DNA of 64,000 nt from Promethearchaeota archaeon (GCA_048938025.1 JBHLMP010000009.1:1-64000), one strand, 5' to 3'. Positions 1 to 64,000 are shown, numbered from the stretch's first letter. Numbers and translations are program-made. Notes: generated by a model not told the origin, from the sequence alone.

Positions 1-89
1 GAAATTATCGCTTATAATTATAACTAATGATCCTTTTTTATATAATTTAATTAAATTAACAATTATGTCCAAAAAAAGAGGAAAATGAA

Positions 90-130
90 GGAAAGGAAAA
101 TTCAGCGTCTGATTTCAATGAAAATTCCTT
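90..130 (+). repeat. Dispersed ~41-bp repeat, copy 1
   Basis: GGAAAGGAAAATTCAGCGTCTGATTTCAATGAAAATTCCTT; near-identical to the copies at 1607 and 4476. Confidence 0.9.
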
Positions 131-317
131 AGAAAAGTTATGCATTTAAATCATGATTGAACGGTCACGCAATTATTCGGATTTTCATTAACCATTGAAA
201 GAACTAATTTTTCATCAATCGGGTTAAAATCATGTTCGATAGAGTATTGTTCCGCTGATTTTATTTATCATTGCCACTTAGTGTGTTGCTTGATTACTTT
301 AAACTTCAACTATAATC

Positions 318-1484
318 CTATAAAGAAGAATATACAGCTTTGATCAACCGTTTTGCCCGGGAATCTCCAACCATTTTGTAACCTTGTTTATTCATTACAT
401 AAGCGAGGCTCATTTTTTCATCCAAATCTGCAACTATTAATGAACCTCCATATCCCCCCCAATAGAGCGTGCGCGGATTAGGACAAAATTTGTCAATTAA
501 TCCACCCTTAGAGTTGATCGCTAATCCTAACCCGAATTTAATAGGCATGTTAATAACTAGATCTTTCCCTTCAGTTCTACTCTCAAGAGTTTCTTCAATT
601 ATTTCTTGGGATAAAAAACGAACTCCATCTAATTCTCCACCGTTAGCCAATATGGTTCCAAGTTTCGCAACAGAACGGGCATTTCCATGACCATTTGCTG
701 CGGGAATTTCAGCAGATTGCCATTCTTTTGACATAACATCTTCATGCCATGTGTCGTCAACCATTGGATTTGTAAAAGCCTTTTGAAACAATGTATTACG
801 CATTATAAGACCCATCATCTTCATCATTATTTTCCCCTTAATCCCCGCTTTTGGCGGAATCAATTCTGCTACCCTCGGCCGTTCTAAATCGCTGATTCCT
901 ATATGAAAATCAATATCCTTGGGTCCTGTTATTTCTTCTTTTAAAAATTGACCGAGACTTTTCTTTGAAACTCTTTTCACAACTTCACCTAAAAGAAAAC
1001 CAAAAGTATATACATGATAACCGCTCCTTCGTCTATCATCCCACCAAGGTTTTTGACGACTAAGAGCTTCTGTAACCTTTTTCCAGTTATATAAATCTTT
1101 TAGCTCCAATGCCTCATCAAAACCAGCTAATCCTGCTGTATGAGATAATAAATGCCCAACTGTTATTTTTTCCTTTCCCGATTGCGCAAACTCAGGCCAA
1201 TAATCAGCTACAGGAGCTTCTACATCAATAATTTTTTTGTCGACGAGCATTAACACACAAATTGCAGTCGCAACTTTGGATGTTGAATACACATTTACAA
1301 TCGTATCTTTTTGCCATGCTTTCGTTTTTGCTGCATCTGCATACCCCCCCCATAAATCTATTACTGTTTTTCCTTCAATGGTTACCGAAAATGAAGCACC
1401 GCATTCCTTTCCGGAATTCAAGTTCTTCTCAAATGCTTTTTTCACTTCACCAAATTTTTCTTCACAATATCCTGAAATCTCCAT
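318..1484 (-). CDS. Serine hydrolase, beta-lactamase class C / EstB esterase family
   Basis: SxxK (STSK), LLSHTAGL, YHVYTFG and WGGYGGS motifs; 388 aa. Confidence 0.9.
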   Translation of the reverse strand: MEISGYCEEKFGEVKKAFEKNLNSGKECGASFSVTIEGKTVIDLWGGYADAAKTKAWQKDTIVNVYSTSKVATAICVLMLVDKKIIDVEAPVADYWPEFAQSGKEKITVGHLLSHTAGLAGFDEALELKDLYNWKKVTEALSRQKPWWDDRRRSGYHVYTFGFLLGEVVKRVSKKSLGQFLKEEITGPKDIDFHIGISDLERPRVAELIPPKAGIKGKIMMKMMGLIMRNTLFQKAFTNPMVDDTWHEDVMSKEWQSAEIPAANGHGNARSVAKLGTILANGGELDGVRFLSQEIIEETLESRTEGKDLVINMPIKFGLGLAINSKGGLIDKFCPNPRTLYWGGYGGSLIVADLDEKMSLAYVMNKQGYKMVGDSRAKRLIKAVYSSL

Positions 1485-1583
1485 TTGTTATCACTTCTGT
1501 TTGATCGTACAATTTTTGATATTTTTAATAGTTTCTTGTTTTTATCCCTGCAACGTGAGGTTCGAGCTTTTTTAAATTTTGTC

Positions 1584-1604
1584 CCAATTTTCTGTGAAAA
1601 TTGG
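1584..1604. repeat. Perfect 9-bp inverted repeat abutting repeat copy 2
   Basis: CCAATTTTC-TGT-GAAAATTGG. Confidence 0.6.
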
Positions 1605-1606
1605 AT

Positions 1607-1647
1607 GGAAAGGTAAATTCAGCGTCTAATTTCAATAAAAATTCCTT
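1607..1647 (+). repeat. Dispersed ~41-bp repeat, copy 2
   Basis: GGAAAGGTAAATTCAGCGTCTAATTTCAATAAAAATTCCTT. Confidence 0.9.
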
Positions 1648-1793
1648 TAAAAAAACGGAAGAAAATGTAAGGAGGTTAGGGATTCAAAAAGTAGTTAACG
1701 AAAATATAAAATTCAATTTTCCTTACTAATACTTTTGTGTAAGTAATACCAAGATATTATTGTGTAGGGGTAAAGACTAGCAAATCCGCTAAT

Positions 1794-2030
1794 TTATAAC
1801 CCCCCATCTTTGCGAGCTTTATCTGCTTCTCTTCGACCAATATGACCTTTTTCGCCATTTTGTAGCAAAATTTTTAGACCCTCCAAATATTTTATCCCAC
1901 AATCTTGATGCCAATAATAATTATAACCTTTTTGTGGGGCAAATCTAAGCCTAAGTGTGCTTTTTTTAATAAGGTCTCCACACCAATCACATTTAGTGGT
2001 GCCCGTGGGTGCTTCTTCTATTTGAAACAT
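1794..2030 (-). CDS. Stand-alone PARP-type zinc finger protein
   Basis: IEEAPTGTTKCDWC...IKKSTLRL...YWHQDC matches the zf-PARP pattern E-x-A-x-S/T-G-x-x-x-C-x2-C...I-x-K-x-x-LR...W-H-x2-C; ATG start; 78 aa. Confidence 0.75.
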   Translation of the reverse strand: MFQIEEAPTGTTKCDWCGDLIKKSTLRLRFAPQKGYNYYWHQDCGIKYLEGLKILLQNGEKGHIGRREADKARKDGGL

Positions 2031-2125
2031 CGCATAAAATTCCTCGTTCTGTCAAACAATATTTTACATTTAAATCTCATTGAATTTAAAGCTTTCTTAA
2101 AAAAACCCTCAATAAGAATTAATAT

Positions 2126-2162
2126 CTCGGAGTCTGATTTCAATAAAAATTTTATTGGAAAA
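2126..2162 (+). repeat. Dispersed repeat, copy 3 (core plus right half only)
   Basis: CTCGGAGTCTGATTTCAATAAAAATTTTATTGGAAAA; left arm replaced by unrelated sequence. Confidence 0.7.
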
Positions 2163-2279
2163 ATAAAATGAAAATAATGGAGTGCATTCTTCGAAATTTT
2201 ACTTTTTTTGATAATTCAATCATAAGAATTATGAAATTTAAGATTAAAACAATATAAATAGCTTATAAAGATAGCCTGA

Positions 2280-2657
2280 TTATTGTTTTCTCAATACCTT
2301 TTTAATATTATCTAATTCTTTTTCTAATTCCTTTTTCCTTTCTTCAAGTAGGTTCTCTCGTTGAATGAGTTCTTCCTTACTTGGTGTCGTTAAATATTCT
2401 CCTTTTTCATGAGCGGATTGCGAATTTTTTAGTTCTTCTAAAACATCACGTCTATTTACCTTTTTAAATTGTGGATCTGTTTTATTAGGATAGATTGATC
2501 GATTAATTTCAGTAATCCTTCTCCTTACTGCAGACCTAATAAATTCAGACTTAGTTTGTAGTTGTAAATGTGAATATCTGTCTATTTTTTTGTATAGCCT
2601 TTCGGAGACCATAACTTTAATAAATTTCTCTTTTTTTTCATCCTTCATTTTAAACAC
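2280..2657 (-). CDS. Ribbon-helix-helix (CopG-like) DNA-binding protein with C-terminal coiled coil
   Basis: FIKVMVSERLYKKIDRYS...TKSEFIRSAVRRRI is an RHH pattern; heptad-rich C-terminus; the true start may be ATG at 2648. Confidence 0.75.
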   Translation of the reverse strand: MFKMKDEKKEKFIKVMVSERLYKKIDRYSHLQLQTKSEFIRSAVRRRITEINRSIYPNKTDPQFKKVNRRDVLEELKNSQSAHEKGEYLTTPSKEELIQRENLLEERKKELEKELDNIKKVLRKQ

Positions 2658-2662
2658 CCATA

Positions 2663-2701
2663 GTTGATATAATTATGATCATTATGATCATTATGATCAA
2701 C
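2663..2701. promoter_or_regulatory. Putative RHH operator: 3 x 9-bp tandem repeat inside an inverted repeat
   Basis: ATTATGATC at 2672, 2681 and 2690, framed by GTTGAT/ATCAAC, immediately upstream of the RHH gene. Confidence 0.55.
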
Positions 2702-2754
2702 TTTATATTTAAATCTATTTAAACACAAAAGTAAATTTACTTTGAAAATGAGTT

Positions 2755-2800
2755 GGAAAGGTAAATTCTGAGTCTGATTTCGGAGGAATTTTGGTAGAAA
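2755..2800 (+). repeat. Dispersed repeat, copy 4 (left half plus core, diverged right half)
   Basis: GGAAAGGTAAATTCTGAGTCTGATTTCGGAGGAATTTTGGTAGAAA. Confidence 0.85.
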
Positions 2801-2894
2801 TATATTCCACGTTCAAATAAGTGTATGAAAAAAATAATTACATATTTCAAAAATTAATGAATTAGGTGTTCTACAAATGCCGATAAAAGTAATT

Positions 2895-4184
2895 TTAGGA
2901 TACTTTATTATGCTTTTTCTTAATTATTAGAGATAGAAACAAAACAATAAATATCATCAGTAAGCACACAGGATATCCTGGAATAATACCGTCTCCGTTT
3001 CCATCTTCTTGACCCCCATCTATAATAGTCCAAGAAAAGGTAGTAATGATAAATTGTCTTGCATCCGTAGCTGCGCTACTGTATTTGGAATTACCTGCAT
3101 GAAAGGTTACACCGGTTTGCAAGGGTAATTCTGACCAGCCTAATAATAAATTATCATAATTAGGCGTTGATAATGTGACATAATAGAACATTTCGCGCAT
3201 ATCTGTCACGCTTGAGACATCCCAGCTGCCAATGGGTTGGTCGAATGAAGTTGCCCCATAGAACATATGATGCATGTTCCTCACGCTCGAGACATCCCAG
3301 CTGCCGATGGGTTGGTTGAATGAAGATGCAAATTCGAACATATTCCCCATGATTATCACTCTCGAGACATTCCAGCTGCCGATGGACTGGTTGAATGAAG
3401 ATGCCCTATAGAACATGCCCCCCATTTGTGTCACACTCGAGACATCCCAGCTGCCAATGGGTTGGTTGAATGAAGACGCCCCACCGAACATATAGCTAAT
3501 GATTAACACACTCGAGACATTCCAGCTGCCGATGGGCTGGTTGAATGAAGACGCCTCCTCGAACATACTATACATGTTCGTCATGCTCGAGACGTTCCAG
3601 CCGTCCATGTTACCGTTACTACCAAGATTTTCGCAATTTCTAAAAGTATTACTTAAATTGGTCGTTCCCGTTAAATTCAAATTATCAGTAGCCGTGAGTT
3701 CTAAAGTGGAGCATCCATAAAAATAACTCCCCGAATTTCCTAATTGCAAGCAACCCCATTGTTGGATTTCAAGGATCTTTAACCGATCTCCCCCATTATC
3801 AAAACACCAACCAATAATCTTACCTGTGATATTAATAGTATACACTCCCTCGGAGGTATAGGTGTGTGTTTTCTCAAGTTGATCCCCGTCCGAGATAGTA
3901 TCATTACTCTCGTCGCCCCAATCTACAATGAAATTATAATCTCCGCCCGATTGCAATGGTAATGTCACTTGATTACTAAGACTGGAACCAGAGCTTGTCT
4001 TGGTCGTGTCCCAAACTGAAAGAAACTCGTCTGGGCTTTGTGCATTCCGTAAAGTGAATTCCACACTGGTGGTCGTTTGTTTTTGATCATGAACTTGAGG
4101 AATAAAGGTTGAAATGTTTAGTAATACCAAAGAAGACAATAGTATAAGTGTTATACTTAACTTTATTAATTTATTTTTCATCAA
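2895..4184 (-). CDS. BspA/DUF285 repeat surface protein with PKD-like domain and Loki-CTERM-type anchor
   Basis: N-terminal signal/TM segment; VDWGD...HTY...GVY (PKD-like); 25-aa repeats [20 protein letters not shown]; C-terminal IPGY-TM-KKK. Confidence 0.9.
3200..3610. repeat. Intragenic 75-bp tandem repeats encoding the DUF285 units
   Basis: CTCGAGACATCCCAGCTGCC-like units at 3211, 3286, 3361, 3436, 3511 and 3586. Confidence 0.9.
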
Positions 4185-4331
4185 TCTAATTGCATTAACT
4201 TTTTACATTTAAGGAAATTTTATAACCAAAAATTTATTGGATTGATTAGAAATCTGATGATTAAATATTTAATATTTTTGGATGCAATAATATTTTATCC
4301 TAGAATAATCAAAATCAAAACCTCTGAAGAG

Positions 4332-4472
4332 TTATTGTATACTTAATTTTTTACTGAATTTTTCTTTCTGTTCATAATACCAATGTATATAATCATGCTG
4401 TCTCCTATCTTCTTCACTTCCATGTGAGGGATACCAAATAAGATCTTTTTCTTGACACTCAATACAATACCA
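4332..4472 (-). pseudogene. 5'-truncated gene fragment (CxxC-containing) starting at the edge of repeat copy 5
   Basis: Open frame WYCIECQEKDLIWYPSHGSEEDRRQHDYIHWYYEQKEKFSKKLSIQ*; no start codon; in-frame TGA inside the repeat. Confidence 0.5.
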
Positions 4473-4475
4473 TAT

Positions 4476-4516
4476 GGAAAGGTAAATTCAGAGTCCGATT
4501 TCAATGAAAATTCCTT
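4476..4516 (+). repeat. Dispersed ~41-bp repeat, copy 5
   Basis: GGAAAGGTAAATTCAGAGTCCGATTTCAATGAAAATTCCTT. Confidence 0.9.
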
Positions 4517-4792
4517 TGAAAATGTTAAAGATATGACAATTTATTCTAATAAGGTATAATAAAATAAAGTATCATAAAATACTGGGAAAATGATGGGAAT
4601 CGATAAAATTATTTTTTTTTATGTCGCATTTTCGACATTTTATTGAAAATTTTGTCAATTTTCGAAAATCAATAACAGTTTTAATGGTATGAAAACATTT
4701 AAATAGCTATTTATCTTTTTAAGTTAATAATTAGTTTATATAAAAATTTGTTTGAACAAAAAGTAATTTGATATTAGAGGTGAATATTAAAG

Positions 4793-5002
4793 GTGAGCAT
4801 TATTGATCCCGATTTTCTGCTTAAATTTGGAGAGATCAAATTCGCAGAAGAAAATAGCATGTGTATGAATGACTTTGAGAGTTCTTTGAAAAAACATTTT
4901 AGCGGCAAGGAGCGTCTACCACATGGTCGGTATAAATTCGGTGAAGTGGATAATTCTTCCGTGAAGGATTTTGAAAAATCATTTAAAGCATATTTTGAAT
5001 AA
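4793..5002 (+). CDS. Small hypothetical protein with an internally duplicated motif
   Basis: GAGGTGA Shine-Dalgarno before the GTG start; KFGE...NS...DFExSxKxxF occurs twice. Confidence 0.65.
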   Translation: MSIIDPDFLLKFGEIKFAEENSMCMNDFESSLKKHFSGKERLPHGRYKFGEVDNSSVKDFEKSFKAYFE

Positions 5003-5198
5003 GTTAACCAAGAAGATTTTATTATAATTATATATTTTAAAGATTTTTATTTACTTTCTTCTGATTAAAAGAGGATTAAAAAACTCAAAATCAATTTTTA
5101 AGGATCTTATTTAAAATTTAATCCCTTAATTTAAAAATTAAGTATCCTAATTAAGATATAACTTAATTTAAAAAATATAGAATCAAGAGGAACTAAAT

Positions 5199-6050
5199 AT
5201 GGACCCTTTTAAAGAAATTGAAGAAGTTTATATTGATACCAATGGAATTAAACTCCATACGATTGTTATTGGCTCTGGAGAACCGTTAATTTTACTACAT
5301 GGCTTCCCTGAATTCTGGTATTGCTGGAAAAGTGTTATTCCGGGGTTAAAAGAGAAGTTTAAATTAATAATTCCTGATATGCGGGGATATAATTTATCTG
5401 ATAAACCAAAAGATGTTCAAAAATACAAAATGGAGTATTTAATTGGAGATATAGAAGGATTAATCGAAAACCTGAAGTTAAAGCAGGTTTATCTTGCTGG
5501 TCATGATTGGGGTGGTGTTGTAGCGTGGGCATTGGCAGAAAAACATCCTGAATTGCTGAAAAAATTAATAATTTTAAATGCTCCACATCCAAAAATTTTT
5601 CAGAAAAGCCTTAGAACCGTTAAAAAGCAGCAAGAAGCTAGTTCCTATATCTTTGCATTTTTAAAACCAAATGCAGAAAAAAAACTATATGAAGATGATT
5701 ATAGAAGGTTAAAAAAAGCTGTCTTTGAGGACATGATTAACAAAACTAATTTTACCGAATTTGACAAAGAGAAATATATAGAAGCATGGTCTCAACCAGG
5801 TGCACTATTAGGAGGTGTAAATTATTATAGAGCCAACACGAGTTTTGATGAATGGACAGGAATTATAGAAGTACCAACGTTAGTAATTTGGGGTATGAAG
5901 GATGTAGCTTTATTACCACAGCAACTGGAAGGATTATCTGATTATGTTAAAAATTTAAAGATAATAAGAAGTGAGAACTCTTCACATTGGATTGCAAATG
6001 ATGACTCTGATTTAATAGTATCTAGTATTAAAGAATTTGTTTTAGATTGA
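5199..6050 (+). CDS. Alpha/beta hydrolase, epoxide hydrolase family
   Basis: HGFPE, DMRGYN, GHDWGG (Asp nucleophile), YYRAN, WGMKD and SHW motifs. Confidence 0.92.
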   Translation: MDPFKEIEEVYIDTNGIKLHTIVIGSGEPLILLHGFPEFWYCWKSVIPGLKEKFKLIIPDMRGYNLSDKPKDVQKYKMEYLIGDIEGLIENLKLKQVYLAGHDWGGVVAWALAEKHPELLKKLIILNAPHPKIFQKSLRTVKKQQEASSYIFAFLKPNAEKKLYEDDYRRLKKAVFEDMINKTNFTEFDKEKYIEAWSQPGALLGGVNYYRANTSFDEWTGIIEVPTLVIWGMKDVALLPQQLEGLSDYVKNLKIIRSENSSHWIANDDSDLIVSSIKEFVLD

Positions 6051-6266
6051 TTACCAGTTTAGAGGAAAATTTTATTATATTAATTAAAAATAGATCTTTT
6101 CCATTTTTTCATAATTTTGAAATAATAACAAGATGATTAAATTTTATAGGATAAAAGAAATAAATTTAAAAGTTGCATTTATCCATTGTAATATAATAGT
6201 CTTAAAAAAATAATATTTAATTTTTACAAAGCATTATATTAATTGTAAAAATTTCTCAAGCTAAAA

Positions 6267-6725
6267 ATGGCAGAAAACGATAACGATTTCTCATGGACAA
6301 TTAAACTAGACTGGTTAAACATTTTAAATTTGTTAAAGCTTGAAAAAATTAACCAAATTTCTGAGTTTAAAAAAGAGAGGGCAATTAAAAGGGTTACTAA
6401 GATTTATGGAACAAAAGCACTATTGGATTTTGATCCTGAGCGTTTAGATGTCCTTGTGGCAAATGACCTTAAAGAGTTAATGAAGAAAGAATTGGCACAA
6501 CGTGCTAGGGATCAAGAAAAGCTTGAGAGAGATATTCAAAGTAGAGTTATACCTTTTAAAAAAGGAGGTATAATAAGAATTGATCCGCGAGATTTAAAGG
6601 ATTTTAATGAAGATCCAGAAAAATGGTTAAAATTCCTCTACAAGAAGTTCCTCGGGGATGATGACGAAGATAAGGACGATGACAGAGATAAACATAAAGA
6701 AGATAACACAGGATATTACATTTAA
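6267..6725 (+). CDS. Hypothetical protein with acidic tail ending in GYYI
   Basis: 152-aa ORF with ATG start and typical composition; no recognised domain. Confidence 0.7.
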   Translation: MAENDNDFSWTIKLDWLNILNLLKLEKINQISEFKKERAIKRVTKIYGTKALLDFDPERLDVLVANDLKELMKKELAQRARDQEKLERDIQSRVIPFKKGGIIRIDPRDLKDFNEDPEKWLKFLYKKFLGDDDEDKDDDRDKHKEDNTGYYI

Positions 6726-6771
6726 CACTAAATTTTAAAACTATAGCCAACTCTTTTTAAAAAAAGCTTTT

Positions 6772-8376
6772 TTAAGTTATTTTATCTCTTAAACGACTCA
6801 AATTTGCCTTTTTCACTTTTCTATAACTTAAGAAAAATAATATATACACTAAACAAGACCAAATAATCCATGATAAAACTTGAATTGAATTAAGATTTAA
6901 AAGATAATTTAAATAATCTTCGAAAATTTCAAATCCAAGGTCATTGATATCATCTGGGAAATTAATTAGATTACTATGAAGTTTTATTGCAATAACTTCA
7001 TGATCATTACGCGCTAAATTTTGAAAAATGTTTGCGATCGACATATTAGTTGGATCATCTAACCTCAATTTCACTATGCAGTTTAAATCTTCGTTGGTGT
7101 GGACATCCGAACCTCCAAGACAAATCAAACTATTGTTTAAGCAAAATTCACGTATTTCTCTCTCCTGTACACTATCTTCATTGACAATTTCGAACCCATC
7201 CACACCCCAATTCATTAAATCAGTAAAATTATAAGGAACGCCTAACCCTCCATTTTTATTTGGGTTAGCATTGTAATGATTAACAATCACATATCCTCCC
7301 TTACTTTTCACATATTTAATCATCTCAGAAGCATTCATCACTTTAGTGAATGGATTATCTGACTCTAAGGGTACAATTGTTTCCTCAATCCCATAATAAT
7401 TAATGTGAATTTCAGGTTTGTGTTGGGTCCATTCTTCAGCCATAAAAACTAAAAAATCAAGACCATTCTTCTCTACGAATTTTTGAGCTACCTTCGCGCC
7501 CCGTATATTATCATGATCTGAAAAAGCGGCTCCTGATATCCCATGTTTAATGTAATACTGAACTCTTTGTTCGGGTGTTAACCAACCATCAGACATAGTT
7601 GTATGCCCATGAAAATCAAACAAAAATTCATCATCAGCTAAATTTGTCTCTATACGATGAGTTGGGAACGGAATAGAAATTAAAAGAATATTTGCAGTAA
7701 GAAATAAGTAGGCTGTTCCTAACATATAGATTAATTCCCTTTTTCCCAATCTTAAAGAATTTAAAACTTTTCCATCTTTTTTAGGTAATTTTTTCTCTTT
7801 TCTAGATTCATAATTTAATTTAAAATTAGGATGTAATAGTTTTATTATGATATAAGAAGATTTGATAAGTAAGATTATGAAAGCAATCCTAATTCCTAAT
7901 TGTACAAAAACCATAAAATATCGAGACACAAAATAAAATCCTAAAACTACATATCCTATAAAAATTATTGTACCGATTACTAATACTACTATAGAGAAGA
8001 GCTTAAAAGCAAATCTAATCCAATCATCAACAGGATACATTAGAGTTTTATATTTCTCTGATTTAATAATGCCAATTCTTTTAATACATAAATAAATAAC
8101 CCTAAAAATAAGATATAGTATGAAAAATGCTATAAGCCAAAGGAATTCCATTCCAAAAATATAAGCTAATCCCATAAATGGTTCAATAAAATATCGTTCT
8201 AATGGAAAAGAAGAAGTATAATCTGAAGATACATCAGTTTGGCTAAGTGCATCATAAAAAATTACTTCTCTTTTGTTAATTACACATAATATTATCAAAA
8301 AGATAATCCAAATTGAAAAGAATGCTGAGACAATAGAAAGCAGCTTATTCTTTTTAATTGTAGTACTTAATGACAT
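6772..8376 (-). CDS. Membrane protein with PHP-family metallohydrolase domain
   Basis: About 5 N-terminal TM segments and 1 C-terminal TM; DFHGHTTMSDG, FSDHD, VNH and GGSDVH motifs. Confidence 0.85.
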   Translation of the reverse strand: MSLSTTIKKNKLLSIVSAFFSIWIIFLIILCVINKREVIFYDALSQTDVSSDYTSSFPLERYFIEPFMGLAYIFGMEFLWLIAFFILYLIFRVIYLCIKRIGIIKSEKYKTLMYPVDDWIRFAFKLFSIVVLVIGTIIFIGYVVLGFYFVSRYFMVFVQLGIRIAFIILLIKSSYIIIKLLHPNFKLNYESRKEKKLPKKDGKVLNSLRLGKRELIYMLGTAYLFLTANILLISIPFPTHRIETNLADDEFLFDFHGHTTMSDGWLTPEQRVQYYIKHGISGAAFSDHDNIRGAKVAQKFVEKNGLDFLVFMAEEWTQHKPEIHINYYGIEETIVPLESDNPFTKVMNASEMIKYVKSKGGYVIVNHYNANPNKNGGLGVPYNFTDLMNWGVDGFEIVNEDSVQEREIREFCLNNSLICLGGSDVHTNEDLNCIVKLRLDDPTNMSIANIFQNLARNDHEVIAIKLHSNLINFPDDINDLGFEIFEDYLNYLLNLNSIQVLSWIIWSCLVYILFFLSYRKVKKANLSRLRDKIT

Positions 8377-8451
8377 AATATTAATTTGATCTAATTATTT
8401 ATTAAGATTCAACTTCCAAAATGAAAAAAAAAGAGAAATAGTTGAAATATT

Positions 8452-8605
8452 CTATTTAATCCTTTTCTTATTTAAGTAAAAGATTAATAGTAGCACAGAA
8501 AAGCTAGTAAATAAGATAATTGTTAATAAATTATATCCTGGTATGCCATTATTATTGTTCGTATCTTGATTATTATTAGAGATTACAGGATTTTTTATTA
8601 ATCAT
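8452..8605 (-). pseudogene. Orphan Loki-CTERM-type sorting-signal fragment (frameshifted mini-ORF)
   Basis: Frame 8589-8452 reads PVISNNNQDTNNNNGIPGYNLLTIILFTSFSVLLLIFYLNKKRIK*; the ATG at 8605 is one base out of frame across an A6 run. Confidence 0.6.
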
Positions 8606-8666
8606 TTTTTAATCAGAGTTTTAATGATTTATATAAATTATGTATACAAATATGATAGAGCTAAGT

Positions 8667-9845
8667 TTATAAATATTTATCTAAAGATTTTGAAGAATTT
8701 GTAAATTTTCGATAAACTCTAACATCAACTACGGGGATTTCATCAATTATTAATTTACTTAATTCTTTCTCCTTAATATTACAAGATTTTGGTGGTTTTA
8801 ATCCCCTTAATCTAAGATAGAGAACAGGCATCATAGAATTAGAAGGTTGGATATTGGGATTTAGAGTTTTTAAAGATTGCTTAAGTTTTTGCGTGATATA
8901 CTTATAAAAATCAAATTTATTTTTATAGCTTTTACAGATAATAGTTTCCCAGATATGGTTTCGATTATTTAACCGAATCATTTGGACTTTTTTAATATAA
9001 TTCTTTTTACCAATAATTTCGACAAGAAATACTCCCCGTTTAAATGTTGTGTCAATTGAGCAAACTGCTTCTGGAGACCCTGGATTATAAATCCAATTAT
9101 CAAGTATAAATTGTTTATGAAAATGACCTAATGCTAAATAGTCAATTCTATGTTTAAGGTGTTGAATATGGTCTATATTGATACCAGGAACATTTTTCAT
9201 CTGTCCTTCAATCCCAAAATGTTGTAAAAGGATATGAAATAATCCATCATCATTTTGGATCCCTTTTCTTATTTTTGATAGATAGGAAATTGGTTTTTCA
9301 CCGAGATATCGAGTACCATATATCACCACATTCTTTATTTGAATTTTTCCTCCTTTTCTTGTTATGAAATTATAAGGTTCGAACATTTCCATTGGTGGAG
9401 CTTCAAGATTAGCATCTAAAAGTATTATCAATCCTAAGCTAGCAAGTAATTTAAGCCAAGATTGTCCTCGCTGTTTAAATCGTACTCCTCTAGAAAACTT
9501 ACGAATATCATGATTTCCTTCAATTGCTATAATTGAAATTGTCTTATTTGTATATTGGTAGAACTCTTTTAATAGATTAACAATCTTATTTAATTTTCCT
9601 GGAAGCATTTCCAGTGAAGTAAATACATCGCCACCTAGTAATAAAAAATCAACATGATAAGTAATTGCGAGTTGTAATATTTCTTGAAATATGTGAATAA
9701 AGTCGTCTGCTCGATAATCATTTCTGTATTGATGAGAGCCAAGGTGAATATCACTAGCGTGTATAAACCGTACTTTATCTTGATTATTTTGAATGTAGTT
9801 TTGATAGCTTCCTAGTTTGTGTTTGAAAAGGTTACAGTCCAACAT
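8667..9845 (-). CDS. Mre11/SbcD-family metallophosphoesterase (DNA repair nuclease)
   Basis: SDIHLG, GGDVF, EGNHD, LALGHFH and YNPGSPE motifs. Confidence 0.85.
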   Translation of the reverse strand: MLDCNLFKHKLGSYQNYIQNNQDKVRFIHASDIHLGSHQYRNDYRADDFIHIFQEILQLAITYHVDFLLLGGDVFTSLEMLPGKLNKIVNLLKEFYQYTNKTISIIAIEGNHDIRKFSRGVRFKQRGQSWLKLLASLGLIILLDANLEAPPMEMFEPYNFITRKGGKIQIKNVVIYGTRYLGEKPISYLSKIRKGIQNDDGLFHILLQHFGIEGQMKNVPGINIDHIQHLKHRIDYLALGHFHKQFILDNWIYNPGSPEAVCSIDTTFKRGVFLVEIIGKKNYIKKVQMIRLNNRNHIWETIICKSYKNKFDFYKYITQKLKQSLKTLNPNIQPSNSMMPVLYLRLRGLKPPKSCNIKEKELSKLIIDEIPVVDVRVYRKFTNSSKSLDKYL

Positions 9846-10027
9846 GTAAATTATAACATTCTGAAAGTTTTATACGATATTTTGAATATCATATTCAGAT
9901 TTATAAATAATAAAAGCCTAAAGATGTAGTGAAAAACCCTAAAATATCTCGATATCACTGATTAGCAAAATTATTAATATTTTTTGAATTATTTGACTTA
10001 CGATTACATGAAAGTATTCCTATAATT

Positions 10028-10612
10028 ATGATTCAAGATAAAGAAATTAAATATGATGTTGGTGTAATTCATGGTCGATTCCAAATATTACACAATGATC
10101 ATATGAAATATCTATTAGCTGGAAAAAATTTATGTAAACATTTAATAATAGGTATCACGAATCCAGATCCTTCTCTTACAAGAGATTCAAAAACAAATCC
10201 CCATCGTAGTACTCCTCTTGCAAATCCATTGTCCTATTATGAACGTTATGTGATGTTAAGAGAAGTATTTAAGGAAAAAGGATTTAAATTGTCCGAATTT
10301 TCAATTGTACCTTTTCCAATTAATATAGCTGAATTAATTAAATATTATGTTCCTATGAATGCTGTATTTTTTTTATCAATCTATGATGATTGGGGCAGAG
10401 AGAAAAAGCAAAAATTAGAATCTTTAGGTCTAAATGTTTATGTATTATGGGAAGTTTCTTTTGAAGAAAAAGGATTAAGCTCAAGTGATATTAGGGATGC
10501 AATGATTAATAATAAACCATGGGAACATTTAGTCCCTTCTGTAGTAGTCAAACTTATGAAAGAATGGGATATAATTGACAGATTGAAAAATATGAGCCTT
10601 TATAATTTTTAA
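10028..10612 (+). CDS. Nicotinamide/nicotinate-nucleotide adenylyltransferase (cytidylyltransferase family)
   Basis: HGRFQILHNDH, NPLSYYER, SSSDIR and WEHLVP motifs. Confidence 0.8.
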   Translation: MIQDKEIKYDVGVIHGRFQILHNDHMKYLLAGKNLCKHLIIGITNPDPSLTRDSKTNPHRSTPLANPLSYYERYVMLREVFKEKGFKLSEFSIVPFPINIAELIKYYVPMNAVFFLSIYDDWGREKKQKLESLGLNVYVLWEVSFEEKGLSSSDIRDAMINNKPWEHLVPSVVVKLMKEWDIIDRLKNMSLYNF

Positions 10613-10687
10613 GTAAATCACTTACTAAAAATAAAAAAAAGATTATTTTGATTAATAATAATTTATAATATCTTTATTAACACCAAT

Positions 10688-11914
10688 TTAGCTTACTAAG
10701 ACGGCCTCCATTATGATTTTGCCTATATTAAATTTATCTGTTAATAAGAACTTCTTAAATTTTGAAATTTTTCGTTTACTTATCATGAGTGAATGATATA
10801 CTCCTGCGTTTTGCATAGTATTAATAAGTATATAGCCATTGATACTTGAGTCCTTAAGATACATTTTCTTATACACACCATCTTCAAAAAATTTCATTTC
10901 CTCTCCTTCGTATTTACCATCTGAGATGATTGGTGTTCCAAATATCTTAATCAGAGTTTGTATAGTAGAACCCTCATATCTAGTTTTTCTTCCGACCATA
11001 TTATAACCTGCAATTGTTCCTTGAGTCAGTGCATTAGACCAAAGTAAAATAGATTCTCGATTTCCAGTTAATAAGTTTGTTGATTCGACGATATCTCCAG
11101 CAGCGTAAATATCACGTACATTTGTTTCAAGAAATTCATTTACAATTATTCCTGAATTTATATTGATACCACAATCCTTTAAAAACTCTAAATTTGGTTT
11201 AACTCCCGTGGCAACTATAACAAGATCAGCATCTAAAACTGTTCCATCAGTGAGTTTTACGCTTTTGACTTGTTTTTTCCCTAAAATCTCAGTGACATTA
11301 TTCTCTAATAAAACAGTAATATTATTTTTTTCAAGAATTTCTTTCGCTATATTTCCCATTTCTTTATCTAGCATACGAGGTAAAACTTTATCTAAGGCCT
11401 CAACAATAGTAACATCTATTTCTTTTTTTTTCAAACCCTCAGCAGCATCAAGACCTATGAAACCTGCACCAAGTACAACTGCATTGTTAATTTTTTTTGT
11501 TTTGATCCAGTTGTAAATATTATCAATTTCATTCAATGTTTTGAATGTAAACACACCTTCTTTATCAAGACCTTTTATGGAAGGTACATCAACATGGCCA
11601 CCTGCAGCAATAAGAAGTTTATCATATTCAACCGATTTTGAGTCAAATAAGATTTTTTTGTTTTCAGGTTGAATGCTTTTTATTTCTTTGCCCAAAATTG
11701 GATTAACATTCATTCGATTGAAAAAGTCTTTCCCTTTCCAAAAAACTGTATCTCTTTCTTCCTCTTCTAAGATATAATGACAGAGAAGGCAAGCAGAATA
11801 TGGTGGAACATCTTCTTTCGAAATCATAATGATTTCCGCATCATGGTCATATTCTCTTATTGCTTCAACACCACTTACACCGGCTCCACCAGTACCAATT
11901 ATTACAAACTTCAT
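10688..11914 (-). CDS. FAD-dependent NAD(P)H oxidoreductase (CODH-associated, NirB/rubredoxin reductase-like)
   Basis: GTGGAG, GAGFIG, ATGVKPN and IYAAGD motifs; directly downstream of cooS. Confidence 0.88.
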   Translation of the reverse strand: MKFVIIGTGGAGVSGVEAIREYDHDAEIIMISKEDVPPYSACLLCHYILEEEERDTVFWKGKDFFNRMNVNPILGKEIKSIQPENKKILFDSKSVEYDKLLIAAGGHVDVPSIKGLDKEGVFTFKTLNEIDNIYNWIKTKKINNAVVLGAGFIGLDAAEGLKKKEIDVTIVEALDKVLPRMLDKEMGNIAKEILEKNNITVLLENNVTEILGKKQVKSVKLTDGTVLDADLVIVATGVKPNLEFLKDCGININSGIIVNEFLETNVRDIYAAGDIVESTNLLTGNRESILLWSNALTQGTIAGYNMVGRKTRYEGSTIQTLIKIFGTPIISDGKYEGEEMKFFEDGVYKKMYLKDSSINGYILINTMQNAGVYHSLMISKRKISKFKKFLLTDKFNIGKIIMEAVLVS

Positions 11915-11970
11915 TTTCTTTCACACCTTTTTTCCATTAAATTTTATATAACAGCTTTTACTGGTGGATT

Positions 11971-13845
11971 TCATAATCCAAGAGCTTTTCGCTTCTCTTC
12001 AATATGATTAATTATTAATTCTGCTTCTTTCTCAGGATCTGGCTCAACAACGAAATTAGCTCCTATTACACCTTTTAATCCTTGGGTTAGAAGTTCTGTA
12101 ACTCCTTTACTTCCTAAAACCGGAGGAATAGTACCTAGAACAGTAAATATACCTGAAGAAACAACATATGCCCCAATACTAACAGCTTTTTCAGACATCC
12201 ATTCTGGAGCGGCACCTGCAACAGGCAAATCACTAATATCTACATTTAATTCATTTGCGATAACAGCAGCAACGTTCAAAATTCTGCTTATATCAACACA
12301 TGAACCCATATGCAAAACAGGAGGAATACCAAGGCTTTTTGCAACTTCTTTTACACCTTCACCAGCTTGATCTGCTGCTTCTGGAACTAATAAACCTGCT
12401 TTAGCATTTGCTATTGCTGCACAACCAGACTCAACAACTAGAATATCTTTTTCAATTAATCGTTTTGTCAAGGTAACATGATTAAAATCATGTTTAATTT
12501 TTGGATTATTGCAACCAACTATAGCGGCTATTCCGCGAATTTTTCCAGCTTTTATTGCATCAATTAAAGGCTGTGCAGTACCACCAAGAGCTTCAAGAAT
12601 TGCTTCAGCAGAAAATCCAGCTATTAATTTAACAACATTCTTAGGTATTTTTACAAGATTAGGGTTTCTGTTTTCATAGGCTTCAATAGCTTCTTTTACG
12701 ATCTTAGTTCCAATATCATATGCATGCTCAGGATCGAATTCAATATGAGTGGCTCCGGGAATCTTAGCTTTTGGAGATGTAGTTATTATTTTTGAGTGAT
12801 AACAATTAGCAACTGTTGGTAATGAAGGCATAAGACACTGATAATCTACAACCATAGCATCTACAGCTCCAGAAACAAGTGCCAATTCCTGTACTAAGAA
12901 ATTACCAGCAACAGGAATTCCTTTTCTCATCAATAACTCATTTGATGTACAACAAATTCCTGCAATATTTATTCCATTGGCTCCTTTCTGTTTTGCTAAT
13001 TCAATCATTTCAGGATCTCTAACAGCATCGACAATTACTTCAGATAAAACAGGATTATGACCGTGTACAATAATATTAACATGATCTTCCTTTAACACTC
13101 CAAGGCTTACCGTACTCTCTTTTGGTTTTGGAGTCCCCCATAAAATGTCACTGAATTCTGTAGCAAGCATTGATCCACCCCAACCATCGCTAATTGAGGT
13201 TCTTAACCCATGTAATAATAGACTTGCCATTTCTGCCCCAACCCCTATATGAGTTCGATGCATTATTTCTACAATCTCTCTATCAATACTTCGTGGCCAA
13301 ATTCCAAGATTTTTCCATAACTCTTTTCTTTTCTCTGGTACCCGCTCTGCAAATTGAATAGTATTTTTAATCATCCCAAATTCTTCCATTGCTTTTTCTG
13401 CTAATTCCTTAGCTATTTCCTCCTTAGATCTTTCGTCTATAACTATATTATATTCTTGGGCAATTCGTTTCAATTTTTCCTCATCAGTTATTTGATATCC
13501 TTGAGTTTTACCCTCAGCAGTTAAATGAAGAACTTCCACTATATCTCTACCATGATCAGAATGAGCTGCTGCTCCTCCAGCAATCATCCTCGCAAGGTTT
13601 CTAGCAACTATAGTGTCTGCATCAGCACCACATACTCCTTTCTTTGGCTCATTGCCAAAAGGATCAATTCTGCAAGGCCCCATCGCACAATTTCTACAGC
13701 AAATACCAAGTAATCCATAACCACATTGTGGTTCTTGTAATTCTAATCTATCCCAAGCTGTAACAATATGCTCGTCAGCTGCTTTTTCTAACATATCTTG
13801 TGCAGCTACATCTATTGTTCTTTCTAAAATAGTTTCCCTTTTCAT
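11971..13845 (-). CDS. cooS: Anaerobic Ni-Fe carbon monoxide dehydrogenase catalytic subunit (CooS type)
   Basis: CGYG...CCRNCAMGPC, HSDHGR, HGHNP, GICCT, DYQC, GCNN, SGCA, MGSCVD and EWMSEKA motifs. Confidence 0.96.
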   Translation of the reverse strand: MKRETILERTIDVAAQDMLEKAADEHIVTAWDRLELQEPQCGYGLLGICCRNCAMGPCRIDPFGNEPKKGVCGADADTIVARNLARMIAGGAAAHSDHGRDIVEVLHLTAEGKTQGYQITDEEKLKRIAQEYNIVIDERSKEEIAKELAEKAMEEFGMIKNTIQFAERVPEKRKELWKNLGIWPRSIDREIVEIMHRTHIGVGAEMASLLLHGLRTSISDGWGGSMLATEFSDILWGTPKPKESTVSLGVLKEDHVNIIVHGHNPVLSEVIVDAVRDPEMIELAKQKGANGINIAGICCTSNELLMRKGIPVAGNFLVQELALVSGAVDAMVVDYQCLMPSLPTVANCYHSKIITTSPKAKIPGATHIEFDPEHAYDIGTKIVKEAIEAYENRNPNLVKIPKNVVKLIAGFSAEAILEALGGTAQPLIDAIKAGKIRGIAAIVGCNNPKIKHDFNHVTLTKRLIEKDILVVESGCAAIANAKAGLLVPEAADQAGEGVKEVAKSLGIPPVLHMGSCVDISRILNVAAVIANELNVDISDLPVAGAAPEWMSEKAVSIGAYVVSSGIFTVLGTIPPVLGSKGVTELLTQGLKGVIGANFVVEPDPEKEAELIINHIEEKRKALGL

Positions 13846-14450
13846 TTTTCCATACCTACCTGCATCATAGAGAAACCCAAATCACGCCATAACTTTATTA
13901 ATCCAGGAATTTCAGGGCGAATTTCTGTTTCTACTGCCGCAACTTTTTGAGCAACTGTTCTACGATCTTCTTTTATAATTTCATTAATATCTCCATAATT
14001 AAGAGCCATTGTTTTGCACGCATCAACACATGCTGGATTCAACCCAACACTAATACGATCTTGACAATTATCACATTTAATGGCAACTTCCCTATCTAAA
14101 GAGACCTTCCAAGACGGATGAAATGTAATCGCATCAAGAGGACAGGCAATAGCACACATACCACATGCAATACATTTTTCTTCGTTTATAAGAATGGTTT
14201 CTGTCTCTCTATCTCTATTTAATGCTCCTGAAGGACATACGTTAATACAAGGTGTCGGATAACATTGTCGACATTTGCCAGGATAAGTCATTATTCCAAC
14301 AGAAGGCATTACATGGATTCTTGGAGTAGGTAATGGCTCTTCAAAAATTGCAGCAAAAAGATTTTTAGATTCTGAGTGTTCTATTGAACACGCAATCTCA
14401 CAATGTTTACATCCTATACAATGTTCTGGCATAACATATACAGTCTTCAT
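13842..14450 (-). CDS. cooF: CooF-type 4Fe-4S ferredoxin subunit
   Basis: Four Cys clusters (CIGCKHC, CRQC..PC..VCP, CIACGMC..ACP, KCDNC..PAC..AC); 4-bp overlap with cooS. Confidence 0.88.
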   Translation of the reverse strand: MKTVYVMPEHCIGCKHCEIACSIEHSESKNLFAAIFEEPLPTPRIHVMPSVGIMTYPGKCRQCYPTPCINVCPSGALNRDRETETILINEEKCIACGMCAIACPLDAITFHPSWKVSLDREVAIKCDNCQDRISVGLNPACVDACKTMALNYGDINEIIKEDRRTVAQKVAAVETEIRPEIPGLIKLWRDLGFSMMQVGMEK

Positions 14451-14766
14451 TTTTGGACTTCCCTCTTTCTAAATTTAGATTTGATTTTTTTTAGTTACAA
14501 AATTTTTTATTTAGATCAGTTTTAATTTTAAATATTAAAAAAAACGACAAAAATATCGTCAAATTATTATTGGAATTAGTTAAGTTATAAATCTTTTGAA
14601 TATTTAATCATAATAATTGCCATTTTTGTAAAAAAAATCCATATGTAAACATTAATTAGATGTCTATTATTATTCGAAAAATATCATTAGATTTATTTTT
14701 GTAATTTTATATATTATAAAAAGTTTAAAAAGTTAGGAATAAAAAGTAAAATAAAAAATTTTGAAA

Positions 14767-16194
14767 TTACTTCTTCTTTCTTTTGGTTTCAATTTTTTTA
14801 ATAATTATAGATTCGGCGTGGATTTTACAATTCTTTAAGATGACTTTGAAACCTCCTGCTCCACCAACTCCAGGAATTGTCATTCCAACTGTACCCATTG
14901 GGACCATCGCACCTGCTTCCTCCCATTCCTCTTCTTCTTCTTCCATAGCTTCTAATTCAGCCCAAGTTGCAACAATAGGATGATTTTTCTCTTTTAAGAA
15001 TTCTTTTAATTCATTGAGATCTTTAATATCTTCTTCCGTTGCGATTTTGTCAATCAGGTCTTCAGGAATAAAATTTGCCACTCGTTCCTTCACTGAAGTA
15101 GGCATCCATACGATTGTGTAAATGCCACTTTCAAAACCCAGTTGTAGTCCGTCATAATATTGGTATTTCGGCGAACCAATGTATTGAAAACTCACACCAT
15201 TAAAACCGGGCATCTGTTTACCCCCACCAGTCTGATTTGCCATAGCTGAGAAGGGTAGTCCATTGATCGCGACATCACCGTAATTCCTATCAACTATTCC
15301 ATGACCGTTTACTTCTGGTATATAAAAATCAATGGCTTCAAAACAGCCACATGACGTATGAGGAAATTCCATGCCTGAATATAAGTAAATTCTGTCAATT
15401 TCCCCTAGTGACCGTTTCTTAATCATTGCGTTAACTCCTGTAAATTCTCCAGCGTCCTTATTTAAACACTCGCCTGGAGGTACCTCGTACAGAGGACCCT
15501 TCGGATCAACTTTAGCTGCTGCTCGGGCATCAAACCAATTGATTGAACCGCATAATGAAGTTCTATCTGGCGTTATACAACAAGCATGGGTGGGTGCAAA
15601 AGACTGGCATAATACGCACCCGTAGAACATATCCACATCTTCATCATGAATTGTTCTGGCTCTTTCATCTCTCTTTTCATATACTTGCATTGCCATTTCA
15701 TACGGTTTTTCAATTGCTTTAGGATCTGTATAAAAAGTAACTTGCGCTTGTTTAATGATTGGCAATTCTGCTTTATAAAGTCTAATCAGGATTGTTCCTA
15801 ACATATCAAAATTATTTAACCCTTTTGCGAAAGCAGACTTTGAGATTCGCATCCAATTAGTGTATCTCTGATTTAAATGCATTATTCCGTTCACAAAGTT
15901 GCAAAATTCATGGACTCTCCTTTCAAATACCGCTTCTAGGTCCTCTTCCAATTCAGGTCCAGCAACTTCTACTAAAATTCCAATAGGGTACCTTTCTCCT
16001 TCTTTCATATCTTTAAGATCAGGTCCGTGAAGTACAACTTGGCCATCCTTAATCTCTTTAGGTTGTTTTACCCGTACGAGTTCAAAATGCTTCTCAATTT
16101 TAGGTCCGCCGAGCTCTACATACATTTGATTACCTCTGATGCGCTCACCTTCATATACAGGACCTACATCAACGGGCATATCTGAAAAACTCAT
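14767..16194 (-). CDS. cdhC: Acetyl-CoA decarbonylase/synthase beta subunit (archaeal ACS)
   Basis: PVDVGPVYEGERIR, CVLCQSFAPTH, LCGSINW and HTSCGCFE motifs; acidic linker tail. Confidence 0.95.
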   Translation of the reverse strand: MSFSDMPVDVGPVYEGERIRGNQMYVELGGPKIEKHFELVRVKQPKEIKDGQVVLHGPDLKDMKEGERYPIGILVEVAGPELEEDLEAVFERRVHEFCNFVNGIMHLNQRYTNWMRISKSAFAKGLNNFDMLGTILIRLYKAELPIIKQAQVTFYTDPKAIEKPYEMAMQVYEKRDERARTIHDEDVDMFYGCVLCQSFAPTHACCITPDRTSLCGSINWFDARAAAKVDPKGPLYEVPPGECLNKDAGEFTGVNAMIKKRSLGEIDRIYLYSGMEFPHTSCGCFEAIDFYIPEVNGHGIVDRNYGDVAINGLPFSAMANQTGGGKQMPGFNGVSFQYIGSPKYQYYDGLQLGFESGIYTIVWMPTSVKERVANFIPEDLIDKIATEEDIKDLNELKEFLKEKNHPIVATWAELEAMEEEEEEWEEAGAMVPMGTVGMTIPGVGGAGGFKVILKNCKIHAESIIIKKIETKRKKK

Positions 16195-16233
16195 TTAATA
16201 ATTCTCCTCTAATTTTTTTGATATTTTTTATAA

Positions 16234-16764
16234 TTATAAATTTTCAATTAATTTTTCTAAAAAGGCTTTCCAATCAGCTTCACTTAAATTTGGTAAGCTA
16301 AATCTAGCGTTAGGATGTGAATATCGGTCTAAATCGACAGTTCTTACCCAATTTGAAAAGTTTTTTATTCGACTCATTGTTTGTGACACATAATATACGA
16401 GATGCCCTCCGAAAATAGCCATTTCATATTGTCCTTTTCCATCTAATCCTTTCCAGTCTTTATCTACTAGTCTACCAGTAATATTAATTAGAGACATATC
16501 CCATAATTTATCTATAGGAATTTTATCCTTTAAATATCCATAGGTATGGCCAGTTGATATTACGTGACAATCCAGCTTTTTTGCAATATCTATGAAATAA
16601 TCAGCAACTTTTTTACCATCTAACTCCCAGTTTAGAGATTCTGAGCCGATTACAAAAACCTTCTTTTTCTGTGCTTTTAGAATATTCGCCATTACTTTTG
16701 GATCATAGACAGAAGTGCCCATCTCTGGACCAGGGATATTCGCTTTTTGATAAGGTCTTGCCAT
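16234..16764 (-). CDS. cdhB: ACDS/CODH epsilon subunit
   Basis: PYQKANIPGP, WKGLDGKGQY, YYVSQ and HPNARFSLPNL motifs; upstream of cdhC. Confidence 0.9.
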   Translation of the reverse strand: MARPYQKANIPGPEMGTSVYDPKVMANILKAQKKKVFVIGSESLNWELDGKKVADYFIDIAKKLDCHVISTGHTYGYLKDKIPIDKLWDMSLINITGRLVDKDWKGLDGKGQYEMAIFGGHLVYYVSQTMSRIKNFSNWVRTVDLDRYSHPNARFSLPNLSEADWKAFLEKLIENL

Positions 16765-16918
16765 TTTTTCATCAATTTACTCTGGTTTTAGTTTAAGTTA
16801 TAACTTTTAAAACAATTGCTATACTTACATTTATTAAAGACAATTTAAAAAAATTGTTCTTATTAAATTAAACTAAAATGTAAGATGAATTAAATATAAA
16901 AGAAGTGAAAAATTTAAG

Positions 16919-17224
16919 TTGTGCGAATTTAAAATCATAAAACAAAACGATGGCTCCCAAATATTAGAGGACATTGTGGTTTTATCATATACAGAGAATA
17001 ATGAATTGCTATTCAAAGATATATTAGGTATTGGTGAGGTTATAGATTCTGGTTTAATATTAGATGTTAATACCTTAAACCAAACTTGTATAGTCCTTGA
17101 ACATCCCTTGGTGAAAGATTTTATTAATCTAATTAAAAAATTCAATGATAATTCTTTAAACAAGGCTGATATTGAAAAATTCCAAAAAAACTTAGAAGAA
17201 TTAAAAGAGACACTTAAAAAATAA
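16919..17224 (+). CDS. cooT: CooT-family nickel-binding protein
   Basis: N-terminal MCE, ILEDIV, KDILG and a C-terminal His (LEH); next to the CODH/ACS genes. Confidence 0.7.
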   Translation: MCEFKIIKQNDGSQILEDIVVLSYTENNELLFKDILGIGEVIDSGLILDVNTLNQTCIVLEHPLVKDFINLIKKFNDNSLNKADIEKFQKNLEELKETLKK

Positions 17225-17248
17225 AAATTCAAAAAAAATCAAGAAATT

Positions 17249-19045
17249 TTAAATGACCTTCTTATTTTGACCTTTAATTCTTTTAACGTAAACAACAGAT
17301 ATTCCTATAAAGCCAATAAGAATGATATAAGTTATAAATATATCATATCCAGTAATCAGATTAGAATCCTCAGAAGAGTTTTCTTTTAGAGTTTGACTAG
17401 GCACATAACCATTTTTACTTGTTGTAAGGATCATTCCATCTAATTGATCATTTTTGTAAGGTATTTCAGATTCTCCAGATTCAGATGTATTTCCTTTCCA
17501 TAAAAGATTACCATCTTTCACAACAGTTACAGTAGCATTTTCCACTGGTGATTGATTTGCTGTTACTTGAAGGGTTACAGACTCATTTGTATAAGAAGAT
17601 ATCATAATGTTAAGCTTTTCAGGTAAATCCAACCAAATAGGTACCTCAGGGTCTCCCAATAAGTTATACTGCTTCAAAGCTTTATCTTCCCATTCTGGAA
17701 AGTCAGCAGGTACCCCAGAATCAATTCTATCAACCATGTAATCTTCTTTAGCTAAGGCGAGAGCTTTACCGGGTTGATTATTTTGGAATAATTGTTCCCA
17801 AAAACGAAAAGCGATCCCTTCAGAATACCATCCCCCATTTTCACGTTCCCACCATTGATCTTCTCCCCAAGTGACTTGACTCGATGCAATACATCCAATT
17901 GCAGTGTTTTTTAAAAAATATTCAGCTAGACAGTCCTCTTCATAATCAAATGTGCCTGTGTAACAACTTAATATGAAGAACAAGCCAAATTTGGATTCTT
18001 CAGAGTCTACTGGAAAATAATAAGTATCTGTTAAATATCTCCATACTGAATCATCAATAGCTTCACCATCTCCGAAATATGGGTCATCAGTATAGTCGAA
18101 TAGTCCATCTTCATCATAATCTACAGTCCATTCTTCATAATGAAGCCCAGTTTTACTTCCATGAAAATTAAAAGTACCAATGCCACAACCGTTTTCAATA
18201 ACACTTTTAAAATTCACATAGTTTGAGGATAAGTCATAAGGGTAATCAGAGGTTTTAATACCAGTAGTAAGGGCAAGAATTGTACTACTCCAACTTTCTG
18301 GAAGATGGTTATTTAAGAAATTAAGAAAACGATTTCCATCGCATTCTCCAAAGTCTAAACTTTCACCCCCATTATTCCAATCTTGATTAAAAGCGAGAAT
18401 TGCAGAGGCATACACAGCGTGAGTCATCCAATTGCCTACTAAGGGATTTTTTTCATAATATAATAATTTTTGAACAAGATTTAACATTTCATTCTTATCA
18501 TTTGCGGGTAAACGACCTACATAAACTTCTGGCTCATAATCAAACGTATCGTTATGTCTATCTCCCCAATAACCATCATCATTTAAATCCCAATTATTAT
18601 TTAAATCAGTATAGAAAGAATCACAGCTTACAAAATCACCATCATAGGGATAATTATCATCAGATATTACAAGTAGAGAGGGAATATGGTTATTATCTCC
18701 GGCTAATAGCACCCATTTAGTATTATTATTGTTATGATATGAGATTATGCAGTTTTTAATGCGTTCTTCCGAATTTCTACCCGAATAATTGGTATAAATA
18801 CTCTGAACAGTTTCAATCTTAGTGACTAAACCCTTTTGAGTTTTCCATATTGCTAAAGGTTCCAAAGCATCTTTAAAATCATTAGTAGTAATGATTAGAT
18901 AGTCAACATTTGAATTTAAAACGGAATTATTTAAATAAGGAGAGAAAGAGATATCTATAGAAGATTTGGAATAACTTATAGATGTAGGAATTATACTGAA
19001 AAGAATAATTATTAGGAAAATAGTCAATTTTTTTTCTTTAATCAT
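17249..19045 (-). CDS. C25 (gingipain-family) cysteine peptidase with C-terminal membrane anchor
   Basis: YLIIT, VLLAGD, VGRLP, catalytic FHGS and SCYTG, YNLLGDP; C-terminal ITGY-TM-KR. Confidence 0.9.
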   Translation of the reverse strand: MIKEKKLTIFLIIILFSIIPTSISYSKSSIDISFSPYLNNSVLNSNVDYLIITTNDFKDALEPLAIWKTQKGLVTKIETVQSIYTNYSGRNSEERIKNCIISYHNNNNTKWVLLAGDNNHIPSLLVISDDNYPYDGDFVSCDSFYTDLNNNWDLNDDGYWGDRHNDTFDYEPEVYVGRLPANDKNEMLNLVQKLLYYEKNPLVGNWMTHAVYASAILAFNQDWNNGGESLDFGECDGNRFLNFLNNHLPESWSSTILALTTGIKTSDYPYDLSSNYVNFKSVIENGCGIGTFNFHGSKTGLHYEEWTVDYDEDGLFDYTDDPYFGDGEAIDDSVWRYLTDTYYFPVDSEESKFGLFFILSCYTGTFDYEEDCLAEYFLKNTAIGCIASSQVTWGEDQWWERENGGWYSEGIAFRFWEQLFQNNQPGKALALAKEDYMVDRIDSGVPADFPEWEDKALKQYNLLGDPEVPIWLDLPEKLNIMISSYTNESVTLQVTANQSPVENATVTVVKDGNLLWKGNTSESGESEIPYKNDQLDGMILTTSKNGYVPSQTLKENSSEDSNLITGYDIFITYIILIGFIGISVVYVKRIKGQNKKVI

Positions 19046-19244
19046 ATTTTATTCATTATCGAATTCGTCCAGTTTAACATTATTGTGCAGATCTTAATAT
19101 TTATAATTTATGAATGTCATAACTTGTTTTAATAAAATAATGACAATTCCAAATAATACCCATTTTTATTACACTGATTAAATAGAATGGTTAATTAAAA
19201 GAATATTAAGATGACTTAAATCAAAATGAGTATTTAGTGTATCT

Positions 19245-20105
19245 ATGAAAGTAGAATTTTATGCAGATATTAATAAATTCAATGAGCTAGTATTCCCATT
19301 CTTATTAAAACATGAAGCAGAGAATAATCTTCTTTTCTCAATTCTTAATTCTCTAAAGGAAAACATAAATACATATGGAGATAAAAAATCAATTTTAACA
19401 TTCATTACTGAAAATGATAATATAAAATTAGTTTCTATAAGAACTCCACCCCATAACCAAATTATATCGTATACAGATGACTTGGAAACTATTGATGTTT
19501 TAATTGATATGCTTATTAAAAAAAACATTGATATCCCTGGTGTTTTAGGTTATAAAGAAGGAGTCAAAAAATTTGTTAAGTTATGGTGTGAAAAGAAAGG
19601 AGTTAAATCACATTTAACTACTAATGAAAGAATTTATAAATTAGAACATGTGGAAGAAAAAACTTTAGGTAAAAAGAAATTTGTTAAGGCTACAAAGTCA
19701 AATGAAAAAATTGTAATTCAATGGGCAAAAGAGTTTATGTCAGAAGCTTTCCCTGAAAGATCCCAAGAAATGATAGAACAATCGATGAAAAGGTTAAAGA
19801 AAGCGATTTTGAAAGGCAAAATTTATCTATTATTAGATAATAATAAACCAGTTTCAATGGCACAGAAAGCAGGTAAAACACCTAATGGTAATTCTGTTAA
19901 TTTCGTGTATACACCCGCAGCATTAAGGAGAAGAGGTTATGCAACTGAATGTGTGGCTAAATTAAGTAAAGAAATTTTGAAAGAAGGAAATAAGTTTTGT
20001 TTCTTATTTACAGACTTAAAGAATCCAACTTCGAATAGCATTTATCAAAAAGTCGGTTATCGCTCTGTAATTGATGTAGATGAATTTCAATTTATCCCTA
20101 AATAA
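19245..20105 (+). CDS. GNAT family N-acetyltransferase
   Basis: VYTPAALRRRGYA and LFTDLKNPTSNSIYQKVGY motifs. Confidence 0.9.
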   Translation: MKVEFYADINKFNELVFPFLLKHEAENNLLFSILNSLKENINTYGDKKSILTFITENDNIKLVSIRTPPHNQIISYTDDLETIDVLIDMLIKKNIDIPGVLGYKEGVKKFVKLWCEKKGVKSHLTTNERIYKLEHVEEKTLGKKKFVKATKSNEKIVIQWAKEFMSEAFPERSQEMIEQSMKRLKKAILKGKIYLLLDNNKPVSMAQKAGKTPNGNSVNFVYTPAALRRRGYATECVAKLSKEILKEGNKFCFLFTDLKNPTSNSIYQKVGYRSVIDVDEFQFIPK

Positions 20106-20188
20106 CCAATTCTTTTAAAATAATAAAATAAAAAAAAGATACGAGAAAGTCTCCTGATTTTCTCCTGAAAATTTTTAACTAATTATTT

Positions 20189-20473
20189 TTATTTCTTTTT
20201 TGGTGGTAAGATTTCAATCTCGATTGATGAGACGTTGTTAGAAGTCCCATCATCATTAGTAATTGTCTCAGTAGCAATTATAATTTCTCCATAAGTACTC
20301 CCTTTAATAAAGTTATTAATAAGAATTTCTGCTACGTCAACTGCTCGGGATATAGATCGACCTCGGGCTAATAATCTCACTGCTTTTTCATTTAGAACAA
20401 CCATAGCAGCCATTACATAATTCATTGACTTCTTTTTACCAATAAAAACTTTTGAGTCATCATCTCTAGCCAT
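20189..20473 (-). CDS. albA: DNA/RNA-binding protein Alba
   Basis: VFIGKKKSMNYV, ARGRSISRAVDVAE and VSSIEIEI motifs. Confidence 0.93.
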   Translation of the reverse strand: MARDDDSKVFIGKKKSMNYVMAAMVVLNEKAVRLLARGRSISRAVDVAEILINNFIKGSTYGEIIIATETITNDDGTSNNVSSIEIEILPPKKK

Positions 20474-20745
20474 TAATTCTCACCTTTTCTATGCTTGGTT
20501 TATACCTTTCTTTTTTATGCTTTCTAATCTTTTGTATTCCTTATATGTGTTTTAAATGCCAATTATCTATAGATAATTATATGTTATAAACCATATTCAG
20601 TTTTTAAGATTTTGTAATTTTATAATAACTTTGAAAAAATTAGGACAACATAATGACTCAATGAATTATAGAGTGAAATAATCTTAATATTTTAAATTAA
20701 ACCTTAATTCATTAAAAAGAAAAAAAATGAATTTTGAATTTATTT

Positions 20746-22461
20746 TTACTCCTCGCGTAATAACTTTTTATCAATCTTTCCCACAACCGTAAGAGGGAGC
20801 TCTTTTGAAAATTCAATTACTTTAGGAACTTCATAAGGGGAACAATTCTCTTTAGCAAATTTTATTATATCTTCTTTTAATGCATCCACATTTCCATCAA
20901 ATTCGTACTCAGGGCTTATTTGTATATAAGCTTTCACTATTTCGGAACCCGGCCTATCTGGATTTGGTAACCCGATTAGAGCAATCATACCTACAGCAGG
21001 ATGCTTAGATAAAATATCTTCAACCTTTGTAGAAAATAATTTATAACCCCCCACTATTATCATATCTTTTGTACGATCTACAATTCTAAGGTACCCTCTT
21101 TCATCCATAATTGCGACATCTCCGGAATGCATATATCCATCTTGGTCAATAGCTTTTTTAGTTTCTTCAGGTTTATTATAATATCCTTTCATCACCATAG
21201 GACCTTTTGTACATATTTCTCCTGGCTCCCCTAAGGGAACTACTTCATTAGTATCAGGATCAACTAGTTTTAGTTCTGTATTCAATAATGGTAATCCAAT
21301 TGAACCCAATTTCCTCTCCTTTAAGAAAGGATTCATTGTAGTAAGAGGAGATGTCTCTGTCATTCCATAAACCTCTAGTAATTTACCCTCACCTACAATA
21401 CTTTCTAATTGTTTCTGCGATTCTACTGGGAATGGAGACGCAGCTGACATGCAGACTTCCAGACTTGAATGGTCCAACCGCTTAAATTTTCGAGTATTAA
21501 TCAATATTTGATAAAGCGAAGGTACATTTACAAGAGCAGTTGGTTTATATTTCTTAATCTCATTACAAATAGTTAAGGTATCTCTAGGATCTGGTATAAG
21601 CACTTGCCCCCATCCAAGATAAATACAATTTTCACAAAAAAAGGTACCTGCTATATGAAAAAATGGAAAACCTGATAATGCAATTTTAGCTCCTCTATCC
21701 CAACTAAGCCACTTTTGGACAATAAGTATATCAGAAACACAATTTCTGTGCGTTAACATTGCCCCTTTTGGAGGGCCAGTCGTTCCTCCCGTATATTGGA
21801 TAAGTGCTATATCATCAGGTGTTACAATGACATTTGGCGGATCTGTAGGATATTGAGCTAAAACATCATCATGAAAATTAAGAACTGTTTTATTTTCCAA
21901 TTGAGTAACTTCTCCTGAAGGAATTTCTCTGACAGCTCGAATTTTTTCTTGTTGTTCTTTTGGAAACATTCCAATAACACTAGTCCATATTACTAATTTC
22001 AATTGAGGCAATTTTGATTCAACATTCATTAATCTATGTTGGAAAATTGCATCTAAGGTCACCAAAGCAACTTTTTTGTCAACAGTACCTAAATCATTTA
22101 ATTGGTAATGCATTTGGACATCTGACATAAGCGGACTTACTCCAGAAACTATACATCCTGCTTTAAGAGTTCCAAGAAATGCAATCACATATTCAGGTAT
22201 ATTTGGTAAATTAATTCCCACTACGTCTCCTCTCTTAAATCCTTGTTTAATTAGCATATTTGCGAATTGATTTGAGTACTTATCCAATTTTCCATATGTA
22301 ATCTCTAAACCCTGATATGTCAAAGCCATTTTTTCAGGAAACGTTTCAATAGTATCTTTCACTGCTTCTGTAAATGAAATTTCAAATAAACTAGGATCTA
22401 AATCAGTTAATCCTTCATCCCAATTTTTGCGCCAGAATCGATCTTCATAAGGATTTGACAT
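20746..22461 (-). CDS. Long-chain fatty acid--CoA ligase (AMP-binding)
   Basis: YTGGTTGPPKG, YGMTETSP, SGD, DRTKD and VGKIDKK motifs. Confidence 0.92.
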   Translation of the reverse strand: MSNPYEDRFWRKNWDEGLTDLDPSLFEISFTEAVKDTIETFPEKMALTYQGLEITYGKLDKYSNQFANMLIKQGFKRGDVVGINLPNIPEYVIAFLGTLKAGCIVSGVSPLMSDVQMHYQLNDLGTVDKKVALVTLDAIFQHRLMNVESKLPQLKLVIWTSVIGMFPKEQQEKIRAVREIPSGEVTQLENKTVLNFHDDVLAQYPTDPPNVIVTPDDIALIQYTGGTTGPPKGAMLTHRNCVSDILIVQKWLSWDRGAKIALSGFPFFHIAGTFFCENCIYLGWGQVLIPDPRDTLTICNEIKKYKPTALVNVPSLYQILINTRKFKRLDHSSLEVCMSAASPFPVESQKQLESIVGEGKLLEVYGMTETSPLTTMNPFLKERKLGSIGLPLLNTELKLVDPDTNEVVPLGEPGEICTKGPMVMKGYYNKPEETKKAIDQDGYMHSGDVAIMDERGYLRIVDRTKDMIIVGGYKLFSTKVEDILSKHPAVGMIALIGLPNPDRPGSEIVKAYIQISPEYEFDGNVDALKEDIIKFAKENCSPYEVPKVIEFSKELPLTVVGKIDKKLLREE

Positions 22462-22597
22462 GTATAATATCCACCTTTAATTTTTAATAAAAAAATGAAG
22501 TTATTATAATTAATATTGATTGAATTAGTTAAAAAGTTTTAATTAATTTGAGATCTTTGACCTTTTTGATCAATTTTTAGGGGTCAATATGTATTTT

Positions 22598-23374
22598 TTA
22601 ATAAAATTTTCTTCTAAAATCTTTAATATATTGATCTTTATCTTCATATTCATACCAAGCAGAACCATATTTTTCTAATTCATACGCATCTTTATATGAT
22701 TTATCCATTAAATGGTTACTACATAATTTAATAGCATTTAGGACAGTTTGATTTTTTGGGAAGAGAAATTTAGCTTTATCCATAGCAGCTTCCATTAATT
22801 CTTCTTGGGAATCAACTATTTGATCAATTAATCCAATTTCTAATGCCTTTGTAGAACTGATCTTTTCAGCAAACATTAGAATTCTTTTTGTCCAAGTAAT
22901 TCCTATAACTCTTGTCATTAACACAATTGTACCGGTACCAGGAAAAATACCTAAATTTATTTCAGGCATCATGAAAATACTATCTTTAACAGCTATTCGA
23001 TAATCAGAGCAGAGGGAATAGGCAACACCGTCACCCATCGCCTTACCATTAATAGCACAAATGGTTGGCTTTCCATAATATATTAATTTCACAATAGAAG
23101 CAGCAGTTTGTTCATATTCCTTAACAGCAGCATGATTACTTCCATCTACAGAATCTATATCCATCCCTGTTGTAAAACTTGAACCATTTCCAGTTAAGAT
23201 AATTCCTCTTATTTTTTCATTATGTATACAAAACTCAATTGCTTTTTTAAGCTCCTTAAGCATTTTAATAGTTAAAGCATTTGCTCGTTCTACTCGATTT
23301 AAGGTAATTATACCAAATCTTTTTTTTATTGAAAATTCAATAAATTCTCCAAGTTCTAAACCTTCAAATGACAT
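22598..23374 (-). CDS. Enoyl-CoA hydratase/isomerase (crotonase) family protein
   Basis: ITLNR..RANA, FTTGMD, AINGKAMGDG and MPEINLG motifs. Confidence 0.88.
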   Translation of the reverse strand: MSFEGLELGEFIEFSIKKRFGIITLNRVERANALTIKMLKELKKAIEFCIHNEKIRGIILTGNGSSFTTGMDIDSVDGSNHAAVKEYEQTAASIVKLIYYGKPTICAINGKAMGDGVAYSLCSDYRIAVKDSIFMMPEINLGIFPGTGTIVLMTRVIGITWTKRILMFAEKISSTKALEIGLIDQIVDSQEELMEAAMDKAKFLFPKNQTVLNAIKLCSNHLMDKSYKDAYELEKYGSAWYEYEDKDQYIKDFRRKFY

Positions 23375-23418
23375 TTTTATTCCTTTTTATTCTTCTTTAG
23401 TTGAAAAATTTTTTAAAA

Positions 23419-24201
23419 TTATAGTAATGATAATTTTTCTCTAAAATCATTTATAAATTTACTTTTATTAGCATATTCAAACCAGCTTGAAGCTTCTTTT
23501 TCTAATTCATAAGCATTATGATAATTTTTATCAAGTAAATGATTTGAACATAATTTAATAGCATTTAGAACAATCTGGTTTTTAGGAAAGAGAAATTTTG
23601 CTTGATCTAAGGCAGTTTCCATTAAATCTTCTTGGGAATCAACTATTTGATCAACTAATCCAATTTCTAATGCTTTTTCAGAGCTAATCTTTTCAGCTAG
23701 CATTAACATCTTTTTTGTCCAAGGAATCCCGATAATTCTTGTCATTAATATTATACAACCAGTGCCCGGAAAAATACCAGAAAAGATTTCAGGATATTGA
23801 AAATAACTATCTTTGACACCTATTCTATAATCACAACATAAAAGAAATACAACACCTTCACCCAAACAACGACCATTTATAGCAGCAATCGCGGGTTTTC
23901 CATTAAATAATAACATACAAATCTCCGCAGCAGTTCTTTCAAGGTCTTTTACTGCAGTATTGTCACTACCATCAATAAAACCCAAGTCCATACCTGTACT
24001 AAAAGTTGTCCCATTCGCAGTTAGGATTAAACCTCGAATTTTTTCTGAATTTTGACAGTATTCAATTGCTTTTTTTAAAAATCTCAATTGTTCAACTGTA
24101 AAAGCGTTAGATCTATGAACCCTATTAAGTGTTATTATAGCAAATCTCTTTTTTACATCAAATTCGATGTATTCTCCAAATTCAAGATCTTTTAGAGACA
24201 T
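23419..24201 (-). CDS. Enoyl-CoA hydratase/isomerase (crotonase) family protein, tandem paralog
   Basis: FSTGMD, AINGRCLGEG and YPEIFSG motifs; closely similar to the neighbouring gene. Confidence 0.88.
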   Translation of the reverse strand: MSLKDLEFGEYIEFDVKKRFAIITLNRVHRSNAFTVEQLRFLKKAIEYCQNSEKIRGLILTANGTTFSTGMDLGFIDGSDNTAVKDLERTAAEICMLLFNGKPAIAAINGRCLGEGVVFLLCCDYRIGVKDSYFQYPEIFSGIFPGTGCIILMTRIIGIPWTKKMLMLAEKISSEKALEIGLVDQIVDSQEDLMETALDQAKFLFPKNQIVLNAIKLCSNHLLDKNYHNAYELEKEASSWFEYANKSKFINDFREKLSLL

Positions 24202-24288
24202 AAATAAAATTAATTTTCATTTAATAAAAAATAATAATAGTCTTAATGAATATAGTGAGTAATAGGTAATTTTTAATATGTAAAAAAT

Positions 24289-26373
24289 ATGCCTGTTCAT
24301 ATTACTGATTTCTTAGAAATAGAGTCTAATGGAATAAGAAAAAAAGATTTAATAAAAGCTCCAAGTTTAAAAAAAACCTTCATCTCAATTAATCAACATT
24401 TATATGCAAAATTAAAACAAACTGATACAGATACGCGGACTAGATCAAAAGAAATAATCAATCTCTTACTTTGTAAATTAAATGATGAAATTAATAAGGA
24501 TGATAATGAAATTTTAGACTTTTGTATTAAAAAAGGTGAATCAATAGAAGATTTGTATGATAGAATACAAAAGTTATTCGAGAAAAATGTTAAAGAGAAG
24601 TATATAGAAATCATAGGGGAAAATGAGCAAATCAGCTTAAATAAGGAACTCTTATATCTTATTGTGAATGAATTACAACACATATCGTTATTAAAATCTT
24701 CTAAAGATATATTGAGTGATGCGTTTGAGATTTTTGTAAGTAAGATTTTAAAAGATGAGGGAGGGCAATTCTTTACTCCTCCAAATATTATTGAATTCAT
24801 GGTACATTATTTAGATCCTCCTGTTGATTCAAAAATATTGGACCCTGCCTGTGGTCATGGAGGATTTCTTCTTGAAGCAAAAGAACTGTTATGGTTAAAA
24901 ATAACCTCAGAAGATAAAAGAATAATTTCAATCTCAAATTTGTTTGGTATTGATAAAGACCTCTTCTTAGCAAAGATTAGTAAATTATACTTAGAAATAT
25001 TGAGTAAGGGAAAGTCTTATATTTTTTGTGAAGATTCATTGGATCCTAAGAGTTATGGAACTCAAGCAAAAGAAGAAATAAAAGATAATTTATTTGATTA
25101 TATTTTTACTAATCCTCCATTCGGGGTTAAAATTCCTATAAACGATAAAGAAATTTTAAAAGATTACAAACTTGGTCATATTTGGAAAAATATTGGTGAT
25201 GGCTGGAAAATGCAAGAAAAGTTAGTAAAACAACAACCACCTCAAGTTTTATTTATTGAAAGGTGTATTCAGTTACTTAAAGACGGAGGAAAGCTAGGTA
25301 TTGTCTTACCGGAAGGAATATTCGGAAATCCTACAGATCGCTATATTTGGGAATATTTAACTTCTAATGGTAAAATATTAGCTATTGTCTCATTGGATCA
25401 GAATACCTTTCAACCTTATACATGTAATAAAACAAGTATTTTATTCTTTCAGAAATTGAATAATATTCCAGCAGATTATACAATTGATTTTGCAATTGTG
25501 GAAAATGTGGGACATGATAAAGATGGAAAGGTTTTATATAAATTGAATAAAGATGGAACTAAAAAATTAGATTCTGCAGGCTATCCAATAATAAACGATG
25601 ACCTCATAGGGTTACACTTAAAAATAAAAAAGGCTGAAGAATTTAACTATTTAATGGAACAAAAAATCTTTAAGATTAAATTTAGCCAGATTAAAGATAA
25701 AATTTTCATCCCGATTTATTATATCGGTGTAGAAAAAACTTTAAAAAAACTAGCAAACGATAAGAATTTCACACTTTTAAGTATTAAAAAGTTAGCAAAA
25801 CAAAAAATAATTTATACTAATAAGAGCGGTTATCTCCCACGAGGAGATGAAATAGGATCTCATGTATATGGTTTAGGAGATATCCCATTTATGAGGACGA
25901 GTGATATAAATAATTGGGAAATAAATTTAGATTCATATAAAAAGACAAGCGAAGAAGTTTATAAGCAATATAAACTAAAACAGAATATAGAAGAAGGAGA
26001 TATCCTATTAGTTAAAGATGGTGGGCCTAATTTGATTGGTAAAACTGCTTATATAACTAGGTTAGATACCCAAATAATAATTCAGAGTCATATATTCCAG
26101 ATAAAAGTATTAGAAAATAATGAATTTCTTGATTCTTATCTTCTTTTGTATTTATTGAATTTAGATATTGTGCAAAAACAAATTCAAGCAATTACTTTTG
26201 TTCAAGGAACAATAGCAACAATTGGAAATAGAATTATGGAAGTAATCTTACCAATCCCCTCGGATATTGAAAAAAGAAAAGAAATCTCAAGATATATAAA
26301 AAAGATTATTGATGAGAAAACAGAAATAAGGAAGAATATATCCAGATTATCTATAGGATCTTTTAATGACTAA
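24289..26373 (+). CDS. N6-adenine DNA methyltransferase (HsdM-like) fused to a target-recognition (HsdS-like) domain
   Basis: GQFFTP, LDPACGHGGFL, NPPF and LFIERC motifs; C-terminal IPFMRTSDI, GDILL and IPIP-like TRD motifs. Confidence 0.88.
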   Translation: MPVHITDFLEIESNGIRKKDLIKAPSLKKTFISINQHLYAKLKQTDTDTRTRSKEIINLLLCKLNDEINKDDNEILDFCIKKGESIEDLYDRIQKLFEKNVKEKYIEIIGENEQISLNKELLYLIVNELQHISLLKSSKDILSDAFEIFVSKILKDEGGQFFTPPNIIEFMVHYLDPPVDSKILDPACGHGGFLLEAKELLWLKITSEDKRIISISNLFGIDKDLFLAKISKLYLEILSKGKSYIFCEDSLDPKSYGTQAKEEIKDNLFDYIFTNPPFGVKIPINDKEILKDYKLGHIWKNIGDGWKMQEKLVKQQPPQVLFIERCIQLLKDGGKLGIVLPEGIFGNPTDRYIWEYLTSNGKILAIVSLDQNTFQPYTCNKTSILFFQKLNNIPADYTIDFAIVENVGHDKDGKVLYKLNKDGTKKLDSAGYPIINDDLIGLHLKIKKAEEFNYLMEQKIFKIKFSQIKDKIFIPIYYIGVEKTLKKLANDKNFTLLSIKKLAKQKIIYTNKSGYLPRGDEIGSHVYGLGDIPFMRTSDINNWEINLDSYKKTSEEVYKQYKLKQNIEEGDILLVKDGGPNLIGKTAYITRLDTQIIIQSHIFQIKVLENNEFLDSYLLLYLLNLDIVQKQIQAITFVQGTIATIGNRIMEVILPIPSDIEKRKEISRYIKKIIDEKTEIRKNISRLSIGSFND

Positions 26374-26421
26374 GTTATTCCTTATAAAAAATTTAAAAAG
26401 TTTGTTAAATATCTCAATAAG

Positions 26422-26859
26422 ATGAAAATTGAAAAATTTTCTATGGAATTATATGAAAATATAATTAATCTTTGGAGAAAGGCAGGAATTAATGTAGGGT
26501 CCACTGATACGAAAGAAGAAATAGAAAGAATGCTTAAAAGAAATCCAAATCTTTTCCTAATAGGTAGATTAAATGAAAAAATTATTGGTGTTGTGATGGG
26601 AGGATTCGATGGAAGAAGAGGATATATCCATCATCTGGCAGTAGAACCTGATTATCAAAAAAGAGGATATGGTAAAATGTTGGTAGATGAATTAATTGTG
26701 AGGTTTCATCAGATGAGAGTACATAAAATTCATTTATTCATTGAAAAATATAATAGGACTGTTGTTGATTTCTATAGAAATTTGGGTTGGGAAATTAGAG
26801 ATGATTTGATTATGATGAGTTATGTACCTGATAAAAATTTATACAAGATGAGAATATAA
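26422..26859 (+). CDS. GNAT acetyltransferase (YpeA-like)
   Basis: GGFDGRRGYIHHLAV, QKRGYG and FYRNLGW motifs. Confidence 0.9.
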   Translation: MKIEKFSMELYENIINLWRKAGINVGSTDTKEEIERMLKRNPNLFLIGRLNEKIIGVVMGGFDGRRGYIHHLAVEPDYQKRGYGKMLVDELIVRFHQMRVHKIHLFIEKYNRTVVDFYRNLGWEIRDDLIMMSYVPDKNLYKMRI

Positions 26860-26978
26860 CTTAGGTATTGTTCTATATTAATATATATATTCTGAAATTG
26901 ACTCTGATTTTTATTATAGTTTTAAATATCATTGAATTAATATTATTCATATTTACAGAAAATTCAAATTGATTTAAT

Positions 26979-28757
26979 ATGAGTAATGAAATTAACGAAT
27001 ATTGGATGAAATTATGGCCCAAAGAAACACCTCGCCATGTTGACTATGATAAAATATCCTTAGGAGAGATGTTAAGAAACACTGCTGAAACTTACCCTGA
27101 AAGTAAAGCAATATATTTTGAAGGTTTTAGAATGACATATAAAGAATTAGATAAAGCAGTAGATCAATTTGCTACAGCTCTTGCAAGGATGGGAATTAAA
27201 AAGGGTGATGTTGTTCTTATAGATTTACCTAATGTCCCCCAATTTGTAATAGCATACTATGGTATAGTTCGAATTGGTGCAATAGCAAATCCCATTATTC
27301 CTTTAAATAGATTTACCGAAATTGTGCATCAAACAAATGATTCTAAAGGAAAAATGCTTATAATTTTAGATGTTCTTTATGAAGAACATTTGCATAAAAA
27401 TGATTTGACTAAAATGCCCACTTTGAAAGATATTATACTGACTGGAATTGCCGAATATCTACCCCCAATGAAAGCTAAATTAGGAACTGCTTTAGGAAAG
27501 GTACCGAGAATGAAGAAATGGCCAAAAAAAGTAGGAGATGTGAATTTTCATGAATTTCAAGATTTTTTGTCAAGAGGATTTCCAATCGATTTACCTGATG
27601 TAAAAATTGACCCGATTAATGATGTTTCAACTTTAATATACACGGGTGGTACTACAGGGCTTCCAAAAGGGTGTATGATGTCACATTTTAATTTTGTGGT
27701 AAATGCGCAACAGGGTAGTACTTTTGTGCGAACTCAATTACCAAAAGTAGAAGAAACTTTAGGTAAAGGGGGAATGTTTGTGGTTTTGCCTTTAGCACAT
27801 GAATTCGCATTATCAATAGCTATGAATATTGGAGTATATCATAGTTATAATCTTATATTATTCCCACAACCTCCTGCCAAGCTTTCAAAAATATTAAAAA
27901 TGATTAAAAAGGAAAATGTAACTTTTGGCCCTGGAGTGCCAACTTTATGGAATAAGATTAGCCAAGACCCCGATTCTATTAAATATAAAGGGAAACTTGA
28001 TTCTCTTATTGCATGCTTAAGTGGGGCTTCTGCTCTTCCTTTAGAAGTGAAACAAGAATTTGAGGATATTACTGGTGCATTAATCGTAGAAGGTTTTGGA
28101 ATGAGTGAGACCAGTCCAATATTAACAGTCACCCCATTCCATAAATATAAAGAAAATACAGTAGGTTTCCCAGTGTCAGATACATTGATAAAAATTGTTG
28201 ATCCTGAAGATGGTACTAAAATCTTACCCCAATGCCCCAATGAATCCTGCGAAGATTGTGGTACAAATGAAGCACAATACATTGGTGAGATTTGCGGATG
28301 TGGACCCCAGGTATTTCTAGGGTATTTAAATAGACCAGATGCTACTGAATATGCATTGAGAAAAGATTCAAAAGGAAGAACCTGGTATTATACTACAGAT
28401 ATTGGTTGTATAGACCGTGATGGATATCTACATATTAAGGACCGTAAAAGAGATATGATTAAATATAAGGCACATAGTGTATTTCCAAGAGAAGTAGAAG
28501 ATTTGATGTATCTTCATGAAGCTATTAATGAAGTTGGCGTTGTTGGGGTTCCAGATCCAGAAGTGGGAGAAAATATTAAAGCTTATGTATCCCTCAAACC
28601 AGAATATCAAGGTAAGATATCAGAAGGTGATCTAAGAGAATGGTGTAAAGCAAATATTTCGGCATTTAAATATCCTAGAATTATTGAGATTATCCCAGAA
28701 TTGCCTAAGTCTGTAGTAGGTAAAATATTACGGCGTGAATTAAGAACTAAAGAATAA
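26979..28757 (+). CDS. Long-chain fatty acid--CoA ligase (AMP-binding)
   Basis: YTGGTTGLPKG, FGMSETSP, DRKRD and VGKILRR motifs. Confidence 0.92.
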   Translation: MSNEINEYWMKLWPKETPRHVDYDKISLGEMLRNTAETYPESKAIYFEGFRMTYKELDKAVDQFATALARMGIKKGDVVLIDLPNVPQFVIAYYGIVRIGAIANPIIPLNRFTEIVHQTNDSKGKMLIILDVLYEEHLHKNDLTKMPTLKDIILTGIAEYLPPMKAKLGTALGKVPRMKKWPKKVGDVNFHEFQDFLSRGFPIDLPDVKIDPINDVSTLIYTGGTTGLPKGCMMSHFNFVVNAQQGSTFVRTQLPKVEETLGKGGMFVVLPLAHEFALSIAMNIGVYHSYNLILFPQPPAKLSKILKMIKKENVTFGPGVPTLWNKISQDPDSIKYKGKLDSLIACLSGASALPLEVKQEFEDITGALIVEGFGMSETSPILTVTPFHKYKENTVGFPVSDTLIKIVDPEDGTKILPQCPNESCEDCGTNEAQYIGEICGCGPQVFLGYLNRPDATEYALRKDSKGRTWYYTTDIGCIDRDGYLHIKDRKRDMIKYKAHSVFPREVEDLMYLHEAINEVGVVGVPDPEVGENIKAYVSLKPEYQGKISEGDLREWCKANISAFKYPRIIEIIPELPKSVVGKILRRELRTKE

Positions 28758-28794
28758 TTAAAAAACATTTTTTTTTTATAATATCAAATTTCAC

Positions 28795-29835
28795 TTAAGA
28801 TGATTTTACAAATTCATTTGAATTTTTAAGATAAATTTCTGCTTCTTTTACCATATTTTCAATAATATCTTTTACATTATCGAGACTATTGATTATCCCA
28901 CAACTTTGACCTAACGGAACGGCGCCATTTTCTATATCTCCATAATATACAATTTCATAATTCTTTTGATCATCAAGAAAGTCTTGGATTGACATTGCAC
29001 TCTCCTTCGCAATTTTCTCGTTTTTAGTTTTAACAGAATCATGATGAGCAGTATATTTATTCTTCCATAACCTTATCGGAGCTATGAATCCTGTTACAAC
29101 TGTGGTATCTTGAGGTTTTGATGGGGATACAATCTGTTTGTAATTTTCATGAAATTCACTATCATTTGAGGCAATAAATCTAGTTCCCATGGCGATTGCT
29201 CCCGCTCCCATTGCTAATGCTCCAGCAAGCCCTACACCAGTTGCAAAACCTCCACATAAAATTATGGGAATGTCAGGGAATGTTTGTTTTACCTGTTGAA
29301 TCAAAACTAATGTTGATGTTTTCTCATAAGATTGATGTCCTCCACCCTCAAAACCGGTAACTACAAGTCCATCGACTCCTGCATCTACACACTTTCTAGC
29401 TAGCCAATATGCTGGAGCTACATGGTAATTTTTAATTTCAGACACTTTTTTTAGTTTCTGATAATTGTTACTTTTTTGTAACATACGAGCGGAACCAGCA
29501 GAAGTTATTGCATACCTCACTTGTTCTCTTAATTTTGGTTTGCTCATAATGAACTTGGGTATTTCTCTGCAAAGCTTTAAGGCATCCATCTGCAACCTTG
29601 CTGTTCTAATATTGAAACCAAATGGTTTGTCTGTATGCTCAATAACATATTCCATATTTTTCTTCATTTCCTCAGTACTACTTTTACCGAATAAATTAGT
29701 GTGACTTAAAACTCCCATTCCTCCAGCTTCAGATACTGCTACTGTTAATTCCGTGGTATAAAAAGGTCCCATTGGTGCTGCAACAATTGGATGCTTAATT
29801 CCTAACATTTTGGTTACGTTTGTCTCTAATACCAA
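28795..29835 (-). CDS. Nitronate monooxygenase / FabK-like FMN-dependent enoyl-thioester reductase
   Basis: HPIVAAPM, VSEAGGMG, GFEGGGH, GGFATG and MGTRF motifs. Confidence 0.88.
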   Translation of the reverse strand: MVLETNVTKMLGIKHPIVAAPMGPFYTTELTVAVSEAGGMGVLSHTNLFGKSSTEEMKKNMEYVIEHTDKPFGFNIRTARLQMDALKLCREIPKFIMSKPKLREQVRYAITSAGSARMLQKSNNYQKLKKVSEIKNYHVAPAYWLARKCVDAGVDGLVVTGFEGGGHQSYEKTSTLVLIQQVKQTFPDIPIILCGGFATGVGLAGALAMGAGAIAMGTRFIASNDSEFHENYKQIVSPSKPQDTTVVTGFIAPIRLWKNKYTAHHDSVKTKNEKIAKESAMSIQDFLDDQKNYEIVYYGDIENGAVPLGQSCGIINSLDNVKDIIENMVKEAEIYLKNSNEFVKSS

Positions 29836-29995
29836 TTTTTTTCACTTTTGTTAAAACTGTTAATTATAATAATATTATAGAATTAAATAATGTAAGATTT
29901 AAACTTTTAACGATTTGCTCGTTAAAAATAAAAAGGGAAAAGAATATATATTGAAAACATCAAAAAGCATAAAATAATATAAAATGTGAAAAAAT

Positions 29996-31237
29996 GTGAA
30001 GAAAGTTGCAATTATAGGGATAGGGATTACTCCTTTTAAAGCGAGATATTTAGACAAAACCTACTTTGAATTGGCTTATGATGCAACGAAACTTGCACTA
30101 AATGATGCAAATAATAATGGAGCAGAAATAACTCATAAGGATCTGCAATCCACAGTATATGGAATTTATAATGAATTATTTGAACGTCAATTTATGCCAG
30201 ATATTTTTATAAATTCATACATAGGTATGAATAATAAACCAGGCACACGTATAGCAACAGGAGGGGCAACAGGAGGATATACTGTAAGGATGGCATATGC
30301 AGAAGTAGCTTCTGGCTTATCTGACTTATGTCTATGTATAGGAGTCGAAAAATGTAACGATTGCTATGACGAACAAACAGGTACAACTACGCCAGAGGTA
30401 TTGAACGCTATTGCATATTCTGCTGATATGACTTATGAATATCCTATGGGAATGCTGGCTGCCAGTTCTTATGTCTCGATGGTAAATGCACATTATGAGG
30501 AATTTGGGAATCCAACAGAAGAGCAAATGGCTTTGGTATCTGTTAAAAATCATGGAAATGCTATAAATAACCCAAAAGCACAATCTCCAATGAAAATAAC
30601 AGTTGAAGATGTAATGAACTCAAGAATAATATGCTATCCATTTAAAATGTTAGATTGTTGTTTATATTCAGAAGCATCAGCAGCTTTAATTCTCGCAAAT
30701 GAAGATAAAGTAAAGGATCTAAAAATTGAGAACCCAATCTGGATTACTGGTGTGGCAGCAACAAATACTGATTGCTTTATAGGAAACAGAGAAGATATGG
30801 GACGTCTCTATTCTAATATTTATGCTGCAAAAGCAGCTTATAAAATGGCAGGATTAGATTATAACAAAATTAAGACACAAATTGATTTAGCGGAACTTCA
30901 TGATGCTTTTAGTGGACAAGAGGTTATCAGCTATGAGGAGCTTGGGTTTGTTCCATTTGGGGAAGGAGGCAATTGGATAGAAACAGGTGGTCCTTTTATC
31001 GATGGTGAATTACCATGTTGTCCTAGCGGTGGATTGATTGGATGTGGTCATGCTGTGGGCGCTACAGGAATTATGTCCACAGGGGAAGCAGCTCTTCAGC
31101 TTCGAGAGGATGCTGGGAAGCATCAAGTAAAATCAATTGAAAATGGTAGAGCTATTGCTCATTCAATCGGAGGACCTGGAGCAGCATATGCAGCGGTTAT
31201 AGTAATGTCAAATGAGGAGGGGTTGAGAAAGGCGTGA
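29996..31237 (+). CDS. SCP-x/Ltp-type thiolase-fold protein lacking the nucleophilic Cys
   Basis: VAIIGIG, TGGATGG at the Cys position, ELHDAF and GHAVGATG motifs. Confidence 0.88.
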   Translation: MKKVAIIGIGITPFKARYLDKTYFELAYDATKLALNDANNNGAEITHKDLQSTVYGIYNELFERQFMPDIFINSYIGMNNKPGTRIATGGATGGYTVRMAYAEVASGLSDLCLCIGVEKCNDCYDEQTGTTTPEVLNAIAYSADMTYEYPMGMLAASSYVSMVNAHYEEFGNPTEEQMALVSVKNHGNAINNPKAQSPMKITVEDVMNSRIICYPFKMLDCCLYSEASAALILANEDKVKDLKIENPIWITGVAATNTDCFIGNREDMGRLYSNIYAAKAAYKMAGLDYNKIKTQIDLAELHDAFSGQEVISYEELGFVPFGEGGNWIETGGPFIDGELPCCPSGGLIGCGHAVGATGIMSTGEAALQLREDAGKHQVKSIENGRAIAHSIGGPGAAYAAVIVMSNEEGLRKA

Positions 31238-31728
31238 GTGAAGAATTTCAAGATCATCAAGTAAGAGATATAATAAAAATCAATTACAAATATACGATGG
31301 GAGGACAATCTAAATTTTTTCTTGAAGTTATGAATAACAAGAAATTATTAGGTACTAAATGTACCAAATGTGGGAAAACTTGGATGCCTCCAAGAATTAA
31401 TTGCTCTGATTGTTTTGTTCCTGCTGAATGGGTGGAATTGAACCAAACAGGAACCATCCAAGTCAGCACCATAGTTTGGTATACCACTTCTGCTTTCATT
31501 AAAGCAATCCCATATGGTATAGGGTTTATAAAATTAGATGGCGCAGAAACCGCATTACTTCAAGGAATTTTTTCAGAAAATTTAGTCCCTTCTAAGATTA
31601 AGAGAGGAAGAAGAGTTAGAGCAGTTTTTAACAAAGTAAGAGAAGGGAAAATGACAGATTTTTTCTTTGTTCCAGAAGATGAATATGAAAACTGGATAAA
31701 TAAACCTGAATATGAAGGAGGGAACTAA
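31234..31728 (+). CDS. DUF35 (Zn-ribbon + OB-fold) thiolase partner
   Basis: GTKCTKCG..PPR..CSDC; overlaps the thiolase stop codon. Confidence 0.9.
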   Translation: MSEEFQDHQVRDIIKINYKYTMGGQSKFFLEVMNNKKLLGTKCTKCGKTWMPPRINCSDCFVPAEWVELNQTGTIQVSTIVWYTTSAFIKAIPYGIGFIKLDGAETALLQGIFSENLVPSKIKRGRRVRAVFNKVREGKMTDFFFVPEDEYENWINKPEYEGGN

Positions 31729-31730
31729 AA

Positions 31731-32102
31731 ATGGGTATAGCAAGAGATAATTTAACAAAAATTATTGAAAACATAAACCACAATGAAAAAGCTCAAGTTG
31801 TTTTTGTAACTAATATTGCTGGGAAGGATGTTGATTGGGAAATGTCATTTCAATTCAACCTTGATAATGAAGACCCTTTTTATGTAGATATTAAAAACCG
31901 CAAAGCAATTTTGTTAGAAGGGACCAAATCAGATTCAGTTATAGTTATGTCTGGAGATCCTAATTCAATTGTTAAAATCTGCAACGGCAAGGGTGATTTC
32001 ACTCACGCAATCAGTCGTGAAGAGATTACTGTAGAAAAAGGTAGGGTTATGGATGTTATTAGACTAACAAGAGCAATAACAATCGTTTTAAAAACAAAAT
32101 AA
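31731..32102 (+). CDS. SCP2 sterol/lipid-binding domain protein
   Basis: FQFNL...FYVDIKN...EG...D.VI and the ITVEKG..MDV.RL pattern; same operon as thiolase/DUF35. Confidence 0.7.
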   Translation: MGIARDNLTKIIENINHNEKAQVVFVTNIAGKDVDWEMSFQFNLDNEDPFYVDIKNRKAILLEGTKSDSVIVMSGDPNSIVKICNGKGDFTHAISREEITVEKGRVMDVIRLTRAITIVLKTK

Positions 32103-32143
32103 TTACTTTTTTACAATTTTTTTTATTATTTTTATTAATAGAA

Positions 32144-32530
32144 TTAAATATTTGAAAAATCTTCCATAAACCAATTGAATACAGGGGGAATATTTTCAAT
32201 GATTCTATATTTAATTTTTTTATGTAAAATTACAATAAAAATCTCATCTTGTTTTCGCACAAATTGATAATATTCATTATTGGAGATCTCTTTTAATTTA
32301 TTTTTATCAGTGGTATCAATATGGAAAAGTAAATAATCATTTATATCTGCATATTCTGGACCCCAAGAGTATTCAATTTCTTTTTGTAAAAAAGAAAGAA
32401 AAGTATTAAGAGTTTGGTCTAGTGCGATCCACCCATATAAGTAAATATCTTGATCTTCATAAACTACGATGAAATTACCGGTAACTTCTGGAAAGCGTAC
32501 ATTTTCTTCAATCTTTTTAAAATTATCCAT
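32144..32530 (-). CDS. Hypothetical protein (128 aa, MDNFKKIE...)
   Basis: ATG at 32530 avoids the overlap with ltaE that the longer ORF has; fills the intergenic gap. Confidence 0.65.
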   Translation of the reverse strand: MDNFKKIEENVRFPEVTGNFIVVYEDQDIYLYGWIALDQTLNTFLSFLQKEIEYSWGPEYADINDYLLFHIDTTDKNKLKEISNNEYYQFVRKQDEIFIVILHKKIKYRIIENIPPVFNWFMEDFSNI

Positions 32531-32615
32531 ATTAAAAACTTCAATGAAAAATACTGTTAATAATTTTTTATTTAAATGATTCATTATAAAAACACAAAAT
32601 ATTATACTTAAGATT

Positions 32616-33671
32616 TTGATTAAATTGAAAATTGTTGATCTCCGTTCCGATACGGTAACAAAGCCATCTCCTGAAATGTGGGAAGTAGTTAAATCATTAG
32701 ATAATACTAAGATAGGTGATGATGTTGAAAAAGAAGATCCAACTGTTAATGAATTAGAAGATAAAGCAGCAAAGATAGTGGGAAAAGAGGCAGCATTATT
32801 TGTCACTTCAGGAACACAAGGAAACCTTGTCTCTTTATTATCCCAAACCACACCTGGAGATGAGATAATGGTTGAGGAACTTAGTCATATTTATGGTCAT
32901 GAAGTAGGAAGTGCTGCTCGAATCGGAGGATTAATGATTTGTACCTATCCTTCAAATAAAGGTATCCCAAACTTAGATGACCTTCAGAACATGATTCGAG
33001 ATAAGGAAGATATTCATGAACCTCCAACAACTCTTTTTTGTGCTGAAAATACTCATAATTTTCATGGAGGTATTATAATCAAACCTGAAGATCTTAATAA
33101 AATGAAAAAATTTGCAGGAAAAAACAATTTAAGATTTCATCTTGATGGTGCAAGAATATTTAATGCTTCGATAGCCCTCAACCGACCTGCTTCAGATTTC
33201 ACTCAATATGTTGATAGCGTTATGTTTTGTCTATCCAAAGGCCTTTCCTGCCCAGTTGGTTCTATTGTTGCTGGTTCATACGATTTTATTGAAAGAGCGA
33301 GAAGATATAGAAAAATGTTAGGAGGAGGGATGAGGCAAGCAGGAGTTATTGCTTGTTTTGGGTTAGTGGCACTCGAACCGAAATGGATAAAAAGATTAGA
33401 GGAAGATCATAAGAATGCTAAATTGCTTGCTGAAGGTCTTAAGAATCTAGAATTATCAATTAAAGTTCAACAACCAGAAACTAATATTTTCTGGGTAGAT
33501 TTTCCACTTAATATACCAATGGATAAACTAATGACTAATTTATCTGAAAATGGGATTAAAACCTTCAATTTTAACCATAGAATACGTTTCGTTACTCATT
33601 ATGGACTAAATGAAGATGATATTCAATATAGCATAGGAATAATTGAAAAAATTTTACTTAGTTTGTTCTAA
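32616..33671 (+). CDS. ltaE: Low-specificity L-threonine aldolase
   Basis: DLRSDTVT, SGTQGN, ENTHN, HLDGARIFNA, CLSKGL and GGGMRQAG motifs. Confidence 0.93.
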   Translation: MIKLKIVDLRSDTVTKPSPEMWEVVKSLDNTKIGDDVEKEDPTVNELEDKAAKIVGKEAALFVTSGTQGNLVSLLSQTTPGDEIMVEELSHIYGHEVGSAARIGGLMICTYPSNKGIPNLDDLQNMIRDKEDIHEPPTTLFCAENTHNFHGGIIIKPEDLNKMKKFAGKNNLRFHLDGARIFNASIALNRPASDFTQYVDSVMFCLSKGLSCPVGSIVAGSYDFIERARRYRKMLGGGMRQAGVIACFGLVALEPKWIKRLEEDHKNAKLLAEGLKNLELSIKVQQPETNIFWVDFPLNIPMDKLMTNLSENGIKTFNFNHRIRFVTHYGLNEDDIQYSIGIIEKILLSLF

Positions 33672-33710
33672 AATAAAAAAATAGAATAAATAATTAAATA
33701 AAAATAATAA

Positions 33711-34214
33711 TTACTCTTTGCTGATATCTAAATCCTTTGCGTCATCTTCTACTAAATCATAGTATTCTATGTCATTTAATCCGCCAGTGATATTTTCTGC
33801 CCAATGAACTTTAACTGGCATTCCAATATAAGTATCTTTTAAATCCACTTCAGGATTTAACTCACCCATCTCTGTTGTATCAGCTCCATCTTGGCGGATC
33901 AATACCATTGGCTTTTCCCGAATTTCACCTGTTTCTGGATCTTTTAGATAAGCTATTGCATATGTAGAAACTTCACCTGTTTCTCGTAAATCAACCCATT
34001 GATCTGGTTTTATCATACATTTTCCACACACATATCTAGGAGGGAAAAAAACTCTATTACATCCTGGACATTTCAAACCAATCAATTTCTTCTCTTTTAA
34101 TTTTTCTAAAAAAGGTTGAAAATGAGTAATATTAAATTTAAAATTATAACTGGTCAAATACCAATTACTTGGCATTGTTCTAGTCCTTTTATAGTCTCTT
34201 TTAACGTAGTCCAA
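33711..34214 (-). CDS. DUF35 (Zn-ribbon + OB-fold) protein
   Basis: GLKCPGC..PPRYVCGKC and IGMPVK motifs; the start may be CTG at 34241 after GGAGGTGA. Confidence 0.88.
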   Translation of the reverse strand: MDYVKRDYKRTRTMPSNWYLTSYNFKFNITHFQPFLEKLKEKKLIGLKCPGCNRVFFPPRYVCGKCMIKPDQWVDLRETGEVSTYAIAYLKDPETGEIREKPMVLIRQDGADTTEMGELNPEVDLKDTYIGMPVKVHWAENITGGLNDIEYYDLVEDDAKDLDISKE

Positions 34215-34247
34215 AGATTTCCTTTGAGTTAATTTTGACAGCTTAAT

Positions 34248-35495
34248 TCACCTCCATTTTCTCTGGGGTTCATCTGACATCACCATCATTGTACATAAAT
34301 TAAGTATTCCGCCCCACCCATGCCCGATAGCAGTATGAACCGTTTTAGGTACTTGATTACTGGCTTTTCCCATTATCTGTAAGGCAGCAACAGCAGGTCT
34401 CTCTAATGCAGATGCTCCAATTGCATTAGTAGAATTAACACCTCCTGAACAGCATATTGGCAATTCACCATTTAACGCAGTTACTCCATTTTCGTACATC
34501 TGTGGAGCTGTAGTTTCTTCAAATAAACCCAATTTTTCAACCCACATGAGTTCCTGATTAGGGAATGGAGCATAAACTTCAGCATAATCTATTTCTTTTC
34601 GAGGAAAGGAGATCCCTGCCTGATTATAAGCCAATTCAGATGATTTCATTGCCCCTAATTGTTCTGAGGGATCTATTTGTCCTGATCCACTACAGTCATA
34701 TCCAAGAACAGCTGTCTCATGAGCAATACTAGCCACACCATTTACATAAACGGGAATATCACACACATCTTTAGCTTTTTCTTCTGTTGTAAATAAAACC
34801 GCACAAGCACCATCACTTGCAGGACAAACCATCCCATATCTTAAGGGATAGGATATATAGGGCGTGTCCAAAACTTCTTCAATGGTAACATTTGGCATTT
34901 TTAAATGAGCCCACCAAGTTTTTGCAGCATTACGTCTATTTTGTACCACCACTCTAGCCAAATCTTCTTCAGTTATCTTTGATTTACTCATATAATTAGT
35001 TGCTTGATATGAGGCTACACCAATAGCTGCACCTGCTGATAAAATACGTGTTAATCGTTCATAATCAATTCCTAGAGTATTGTAAATAGTAATTTCCCCA
35101 TAGGCTACACTAGCTAAACCAGTAGCAGTGTTACCCTGGCTTTGTTGTTCAAAGCCAACGGCAAGTACTGTATCAATTCCGGGTAATCCTGCTGCAACAG
35201 TATAATAACCGGCAATTGCAACAGTACCTCCTGTGGTACCCCCAGTTGTAACTCGCATTAATGGTTTATTTCTCGCTCCCATCCAATCGGTCATCCATAA
35301 TTCCGGAATATTTGACCCTTCAAAGGCAGGCATATTTCCATTTACATAAGCATCAATATCTTCAAAACTTACGCTTGGAACTTTCTTTAAGCAATCTTCT
35401 ATTGCTTCACTCACTAATTCAGGCATACTAACATCAGATCGTTTTGACGCATGTTCACTAAATCCTGCTGAAACTATTGCCACTTGCCTTCCCAT
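34248..35495 (-). CDS. Thiolase-fold protein, Ltp3-like (no catalytic Cys or His)
   Basis: Start MGRQVAIV at 35495; RVTTGGTTGG, SDGA, EVYAPF and TNAIGASA motifs. Confidence 0.85.
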   Translation of the reverse strand: MGRQVAIVSAGFSEHASKRSDVSMPELVSEAIEDCLKKVPSVSFEDIDAYVNGNMPAFEGSNIPELWMTDWMGARNKPLMRVTTGGTTGGTVAIAGYYTVAAGLPGIDTVLAVGFEQQSQGNTATGLASVAYGEITIYNTLGIDYERLTRILSAGAAIGVASYQATNYMSKSKITEEDLARVVVQNRRNAAKTWWAHLKMPNVTIEEVLDTPYISYPLRYGMVCPASDGACAVLFTTEEKAKDVCDIPVYVNGVASIAHETAVLGYDCSGSGQIDPSEQLGAMKSSELAYNQAGISFPRKEIDYAEVYAPFPNQELMWVEKLGLFEETTAPQMYENGVTALNGELPICCSGGVNSTNAIGASALERPAVAALQIMGKASNQVPKTVHTAIGHGWGGILNLCTMMVMSDEPQRKWR

Positions 35496-35496
35496 T

Positions 35497-36639
35497 TTAA
35501 TTACTCCCCTCCAATACATACACGATATTATTTTGAGCACACATACCTATTTGACCAGAGGCTACAGCTTTTTTTGCCCCTTTAACTTGATATTGATTCC
35601 CTTCTCCTTTTAATTGTTTAGCAGCTTCGATTATTCTTATTAATCCTGTTGCACATGGTGGATTCCCTCCTATTGCTCCTCCAGAAGGATTTATTGGTAA
35701 TTCGCCATTTATATTTGAATCAATATTTAAACCTTTACCTTTTTCAGCAAACCCCAACGCCTCAGTAAATATTAGTTCTTCATGAGCATAAGCCTCAAAT
35801 AATTCAGCGATATCTATTTCGTCTCGTGGATTTTTAATTCTAGCCGATTTAAATGCCATTTTGCCAGCTAATTCCATTGATTTACTTGTTGATAAATCTC
35901 TATCACCAAGATAATAACCTTCTTGACTATAGCCTACACCCGTGATCCAGACAGGATTTTCTGTTATTTTTAAAGCTTGTTTCTCAGGTGCTAATAATAA
36001 AGCAGCAACTCCATCACAAGGTTGAGCAACCATTAATTCTGTTACTGGATCAGCATAAATTTCTGACTCTAACACATCTTTAACGGTAAGGTTTGGATTT
36101 TGAGATTCTGCTAAGGATAATGGATTTTTAGCGGCATTTTTCCTATTTTTTACAGCGATTTTAGCAATATCTTCAGCACTAATGCCATACTTCTCCATAT
36201 ATGCTCGCATTTGAAATCCAGCAGCAGTAATATCATTAACATAAGCAACGGGTCTTTCCCAAGTTGGATCTGTTTCATATAATCGAGCAGAGTGATATGG
36301 AAAGCATGAAGCCATACTTCCACCCCAAACAACTGCTAGTTTATGATTACCAGATAATATCCTCATTAATCCATACAAAACAGCATGAGCACCATCCATT
36401 TCTACTTTACTCTCATCGCTCATATATCCTCCACCAACTTCAACAGTAAAGCAATTTGATATCGTGCGTCCTTCATAATAATCATTAGTGCAAGAGATAA
36501 CAGTTGTAATATCCTTTTTCTTTAAACCAACCATGTCAAGTGCACCTCTAACAGCTTCAAAAATCATTTCATACCGACCATAATTAGCATCTGAATACAA
36601 TTTTACTTGATTATATCCTACAATACCTACTTTTTGCAT
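35497..36639 (-). CDS. Thiolase-fold protein, Ltp4-like
   Basis: ESKVEMDGAHA, CDGVAA and INPSGG..GNPPCATGL motifs. Confidence 0.85.
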   Translation of the reverse strand: MQKVGIVGYNQVKLYSDANYGRYEMIFEAVRGALDMVGLKKKDITTVISCTNDYYEGRTISNCFTVEVGGGYMSDESKVEMDGAHAVLYGLMRILSGNHKLAVVWGGSMASCFPYHSARLYETDPTWERPVAYVNDITAAGFQMRAYMEKYGISAEDIAKIAVKNRKNAAKNPLSLAESQNPNLTVKDVLESEIYADPVTELMVAQPCDGVAALLLAPEKQALKITENPVWITGVGYSQEGYYLGDRDLSTSKSMELAGKMAFKSARIKNPRDEIDIAELFEAYAHEELIFTEALGFAEKGKGLNIDSNINGELPINPSGGAIGGNPPCATGLIRIIEAAKQLKGEGNQYQVKGAKKAVASGQIGMCAQNNIVYVLEGSN

Positions 36640-36657
36640 GGTTCTTTTTACCTCCCA

Positions 36658-37122
36658 CTATAATTTTCTGAAACCCTTAATATCTGAAGGGTCACCTTTT
36701 GTTTTTTCTTCCCATACAGCTTTTACTTTCATTCCAGTTTTGATCTCTTCTGGGTTTATATCCAAAAGACGATAAACTATCCCTGTATTGCTACCATCAA
36801 TTTGTATCATCCCGATTATTTGAGGTTTTTTTACTTTTCGAGTAGTTCTATCATTCACCTTATAATATGTGACAGTGTAATTTAGCAAAATTCCTGTTTC
36901 AGGCAAATTAATCCAGTTTTGGTCCAAAGGAATTGTAATATTACATATTCCACAGATTTTTCTTGGAGGTACAAAAATTTTTCCACATTTCGGACATTTA
37001 TTTCCAATGAATTTCTTGTTTTCAAGAGCATCATAGAATTTATCCATGTACTGACCAACCCAAAAATTAAATTCCGCTCTTATAAGTCCCTTATTAGCTA
37101 CTATTACCTTTTCTTCACTCAT
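36658..37122 (-). CDS. DUF35 (Zn-ribbon + OB-fold) protein
   Basis: GNKCPKCG..PPRKICGIC and GMKVKAVW motifs. Confidence 0.9.
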   Translation of the reverse strand: MSEEKVIVANKGLIRAEFNFWVGQYMDKFYDALENKKFIGNKCPKCGKIFVPPRKICGICNITIPLDQNWINLPETGILLNYTVTYYKVNDRTTRKVKKPQIIGMIQIDGSNTGIVYRLLDINPEEIKTGMKVKAVWEEKTKGDPSDIKGFRKL

Positions 37123-37336
37123 TTTAATTTCTACTCTTATGAATTTTAATATTATTAATAGTAGTAAATAGTTTTAAAATAATTTGAAAATGCTTTATCC
37201 AAAAGTGTCTGGTTTAAAAAAAGCAACTTAAGTAAATAGGTTCCTAAATATTTTATTTTATAATTTTTTTTTCTATTTAATTTAAATTTGAAATTATTAA
37301 TAAGAAAAATAAGGAAAAAAAAATTTTAAAATAGGA

Positions 37337-37939
37337 TTAAAATGTAAAACCCTCTGGTAGTTCTGACTCGTGTGTACCTTTAACAACAAACATTAAATCC
37401 ATAATTGTATAGGTTGGATTCTTGGTTCGAAAGATTGGCACAACACTTTTTCCTATTTCTGGTTCTCCGACAACTAACACGCTCATAAGAATAGTGACTA
37501 CTTCTTCGTCAAATTCAACGTTTATGAATTTGATTGGTTTTGGCAAGACATTAAAAGCTCCAGAACGATGAGTAATAATAAATGAGTGGATTTTTGCAGT
37601 TTTCTGAGCTTTTTCAGTAATATCTATAACGGTATTTTTTCTTAGGCAATCTGGGCAATAAATTCTAAAAGGCAAGTGAATTGATCCTTTAAATTCACAT
37701 TGATCATTATCACATCTTGTCGCCATTAGTTTTCCCTTTCCAAGAGATTCGAAAAAAATAGCCTCACCACCATAAGAGTGGATATACGTCATATCTCTTG
37801 GATTTGTAACTCCAGCCAATTTTCCAGTATCTTCGTTAAAAATGGGTTGATTTGCCTCTATAATATGAAATTTTCCTTTTGGTTTGTATCTTCTATTAAT
37901 TATGGAAACAAAACCTTTTTCTTCTTCAGTTTTTGGCAT
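37337..37939 (-). CDS. DUF35-like (Zn-ribbon + OB-fold) protein
   Basis: Start MPKTEEEK at 37939; FFESL..GKLMATRC-x4-C...CPDC and EIG..V.P.F. Confidence 0.8.
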   Translation of the reverse strand: MPKTEEEKGFVSIINRRYKPKGKFHIIEANQPIFNEDTGKLAGVTNPRDMTYIHSYGGEAIFFESLGKGKLMATRCDNDQCEFKGSIHLPFRIYCPDCLRKNTVIDITEKAQKTAKIHSFIITHRSGAFNVLPKPIKFINVEFDEEVVTILMSVLVVGEPEIGKSVVPIFRTKNPTYTIMDLMFVVKGTHESELPEGFTF

Positions 37940-37944
37940 CTTTT

Positions 37945-39366
37945 TTATTCCTCCTTTATTAAGTGATTTGGATGCATTAAAATCGTACAAGTCACATGTG
38001 ATCCTACTCCAGCGTGACTTATTGCTAAACCTCTTTTTGCACCTTTTACTTGAAGACTTGTCCAATCCTTTGGTTTTTCACGACCAAATTCTTTCCATTT
38101 TTCTTCAGGCTCATGAATTTCATCCCATCGATTCCAGAGATGATATCCTATTTCAGCAATTTGCATAAGACCAGTTGCTCCTACAGCATGCATACAACCG
38201 ATTAATCCACCACATAAATTGCTAGGTAATTTACCTGGTTTTTTAGTATTTGGGTTTGTATGATATGCATCACCTGTTTCGATATAATCACGTCCATCTC
38301 CATACGAACGAATACCAATATCTTCATAAGTTTGAATATCACTAATTGTAAAGGCATCATGGAGTTCCACAACATCAAGATCGTCAGTTGGATCAATAAT
38401 CCCCGTCATATTATATGCATAATAAGCTGCTATACGTGCAGCTAAAAAACTGCTAAAACCGGGATATCTATCACCCCCGGGAAATCTTTTACCTAAATTA
38501 TCATATTGTCCTGGCTTTTCATTTGGTAAAAGGGGTATTTTCATATTACGACGATCAGCCACTCTTAAAGTGTGGCTTCCTGCACCAATCCAAATCCGAA
38601 GTGGATTATCTGTTATTTCATATGCTGTTTTTTCATCACAAACAATACCACATGCAGCTCCAACACTCATTAGACAACAATCTAACGCACGTAAGGGATA
38701 AGCAATAACAGGAGAATTAATTACATCCTCAACCGTGATTTTCATAGGCCCATGTGCGTGAGGATTCATTCTGGCATAACCACGATTTTTAACTGCAATT
38801 TCAGCCATAGTTTTTCTAAAAGAATCTTCTGCTTTACCAAAAATTTGCCAATATCTTTGAGCCATTACAGCATAATAACCAGTATAAATATGACCCAATG
38901 GTGTTTCCCAATCTTTATCAGCAGCACAAGATATAAGGTGGTTTCCCTCGTCAGTTGGGACTTCATCCATTCTCTCCCACCCCATAGCTAGAGCGCAATC
39001 ACTATATCCAGAAGCAACAGTTTTAATTGCTTCCCACATCGTTGAACCTCCTGTAGCTCCACCTGTTTTGACACCAATGGTTCCTAATGGATCTAAACCC
39101 AATCTATCGTGAATAACTGCTTCTCCTAGTAATTGATCTCCAAAATGATCTGCAAAATGCCCATAATAAGCAGTATGTATGAAACTCTTCAGTTCAGCAG
39201 GTGTCATTTTAACAAAATCTGCTGCAGCTGTTAATGCTTGGATGCATAATTCTTCAGTTCGCGTTTCTGGAAAAGCTCTGTCGAATTTTGACATACCAAC
39301 TGTAGCTAAATAAACTGGTCGCATTAATTTCGGTATTTTTAATTGTTTATCACTAAATTTAATCAT
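37945..39366 (-). CDS. SCP-x-type thiolase-fold protein lacking the nucleophilic Cys
   Basis: VKTGGATGG, ELHDAF and MHAVGATG motifs. Confidence 0.88.
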   Translation of the reverse strand: MIKFSDKQLKIPKLMRPVYLATVGMSKFDRAFPETRTEELCIQALTAAADFVKMTPAELKSFIHTAYYGHFADHFGDQLLGEAVIHDRLGLDPLGTIGVKTGGATGGSTMWEAIKTVASGYSDCALAMGWERMDEVPTDEGNHLISCAADKDWETPLGHIYTGYYAVMAQRYWQIFGKAEDSFRKTMAEIAVKNRGYARMNPHAHGPMKITVEDVINSPVIAYPLRALDCCLMSVGAACGIVCDEKTAYEITDNPLRIWIGAGSHTLRVADRRNMKIPLLPNEKPGQYDNLGKRFPGGDRYPGFSSFLAARIAAYYAYNMTGIIDPTDDLDVVELHDAFTISDIQTYEDIGIRSYGDGRDYIETGDAYHTNPNTKKPGKLPSNLCGGLIGCMHAVGATGLMQIAEIGYHLWNRWDEIHEPEEKWKEFGREKPKDWTSLQVKGAKRGLAISHAGVGSHVTCTILMHPNHLIKEE

Positions 39367-39535
39367 ATTGATTACACTTTTTAGAGCTTCACGCCTTTTT
39401 ATTTTTAGTATTTAGTTTTCAAATATATTTGATAATTTATTGTTATGTTTTATTTTGATTAATAACTTACTATTGAAACTAATAAATTTAGATGGGAAAT
39501 AAATCCTACTCAATTTAAAAAAAATTTAAAATCTT

Positions 39536-40843
39536 ATGAAGATTGTCTTATTTATTATGGATAAAAGAGTCCCAGAATTACCAAAACTTGAAATTAGCGG
39601 ATATATTGCTGAATTAGACTTATTAAATAACCCAATATTTACAGTTAAAGAGAAAGAATTTATATCTGAATTTTATGACTTTATGGAAGAAAATCTTGAA
39701 AGAGATCTGAAGACCTTAGAAGAACTAAATTATTTGGCAGAAGAACCGATACAAGAGAAGAAACGGGAAATTGTTGTTAATTTAATAAAAAAATTAGCAG
39801 AAAAAGGTTATTACAGTACGGTTATTGATTCAGAAGATTATGACCTTGGTAAAGTAACTCGAAATGCTCTTATAGCATTAGCCCTAAGCGGAGGTTTTTG
39901 GTCAACAAATAGTGATAGGTATATTAATGGTAATTGGAGTGTTGAGATGGGTAGATTAGCAGGAGGAACTCTTTACTGCAATCCAGTAAATTATAAAGCA
40001 AATGACTATCAGAGAAGAGAATTTTTAAATCCTGTTGTTAAATATGGCGCAATGGCAGCTTCAGCTATGACAGAATTTAATGCCGGTAGTGATATTATTA
40101 GAATTGAACTAAGACTAGATGAAAAAGATAATGAAGTAATTGCAAATGGCAAGAAACTCTTTATAGTAAACGGAATGTTAGCAGATTATATTATGTTATA
40201 TGGTAGATTAAATAATGGAAAATTAGGAGCAATTATTGTAGATACGGAAAATCAACAACTGAAAAATTTTGAATCATCACGGGTAATTATGTATGGTATG
40301 AGAGACGCCTTTGTCAGTCGCTTAGTATTTGATGATGTAAGACTCCCTAAAGAAAATCTTCTTGAAGGGGATGGTTTAGATATTATGTTTCATCAATTAA
40401 CTGAAGAACGACTGGTAATTAGTTCAGAAGCTTTGGGAGATAGCATAAAAAAATTATTCTATTCTCATAGTTTTGCACTTCAACGTGAACAATTTCAACG
40501 AAAACTATATCAATATCAAATAATTCGATTTCCAATTACTAAGAATATGCGTGAAGTGAATCTATATCTTTCAGCATTGTTGAATTATACTCGAGAAATT
40601 GATAACAAACCACAATTAGGAAGTTCAAAAATAATGGCTTCTCAGGCAATGGGTTTGAAAATTGAAACTTGTGAATTGGCTTTTCAAAGCTCAATTGATT
40701 TATTTAGAACTATGGGTGGTCGTGGATTTACAGAACAATACTGTAATCAAATTGGGCTTCTTGATGCTTATTGTATGATACATGGCGGAGGTAGTCATTA
40801 TATTTTAGGAGATTCAGAATCTCGAAAGTTTTTTAAGCGGTAA
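39536..40843 (+). CDS. Acyl-CoA dehydrogenase family protein (divergent)
   Basis: AMTEFNAGSD, NGKKLFIVNG, FDDVRLP, REQF and MGGRGF motifs. Confidence 0.85.
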   Translation: MKIVLFIMDKRVPELPKLEISGYIAELDLLNNPIFTVKEKEFISEFYDFMEENLERDLKTLEELNYLAEEPIQEKKREIVVNLIKKLAEKGYYSTVIDSEDYDLGKVTRNALIALALSGGFWSTNSDRYINGNWSVEMGRLAGGTLYCNPVNYKANDYQRREFLNPVVKYGAMAASAMTEFNAGSDIIRIELRLDEKDNEVIANGKKLFIVNGMLADYIMLYGRLNNGKLGAIIVDTENQQLKNFESSRVIMYGMRDAFVSRLVFDDVRLPKENLLEGDGLDIMFHQLTEERLVISSEALGDSIKKLFYSHSFALQREQFQRKLYQYQIIRFPITKNMREVNLYLSALLNYTREIDNKPQLGSSKIMASQAMGLKIETCELAFQSSIDLFRTMGGRGFTEQYCNQIGLLDAYCMIHGGGSHYILGDSESRKFFKR

Positions 40844-40947
40844 CAATCTAAAAAGAATTTAACTTTTGATTATTAAATTTATTCAATTATATAATAAACT
40901 TTCAGAGAATGCATTATTAAATAAAGTGTCTTATTTTAGAATAGGTA

Positions 40948-41919
40948 ATGGATAACTATAATTTCGCAAGTTTCAATATTTCTCCATTATTAGAACAATA
41001 TGTAGGTAAAAACTTAAAGGAAATTTTTGACAATTCTCAAGTTATAACAAATGAGATGGGTAAATTCATAGAAATAATTTGGGAAGAAAAAGATTTCCCC
41101 TGTGATTTAGGTTTATTAACAGCTAAGAAAAAAGTTATCCAAAATCTTAAAACTGTGCATAATATTGGAGATAAAATTGAGAAGAAATTAAAACGAAGGG
41201 GAGTTCAAACTCTTAATGACCTAAAAATTAATTTAAGATATCAAAATTCAGCAAACCAGATCTTGAAATTAATTAGAAATAAGGATTATAAAAATCTTAA
41301 AAAAAATCGATATATAGACGATTTAGACTTGAGTTTTTGCTTTAAAATTGAAGATTTTCTCTTTTTAGATATTGAAACTTTAGGTTTATATGATAGTCCA
41401 ATGGTTATAGTTGGTTTGGGATATTATAATAATAGTAAATTTGAAATTCATATTCTTTTTGCACGGGATTTGGAGGAAGAAATTGCTATATGTAACCATC
41501 TAAGAAATGAGATCTTATCGAATTTTAAATGTTTTGTTACTTATAATGGGAAGACTTTTGATATTCCCTATATCGCAAATCGCTTTTTATATTATTTTGA
41601 TGAAAATCCCATGATTTCGGAAAATGAAGAACCATATGAGATTAATAATACTAAATATCATCATATAGATTTATATCACAATTGTCGTCGGAGGTTAAAA
41701 GGTAAATTCAATAACTATACTCTTACAAACATGGAAAAGAATTTATTAAATTGGAGAAGGGAAAATGAATTACCTAGCAGTCTAGTAGGGATATGCTATA
41801 AAAAATATCAGAAAGATCCAAGTCGATATATAGGGTTAATAAAAGAAATAATTGAACACAATTACTACGATATCTACTCAATGCCACTAATTCTCAAAAA
41901 ACTATTATACAAAGAATGA
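40948..41919 (+). CDS. YprB-like RNase H-fold (DEDD) exonuclease
   Basis: FLDIETLGL, VTYNGKTFDIPY, HIDL and EHNYYD motifs; HhH-like NIGDKIE. Confidence 0.85.
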   Translation: MDNYNFASFNISPLLEQYVGKNLKEIFDNSQVITNEMGKFIEIIWEEKDFPCDLGLLTAKKKVIQNLKTVHNIGDKIEKKLKRRGVQTLNDLKINLRYQNSANQILKLIRNKDYKNLKKNRYIDDLDLSFCFKIEDFLFLDIETLGLYDSPMVIVGLGYYNNSKFEIHILFARDLEEEIAICNHLRNEILSNFKCFVTYNGKTFDIPYIANRFLYYFDENPMISENEEPYEINNTKYHHIDLYHNCRRRLKGKFNNYTLTNMEKNLLNWRRENELPSSLVGICYKKYQKDPSRYIGLIKEIIEHNYYDIYSMPLILKKLLYKE

Positions 41920-42008
41920 ATATTAATTAAGATAAGCTCTTAAGATCAAACTATTAAGTATATTATTAATTAATTAATTTTAAATTAATTTCACTAATTT
42001 TTGAAAAA

Positions 42009-43691
42009 ATGACTAAATTAGAAGATAAAATATTTGATCTTAGATGGAGTTATAAGAATAGAGATAATATAATAAAGAGATTAAAAGAAAAAAAATACGA
42101 TGTTATTGTCATAGGAGCAGGCATTACAGGGGCAGGGGTTGCAAGGGAAGCTGCAATGAGAGAATTAAAAGTTGCGTGCGTAGATATGCAGGATTTTGCT
42201 GCTGGAACCTCATCAAGGAGTTCAAAATTAGCACATGGTGGAATAAGATATCTGGGTCATGGAGACATGGATTTAGTAAAAGAATCCGCAACCGAGAGAA
42301 ATTGGATGTTAGCACATTTACCACATTTAGTAAGACCAATTCCTTTCCTTTTTGTTGAATTAGAAGGAGGGAAATATAAAAAACGGGACATTGTAGGTGC
42401 TTGTAGAATTTATGATTTTTTAAGTGATAATGGATCAGAATTTAAAACATACAAAAAACATAAATGGTACAAACCAGAAGAGATCTTTGAAATGGAACCT
42501 GAATTTATAAGAGAAGGTAATAAAGGTGGAGCAGTATATTATGATAATAATGTAGATGACGCTAGATTAACAATCGAGGTCCTTAAGGAAGCTGTTGTGA
42601 GGGGAGCGGATATAATTAACTATTGCAAAGTTACCGGATACATGAAAGATAATGGAAAAATATCTGGTGTTAAATGTAAAGATCTGGAAAATAATGATGA
42701 ATTTGAAATAAAAGGAACATTAATAGTGAACGCAACCGGAGTATGGACAGATGAATTGTTAGAAAATTACCCCGATGAAATCCCAAAACCATTAATTAGA
42801 CCAACTAAAGGAGTTCATTTACAATTTAAGCGTGAACATGTTAAAAATAATATGGCTACTATTATCCGATCAATTACTGATGATAGGGCATTTTTTGTAT
42901 TACCACGTAATAAGAATTTTACTATTATAGGTACTACCGATACAGATTATAAAGGCAATTTAGCAGATCCTTTTTGTAATAAAGATGATGCTGATTATTT
43001 AATCATTTCAGTTAAGCATTATTTTCCAAATGCAGAATTAGATTATAATAATATCATTTCTACGTATGCTGGAATAAGACCTTTAGTTATGCAAAAAGGA
43101 AAATCTGAAAGTGAAGTTTCCCGAAAGCATATAATATTTTTCTCTGATGACGGATTATTGACTATAACTGGAGGAAAGTTAACAGCATGGCGAAGTATGG
43201 CTGAAGATTTATTTAAGAGAGTTGAAGAAAAAGATATTTTTCCTAATATAAAAAGAGAAGAGGGTTTTTCTAAACAAAAGTTTTTAGTTAGTATTGATAA
43301 AGAAAGTTGGCTTAAAGATTTAAAAAATTCAGGTAAAAAATTAGATGATGGCATTAGTGACCATTTGTATCACCAATATGGTAGAGGAGCCTTAAAAATT
43401 CTTGAATTGATAAAAGAAGAGAAATCTCTTTATGATAGAATTATAGATGAAAATGATTTTATTAAAGCAGAGATTATCTACTGCCTTAGATTTGAATTAA
43501 CTCCACATTTAATTGATGTTTTTTGCAGAAGAACTGAAATGTCTCTCTGGATTAGTCATAAAAAAGCTTTTGAAGCTGCTAAAAAAGTTGCTGACCTTAT
43601 GGCAAAAGAATATAATTGGAATGAAGAAAAAATAACTCAAGAAATCAATACTTACGTGGATTATGTTAGAAAAACAGTTTCTTTTATCTAA
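42009..43691 (+). CDS. glpD: FAD-dependent glycerol-3-phosphate dehydrogenase/oxidase
   Basis: IGAGITG, GTSSRSSKLAHGGIRYL, DDARL, KGVHL, AGIRPL and GGKLT motifs. Confidence 0.9.
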   Translation: MTKLEDKIFDLRWSYKNRDNIIKRLKEKKYDVIVIGAGITGAGVAREAAMRELKVACVDMQDFAAGTSSRSSKLAHGGIRYLGHGDMDLVKESATERNWMLAHLPHLVRPIPFLFVELEGGKYKKRDIVGACRIYDFLSDNGSEFKTYKKHKWYKPEEIFEMEPEFIREGNKGGAVYYDNNVDDARLTIEVLKEAVVRGADIINYCKVTGYMKDNGKISGVKCKDLENNDEFEIKGTLIVNATGVWTDELLENYPDEIPKPLIRPTKGVHLQFKREHVKNNMATIIRSITDDRAFFVLPRNKNFTIIGTTDTDYKGNLADPFCNKDDADYLIISVKHYFPNAELDYNNIISTYAGIRPLVMQKGKSESEVSRKHIIFFSDDGLLTITGGKLTAWRSMAEDLFKRVEEKDIFPNIKREEGFSKQKFLVSIDKESWLKDLKNSGKKLDDGISDHLYHQYGRGALKILELIKEEKSLYDRIIDENDFIKAEIIYCLRFELTPHLIDVFCRRTEMSLWISHKKAFEAAKKVADLMAKEYNWNEEKITQEINTYVDYVRKTVSFI

Positions 43692-43803
43692 TAATTTACT
43701 TTCTTTTTTATTTTGAAATATTGGACTATATATTTTTAATAAATTATTGTTTATATATTCATTATAATAATTTATCCAAAATTAAATTAAAGTGTGAAAT
43801 AAA

Positions 43804-44475
43804 TTGATTTTTAATTGGGATTTTACGGATGATTTTTTGAAACCCCTTGCAGAGTTTGGGGGTTTATTTATGCTAATTCTGGGGATAATTTGGGCAATTT
43901 ACGTTGCATATGAAACCAAAAGAAGAGGATCATTTAAGACAAGAAAGTCAGAGGACTGGGAATTTAAAATAACTAAGTTCCTCAAAGGATTAACCTATTT
44001 GGGCTTTCTTGTTGGCTTATTTGCCATTTTAACAGGAGCTGCAGAATTGATGTTTGATAGACCACCAACTAATAGATACGAAGATGTAACCGAAAATGCA
44101 GTTAATATTTTTACAGCATTAATGTTAATCATTTTAGGAATTTTGACATTTGTGAAACCTGGAAATGATCTTCCGCTTGCTAGTTTATTTGGTCTTGTTG
44201 CTGCTTCAGCTGTTATAATAATTATTACACTTGTACTTCCACCTGAAGTTGAACAAGTTATTGGCGCTTTTATAAACTTTCGATTGTTTCTATTCATTGT
44301 TTTCATAATTATATTTGCATTAATCGCTCTTATCATAAAATTTTATACATCCGGATTTATGGCTGTTTCAAAAGCACTCTCATGGCCTCCTCTCGCTGTA
44401 ATTGTTGCTGCTTTCTGCTTTTTACAAGCATTTCTATTGTTAGTTTTCGGAGTTTCAATTTCAGGAGTATTTTAA
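43804..44475 (+). CDS. Hypothetical integral membrane protein (~6 TM)
   Basis: Multiple hydrophobic segments; poly-T tract after the stop. Confidence 0.75.
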   Translation: MIFNWDFTDDFLKPLAEFGGLFMLILGIIWAIYVAYETKRRGSFKTRKSEDWEFKITKFLKGLTYLGFLVGLFAILTGAAELMFDRPPTNRYEDVTENAVNIFTALMLIILGILTFVKPGNDLPLASLFGLVAASAVIIIITLVLPPEVEQVIGAFINFRLFLFIVFIIIFALIALIIKFYTSGFMAVSKALSWPPLAVIVAAFCFLQAFLLLVFGVSISGVF

Positions 44476-44550
44476 TTCTAATTTAATTTTTTTATTTTTA
44501 TTTTTAAAGTAATTAAGTAACTCTACAATTTTCACTAACAGCATATAGTT

Positions 44551-45672
44551 TCAAAAAAAGGAAAACCTATGAGATGGTTTTTTATTTATTTCTCCAATTA
44601 TATCATTAAGTAAGTTATATCCACAATTTGGGCATGTATTATTATCATTAACATTGATTTTTGTAAACATATATCCAGAACGACCTAACAACAAATGTTC
44701 ACAATTAGGACAATAAGTATTACTCCCTTCATCATGTCTTATATTTCCAACGTAAGGAAAGAATACTCCCATATCTTTTGCAATATTATAAGCTTTATCT
44801 AATGTTTCATATGGAGTTCTTTTATTGGAAGGCATTTTAAAATCTGGATGATAAGCTGAAAAATGTATAGGTGTATTTTTACCTAAATTCTCAACTATCC
44901 ATTCGCATAATTTTTTAATATCTTCTCTACTATCATTTAATTCGGGTATTATTAAGTTAGTAATTTCTACATGAATACCATTTTCTTTGAATCGTTTAGC
45001 AGTATCCAAAACAGGTTGCACTGATGTTACTCCACATATTTTCTTATAAAAATCGTTTGACATAGCTTTTATATCAATATTTGCTGCATCAATTCCTACT
45101 TCAATTAATTCTTTTGAGGCTTCTGGAGTTGAATATCCATTAGTTACCAATATTGTTTTTATATCATGTTTTTTAAGTAATGGAACAGTATCCATAATCC
45201 ATTCATGCCATATTAGTGGTTCATTATAAGTGTAAGCTAGAGTTTTTGCTCCACTTTTTACAACTCGTTTTTCAAGTTGTTCAGGTGTCACTTCAATTAA
45301 AGACATTCCTTGCCCTTTATAATCTTCTAAATCGAAGAATCCATTTTTTCCATTATCTGTTGGGCTTGCTTGTGAAATAGACCAGTTCTGGCAATTCTGA
45401 CATTTAAATGAACATCCTATTGATGCAATCGAGTATGCTGTTGCGCCGGGCCAGAAATTGTAAAGTGGTTTTTTTTCAATAGGATCTAAACTTCCAGAAG
45501 AGATCATTGAACCATAAATTAAAGTATATAATTCTCCATCAAAATTTTTTCGAGTCCTACAAATCCCAATCTTCTCTGGCATTATTAAGCATTTATTTGC
45601 ACATACATGACATTTAACTTTCTTATCATCAAGAGATTCATATAATCTTGCTTTTACTTTCAAATAACTCAC
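44551..45672 (-). CDS. amrS: AmmeMemoRadiSam system radical SAM enzyme
   Basis: CHVC..C...C, DPIEKKPL, GCSFKCQNCQNW, AYTYNEP and TYCPNC motifs. Confidence 0.9.
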   Translation of the reverse strand: MSYLKVKARLYESLDDKKVKCHVCANKCLIMPEKIGICRTRKNFDGELYTLIYGSMISSGSLDPIEKKPLYNFWPGATAYSIASIGCSFKCQNCQNWSISQASPTDNGKNGFFDLEDYKGQGMSLIEVTPEQLEKRVVKSGAKTLAYTYNEPLIWHEWIMDTVPLLKKHDIKTILVTNGYSTPEASKELIEVGIDAANIDIKAMSNDFYKKICGVTSVQPVLDTAKRFKENGIHVEITNLIIPELNDSREDIKKLCEWIVENLGKNTPIHFSAYHPDFKMPSNKRTPYETLDKAYNIAKDMGVFFPYVGNIRHDEGSNTYCPNCEHLLLGRSGYMFTKINVNDNNTCPNCGYNLLNDIIGEINKKPSHRFSFF

Positions 45673-45785
45673 TTTTTTTCGTTAATTATTAGCATAATGT
45701 ATCTCTAAATATATAATAGATAAGAAATTTTATATTTCTTATAGATTTAGATTAGATTTTTCGGACTAAAAAGTAGGTAGTCAAA

Positions 45786-46220
45786 ATGTCAAGAATAGAA
45801 AAAGCAGTTTCTCTCTTTAAGGATAAATTTAACTGTGCCCAATCAATATTGAGTAGTTATGGTATTCAATATGGACTAGATCAGGATACAGCTCTAAAAT
45901 TAGCTACGGGTTTTGGAGGTGGGATAGCTCGATTCGGCAGGACTTGTGGAGCAGTGTCAGGAGCGTGTATGGTTATTGGTTTAAAATATGGTATGGGGAT
46001 AAATGAGGAGATAGAACTGAAAGAAAATACATATCAGCTTATAAGAAAATTTTCCGATCGATTTCAAGAAATTAATGGTTCTGTGATTTGCAAGGAATTA
46101 CTTGGCTGCGATATTAACACCCATGAGGGTAAAGACTATTACATTCAAAATGAATTCTTTGAAAAAAAATGCCTTCACTATGTGAAGAACGCTGCAGAAG
46201 TTTTAGAAGAAATATTATGA
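45786..46220 (+). CDS. C_GCAxxG_C_C family putative redox protein
   Basis: NCAQS, GFGGG, TCGAVSG, ICKEL and KC motifs. Confidence 0.9.
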   Translation: MSRIEKAVSLFKDKFNCAQSILSSYGIQYGLDQDTALKLATGFGGGIARFGRTCGAVSGACMVIGLKYGMGINEEIELKENTYQLIRKFSDRFQEINGSVICKELLGCDINTHEGKDYYIQNEFFEKKCLHYVKNAAEVLEEIL

Positions 46221-46254
46221 TAGAATTAAAGAAAGAAATTACAATTTATAAAGA

Positions 46255-47193
46255 ATGTCAATGACTGAAAATGAAAGAGAGCTTAAAAAAGAGGATTTAC
46301 AACATTTATTGAAGGAAAAGCTGCAAAATCTGAAAGAATTAGAACAAATTGCCAAAGATTCGAATTATATTAAGGAGTTAAGCGATATTGCTCTTATACA
46401 ATTAGAATTAGGGATGTATAATGACTCTGAAAACAATTATTTAACTTGCCTAAAGCATTTTAAGAAACAGAAAGATAGATTTGGACAAGCTGCTACTTAT
46501 GGAGTATTAGCTACTTTATCTTTTAAAATAAACGATTATCTAAAATCAATAGAATTTTATGAAAAAGCTTATGAAATTTATAAGGAATTAAAACAAGTCC
46601 AAGAGCAGATTGCTTGTTTGAAAGGAATTGGAAATAATTTAATTAAGTTAAATAAATTGGAGGAAGCATGCGACATATTTTTAGATTGTAGCGCAATATG
46701 CTCCGATCATAATGATATTTACAATTTGTTAGATTGTTTAGGAAATTTAATTTTTATTCATGAAAAAAGTGAAGAATGGGATATCGTTTTCGAGCTATAT
46801 AAAAAAACATTAAAGGCTTTTAAGGAACTTAAAGATAATCGTGGAATAATAACTTCATATTTTAATTTAGGAATTATTAGAAAAAAAGATAATAAACTAG
46901 AGGCACTAAGGTATTTCAAAAAAGGAACAAATGTTGCTATTGATAGCAATTATACTGAATTAATCATTAGAGGTTTAGGTTACGTAGGTGAAACATTATT
47001 CTATCTTGGAAAGATGAAAGAAGCTAAAAACCAATATGTAAGAGCTTTACATTTAGCTGAGAAAATAAAGGCAAATAACGCTATTATTCAATTACGGATT
47101 CTGTTGCAATCAATTGGATTACAAGATAAAGACATCTTTGATGATTTAAAGAAATATAAAGAAAGTTGGAAAAAGAAGAATAATTTATCTTAG
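46255..47193 (+). CDS. Tetratricopeptide repeat protein
   Basis: Repeated ~40-aa helical units (LGxI...Y.KA..I...L.D). Confidence 0.85.
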   Translation: MSMTENERELKKEDLQHLLKEKLQNLKELEQIAKDSNYIKELSDIALIQLELGMYNDSENNYLTCLKHFKKQKDRFGQAATYGVLATLSFKINDYLKSIEFYEKAYEIYKELKQVQEQIACLKGIGNNLIKLNKLEEACDIFLDCSAICSDHNDIYNLLDCLGNLIFIHEKSEEWDIVFELYKKTLKAFKELKDNRGIITSYFNLGIIRKKDNKLEALRYFKKGTNVAIDSNYTELIIRGLGYVGETLFYLGKMKEAKNQYVRALHLAEKIKANNAIIQLRILLQSIGLQDKDIFDDLKKYKESWKKKNNLS

Positions 47194-47214
47194 ATGCTAT
47201 TCAATTAAAATAAT

Positions 47215-47370
47215 CTATCCATGATGTTTTAACTTCTTATAATCATCTCTTGTAGCTTTCCTAAGTGAATTCTTATCATATTTTTCAAAGAATTCAGTTA
47301 AAGCATGAGTAAATTCTCCACAAGAGTCACAAACAAACTGATATGTTTTTTTAAATAATTTACTATCCAT
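47215..47370 (-). CDS. Small Zn-ribbon-like protein (51 aa, below the ORF-track cutoff), second CxxC degenerate
   Basis: MDSKLFKKTYQFVCDSCGEFTHALTEFFEKYDKNSLRKATRDDYKKLKHHG*; fills the gap between TPR and HAD genes. Confidence 0.55.
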   Translation of the reverse strand: MDSKLFKKTYQFVCDSCGEFTHALTEFFEKYDKNSLRKATRDDYKKLKHHG

Positions 47371-47448
47371 AATTTACCATTTTTTATTTATATTGTTTCT
47401 ATCTGTAAAAAAATGATCCTTTACATTATTAGTTAAATTACAAATGTT

Positions 47449-48165
47449 ATGATTCAAGCAATTACTTTTGATCTGTGGAATACTTTATTCACCAACAAAT
47501 TTTATTCAGATATGCGAATATCTTTTTTCACTAATTTTTTGGAAACAAGAGGAATTATTCATTCTTTTAAAATGGTAAAAGAAGCTTTTTCTTTAGCCTT
47601 TAATTTACCGCCAAGAAATTTAGAAAGGATTAAATATCACCATATTTATACCATGACAAGAATTTCAAAAATGCTCGAAATTCTTGAAATCAAATTTTCT
47701 GAATCTGATAAGAATCTTATTAAACAAAATTTTGAAGAAGTTATGTTAATAGATCCTCCACCATTAAAAACTGGCGTAAAACAAACATTAAAAAAACTAT
47801 CTTCTAATTATAAACTTGGGCTTATTTCTAATACAGGAGTTACACCAGGTAGAATTATAAAGAAAGTTTTTGAAAACTATAAAATACTCCAATATTTTCA
47901 CATCACACTTTTCTCTGATGAGACGGGATTTTATAAACCTAGCCCTATAATGTTTGAAACAGCATTAAAGAACTTAAATTGTGAACCACAGAATGCAATC
48001 CATGTAGGAGATCTTTTAGAAACCGATATTAAAGGAGCAAAAGAATATAATATGTTAACAATATGGATTAATGATTCATTTTCATCACGATCTATAAATA
48101 TTCAACCTGATTTTGAAATACAACAAATCCCAGAACTAATTGAAATAATTGAGAGATTAAAATAG
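47449..48165 (+). CDS. HAD-superfamily hydrolase
   Basis: FDLWNTL, ISNT, KP and HVGD...DIKGA motifs. Confidence 0.9.
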   Translation: MIQAITFDLWNTLFTNKFYSDMRISFFTNFLETRGIIHSFKMVKEAFSLAFNLPPRNLERIKYHHIYTMTRISKMLEILEIKFSESDKNLIKQNFEEVMLIDPPPLKTGVKQTLKKLSSNYKLGLISNTGVTPGRIIKKVFENYKILQYFHITLFSDETGFYKPSPIMFETALKNLNCEPQNAIHVGDLLETDIKGAKEYNMLTIWINDSFSSRSINIQPDFEIQQIPELIEIIERLK

Positions 48166-48288
48166 AATAAATAAAATTGTTTTTCAAGTTAGTGGTTTTA
48201 AATCAGTAAATATCATTAGATATAATTTCTTAAAATTAGAACTAAATAATTATAAATAAGGTAATTTTCATTTTAAATTAAAGAAATT

Positions 48289-49773
48289 TTGAAAAGTAAT
48301 AATTATTTTTTTCGAATTTCTATGAAAACTTGCCCTTATTGTAAAAAGTACATTGAAGATCATTGGAAATATTGTTATAACTGTAATAAACCATTAATCA
48401 CTAATATCGATGATGATTTAAGTAGAACTATAAAACATTCTTATATTGAAGAGCCGCACTATAGCTCCAAATTAGAAGAATTAGAAGAGAATAATTTACA
48501 ATATGATAATATCGTTATTAATAATGAGGAAATTGAGCGAAAAGTTAAAGAGATTGATGAAGCTTTAAAAGAGAAAGAAGCATTGGGAGATCCTATACCC
48601 GGCTCTTTATTATTGGAAAAATCTAGTCTATATTATAAAAAAAGAGATCTACCTAGTGCTCTTAAGTATCTTGAATTAGCGTTAAAAAATTTCAAAGCGG
48701 AAGAGGATCTAGTCAATGAGGCGATTTGTCACAATGAAATAGGGATAATTCAAGAAGATTCAGGATATTTTGATCAAGCTATTTACCATTTTAATAGAGC
48801 TTTAGAAATTTTAAAAGAAGTAAATGATTTTCAAAAGTTAATCAAGGTTTTAAACAATTTAGGAAACATTTATCTCTTAATAAAAGATTTAGAAAATTCT
48901 CACAAATATTACCAGGAAGCGCTTAATCTTTCAGAACAAGAAGATCTCATCACTGAAGAAATAAAATCAGCTAGTAATTTAGTTGAAGTTCTTTTCATGT
49001 TAAAAGACGGAGGGAGGATTAAAAAAATCTTATCAAGAAATTCTGAGTTCTTTAAAGAGAGAGAAGATATCTATGGGATGATTCAAACACATATTAAATA
49101 CGGGAAATTGTACTATAATCTAGAAGGAGATTATGATCGAGCATTTCAAAGTTTAAATGATGCATTAGAATTAATAAATAGAATAAAAGATAACGGTTCA
49201 GTTTTTATTAAGGCAAAACTTGAGTGGGAATGTTTTCTTTATCTTGGAAAATTACATCTTTTATGGGAAAACACTTTAGAAGCCGAAAGTTTATTATTAA
49301 AAAGTCTTGAAGCAATTAGAATTTTCGAAATATCAGAGGATATTAAAGAAGGAATAGTTTTAGAAAATCTTGCTAATTTGTATGAATTTAAAGAGGAATA
49401 TCTTAAATCAATTGAATATTATAATTATTCTATTGAAATTTATGAGAAATATGGTGATAAATCTAAGATTGCTGAATTAAAAACAGCTATTGCTCAATTA
49501 TATTTAGATTTTCTTGACAATAATTCAGAAGCAATTAAACATTTTGAAAGTGCACTTGAGATTTTTGAAGCTTTAAAATATTTTAAGGAATGTGCTGATA
49601 TTCTTCAGAAATTGGGAGATGTCGCCGTGGAAAGAGGAAAAATTGAGTCTGCTTTAATTAATTTTAAAAGAGCAAAAAATTATTATAAAGAACTCCAGGA
49701 TGATTATAATGAGAAGAATGTAAATGAGAAAATAAATTCTATATCTGAACCAAAATTTAATTTAGATGATTAA
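48289..49773 (+). CDS. TPR protein with N-terminal zinc ribbon
   Basis: CPYC...CYNC followed by TPR units; probable start ATG at 48322. Confidence 0.85.
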   Translation: MKSNNYFFRISMKTCPYCKKYIEDHWKYCYNCNKPLITNIDDDLSRTIKHSYIEEPHYSSKLEELEENNLQYDNIVINNEEIERKVKEIDEALKEKEALGDPIPGSLLLEKSSLYYKKRDLPSALKYLELALKNFKAEEDLVNEAICHNEIGIIQEDSGYFDQAIYHFNRALEILKEVNDFQKLIKVLNNLGNIYLLIKDLENSHKYYQEALNLSEQEDLITEEIKSASNLVEVLFMLKDGGRIKKILSRNSEFFKEREDIYGMIQTHIKYGKLYYNLEGDYDRAFQSLNDALELINRIKDNGSVFIKAKLEWECFLYLGKLHLLWENTLEAESLLLKSLEAIRIFEISEDIKEGIVLENLANLYEFKEEYLKSIEYYNYSIEIYEKYGDKSKIAELKTAIAQLYLDFLDNNSEAIKHFESALEIFEALKYFKECADILQKLGDVAVERGKIESALINFKRAKNYYKELQDDYNEKNVNEKINSISEPKFNLDD

Positions 49774-49778
49774 AGGAT

Positions 49779-50435
49779 TTATTCTAATTCTTTATCTAAT
49801 GCAAAATCATTTCTTTTATAAACTTTAACGCCATATTCTTCAAATCCCATTGAATTTATGAAAAATTGTGAAGCAGAATTCTTTTCATACACCTCGCAAC
49901 GAAGCTCAGACACACCTTTTTCTTTGAAGTAATTCCATGCTTCAAGCCCAAGGACAGTTCCTAGTCCTTTTCTCTGATAGCGTATCTCTACTCCTAATCC
50001 GCAGATGATTCCATATTCCTTATTCGGACCTTCTCGATCAAGGATAATAAAACCAGCATCATTACCGTAAACCCTTGCGATAAGAATTACGGTATCTTGA
50101 TAGTTATAGATATCTTTTAAAGCCTCAATAGTAATAGGTGAATATGGTTCGTTTGAAGTCAACCACGCTCTATTATATATATTTTTTATATTTTCTAGAT
50201 CTTCTAATTTAGCTTCTCTGATCTTAGCACGAAGCATATTTTGCTCAACTTTTTTTTTAATTTTAAGTTCAAAATCAGAGGTAATTTTTTCAATGGGTAA
50301 CCTCATTTGGATGTACTTTAAACCAACATTAATTAATTCATCCTCTATATCTTCTTTGCTTTTAGAAGATTTTTCATAAGTTAAGAAAAGGCTTCTAATT
50401 CTTTTCTTTTTTAAACTTAATTTTGATTCAGACAT
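49779..50435 (-). CDS. GNAT N-acetyltransferase
   Basis: YQRKGLG and VYEKN..S..F...GF motifs. Confidence 0.88.
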   Translation of the reverse strand: MSESKLSLKKKRIRSLFLTYEKSSKSKEDIEDELINVGLKYIQMRLPIEKITSDFELKIKKKVEQNMLRAKIREAKLEDLENIKNIYNRAWLTSNEPYSPITIEALKDIYNYQDTVILIARVYGNDAGFIILDREGPNKEYGIICGLGVEIRYQRKGLGTVLGLEAWNYFKEKGVSELRCEVYEKNSASQFFINSMGFEEYGVKVYKRNDFALDKELE

Positions 50436-50498
50436 AATAATCTATTAAAAAAAGATAACATTTAATGAATGAGACTTAATCAAGACAAAAAAAGTTTA

Positions 50499-51185
50499 CT
50501 AACCATTATCATCAAAATCAAAATCTCCCTTCTTATATGCCTTAGTTCCATATTCTTCAAATCCTATCCATTTAATAAAGGAATAGGATGTTTTATTGTC
50601 TTTATAAACCTCACATTTAAGTTCTTTAACATATTTATAATTTTCCTTAAGAAAATTCCATGCCGCCATCCCTAATATCGTACCAAGTCCTCTTCTTTGA
50701 TAACGAGGCAATACTGCTAAAGCGGCAATTACAGCACACTCTTTATATTCTCCTTCAAAATCAAGAATCACAAAAGCAGCATCTTTACCATATACTTTAC
50801 CAATCAAAAACACTGTATCTGGGTCTTCAAAAATCTGTAATAAAGATGTTTTTGTTATTGGTCTAAAAGGAGTATTTGATGTTAACCAACTTTTATTATA
50901 TAAATGCTTAATGCTGTCAAGATCACTAGTATTAGCCTCGCGTATGTTTGCATGCAAAATGTTGTGATTAATTTTGTACTTTAATTTATCTTCAAATTCT
51001 TCAGTGATTTTATTAACAGGAAGCCTCATTTGAACATAAACCATGCCATCTCGATATAATTCCTCTGCTGTTTTATCTAATTCTTCTTTACGTTTTTTTT
51101 TCGCTTCTATAGAATGAAAAAATGCCCTAATCCTTTTCTTTTTTAGATCTAATCTATTTTTGAAATCTAATTTCGATCCTGACAT
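50499..51185 (-). CDS. GNAT N-acetyltransferase, tandem paralog
   Basis: YQRRGLG and VYKDN..S..F...GF motifs; collinear with the neighbouring gene. Confidence 0.88.
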   Translation of the reverse strand: MSGSKLDFKNRLDLKKKRIRAFFHSIEAKKKRKEELDKTAEELYRDGMVYVQMRLPVNKITEEFEDKLKYKINHNILHANIREANTSDLDSIKHLYNKSWLTSNTPFRPITKTSLLQIFEDPDTVFLIGKVYGKDAAFVILDFEGEYKECAVIAALAVLPRYQRRGLGTILGMAAWNFLKENYKYVKELKCEVYKDNKTSYSFIKWIGFEEYGTKAYKKGDFDFDDNG

Positions 51186-51207
51186 GATTTAAGAAAAAAA
51201 TTAAGAT

Positions 51208-52839
51208 TTAGGGTAAAAATACGATATTTTCTCGTATTTTTCTTTCAATTAAATCATTTATGAAAAGTTTATTCCTTAATTTAGAAATGCCTGTCTGAAT
51301 TATTTTCTTAAGATTAAGATCTTTAATCAAATTTTTCTTTTCGCATGAAAATTCAAAGTTAGACCTAATAGCCATATCATCTTCAAGTCTTTTAGTTAAT
51401 GTATTTTTTAAGCTGGTAAAAGCATCAGAGACGGGTTCATAAAGATTATTAGGATCACTTCGGATAAAACCTGGAAAAACGATATTCATATATTCTTCCA
51501 TTTTACCTTCATCCTCGATAAACATGGCATATATAGGCATATAAATCCATTGTATTGGCCTAGAAAACAATTCTGATTGATCATCAGTTAAAGACCATCC
51601 TACTAAAGCTTGAGTTTCATGCAAACAATTATCTTGTTTAATTTGTATAATTTTTTTAATATTTTCAAAAGATTTCTCAATTTTATTTTTTAAAAACTCT
51701 AATTTAGATATATTTTCTTCTTTCTCGCTTTGAAATTCGGTTAATAATTTATTTCTATCTTTTAATTTGTTATCCAAAGACTCTTTAATACTTTCTAATT
51801 TACGATATGCTTCGTTATCTATTTGAATCGCTCGTTCTTTTAGCTCAATAAATTTTTGGTTTAAATTATCTAATGAATCTATAAATTTTTGACCTTCTTT
51901 ATTTAAGTAAGAAAAATGATTTTCAAAATGAGGTAAAAGATCCTTGAAAACTTTAGATTTTAAAGTATCTCCATGACTATAGAATTTATTATTTTTAAGT
52001 ATTTCCTCCAAATGATGTTCTACAGTTTTAAATAGAGTTGAAATGCTTTCAATTACTTTCTTTTTCTCATTTACATTCCATTGATCAATTTTATCTTGTT
52101 CGAATTTTACTTGATCATTAATTTGAGTTGGGTCTATTGTCGATGTTGTTTTACTTATTTGACTAGAATAACGTAAATTAATATCCTTAAGTTGAACATT
52201 TAGGTCTATTAGCCATTTTTCAACCTCTTTTCCAATTAACTCAATTTGAGTTTTCCACCTTAATGAGTTACCTTTCATAGTATTTATTAGATCGCGATAT
52301 TGCTCTGCAATATCTAAAGCGCTCTCTGTAGTAATACTAGTATCTAAAACCGTATATTCAGTAATAGGTTTATATTCTATAAAGGGAATTATTTTTATTA
52401 AAGCTTGAAGAAATTCTGGATTAATTAAACCATTTATAATGAGCGTATGGTATTCAGATTCTTCAGTTTCTCCAATCTCTTCCGCTTCAATATCCTTATA
52501 TGTTAATACTTCTATTATTTTATTCAATTGTTCTGTTTTCGTTCTATTATCAATATTTCTTAAAAGATGTCCTATTAATGGTTGGCGTGGTGGATTCGAG
52601 AACTTATCTTTCTTACTAAATAGTAATAAACCATCTAAAATTATATGAGTACTAACAACACCTTGAACACATAATAATGGCCAGAGAAGTCTCGAAAAAG
52701 AAAGAATTTTTTCATTTTTGTTTAAATCTTTCGATAAAAGATAAAATGCAAGAGTTAATTCATCATTTTCTTGAATAGCTGGTTGATGAATATCTTCTCT
52801 AATAAAAAATGGTAATAAATATTGATTTCCGTGGATCAT
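51208..52839 (-). CDS. Hypothetical protein with long central coiled coil
   Basis: 543 aa; heptad-rich middle flanked by globular N- and C-terminal parts (LWPL, IYMPIY). Confidence 0.75.
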   Translation of the reverse strand: MIHGNQYLLPFFIREDIHQPAIQENDELTLAFYLLSKDLNKNEKILSFSRLLWPLLCVQGVVSTHIILDGLLLFSKKDKFSNPPRQPLIGHLLRNIDNRTKTEQLNKIIEVLTYKDIEAEEIGETEESEYHTLIINGLINPEFLQALIKIIPFIEYKPITEYTVLDTSITTESALDIAEQYRDLINTMKGNSLRWKTQIELIGKEVEKWLIDLNVQLKDINLRYSSQISKTTSTIDPTQINDQVKFEQDKIDQWNVNEKKKVIESISTLFKTVEHHLEEILKNNKFYSHGDTLKSKVFKDLLPHFENHFSYLNKEGQKFIDSLDNLNQKFIELKERAIQIDNEAYRKLESIKESLDNKLKDRNKLLTEFQSEKEENISKLEFLKNKIEKSFENIKKIIQIKQDNCLHETQALVGWSLTDDQSELFSRPIQWIYMPIYAMFIEDEGKMEEYMNIVFPGFIRSDPNNLYEPVSDAFTSLKNTLTKRLEDDMAIRSNFEFSCEKKNLIKDLNLKKIIQTGISKLRNKLFINDLIERKIRENIVFLP

Positions 52840-53001
52840 TAAAAAAGCCTTCTAAAATAATCTAGTTATTCTTTATTTTATAATTTTAAATATATTTTAA
52901 TTATAAAAGATTCAATTTTAAAACTTTGGTCTTTTTTTACATAAAAAAACAAAGTTGGAATGAATGAAAAAACTACAGTAATTGTAAGTTTTTAAACCTA
53001 T

Positions 53002-53865
53002 TTATTTAAGTTGTTCGTAATTATTAGCTATAACCATTATTAATAAGGCTAATAGAATTATCAGGGGTGGCGTTATTGCTTGAAAATGGGGTAGATTAGC
53101 TATTTCAAGAGCTCCTTGTAATATTCTTCCAATGAAGTAGAGTAAAAATCCAATAGCATTTAGAGCATAAGATTTTCTTAAAACTCCAAAAGTTTTCCAT
53201 GCTAAATATATAAATATAAATGGTATTAGAGCAACAAATATGGGTAAGAACACAAAATTAAGTAAAAATCTACCTATTGGATATTCCCAGCCAAAAATAT
53301 CTACATTGATAGGGTAATCAGAACTTATCCCATAATCATCTACAAAATCTGGATCTATGAATAATCTATCTGATAATGTCAATGCTAGGATGCCTATGAT
53401 AACAGGAATTACAATTAAACACCCTCTAATAATATATTTAATATTATTTTTATTTCTAAACCAATCTTTAATGGTTCCAGAAGATTTTTCTTCAATTTGC
53501 GTATCAGGTGGAAATAATAATATTCCAAGTATTCCTACTGCACAAGCAATACCCATCCAAGTGAAAAATGTCGCAAGTCTATAATTTAACATTAAAAATT
53601 CTATCAGTTCATCAATACTAATTGATCCTTCAAGTTCTGGAGCATAATAATAATAAACAATGAAGAACACCCTTCCAATACCTAAACATAAAAATAAAAG
53701 GCTAAAAAACAACCAATACAATTTTTTTGAAGTTCGAAATCTTATTAATGTGAAGTAAAAGAATAGAAGGAAGAAATAACCAACAATTATCCCATAAAGA
53801 AGCATCTCTATAGATGACCAGAAGGTAATTTTTGTGAAATAATCTTGCAAGATCATAATCATCAA
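53002..53865 (-). CDS. Hypothetical 7-TM membrane protein
   Basis: Seven hydrophobic segments countable by eye. Confidence 0.75.
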   Translation of the reverse strand: MMIMILQDYFTKITFWSSIEMLLYGIIVGYFFLLFFYFTLIRFRTSKKLYWLFFSLLFLCLGIGRVFFIVYYYYAPELEGSISIDELIEFLMLNYRLATFFTWMGIACAVGILGILLFPPDTQIEEKSSGTIKDWFRNKNNIKYIIRGCLIVIPVIIGILALTLSDRLFIDPDFVDDYGISSDYPINVDIFGWEYPIGRFLLNFVFLPIFVALIPFIFIYLAWKTFGVLRKSYALNAIGFLLYFIGRILQGALEIANLPHFQAITPPLIILLALLIMVIANNYEQLK

Positions 53866-54013
53866 TCTATTATTTTATAATCTAATTAAATTTGATATTA
53901 TAACTTAAAATTATATTAATACTATCTTTTAATTATATAAAAATTTATATTATAAATTTGAATTTAAGGAATTCTTAAAATACAAATATTATCAAAGATT
54001 TTTTAAATCAACT

Positions 54014-55507
54014 ATGAAAATAAAAGACAGCGTTGAGACATTTAATTCATTGATTAAGCGGCGTGGCTTTATATGGGGCCCTTCACCAGAGATTTATGGT
54101 GGATTAGCTGGTTTTTATTCATATGGACCAGCCGGAATGGAATTTAAAAACAATATTCTCTCTCTATTTAGGAAAGAATTGCGATATTTTGGATTTGGAG
54201 AGGTTGAGTGCCCCACTATTATGCCAAGTATAGTTTGGGAAGCCTCAGGTCATCTGGAGAGATTTATTGATCCTGTTATAAGGTGTTCTAAATGTAACAC
54301 TTTATATAGAGTGGATAAATTCCTTCAAGAAGTGCTGCCAGATCTAATGGTTGATGGATTATCCAATGAAGAAATGGAAAAATTAATAGAGCAATATAAT
54401 CTTACGTGCCCAAAATGTGGAACACCATTTGATAAAATAGAAAAGTATAATTTAATGTTGAAGACCCAAGTAGGAAATAATATAGATGCATATTTACGTC
54501 CAGAAACAGCAACTACCACATATTTATTATTTAATCGTTTAGATCAAGATGCACGACGACAATATCCTATAAAAGTCTATCAATTTGGTAAGGTTTATCG
54601 AAACGAGATATCTCCGAGGCAAGGAGTCCTTCGAATGAGAGCTTTTGATCAGTTTGAACTTCAGTTGTTCATAAGCAAACAACAAGAAATGGATTTTGAA
54701 GATTATGAGGAAATTAAAACCAATAAACTTCCGCTATTGGATTGGACACTTCAAGAAAAAAACACTGATAAACCACAATTAATTTCTCTTGAGAATGCTA
54801 TTAAAAAAGGCCTTCTCAAAAAACCTGCTTATGCATATTGTCTTTATATAAGCTATTATTTAATTAAAATTTTAGGCATTCCAGAACAATTAATTAGATT
54901 TAGACAACATTCTATTAATGAGAGAGCTCACTATGCTGATGATGCTTGGGATTTAGAAATTGAAACAAAACAATTTGGGTGGGTTGAGATATGTGGAGTA
55001 CATGATAGAACTGATTATGATTTAAGAAGGCATTCTGAATTTTCGAAACAAAATTTTGAAGTAAGTATGGGATCTGATCCTAAAATTAAAGAAATTCCAC
55101 AAATCCTTGAAATTGCATTTGGAATCGATAGAATCATATACACTCTACTTGAAAACGCTTTTAATGTAGAAGAAGGCAGAATTGTATTAAAATTAGATCC
55201 ACAATTAGCACCAAATACCGTAGCGGTATTTCCTCTTGTAAGAAATAAGGAGGATATAAGAAATTTAGCTATTAAAATCCATAGAGATTTATTAGAAAAT
55301 CGTTTAGGTTCGTTCTACGATTCTGCAGGTTCTATTGGTAAAAGATATAGAAGACAAGATGAGTTGGGTACTCCATTTTGTATTACAATTGATTATGAAT
55401 CCTTAGAAGATAACTCTATTACTATTAGAGAAAGAGATACAATGGAACAAGAAAGAGTGAATATTTCAAAAATTTCTAAAGCAATTAAATTAAGATTGAA
55501 AATATGA
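54014..55507 (+). CDS. glyS: Glycine--tRNA ligase (alpha2, archaeal/eukaryotic type)
   Basis: RRGF..S.EIYGG, ASGH, LRPETA, RNEISPR, AHYA, DRTDYDL, FGIDR and SIGKRYRRQDE motifs. Confidence 0.95.
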   Translation: MKIKDSVETFNSLIKRRGFIWGPSPEIYGGLAGFYSYGPAGMEFKNNILSLFRKELRYFGFGEVECPTIMPSIVWEASGHLERFIDPVIRCSKCNTLYRVDKFLQEVLPDLMVDGLSNEEMEKLIEQYNLTCPKCGTPFDKIEKYNLMLKTQVGNNIDAYLRPETATTTYLLFNRLDQDARRQYPIKVYQFGKVYRNEISPRQGVLRMRAFDQFELQLFISKQQEMDFEDYEEIKTNKLPLLDWTLQEKNTDKPQLISLENAIKKGLLKKPAYAYCLYISYYLIKILGIPEQLIRFRQHSINERAHYADDAWDLEIETKQFGWVEICGVHDRTDYDLRRHSEFSKQNFEVSMGSDPKIKEIPQILEIAFGIDRIIYTLLENAFNVEEGRIVLKLDPQLAPNTVAVFPLVRNKEDIRNLAIKIHRDLLENRLGSFYDSAGSIGKRYRRQDELGTPFCITIDYESLEDNSITIRERDTMEQERVNISKISKAIKLRLKI

Positions 55508-55665
55508 AATATTAACCTTGTTAATAAATATTCTATTTTTGCGTAATATTTGGATCTTTTTATTATGTTCCAAAAAAATTTTAAAGAGAAGGATTTTTTA
55601 AAAATATAATTCAAATATAAATCTTTAGTTTGACAATTTATTATAAAAATTGAATACAAATTACA

Positions 55666-58434
55666 ATGAATCTTTTTAATTCTACTAATTTTGGTAAGAA
55701 TAGTAGACGTAATCAACAAACTCTGAAAAAGATATTTTGTCTTTTCTTTTTGATAATTATTATTTTTAGTTTTATAGATATTAAAGAAATTTTCACAGTT
55801 TCATCTAATTTTGATTCTCCTTCGGATATCCAAAATACTTTCGATACTACTCCTAATTTGGCAACAGATACTTCAATGCTTCAAGATCCTTTTACTAAAA
55901 ACTTTGATGGAATACAACAATTTTTTGAAAGTAAATATAAGTCAGATTTGGATCTACGTATTGATCTGTATTTTAGATATGGAGACAATTCTGGTAATAT
56001 TGTAGATGATACCATATTTTCTGAGGATAATTTATTATTATATAAATCATTGATGGGAACAGATCTTAGCCATATAGAAATATATGAAAAATACTTAGAT
56101 TTAAAATCAACTCCTTTGTGGTATGAGGAGAGTCTAAATCAATTTCAATATGGATTTATGAGATCTTTTGATAATACAACAGAGACTATAAAAGATGATA
56201 ATAGATATCTTATTGACAACTTAATGCCTGTATTCCTATTAATTGACAGTATTGGAACAGATATGAAAAATATTAATATTAATGGAGATACACCTATAGG
56301 ATCTATAGTAGAAATTTTTAATCTTATTAATTCTTCTGAATTTTGGGATAGTACTAATTTTGGCTTCAATTATCGTAATTCTACTGCAGATGTTAAATAT
56401 ACTAAGTATAATTTATATGGGGTTCTAGCTAATTTATATATTCATAGACTTTTTGGGGAGCTAGGAGAGGAAAGTGAGATAAAAGATAGAGCATATGAAG
56501 ATTTAGCAATTCCAACTATGGCAAAATTGATTGTTAATATGTGGGATGCCCCTCTATATTTAGGTTTCTACTATAACGCTACAGGTTCATGGAATACAGG
56601 AGGAGCATTTGCTAAAGATAAATATTTAGATGTAAATGCCTTAGGAATAATAACATTATTAGAATATTGGGTTGAAACTGGGAAAAAAAATGATTCTTCT
56701 TATCTCCAAAAAGCAATTTATCTTTATAACAAGTTAGATGAAAAATTATGGGTATCTGGTCCTGCTTATATGTATAAAGCAGACCGAGATTGGAGCAATG
56801 CTGACCCAGAATATAATCTTGAAGCAAACTCTATTATGATGAGTGCTTGTTTAAAATTATTTGAATTAACTGGAAATATTACCTATTATAATAGGGCAAT
56901 AGAAATATTTGATTATTTTGAAAATAATTTGTATGATGGTCCTTTAAATAAGGCGTATGATTCTTCAAATAGCGATCCAAGTAAGAATTTACACTCTAAT
57001 CTCAAATTGAGTGAGGCTTATTTAAACGCTTTTGAAATTTATAATAGCACTAATTTAAGATCAGTTTATAATGTTTCTGATGATGTTCCTAATTTTATAT
57101 TTTTTCAAGATCGTATGAATTTAACTACTACATATTCTTTTGAGAAATTAATGCTATATTACAATCCCGTTAATTCGTCTTTTGCACCGACTAAAATAAG
57201 ATATGATATTATTAATGCCGATATTCATTACCTTTTTAAATATCCAAATGGAACTTTCTTTAAGCAATTTGAATATCCTAGTAATCCAGATACTTCACAC
57301 ACTCTTTTATATGATATTCCAGAGACTCTATCTATTGGAAATGGATATAACATATATGTATGGGCTAATACAACTTATTTTAGTTTCGCTGAGATTATTA
57401 AGACATTTAATGTGAATTCTGGTTTAGTGAATTATACAATAAAAGGAATGGTTGGAACATTATATCAGGGTTTAGTTTTAAATGTAACTGTTCCAATTAA
57501 CAATACTCGTAATGAAGATGTGACTTTATCAACAATTTTAGAAGGAGAGCAAATTAACAATTATCCTACTCAAATTATAAATTTCACATCATTCGAAATT
57601 ACAGAAGTATCTTTTAATCTCACTGCAAAATTTGGTGCAGTTCTTGGAAGTACTGAAATACACTTTAAATTTATAAAAGGAAATAATATTTATTTAGAAA
57701 TTACAAAAATTATAGAAATTGGACATTCATTTGCCTATGAAGGTTTTATGTATGACGGTAAAATTGTGAGTGGAGATAAAATTTCAGTAGGTATGAATTT
57801 GGTTAATTTCTTACCAAATGCTACACAATCATTAAATGTAAGTTTTATGGGAGAATTTATTGACGATTTCATTAGCGAGGAGTATTTAGCTGAAAGACAG
57901 ATAAAAACAGTACACTATGAATTAAACTCCTCTGAGAATATCATATATGATACCATTGATATTGAAATGAGTATTACTATCAATAAAACTACCTATTATA
58001 CAGAAACTATGGTTATTGAAATACTCCCTATATATGAAATTATTAGTGTATCATTCCCAGATAAGGTTTCTCAAGGAAGTACAGTCTATTTTATTCTGAT
58101 TATAAAGAATAATCGTGAAGAATCAGAAGTTTTTTCATTATACGTAAATAATAAAAAAAGTAGCACCAATATAAACCAGTTAGCTCCTGGAGATAATAGG
58201 ATTGTTAAAAAAATAACACTACCATTTGATCCTTACGATTTTGGCTCAAAAACCTACAGTTTTTTATTAGAAGATAGTTCTGGAGAGTCTATTGCATTAT
58301 TTTATTTTGAAGTTACTATAGAATTATCCACATTTAATTTAATAATATTTTATATCTTACCCATAATAGTTCCGATTGGAATAATATTATATTTTAAGAA
58401 TAAAGATATAAAAGTTAAAAAATTGAGGAGATGA
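55666..58434 (+). CDS. Large membrane-anchored surface protein: six-hairpin glycosidase-like region plus Ig-like domains
   Basis: N- and C-terminal TM segments; repeated helical 'L.LFE.TG...Y...A..I...L..LWD' units; many NxS/T sequons; beta-rich C-terminal half. Confidence 0.7.
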   Translation: MNLFNSTNFGKNSRRNQQTLKKIFCLFFLIIIIFSFIDIKEIFTVSSNFDSPSDIQNTFDTTPNLATDTSMLQDPFTKNFDGIQQFFESKYKSDLDLRIDLYFRYGDNSGNIVDDTIFSEDNLLLYKSLMGTDLSHIEIYEKYLDLKSTPLWYEESLNQFQYGFMRSFDNTTETIKDDNRYLIDNLMPVFLLIDSIGTDMKNININGDTPIGSIVEIFNLINSSEFWDSTNFGFNYRNSTADVKYTKYNLYGVLANLYIHRLFGELGEESEIKDRAYEDLAIPTMAKLIVNMWDAPLYLGFYYNATGSWNTGGAFAKDKYLDVNALGIITLLEYWVETGKKNDSSYLQKAIYLYNKLDEKLWVSGPAYMYKADRDWSNADPEYNLEANSIMMSACLKLFELTGNITYYNRAIEIFDYFENNLYDGPLNKAYDSSNSDPSKNLHSNLKLSEAYLNAFEIYNSTNLRSVYNVSDDVPNFIFFQDRMNLTTTYSFEKLMLYYNPVNSSFAPTKIRYDIINADIHYLFKYPNGTFFKQFEYPSNPDTSHTLLYDIPETLSIGNGYNIYVWANTTYFSFAEIIKTFNVNSGLVNYTIKGMVGTLYQGLVLNVTVPINNTRNEDVTLSTILEGEQINNYPTQIINFTSFEITEVSFNLTAKFGAVLGSTEIHFKFIKGNNIYLEITKIIEIGHSFAYEGFMYDGKIVSGDKISVGMNLVNFLPNATQSLNVSFMGEFIDDFISEEYLAERQIKTVHYELNSSENIIYDTIDIEMSITINKTTYYTETMVIEILPIYEIISVSFPDKVSQGSTVYFILIIKNNREESEVFSLYVNNKKSSTNINQLAPGDNRIVKKITLPFDPYDFGSKTYSFLLEDSSGESIALFYFEVTIELSTFNLIIFYILPIIVPIGIILYFKNKDIKVKKLRR

Positions 58435-58441
58435 CCTAAGA

Positions 58442-60148
58442 GTGAAAAAGATACAATATATCAGCGTAGTCTTTATATTTCTAGTATTATCAAGTCTTTC
58501 ATTTTACTTTTTACCATTCTCAGGGTTTAATTTACAAAAAGATTATTTTCAAACTCAAAATGAAGAAAATAAAGATTTGATTGAATCTGCCGATGTTGGA
58601 GATCCAATACCTGAAGAAGGTTATATTACCCTAAATGTGACAGAAGTTTATCGATTATTTGAATCTATTAATATTACCATTTATGCCCCAGACTTTCTTT
58701 TTCCTACTATTGATAAATCCGTTTTGGAAATTTCCTTTACAAATGGATCAGTAATAACTTATAATATGACTGGTTTTGGAGTTGAAGAATTTATATATGT
58801 ATACCGACCAGAATATAATGCACCATTGGGAGTCCAAAATGTTAGTTTTCTGCTTTATAATTCAAATTGGAATCTATTGAATGCCCATACAACATATAAA
58901 AACTTTACAATTAAAACAAATTACATGCTTAATTTTAATAGCTCTGAATATTATGTAGAAGATAATTTATCTGCTGAATTGACTGTAAATGACTTTAAAA
59001 CTTACCAATTTGATTGGAATATTACCATCGTTGATAGTGCAAATGAAGCAACGCAAACAAATTTATTTGACCTTGAAAATAACCTTGTTCAATTTTCTTT
59101 TATGATAGAAAACGACACATTCGATCAAGTAGATAAAACCTATTATGTTAAAGTTAATATATCAGATGTTGGTACTGGAGAAGTATATCCTACGTACTTT
59201 CCATTTGATGTATTGAATTCACTCCCTCGGATAATACCTTCAACTATTAATTTCTCTTTAGAAGAAGTCCCTAGAACTGAATCATGTGAAATTTCATTAA
59301 ATGTGACAGATATTGAAAATATACCAGCAGAACTTATTGTTAACATGGATCTTGAAGATCCTAATGGTAATGTGCTTAAAGTGAGTATTTCTCATAAAGA
59401 AGGAATGTCATTTTCTACAAGTTTTTCTATTCCCGCAGATAGACCAATAGGAAAATATAGGGTAAATTTTACAGCAAAAGATCTCGATAATGGAGTTGGT
59501 TCTTATTTAACTTTTTTAACTGTAGAAAATAATCCTCCTGATATTCATAGTTATAAAATAAATGGTCATTCAATGGATGAGAGTATATCAGTATTATATG
59601 GAGATGATTTAACTTTTACATTTAATGTATCAGATGTGGAAGGAATTGCTTATATAACTGTTGCCCTTATTAATAAGAATAATGATTGGTATAATATTAC
59701 GAGAGCTTATACGGGTGAAGATATGAGAATTCGTATTAGAACTGCTGAGTTAGTAAAAGGAACATGGTATGTTTATATTTATGTCACTGACACTGATTGG
59801 AAAACAACAAGCCTTATCGATGATTATAATTTAGCTCCGCAACAAATAAGAATTATTTCTGATGTTTTTTCTGATATTTTACCATGGGTGACATTTATTG
59901 TTGGAATAATTTTTGGTATATTAGCAGGGATTGGTGGATCCTACAAACTATTAAAGGCAAGATCATTAGAAGCACAAAAAGTAAGTTTAGTGAAGAAAGA
60001 ACCTATTAAATCAATCAAAAAATCAGAAAAGAAAGGAGTAAAACCAAAAAAAGAAGAGCCTATTAAAGAAGTGGAGAGAGAACCGTCTAAAGAGGAAGAA
60101 GAAAAACAAAAAGCACCTTATCGCAAAATAAAAAGAAAATTAAACTAA
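58442..60148 (+). CDS. Membrane-anchored surface protein with Ig-like domains and charged cytoplasmic tail
   Basis: Signal/TM segment; NSLP and NNPP linkers, G.Y.V...A.D.D motifs; C-terminal TM then K/E-rich tail. Confidence 0.75.
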   Translation: MKKIQYISVVFIFLVLSSLSFYFLPFSGFNLQKDYFQTQNEENKDLIESADVGDPIPEEGYITLNVTEVYRLFESINITIYAPDFLFPTIDKSVLEISFTNGSVITYNMTGFGVEEFIYVYRPEYNAPLGVQNVSFLLYNSNWNLLNAHTTYKNFTIKTNYMLNFNSSEYYVEDNLSAELTVNDFKTYQFDWNITIVDSANEATQTNLFDLENNLVQFSFMIENDTFDQVDKTYYVKVNISDVGTGEVYPTYFPFDVLNSLPRIIPSTINFSLEEVPRTESCEISLNVTDIENIPAELIVNMDLEDPNGNVLKVSISHKEGMSFSTSFSIPADRPIGKYRVNFTAKDLDNGVGSYLTFLTVENNPPDIHSYKINGHSMDESISVLYGDDLTFTFNVSDVEGIAYITVALINKNNDWYNITRAYTGEDMRIRIRTAELVKGTWYVYIYVTDTDWKTTSLIDDYNLAPQQIRIISDVFSDILPWVTFIVGIIFGILAGIGGSYKLLKARSLEAQKVSLVKKEPIKSIKKSEKKGVKPKKEEPIKEVEREPSKEEEEKQKAPYRKIKRKLN

Positions 60149-60189
60149 AGGAAAAATATTTATATTAATTCAATCTAGCTTCTTTTATA

Positions 60190-61113
60190 TTACTCTAAGC
60201 CAATCTCATAAAGTCTATAGTGAAATTTTCCTAGTTTACCACCATAGTTACCTGCTGAGATTCTATTTATTCCATTAACTTTTACAGCTGCCTTGATTCC
60301 TAGATTTAATGCTTTTTTTACGGCATCTTCAGTAGCTCCATCTAAAACAATCTCAAAAACCGCCCCATCTCCCTCTCTTAATTGAGTATCTTCTACCTTC
60401 GTTCTTAAAGTTGGACAATAAGCATGGTTAGTGCTTGCAAAAAGTCCTGGAATGTTTTCATATTGGGTTCCAACTTTTGATCCTGATGCTACAACTCCCC
60501 CTGGAAAAGGAGCGATAACATTTTCCACATCTTTTATAGCCTCAATTGCTTTCTCTGCAGCTTCTAATGTAGATTCTTGGTCTTTTCCGATTATTAAAAA
60601 ATTTCCACCGGCTATTCCTTTCCCAACTTTAAAAGAACTCTGAATAATAAATTCTCCTCCCATAATAGGAATTTTCCATGCGGGAAATGGAAAAACACCT
60701 TCAATCTTTTCTTCATACTTATCTCCAAAAAATTTAAGGAAATAACCTGTTTTTACTTCAAATTCCTTTTCTGGTTCTAAAGAACCTCCTATTGCATCAA
60801 AACAAGCAGTGGTAGGGCATGGTAGAATGCATTGTCCAACACGGTGCAGCATTACATTACTAACTTTATCCTTATTCCTAATAAAAAACATCAATACAAC
60901 TCCAGGACGATTATCGGGTGTTTTATTTGCAGGTACTAATACATCTATTCCAGCCTCTGCGTCACAACCAATCCCTGATGTACCATAACCCGTTGCTTCT
61001 TGAGCTGCTATTTTAACCCATTTTTCATTTTTAGCAGTTATTAAAATTCTTGTAAAGAAGCCTCCAAATGCTTCACAATAGGTATCTTCAATTTCTACTC
61101 CATTTAATTGCAT
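60190..61113 (-). CDS. ftr: Formylmethanofuran--tetrahydromethanopterin N-formyltransferase
   Basis: NGVEIEDTYCEAF, TPDNRPG, RVGQC, AGGN, GSKVG and SAGNYGGKLG motifs. Confidence 0.96.
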   Translation of the reverse strand: MQLNGVEIEDTYCEAFGGFFTRILITAKNEKWVKIAAQEATGYGTSGIGCDAEAGIDVLVPANKTPDNRPGVVLMFFIRNKDKVSNVMLHRVGQCILPCPTTACFDAIGGSLEPEKEFEVKTGYFLKFFGDKYEEKIEGVFPFPAWKIPIMGGEFIIQSSFKVGKGIAGGNFLIIGKDQESTLEAAEKAIEAIKDVENVIAPFPGGVVASGSKVGTQYENIPGLFASTNHAYCPTLRTKVEDTQLREGDGAVFEIVLDGATEDAVKKALNLGIKAAVKVNGINRISAGNYGGKLGKFHYRLYEIGLE

Positions 61114-61263
61114 TTTTTACACCTTTTTTAGTTTTAATTAATTTTAGTCATTATTAAATTAGACATCTATTTTATATAAAATTTTAAAATAAAATTAATA
61201 ACATTGAAAAATTGTTAGAGATAAATAGTAATTATAATTAAATTTCTGAAATTATAAATTTAA

Positions 61264-62118
61264 TTGATTAAAATGAGCGACGATAAGATTCTTAAAATTG
61301 GAATTTTGAAGAATGGAACAATTGGTTCGTCTTTATTACTAGCTTTCTTAATGGATGAAAGAGCTGAAGCCACCAGAATCAATGTTTATGAGATAACCTC
61401 TGGAGCCAAAATGCATCCACCAGAAATGTGTACCGAAACTATGAAGGACTTATTAAAATGGGAGCCAGAATTGATTTTAATGTCAAGCCCGAATGCTGCA
61501 CTTAAAGGTCCTAAAGAGGCTAGAGATATGGTTAAAGACACCGGGATACCTACAATTATAATCTCAGACGCTCCCGCTAGGAACGCAGTAGAAGAAATTC
61601 AAGAGAAGGGAATGGGGTATATTCTTGTAAATTGTGATAGTATGATTGGTGCGAGGAGACCATTTTTAGATCCTATTGAAATGAGTTGCTTCAATGCGGA
61701 TTTATTAAAAGTGCTGGCAATAACTGGCGCTCTTCAAGTTATTGCTGAAGAGTTAAATAAAGTAATTCTAGATATGCTAGAAGGTAGAACACCAATTTTA
61801 CCACAGATTATCATTGATGCTATAACTGCTATAAAGGCTGCTAAATTTTCTAACCCATATGCAGAAGCTAAAGCTATAGCTGCTTTTGAATTAGCTGCTT
61901 CAGTTTCAAAAATTACAGGAAAAGCTTGTTTTGTACTTAAAGAGAGATCTGAATATATGCCATTACTAGCAACTGCCCATGAAATGATGAGAACAGCAGC
62001 ACTTATGTGTGATGAAGCGCGAGAAATAGAAAAATATAATGATTCAGTTTTAAGAAGACCTCACCATGTTAAACAGCACTTCTTAACAAAAAGGGGGCTT
62101 CACGAGAAAGAAAAATAA
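61264..62118 (+). CDS. mtd: F420-dependent methylenetetrahydromethanopterin dehydrogenase
   Basis: DERA, SGAKM, SPN, DSMIGARRPFLDPIEM, FSNPYA and AHEMMR motifs. Confidence 0.93.
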   Translation: MIKMSDDKILKIGILKNGTIGSSLLLAFLMDERAEATRINVYEITSGAKMHPPEMCTETMKDLLKWEPELILMSSPNAALKGPKEARDMVKDTGIPTIIISDAPARNAVEEIQEKGMGYILVNCDSMIGARRPFLDPIEMSCFNADLLKVLAITGALQVIAEELNKVILDMLEGRTPILPQIIIDAITAIKAAKFSNPYAEAKAIAAFELAASVSKITGKACFVLKERSEYMPLLATAHEMMRTAALMCDEAREIEKYNDSVLRRPHHVKQHFLTKRGLHEKEK

Positions 62119-62234
62119 ATTATTATCAATATTTCTTCTAAAATTTATTTTTTTATTTTGCTAATTCTAATCTCAAGAATAGAATTACATAAAAACATAT
62201 AATTTCACAAGAAAATAGAATAAAATGACTATGT

Positions 62235-63182
62235 TTAAGTTATTAAGAATTCCTTTAAATTCTCAAATTCTTCTCCACTCAGGGCATTCATTACACCAGA
62301 GAAGACTTCAGTTTGTCTATTTTTCGTAATTGCCATTAAAACTGCTCCATTGCTCACCTCTTTCACTAAGATATAACAATTATCAGATTCATAAACAATA
62401 GTAGATAAATATAAAGCAGAATAATTAGATATATTTTGTAACTCCATAACTTGCTGATAAATGTTATAAATATTTGAATCTAAAGTTCCTATTTCAAACT
62501 TCATGAACTGTAGGGGCTTTAGATCGAGCTTTCCAAAAGTAGAGGCAATTAATAATCCATCAGGCTGATTAAATAAAAGATACTCAGATAATGTATTAAT
62601 TTTTAACTGATCAAGTAAATTTCGTATCTTTCCTAAACGTTGCATTGATAATGTATTCTTCTGGATTTCATAATCTAATATTTCAATTAATCTGTGTTGC
62701 GCACTGCCTTCTTTTACTGATACTGGCGTAAAAGCGAGTTTCTTCATTAAATCCTCATTTAACTCATTAGATAAAACTTTAAAAAAATCATCCTCTCTTG
62801 ATTCTGGTAAATCTATTTTATTTAATAATACATAAATGTTCTCAATATTGGGAGAGAATTCAAGTAGATATTTTAAAAAATTATCGAAAATTTCTCGAAC
62901 ATTTGGATCAATTACTACAGAATCAACCATGAAAACCGCTGTTGTAGATTCTGAAAATATACGCTCTCTTTGGGATTCAGAAAAGTACCGCTCCATATAC
63001 CGTTCTTGTCCTCCTAGATCCCAGACGTTAAGTTCCATTATACCCCGAAATATAAAATTTTCTCTTGAAACACCTTTAGTAGGTTTCAAATTTAAAACCT
63101 TCATAAAATTATATCCTAAACAAGTAGTTCTCATTAGACTGGTTTTCCCTGCACCTGCAGGGCCAAAAAGCAGTATTTTCAT
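62235..63182 (-). CDS. Rag/Gtr1-like small GTPase with C-terminal roadblock-like domain
   Basis: G1 GPAGAGKTS, G2 PT, G3 WDLGGQ, G4 NKID, G5 SV; C-terminal LFNQPDGLLIAST. Confidence 0.82.
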   Translation of the reverse strand: MKILLFGPAGAGKTSLMRTTCLGYNFMKVLNLKPTKGVSRENFIFRGIMELNVWDLGGQERYMERYFSESQRERIFSESTTAVFMVDSVVIDPNVREIFDNFLKYLLEFSPNIENIYVLLNKIDLPESREDDFFKVLSNELNEDLMKKLAFTPVSVKEGSAQHRLIEILDYEIQKNTLSMQRLGKIRNLLDQLKINTLSEYLLFNQPDGLLIASTFGKLDLKPLQFMKFEIGTLDSNIYNIYQQVMELQNISNYSALYLSTIVYESDNCYILVKEVSNGAVLMAITKNRQTEVFSGVMNALSGEEFENLKEFLIT

Positions 63183-63385
63183 AGGGATTCTCTTTTTGAA
63201 TTTAAATTAATTTTAATTACAGTTCTAATATATTTTTTATACTTTAATCGTTATTTAATTTTTTCTAATTAATTAAAAGAAATATTCTGTTTTAAAGGGG
63301 ATTGATCTGATGACGATTCAATTCAATTAAATATGATTTTAAATTAACTAAAATAAAAAATAAATTTAAATTGGAATTGATATAA

Positions 63386-63913
63386 ATGAACTTGGAAGAA
63401 TTTATTCGTAATGTACCGGGCTTCCCAAAACCAGGTATACAATTCAAAGACGTTACAACATTGTGTAAAGTACATGCTCCCTTTAAAGAATCATGCAATA
63501 GAATAATAGAATATTTCAAGAATAAAGGGATAACTAAAGTTGCTGCTATTGAAGCTCGTGGATATGTTTGGGGAGGGGTTCTAGCATATCAATTAGGCGC
63601 TGGATTTGTATTAATGAGAAAGCCAGGTAAATTGCCCGCAGAGACATTAAGCGAAACATATGAGCTTGAATATGGAACAGATACAATTGAGATGCACAAG
63701 GATGCGATTGAGAGAGACGAAAAAGTTTTAGTTTTTGATGATCTATTAGCAACTGGGGGTACTGCTAAAGCAGCATGTAATTTAGTGGAAAAAGCAGGAG
63801 GACAAGTCATTGGAGTTGCTTTTGTTATTGAACTTACCGGCAGTTTACATGGTAGAGATAAGTTAGAAGGTTATGATATTCTTTCTCTAATTAAAATCCC
63901 AGTTGAAGAGTAA
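63386..63913 (+). CDS. apt: Adenine phosphoribosyltransferase
   Basis: FPKPGIQFKD, IEARG, RKPGKLP, YELEYG and DDLLATGGT motifs. Confidence 0.96.
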   Translation: MNLEEFIRNVPGFPKPGIQFKDVTTLCKVHAPFKESCNRIIEYFKNKGITKVAAIEARGYVWGGVLAYQLGAGFVLMRKPGKLPAETLSETYELEYGTDTIEMHKDAIERDEKVLVFDDLLATGGTAKAACNLVEKAGGQVIGVAFVIELTGSLHGRDKLEGYDILSLIKIPVEE

Positions 63914-64000
63914 ATCCTTTATTATGAATTCAAGATTTTTTAAAATCAATGAATAATCTTTTTTTTTATAGATTTTCTAATTCAGTAGGAGTATAGCCAA

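Follow-up and report, generated by a model that had tools for sequence, protein, structure and literature searches.

A conserved 46-base repeat at the borders of accessory gene units in a family of Promethearchaeota

The window is a stretch of 64,000 nucleotides from Promethearchaeota archaeon (GCA_048938025.1, JBHLMP010000009.1:1-64000), and the features described here lie near its first base (Table 1). Five copies of a short repeat run in the same direction, three of them full and two complementary halves, and each interval between adjacent copies holds one minus-strand ORF, which confirms what a sequence-only reading of this DNA had proposed. The 41-mer given in that reading matches the plus strand at copies 1, 2 and 5 with 2, 3 and 1 mismatches, respectively; no chance match was obtained in 100 shuffles of the sequence. 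A repeat search of the window returned one family of n=5 copies (starts 87, 1604, 2112, 2752 and 4473). An nhmmer profile run on the 86.8-kb contig that holds the window found only these five copies at E<=0.013.

Table 1. Features of the array and its borders, in positions of the window
Feature	Position	Strand	Basis or remark
Left copy of imperfect backbone direct repeat GAGGAAAATGAAGGAAA, abuts repeat copy 1	76..94	.	
Repeat copy 1 (full: left arm, core, right arm)	90..136	+	41-mer match, repeat search, nhmmer
Cassette 1 gene, beta-lactamase-fold serine hydrolase	318..1484	-	PF00144, E 1.6e-68
Promoter-like box TTTTTTAAATTTT (1567-1580) and hairpin CCAATTTTC-TGT-GAAAATTGG (1584-1604)	1567..1606	-	
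Repeat copy 2 (full site)	1607..1653	+	41-mer match, repeat search, nhmmer
Cassette 2 gene, small zinc-finger protein	1794..2030	-	weak zf-PARP, E 0.006, under Pfam cut-off
Repeat copy 3, right half only: core GAGTCTGATTTC and right arm	2130..2163	+	
Cassette 3 gene, small basic protein, RHH-like by pattern only	2280..2657	-	no Pfam family
Three tandem copies of TATGATCA(T/A), upstream of cassette 3 gene	2672..2700	.	alignment of eight loci
Repeat copy 4, left half only: left arm and core up to GATTTC, then GGAGGAATTTT...	2755..2781	+	
Cassette 4 gene, DUF285 (PARCEL-repeat) surface protein	2895..4184	-	PF03382, E 9.4e-67
Repeat copy 5 (full site)	4476..4522	+	41-mer match, repeat search, nhmmer
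Stub of a further cassette, 58 bases	4523..4580	+	
Right copy of backbone direct repeat TGGGAAAATGATGGGAA	4582..4599	.	syntenic backbone begins here

The gene identities first proposed hold for the serine hydrolase and for the DUF285 protein, whose gene contains 75-base internal tandem repeats. The zf-PARP assignment of cassette 2 is weak, and RHH matches of the cassette 3 protein are sub-threshold only, with RHH not apparent in its low-confidence predicted fold. The tandem copies of TATGATCA(T/A) are conserved together with the cassette 3 gene in the eight loci aligned and are probably the gene's own operator. The first ~35 bases of the stub match cassette starts in two other species (L048:5081 and L026:2374), and also L050:2328.

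The full site has the layout GGAAAGGTAAATTCAG-AGTCTGATTTC-AATGAAAATTCCTTTGAAAA and a length of 46-47 bases. It consists of two imperfect inverted arms of 13 bases (10/13 matched) around an asymmetric centre of 14 bases, with an inner dyad of 9-3-9 (7/9 matched), as had been claimed. The description of the repeat as palindromic was too strong because single-strand copies fold no better than shuffles; both DNA strands of two full copies gave z-scores of -0.72, -0.94, +0.36 and +0.36 against 200 shuffles. The 47-base consensus contains neither a GTT nor an AAC triplet, and the same is true of the 70-base form that includes the hairpin. Between two genera, conservation is 85-99% in the central 30 bases and at background level in the DNA next to them. 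At copy 1, 28 bases on the 3' side are common to a copy in another species (L034).

Copy 3 is joined on its left to the zinc-finger gene's own upstream DNA; at locus L071 the same upstream DNA continues as ...ATCTCGAAGTGTGGG without the repeat. Copy 4 keeps the left half up to GAGTCTGATTTC, and its junction recurs in L048:9757. Seven more half copies, five left halves and two right halves, were found among 297 windows. All half sites, including copies 3 and 4, are broken at the core edges, and TCTGATTTC is kept in every one of them.

Of the relatives examined, the two closest ones, G063 (88% backbone identity) and G034, show an empty site: window positions 1-94 are joined directly to 4581 onwards. 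The backbone direct repeat is present once in G063, and this copy aligns to both 76-94 and 4581-4599. The window array is flanked by an imperfect backbone duplication of 17-28 bases, which conservative exchange does not predict; the motif was found beside no other repeat in the organism's own genome. Junctions between array and backbone also lie off the site, by the 58-base stub at the right end of the window array and by ~95 bases from the copy in contig C76. Three loci of the own genome (G000) were compared with close relatives, and what is missing from the latter is 4.5 kb, 11.3 kb or more of DNA rather than just the repeat. The first base of the window is a contig end with a 77-base overlap with the end of contig C78, and a branch in the assembly graph falls at base 77/78, 12 bases ahead of copy 1. 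The array had been expected to continue left of the window, where a recombinase might lie. It does not: contig C78, the left neighbour, holds core genes only and has neither another copy of the repeat nor a recombinase.

The host is an Asgard archaeon, as first stated, and the repeat is family-wide. The nhmmer profile finds 13 copies in the own genome, and a 28-mer core with <=3 mismatches occurs in 100 of the 134 other genomes of the host's family (51/53 in genus g1, 38/42 in genus g28 and 11/39 in eleven other genera). The same core was found in 0 of 26 genomes in six other families of the same class, and the reversed-pattern control of the 28-mer gave 0 in every genome scanned. Neighbouring copies within 10 kb are co-oriented in 56 of 58 pairs (16 loci), in addition to 4/4 in the window. 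The spacing in arrays is 0.4-8 kb with a median of about 1.1 kb, and solitary full sites occur in the own genome on contigs C76, C51, C35 and C23. Nearly all copies (126/128) are intergenic. On the 5' side, 60 copies face the start of a gene and 52 face an end; on the 3' side, the counts are 48 starts and 64 ends. Since the copies have no fixed relation to gene direction, a gene-linked signal is unlikely, and no fixed distance upstream of conserved genes was observed. In all 11 repeat-bearing cassette 3 loci the repeats are anti-oriented to the gene. Arrays outside the window contain genes in both directions and some units with several genes, so that co-oriented single genes, as first described, hold for the window array but not for all units.

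The DNA that borders a copy on one side is also found in other species, where the opposite side of the copy has different DNA. Flanks of 206 distinct copies were compared, 180-340 bases out on the left and 60-220 bases out on the right; sharing was one-sided in 110 pairs (42 + 68) and two-sided in 2 pairs. Variable positions of the left arm follow the left flank (0.87 vs background 0.80), those of the right end follow the right flank (0.69 vs 0.60), and the switch between left-linked and right-linked positions falls in the central segment. Counted from the T of TCTGATTTC, the exchange point is placed differently by the two data sets (+5..+8 vs -4..-1 in the stricter set). The flank data support the original view of the repeat as the joint of independently assorting units, and relatives with an empty site or other neighbours agree with it.

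Cassettes of the window are found at 87-95% identity in other species, against a backbone identity of 66-81%. The cassette 1 block is 95% identical in G074:C358 (positions 157-1652; G074 backbone 80-81%) and 91% identical in G025:C15 (225-1643; G025 backbone 66-70%). Cassette 2 recurs at 92-95% in G033, G024, G036 and G026; the repeat adjoins the block in G033 and lies ~800 bases off in G026, and none was detected near it in G024 and G036. Cassette 3, the most widespread cassette seen, has relatives in 14 other species; its identity is 93% in G023 (backbone 67%), where it lies on the 2.27-Mb chromosome, and 89% in G024 (backbone 69-72%), where it lies on a 234-kb contig. Because all genomes are metagenome bins with 3-9% contamination, some of the sharing on short contigs could be mis-binning, which does not apply to the long-contig cases. 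In Logan contigs from four runs, depth is several-fold higher in bins with the repeat than in cassette bins, and a large variety of sequences part from the window precisely at 90/91, 4474-4477 and 4522; no circle or excision product was seen in these sequences, which are assembled contigs, not reads.

The promoter-like box and hairpin next to copy 2 read towards the hydrolase gene and travel with the left side of many copies. The hairpin is present in 63/227 copies vs 14/227 control windows. A TTTTTAAATTTT box, 18-48 bases from the site, is present in 68/227 copies vs 2/227 controls, and in 30 copies a long block directed away from the site comprises a promoter, GGAGG and ATG. Given a promoter-like box in ~30% of copies, the repeat may have a regulatory role.

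A search for the enzyme covered five genomes. One strong match to PF00589 each was found in G000, G002, G024 and G006, with a second, weaker one in G024; no strong match was found in G003. No recombinase lies beside any array examined, the strong PF00589 matches being on other contigs or >100 kb away, and the enzyme must therefore act in trans. The only tyrosine recombinase of G000 passes the XerA equivalog model (235.8 vs cut-off 220 bits) and fails the integron-integrase model integrase_gron (93.7 vs cut-off 265). Cas1 was found in 0/5 genomes, as was the Y1 transposase/RAYT (PF01797), for which control genomes give matches, and TnpB exceeded the cut-off in only 1/5. The single chromosomal XerA is the sole conserved classical candidate found for the exchange; an unrecognised enzyme is equally possible.

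An Rfam search of the repeat gave no match at E<=1, CRISPR-DR included, and the site is not within a tRNA gene. Sites of the attC type have 55 bases or more and R''/R' boxes (RYYYAAC ... GTTRRRY), with crossover in GTT. Assignment to attC was rejected on the missing GTT/AAC, on single strands that fold no better than shuffles, and on the lack of any IntI found in the genomes examined. XerA sites elsewhere are of the 11-6-11 type, two inverted 11-base arms with a 6-base spacer (PMC2958812). The best 11-base arm pairs of the repeat match at 8/11 with spacers of 3, 7, 12 and 14, and none with a spacer of 6 lies in the repeat; the only 11-6-11 pair lies largely in its AT-rich upstream flank. The earlier statement that the motif is neither attC nor 11-6-11 dif is thus upheld. 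CRISPR was rejected on the 0.4-8 kb spacing, no array in the own genome (k-mer scan), no Cas1 in the five genomes and no CRISPR-DR match; REP/RAYT was rejected on non-significant fold z-scores and on PF01797. Casposons are marked by a Cas1 casposase, inverted ends and a 14-15-base target duplication; the inverted arms and constant centre are compatible with the casposon family, and Cas1 was found in none of the five genomes.

Like sedentary chromosomal integrons and CALINs (Vibrio arrays, and the archaeal integrons in PMC9668308), the arrays have co-oriented, similar, short sites between small accessory gene units, a cassette content that varies among relatives, many members without an adjacent enzyme gene, and cassette families such as GNAT, alpha/beta hydrolases and small DNA-binding proteins. 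Unlike in integrons, the site has 46 bases, no R/L boxes or GTT triplet and no single-strand fold, the genes run in either direction with their own promoters, no IntI was found in the genomes examined, and several small arrays and solitary sites per genome replace the one platform with attI and Pc. As in pdif modules, short sites bound gene modules without a recombinase of their own, and the candidate enzyme is a housekeeping Xer. Dif-type sites flank a pdif module of Acinetobacter plasmids in inverted order, whereas those described here are direct, 13-14-13, weakly symmetric and chromosomal in an archaeon. The att sites of integrative elements share with the repeat a common core kept in both kinds of hybrid half site, tandem accretion, and co-oriented direct repeats flanking inserted DNA; in contrast to att elements, the units here have 0.4-8 kb without an integrase gene, the site lies outside tRNA genes, and each genome has dozens of sites. 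With REP/BIME and MITEs the repeat shares short length, intergenic position, repetition, lineage specificity and imperfect inverted arms. It differs from them in weak hairpins, a negative search for RAYT, a position at borders of independently assorting DNA, and uniform orientation in clusters, where REP clusters alternate.

We lean towards the reading that the repeat is a DNA exchange site bounding mobile gene cassettes, on which an enzyme would act in trans at the central 12-14 bp core. We infer that the exchange is conservative and site-specific and involves a circular intermediate and an enzyme. A cassette would comprise whatever lies from one site to the next co-oriented site: as a rule a single gene, at times several, of either orientation and often with its own promoter next to the site. 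Two direct sites would recombine to a circle carrying one site, and when the circle exchanged with any resident site, it would be integrated in the same orientation; excision and insertion of this kind would lead to co-oriented arrays and to independent assortment of left and right flanks. If a site now and then recombined with a core-like sequence that is not itself a site, the products would be half sites with the core retained, and new genes could be recruited in this way.

The copies could instead be conserved intergenic modules, composed of a regulator or chromatin-protein site, a nearby promoter and a T-rich terminator, that serve as portable homology for ordinary homologous recombination after DNA uptake. 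This is unlikely, even though the TTTTTAAATTTT box is enriched (68/227 vs 2/227), 30 copies carry the promoter-GGAGG-ATG block, every copy in the window lies upstream of a minus-strand gene by ~100-290 bases, the search turned up no recombinase linked to the arrays, and the two data sets map a broad switch to different places, as for crossovers anywhere in the 46 bases. For about half of the copies the facing gene boundary is an end, with the stop often only ~20 bases away, which leaves nothing to regulate there; the break of half sites at the core edges, where they join unrelated DNA, is unexplained by homology; and homology alone needs no particular sequence, whereas the 30-base centre is 85-99% conserved. 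Quite improbable is a set of target-specific transposon-like units, casposon-like or with another long target duplication, in which the arms are the inverted ends of neighbours and the 12-14-base centre is the duplicated target. Each cassette does begin with TGAAAATTCCTTT and end with AAAGGTAAATTCA, mutual inverted repeats (10/13), cassette 3 of the window has GAGTCTGATTTC at both sides, and left and right half copies both keep the centre, as at the outer ends of an insertion. The ends are, however, weakly matched, the solitary full sites (C76, C51, C35, C23) have no matching outer half sites, and the five genomes gave no Cas1, no Y1 transposase and TnpB over the cut-off only once.

A small selfish MITE- or REP-like element, inserting by itself in AT-rich accessory DNA and only seeming to bound cassettes, would, as the repeat does, combine short length, intergenic position, multiple copies, restriction to one lineage and imperfect inverted arms. 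We regard it as very improbable: none of the three orthologous loci compared differs by the repeat alone, kilobases of adjoining DNA being missing too; one-sided flank sharing (110 vs 2 pairs) places the copies at unit boundaries; RAYT/Y1 was not found (0/5), the hairpins are weak (z -0.9 to +0.4), and the uniform orientation is unlike that of REP clusters. Hardly credible is a canonical integron array (CALIN) with merely unusual attC sites. The layout resembles a chromosomal integron, and PMC9668308 reports integrons in Archaea, enriched in Asgard genomes and mostly as attC clusters without integrase. That source gives about 8% of Asgard genomes, against 100/134 for the repeat; moreover, the 70-base consensus has no GTT/AAC, the site, at 46 bases, is shorter than attC and does not fold beyond shuffles, genes lie in both directions with their own promoters, and the recombinase of G000 is XerA, not an integron integrase.

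Returning to the exchange-site reading, it is possible, if tentatively put, that this Asgard (Promethearchaeia) family has a previously undescribed cassette system. In such a system XerA or an unrecognised recombinase would act in trans on a 46-base arm-core-arm site, promoter-bearing single-gene cassettes would be excised, inserted and exchanged within and between species, and new genes would be recruited at core-like secondary sites. One Asgard family would then have an integron-like layout, but with a different site and no integron enzyme.

The array at the left end of the window consists of five copies of a repeat of 46-47 bases, with one minus-strand open reading frame in each interval between copies, as the sequence-only reading had described. 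Allowing up to 3 mismatches, the 41-mer named there has three matches in the window (90, 1607 and 4476, all on the plus strand) and was found in 0 of 100 shuffles. Repeat grouping gives starts at 87, 1604, 2112, 2752 and 4473, so that all five reported copies and their common orientation stand; the third and fourth are half sites, in which one arm plus the core is present, rather than complete copies. Copy 3 retains GAGTCTGATTTC plus all sequence rightward, and copy 4 retains all leftward sequence through GAGTCTGATTTC. The genes between the copies (cassettes 1 to 4) are listed in the table. A structural model of this cassette 3 product (mean pLDDT 72, pTM 0.28) has a long helix and lacks a ribbon-helix-helix; it was set aside. 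The cassette 3 gene is separated from a TATA-like box by three tandem TATGATCA(T/A) units, which are kept with this gene, in the same place, in five fetched loci (L073, L074, L076, L077 and L050); they are probably the gene's own operator. The DUF285 gene of cassette 4 contains four tandem 75-base units (79% alike), its homologues in other genomes align in many registers, and a paralogue on contig C33 is classed by NCBIfam as a PARCEL-repeat surface protein.

Features of the array, of its own genome (G000) and of compared loci. C, contigs; L, fetched loci; G, genomes of relatives. Backbone identities refer to the same relative.
Feature	Position	Strand	Description	Matches in relatives
Cassette 1	318-1484	minus	beta-lactamase-fold hydrolase, E 1.6e-68	157-1652, G074, 95% (backbone 80-81%); 225-1643, G025, 91% (backbone 66-70%)
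Cassette 2	1794-2030	minus	small zinc-finger protein; zf-PARP E 0.006, under cut-off	various blocks, four genomes, 92-95%
Cassette 3	2280-2657	minus	small basic protein, no Pfam family	2127-2781, about a dozen genomes, 87-93%; G023, 2.27-Mb chromosome, 93% (backbone 67%); G024, 234-kb contig, 89% (backbone 69-72%)
Cassette 4	2895-4184	minus	DUF285 surface protein, E 9.4e-67	
Backbone direct repeat	76-94, 4582-4599		imperfect	
Promoter-type block	1567-1606		precedes hydrolase gene	
Tandem TATGATCA(T/A) units	2672-2700		three units	
Tandem 75-base units	3183-3609		inside DUF285 gene	
Own-genome copies	window		5 copies	
Own-genome copies	C52		2 copies, flanking alpha/beta hydrolase gene near contig end	
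Own-genome copies	C21 start		2 copies	
Own-genome copies	C76, C35, C23, C51		single copies	
11.3-kb block	C76:19483-30815		one repeat copy	absent from G012, G063
Indel	C78:17970-19633			L079 3395-3398
Indel	C78:14400-14479			L079 6886-8649
xerA	L239 2303-3226		L239 = C33:94500-99500	
orc1/cdc6	L239 3362-4555			
Gaps of 100 N	L044 6340-6439, 10398-10497		L044 = G006:C1:846000-862000	

The consensus of the site is GGAAAGGTAAATTCAG(A/C)GTCTGATTTCAATGAAAATTCCTTTGAAAA, with the central 30 bases 85-99% conserved and the flanks at background. The symmetry proposed from the sequence alone, 13-base arms (10/13) around a 14-base centre together with a 9-3-9 inner dyad (7/9), is also the best one here (some loci counted twice). 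Two full copies folded as single-stranded DNA, on both strands, were no better than shuffles (z -0.94 to +0.36). A hairpin CCAATTTTC-TGT-GAAAATTGG is found immediately upstream in 63 of 227 copies versus 14 of 227 control windows, and a TTTTTAAATTTT box stands 18-48 bases upstream in 68/227 copies versus 2/227 controls. In 30 copies the repeat carries a longer left block (the long form), whose opposite strand shows a promoter-like box, GGAGG and an ATG heading away from the site; the hydrolase gene in the window is preceded by a block of this promoter type. To the left of the long form in L020, L041, L048 and L049, a second small gene (MSEKSKPNQIKYTYKYIQFTATSREKKQIKHF...) begins at the block's conserved ATG; at other loci the reading frame that follows the conserved promoter, GGAGG and ATG is unrelated or very short.

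A profile search (nhmmer) identified 13 copies in the 3.5-Mb genome of the organism itself. Of 36 other genomes in the genus, 34 contain a 23-mer core (at most 3 mismatches); outside the genus, 2 of 24 gave single weak matches. Within the family, a 28-mer searched with the same tolerance matches 100 of 134 other genomes (51/53 in genus g1, 38/42 in genus g28 and 11/39 in eleven other genera). Elsewhere in the class, it matches 0 of 26 genomes from six other families, and a control search with the pattern reversed had zero matches anywhere. Exact matches to the 28-mer occur in at least 116 metagenome contigs, and the public records of the relatives carry Promethearchaeota MAG titles and some other Asgard labels. 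Viral carriers were rejected as a candidate, the viral contigs searched giving 0 exact matches to the 28-mer or an 18-mer, which holds for that set only.

With some places counted twice, 126 of 128 copies are intergenic, and the repeat faces 60 gene starts and 52 gene ends on its 5' side, against 48 starts and 64 ends on its 3' side. Many copies are located about 20 bases past a stop codon, others 100-300 bases ahead of a start. Neighbouring copies are co-oriented in 56 of 58 pairs within 10 kb (16 loci) and in 4/4 pairs in the window, at a median spacing of about 1.1 kb. A role at the level of DNA explains this pattern; a transcription signal of particular genes does not. In G006, a single-record genome, N gaps on either side of a five-copy array cut an MFS-type gene, so that it is uncertain whether the record places this array correctly. 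An orientation linked to the replichore, considered for the five clusters of this genome, was set aside because of their small number.

The window forms the beginning of contig C71. Its bases 1-77 are identical to the last 77 bases of contig C78, which therefore adjoins it on the left; a branch in the assembly graph lies 12 bases short of copy 1. The sequence-only reading had expected the array probably to continue to the left, where a recombinase might lie. C78 has core genes at its end and no repeat copy in the profile search, and the sole PF00589 match of the genome lies on C33, so that the array does not extend leftward and no enzyme gene is found there. In G063, a relative with a backbone 88% identical, window bases 1-94 are joined straight to 4581 onward, and the same join is present in G034; more distant relatives carry about 0.8-0.9 kb of other DNA at the locus, with no repeat. 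On either side of the 4.5-kb array stands a copy of a backbone sequence, imperfectly repeated in direct orientation and single in G063. As a general end motif this direct repeat was rejected, its 16-mer adjoining a repeat only at the window locus. The solitary copies on C76 and C51 stand at the edge of DNA absent from close relatives, that on C76 about 95 bases inside the right junction of the 11.3-kb block. This block encodes a 624-aa multi-wHTH protein and a NosD beta-helix protein. The left flanks of G000 and G063 differ by two more indels of about 1.7 kb, one per genome, with no repeat copy nearby.

Window 1-9900 was compared by blastn with 53 genomes of the genus. The syntenic backbone begins at 4581 or 4687 and is 66-88% identical, and the cassettes match elsewhere at higher identity. 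Relatives of cassette 3 were found in 14 other species by protein search. Where its loci contain repeats, these are anti-oriented to the gene in 11 of 11; in five loci both sides have a copy no further than 230 bases away, and in three the nearest 3 kb or so is free of copies. Families recurrent next to copies are NosD beta-helix, alpha/beta hydrolases, GNAT, Acyl_transf_3, carboxylesterase, TPR and the small basic protein. Twenty public runs, drawn from 12 studies, contain parts of window 1-5200 in different shares. For four runs, Logan contigs show repeat bins several-fold deeper than cassette bins; in the best-holding run the cassettes are deeper than the backbone (58-660 versus about 45), and many different sequences diverge precisely at the repeat borders. 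As contigs, these data are evidence of presence and multiple contexts only. Joints of 126/136 to 1564-1608, 4522 to 1569, 2091 to 1588 and 1635 to 4473 were not counted as circles or excisions, because their likeness is 90% over sides of 27-45 bases and they may stem from other repeat-bearing organisms.

For the analysis of reassortment, 206 distinct copies with 340-base flanks were compared over bases 180-340 on the left and 60-220 on the right, since the near-left flank belongs to the long form and inflates the left-only class. The left flank only is shared by 42 pairs, the right only by 68 and both by 2; the 13 left-flank and 14 right-flank families nearly always have different partners. 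Variable positions of the left arm track the left flank (0.87 versus a background of 0.80; 0.71 in right-sharing pairs), and those of the right end track the right flank (0.69 versus 0.60; 0.54 in left-sharing pairs). The switch between the two associations falls in the centre of the site and, in a less clean data set, a few bases further right. As the two data sets place it differently, the exchange point can be said only to lie between about -4 and +8, counted from the T of TCTGATTTC.

Two main rivals stand beside the favoured reading, in which the repeat would be an exchange site bounding mobile cassettes and the enzyme would act in trans. Under one of them, homologous recombination takes place at a conserved intergenic module. 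Copies with the left arm only make up five of 297 distinct windows and break 6-11 bases into or after the core; copies with the right arm only make up two of 297 and start between about -5 and +1; window copy 3 is a further right-arm case and window copy 4 a further left-arm case. These joints of site and unrelated DNA at the edges of the common core resemble hybrid att sites, and on this analysis homology cannot produce them. At the copy 3 junction the partner is known: it is the DNA upstream of the zinc-finger gene, which continues ...ATCTCGAAGTGTGGG in L071 versus ...ATCTCGGAGTCTGATTTCAAT in the window, and in G036, G024 and G026 the upstream DNA of this gene is free of the repeat. The other main rival supposes target-specific, transposon-like cassettes whose core is a duplicated target; TCTGATTTC is retained in every half site. 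The copy in L152 has an internal 3-base deletion. After the core, two left-half copies (window 2778-2801; L048 around 9757) run on as GGAGGAATTTT...; this stretch shows 79% complementarity to the usual right half and looks as though that half were inverted.

Candidate enzymes were sought in the five array-bearing genomes. PF00589 gave one strong match in each of four and none in the fifth (G003), never beside an array. Y1 transposase was found in 0/5, a serine recombinase as one broken match in 1/5, and TnpB above cut-off in 1/5 only. The G000 tyrosine recombinase passes the NCBIfam archaeal XerA equivalog (235.8 versus 220 bits) and fails the integron-integrase model (93.7 versus 265); among solved structures, an archaeal Xer protein is closest to it. 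This single xerA is directly upstream of orc1/cdc6, and a replication origin may be located nearby. Among the 336 ORFs within 2.5 kb of copies, which were clustered, no recurrent family resembling a recombinase was found; ten representatives were run through Pfam, and a novel recombinase near the copies could have been overlooked by that check.

The arrays are classed with integron-like cassette systems, from which their site sets them apart. This site behaves like att or attC in that its copies are direct, its flanks assort independently, and both hybrid halves and empty sites exist. Membership in attC/IntI, dif geometry, CRISPR, REP/RAYT and casposons was rejected on the defining tests. Cas1 was found in 0/5 array-bearing genomes, and a CRISPR-derived repeat was rejected as well. 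The T-arm-like GGTTCGAGCC of the long form was considered for a tRNA or att-at-tRNA origin and rejected, as ARAGORN found no tRNA in 8 loci and the opposite strand of the block holds the promoter, GGAGG and ATG. An RNA gene was likewise rejected, Rfam giving no match at E<=1 in window 1-6000 or four long-form loci; the sole Rfam match in the tested loci is an unrelated SRP RNA at the end of L035. Origin-recognition boxes, considered for the mini-ORB-like TTTCAATGAAA dyad, were rejected because the orc1/cdc6-xerA locus contains no 46-base repeat copy and nothing resembling the repeat.

Asgard archaea are the closest known relatives of eukaryotes, and the open question addressed here is how they gain and exchange genes. 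No description of the repeat was found in the literature searched (supplements not covered), including by the sequence itself. For Archaea, the available part of one survey describes only classical attC-based integrons, present in about 8% of Asgard genomes and the only cassette platform so far reported in them (PMC9668308); the available part of a Heimdallarchaeum mobile-element study mentions neither integron nor cassette (PMC8813620).

In the family studied here, most genomes have cassettes bounded by a different site. The cargo comprises esterases, a beta-lactamase-fold hydrolase, acetyl- and acyltransferases, surface proteins and small DNA-binding proteins, and cassettes are common to several species at identity far above that of the backbone. 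The chemistry of exchange and its enzyme are put forward as a proposal inferred from sequence comparison. The site is short and well defined and thus directly testable in vitro, and could act as a marker of gene flow in sediment metagenomes. If the exchange is driven by homology, the arrays would still show a conserved intergenic module organising accessory-gene exchange; if it is site-specific, the recombination site would be a new one, and a recombinase would probably be put to a new use here.
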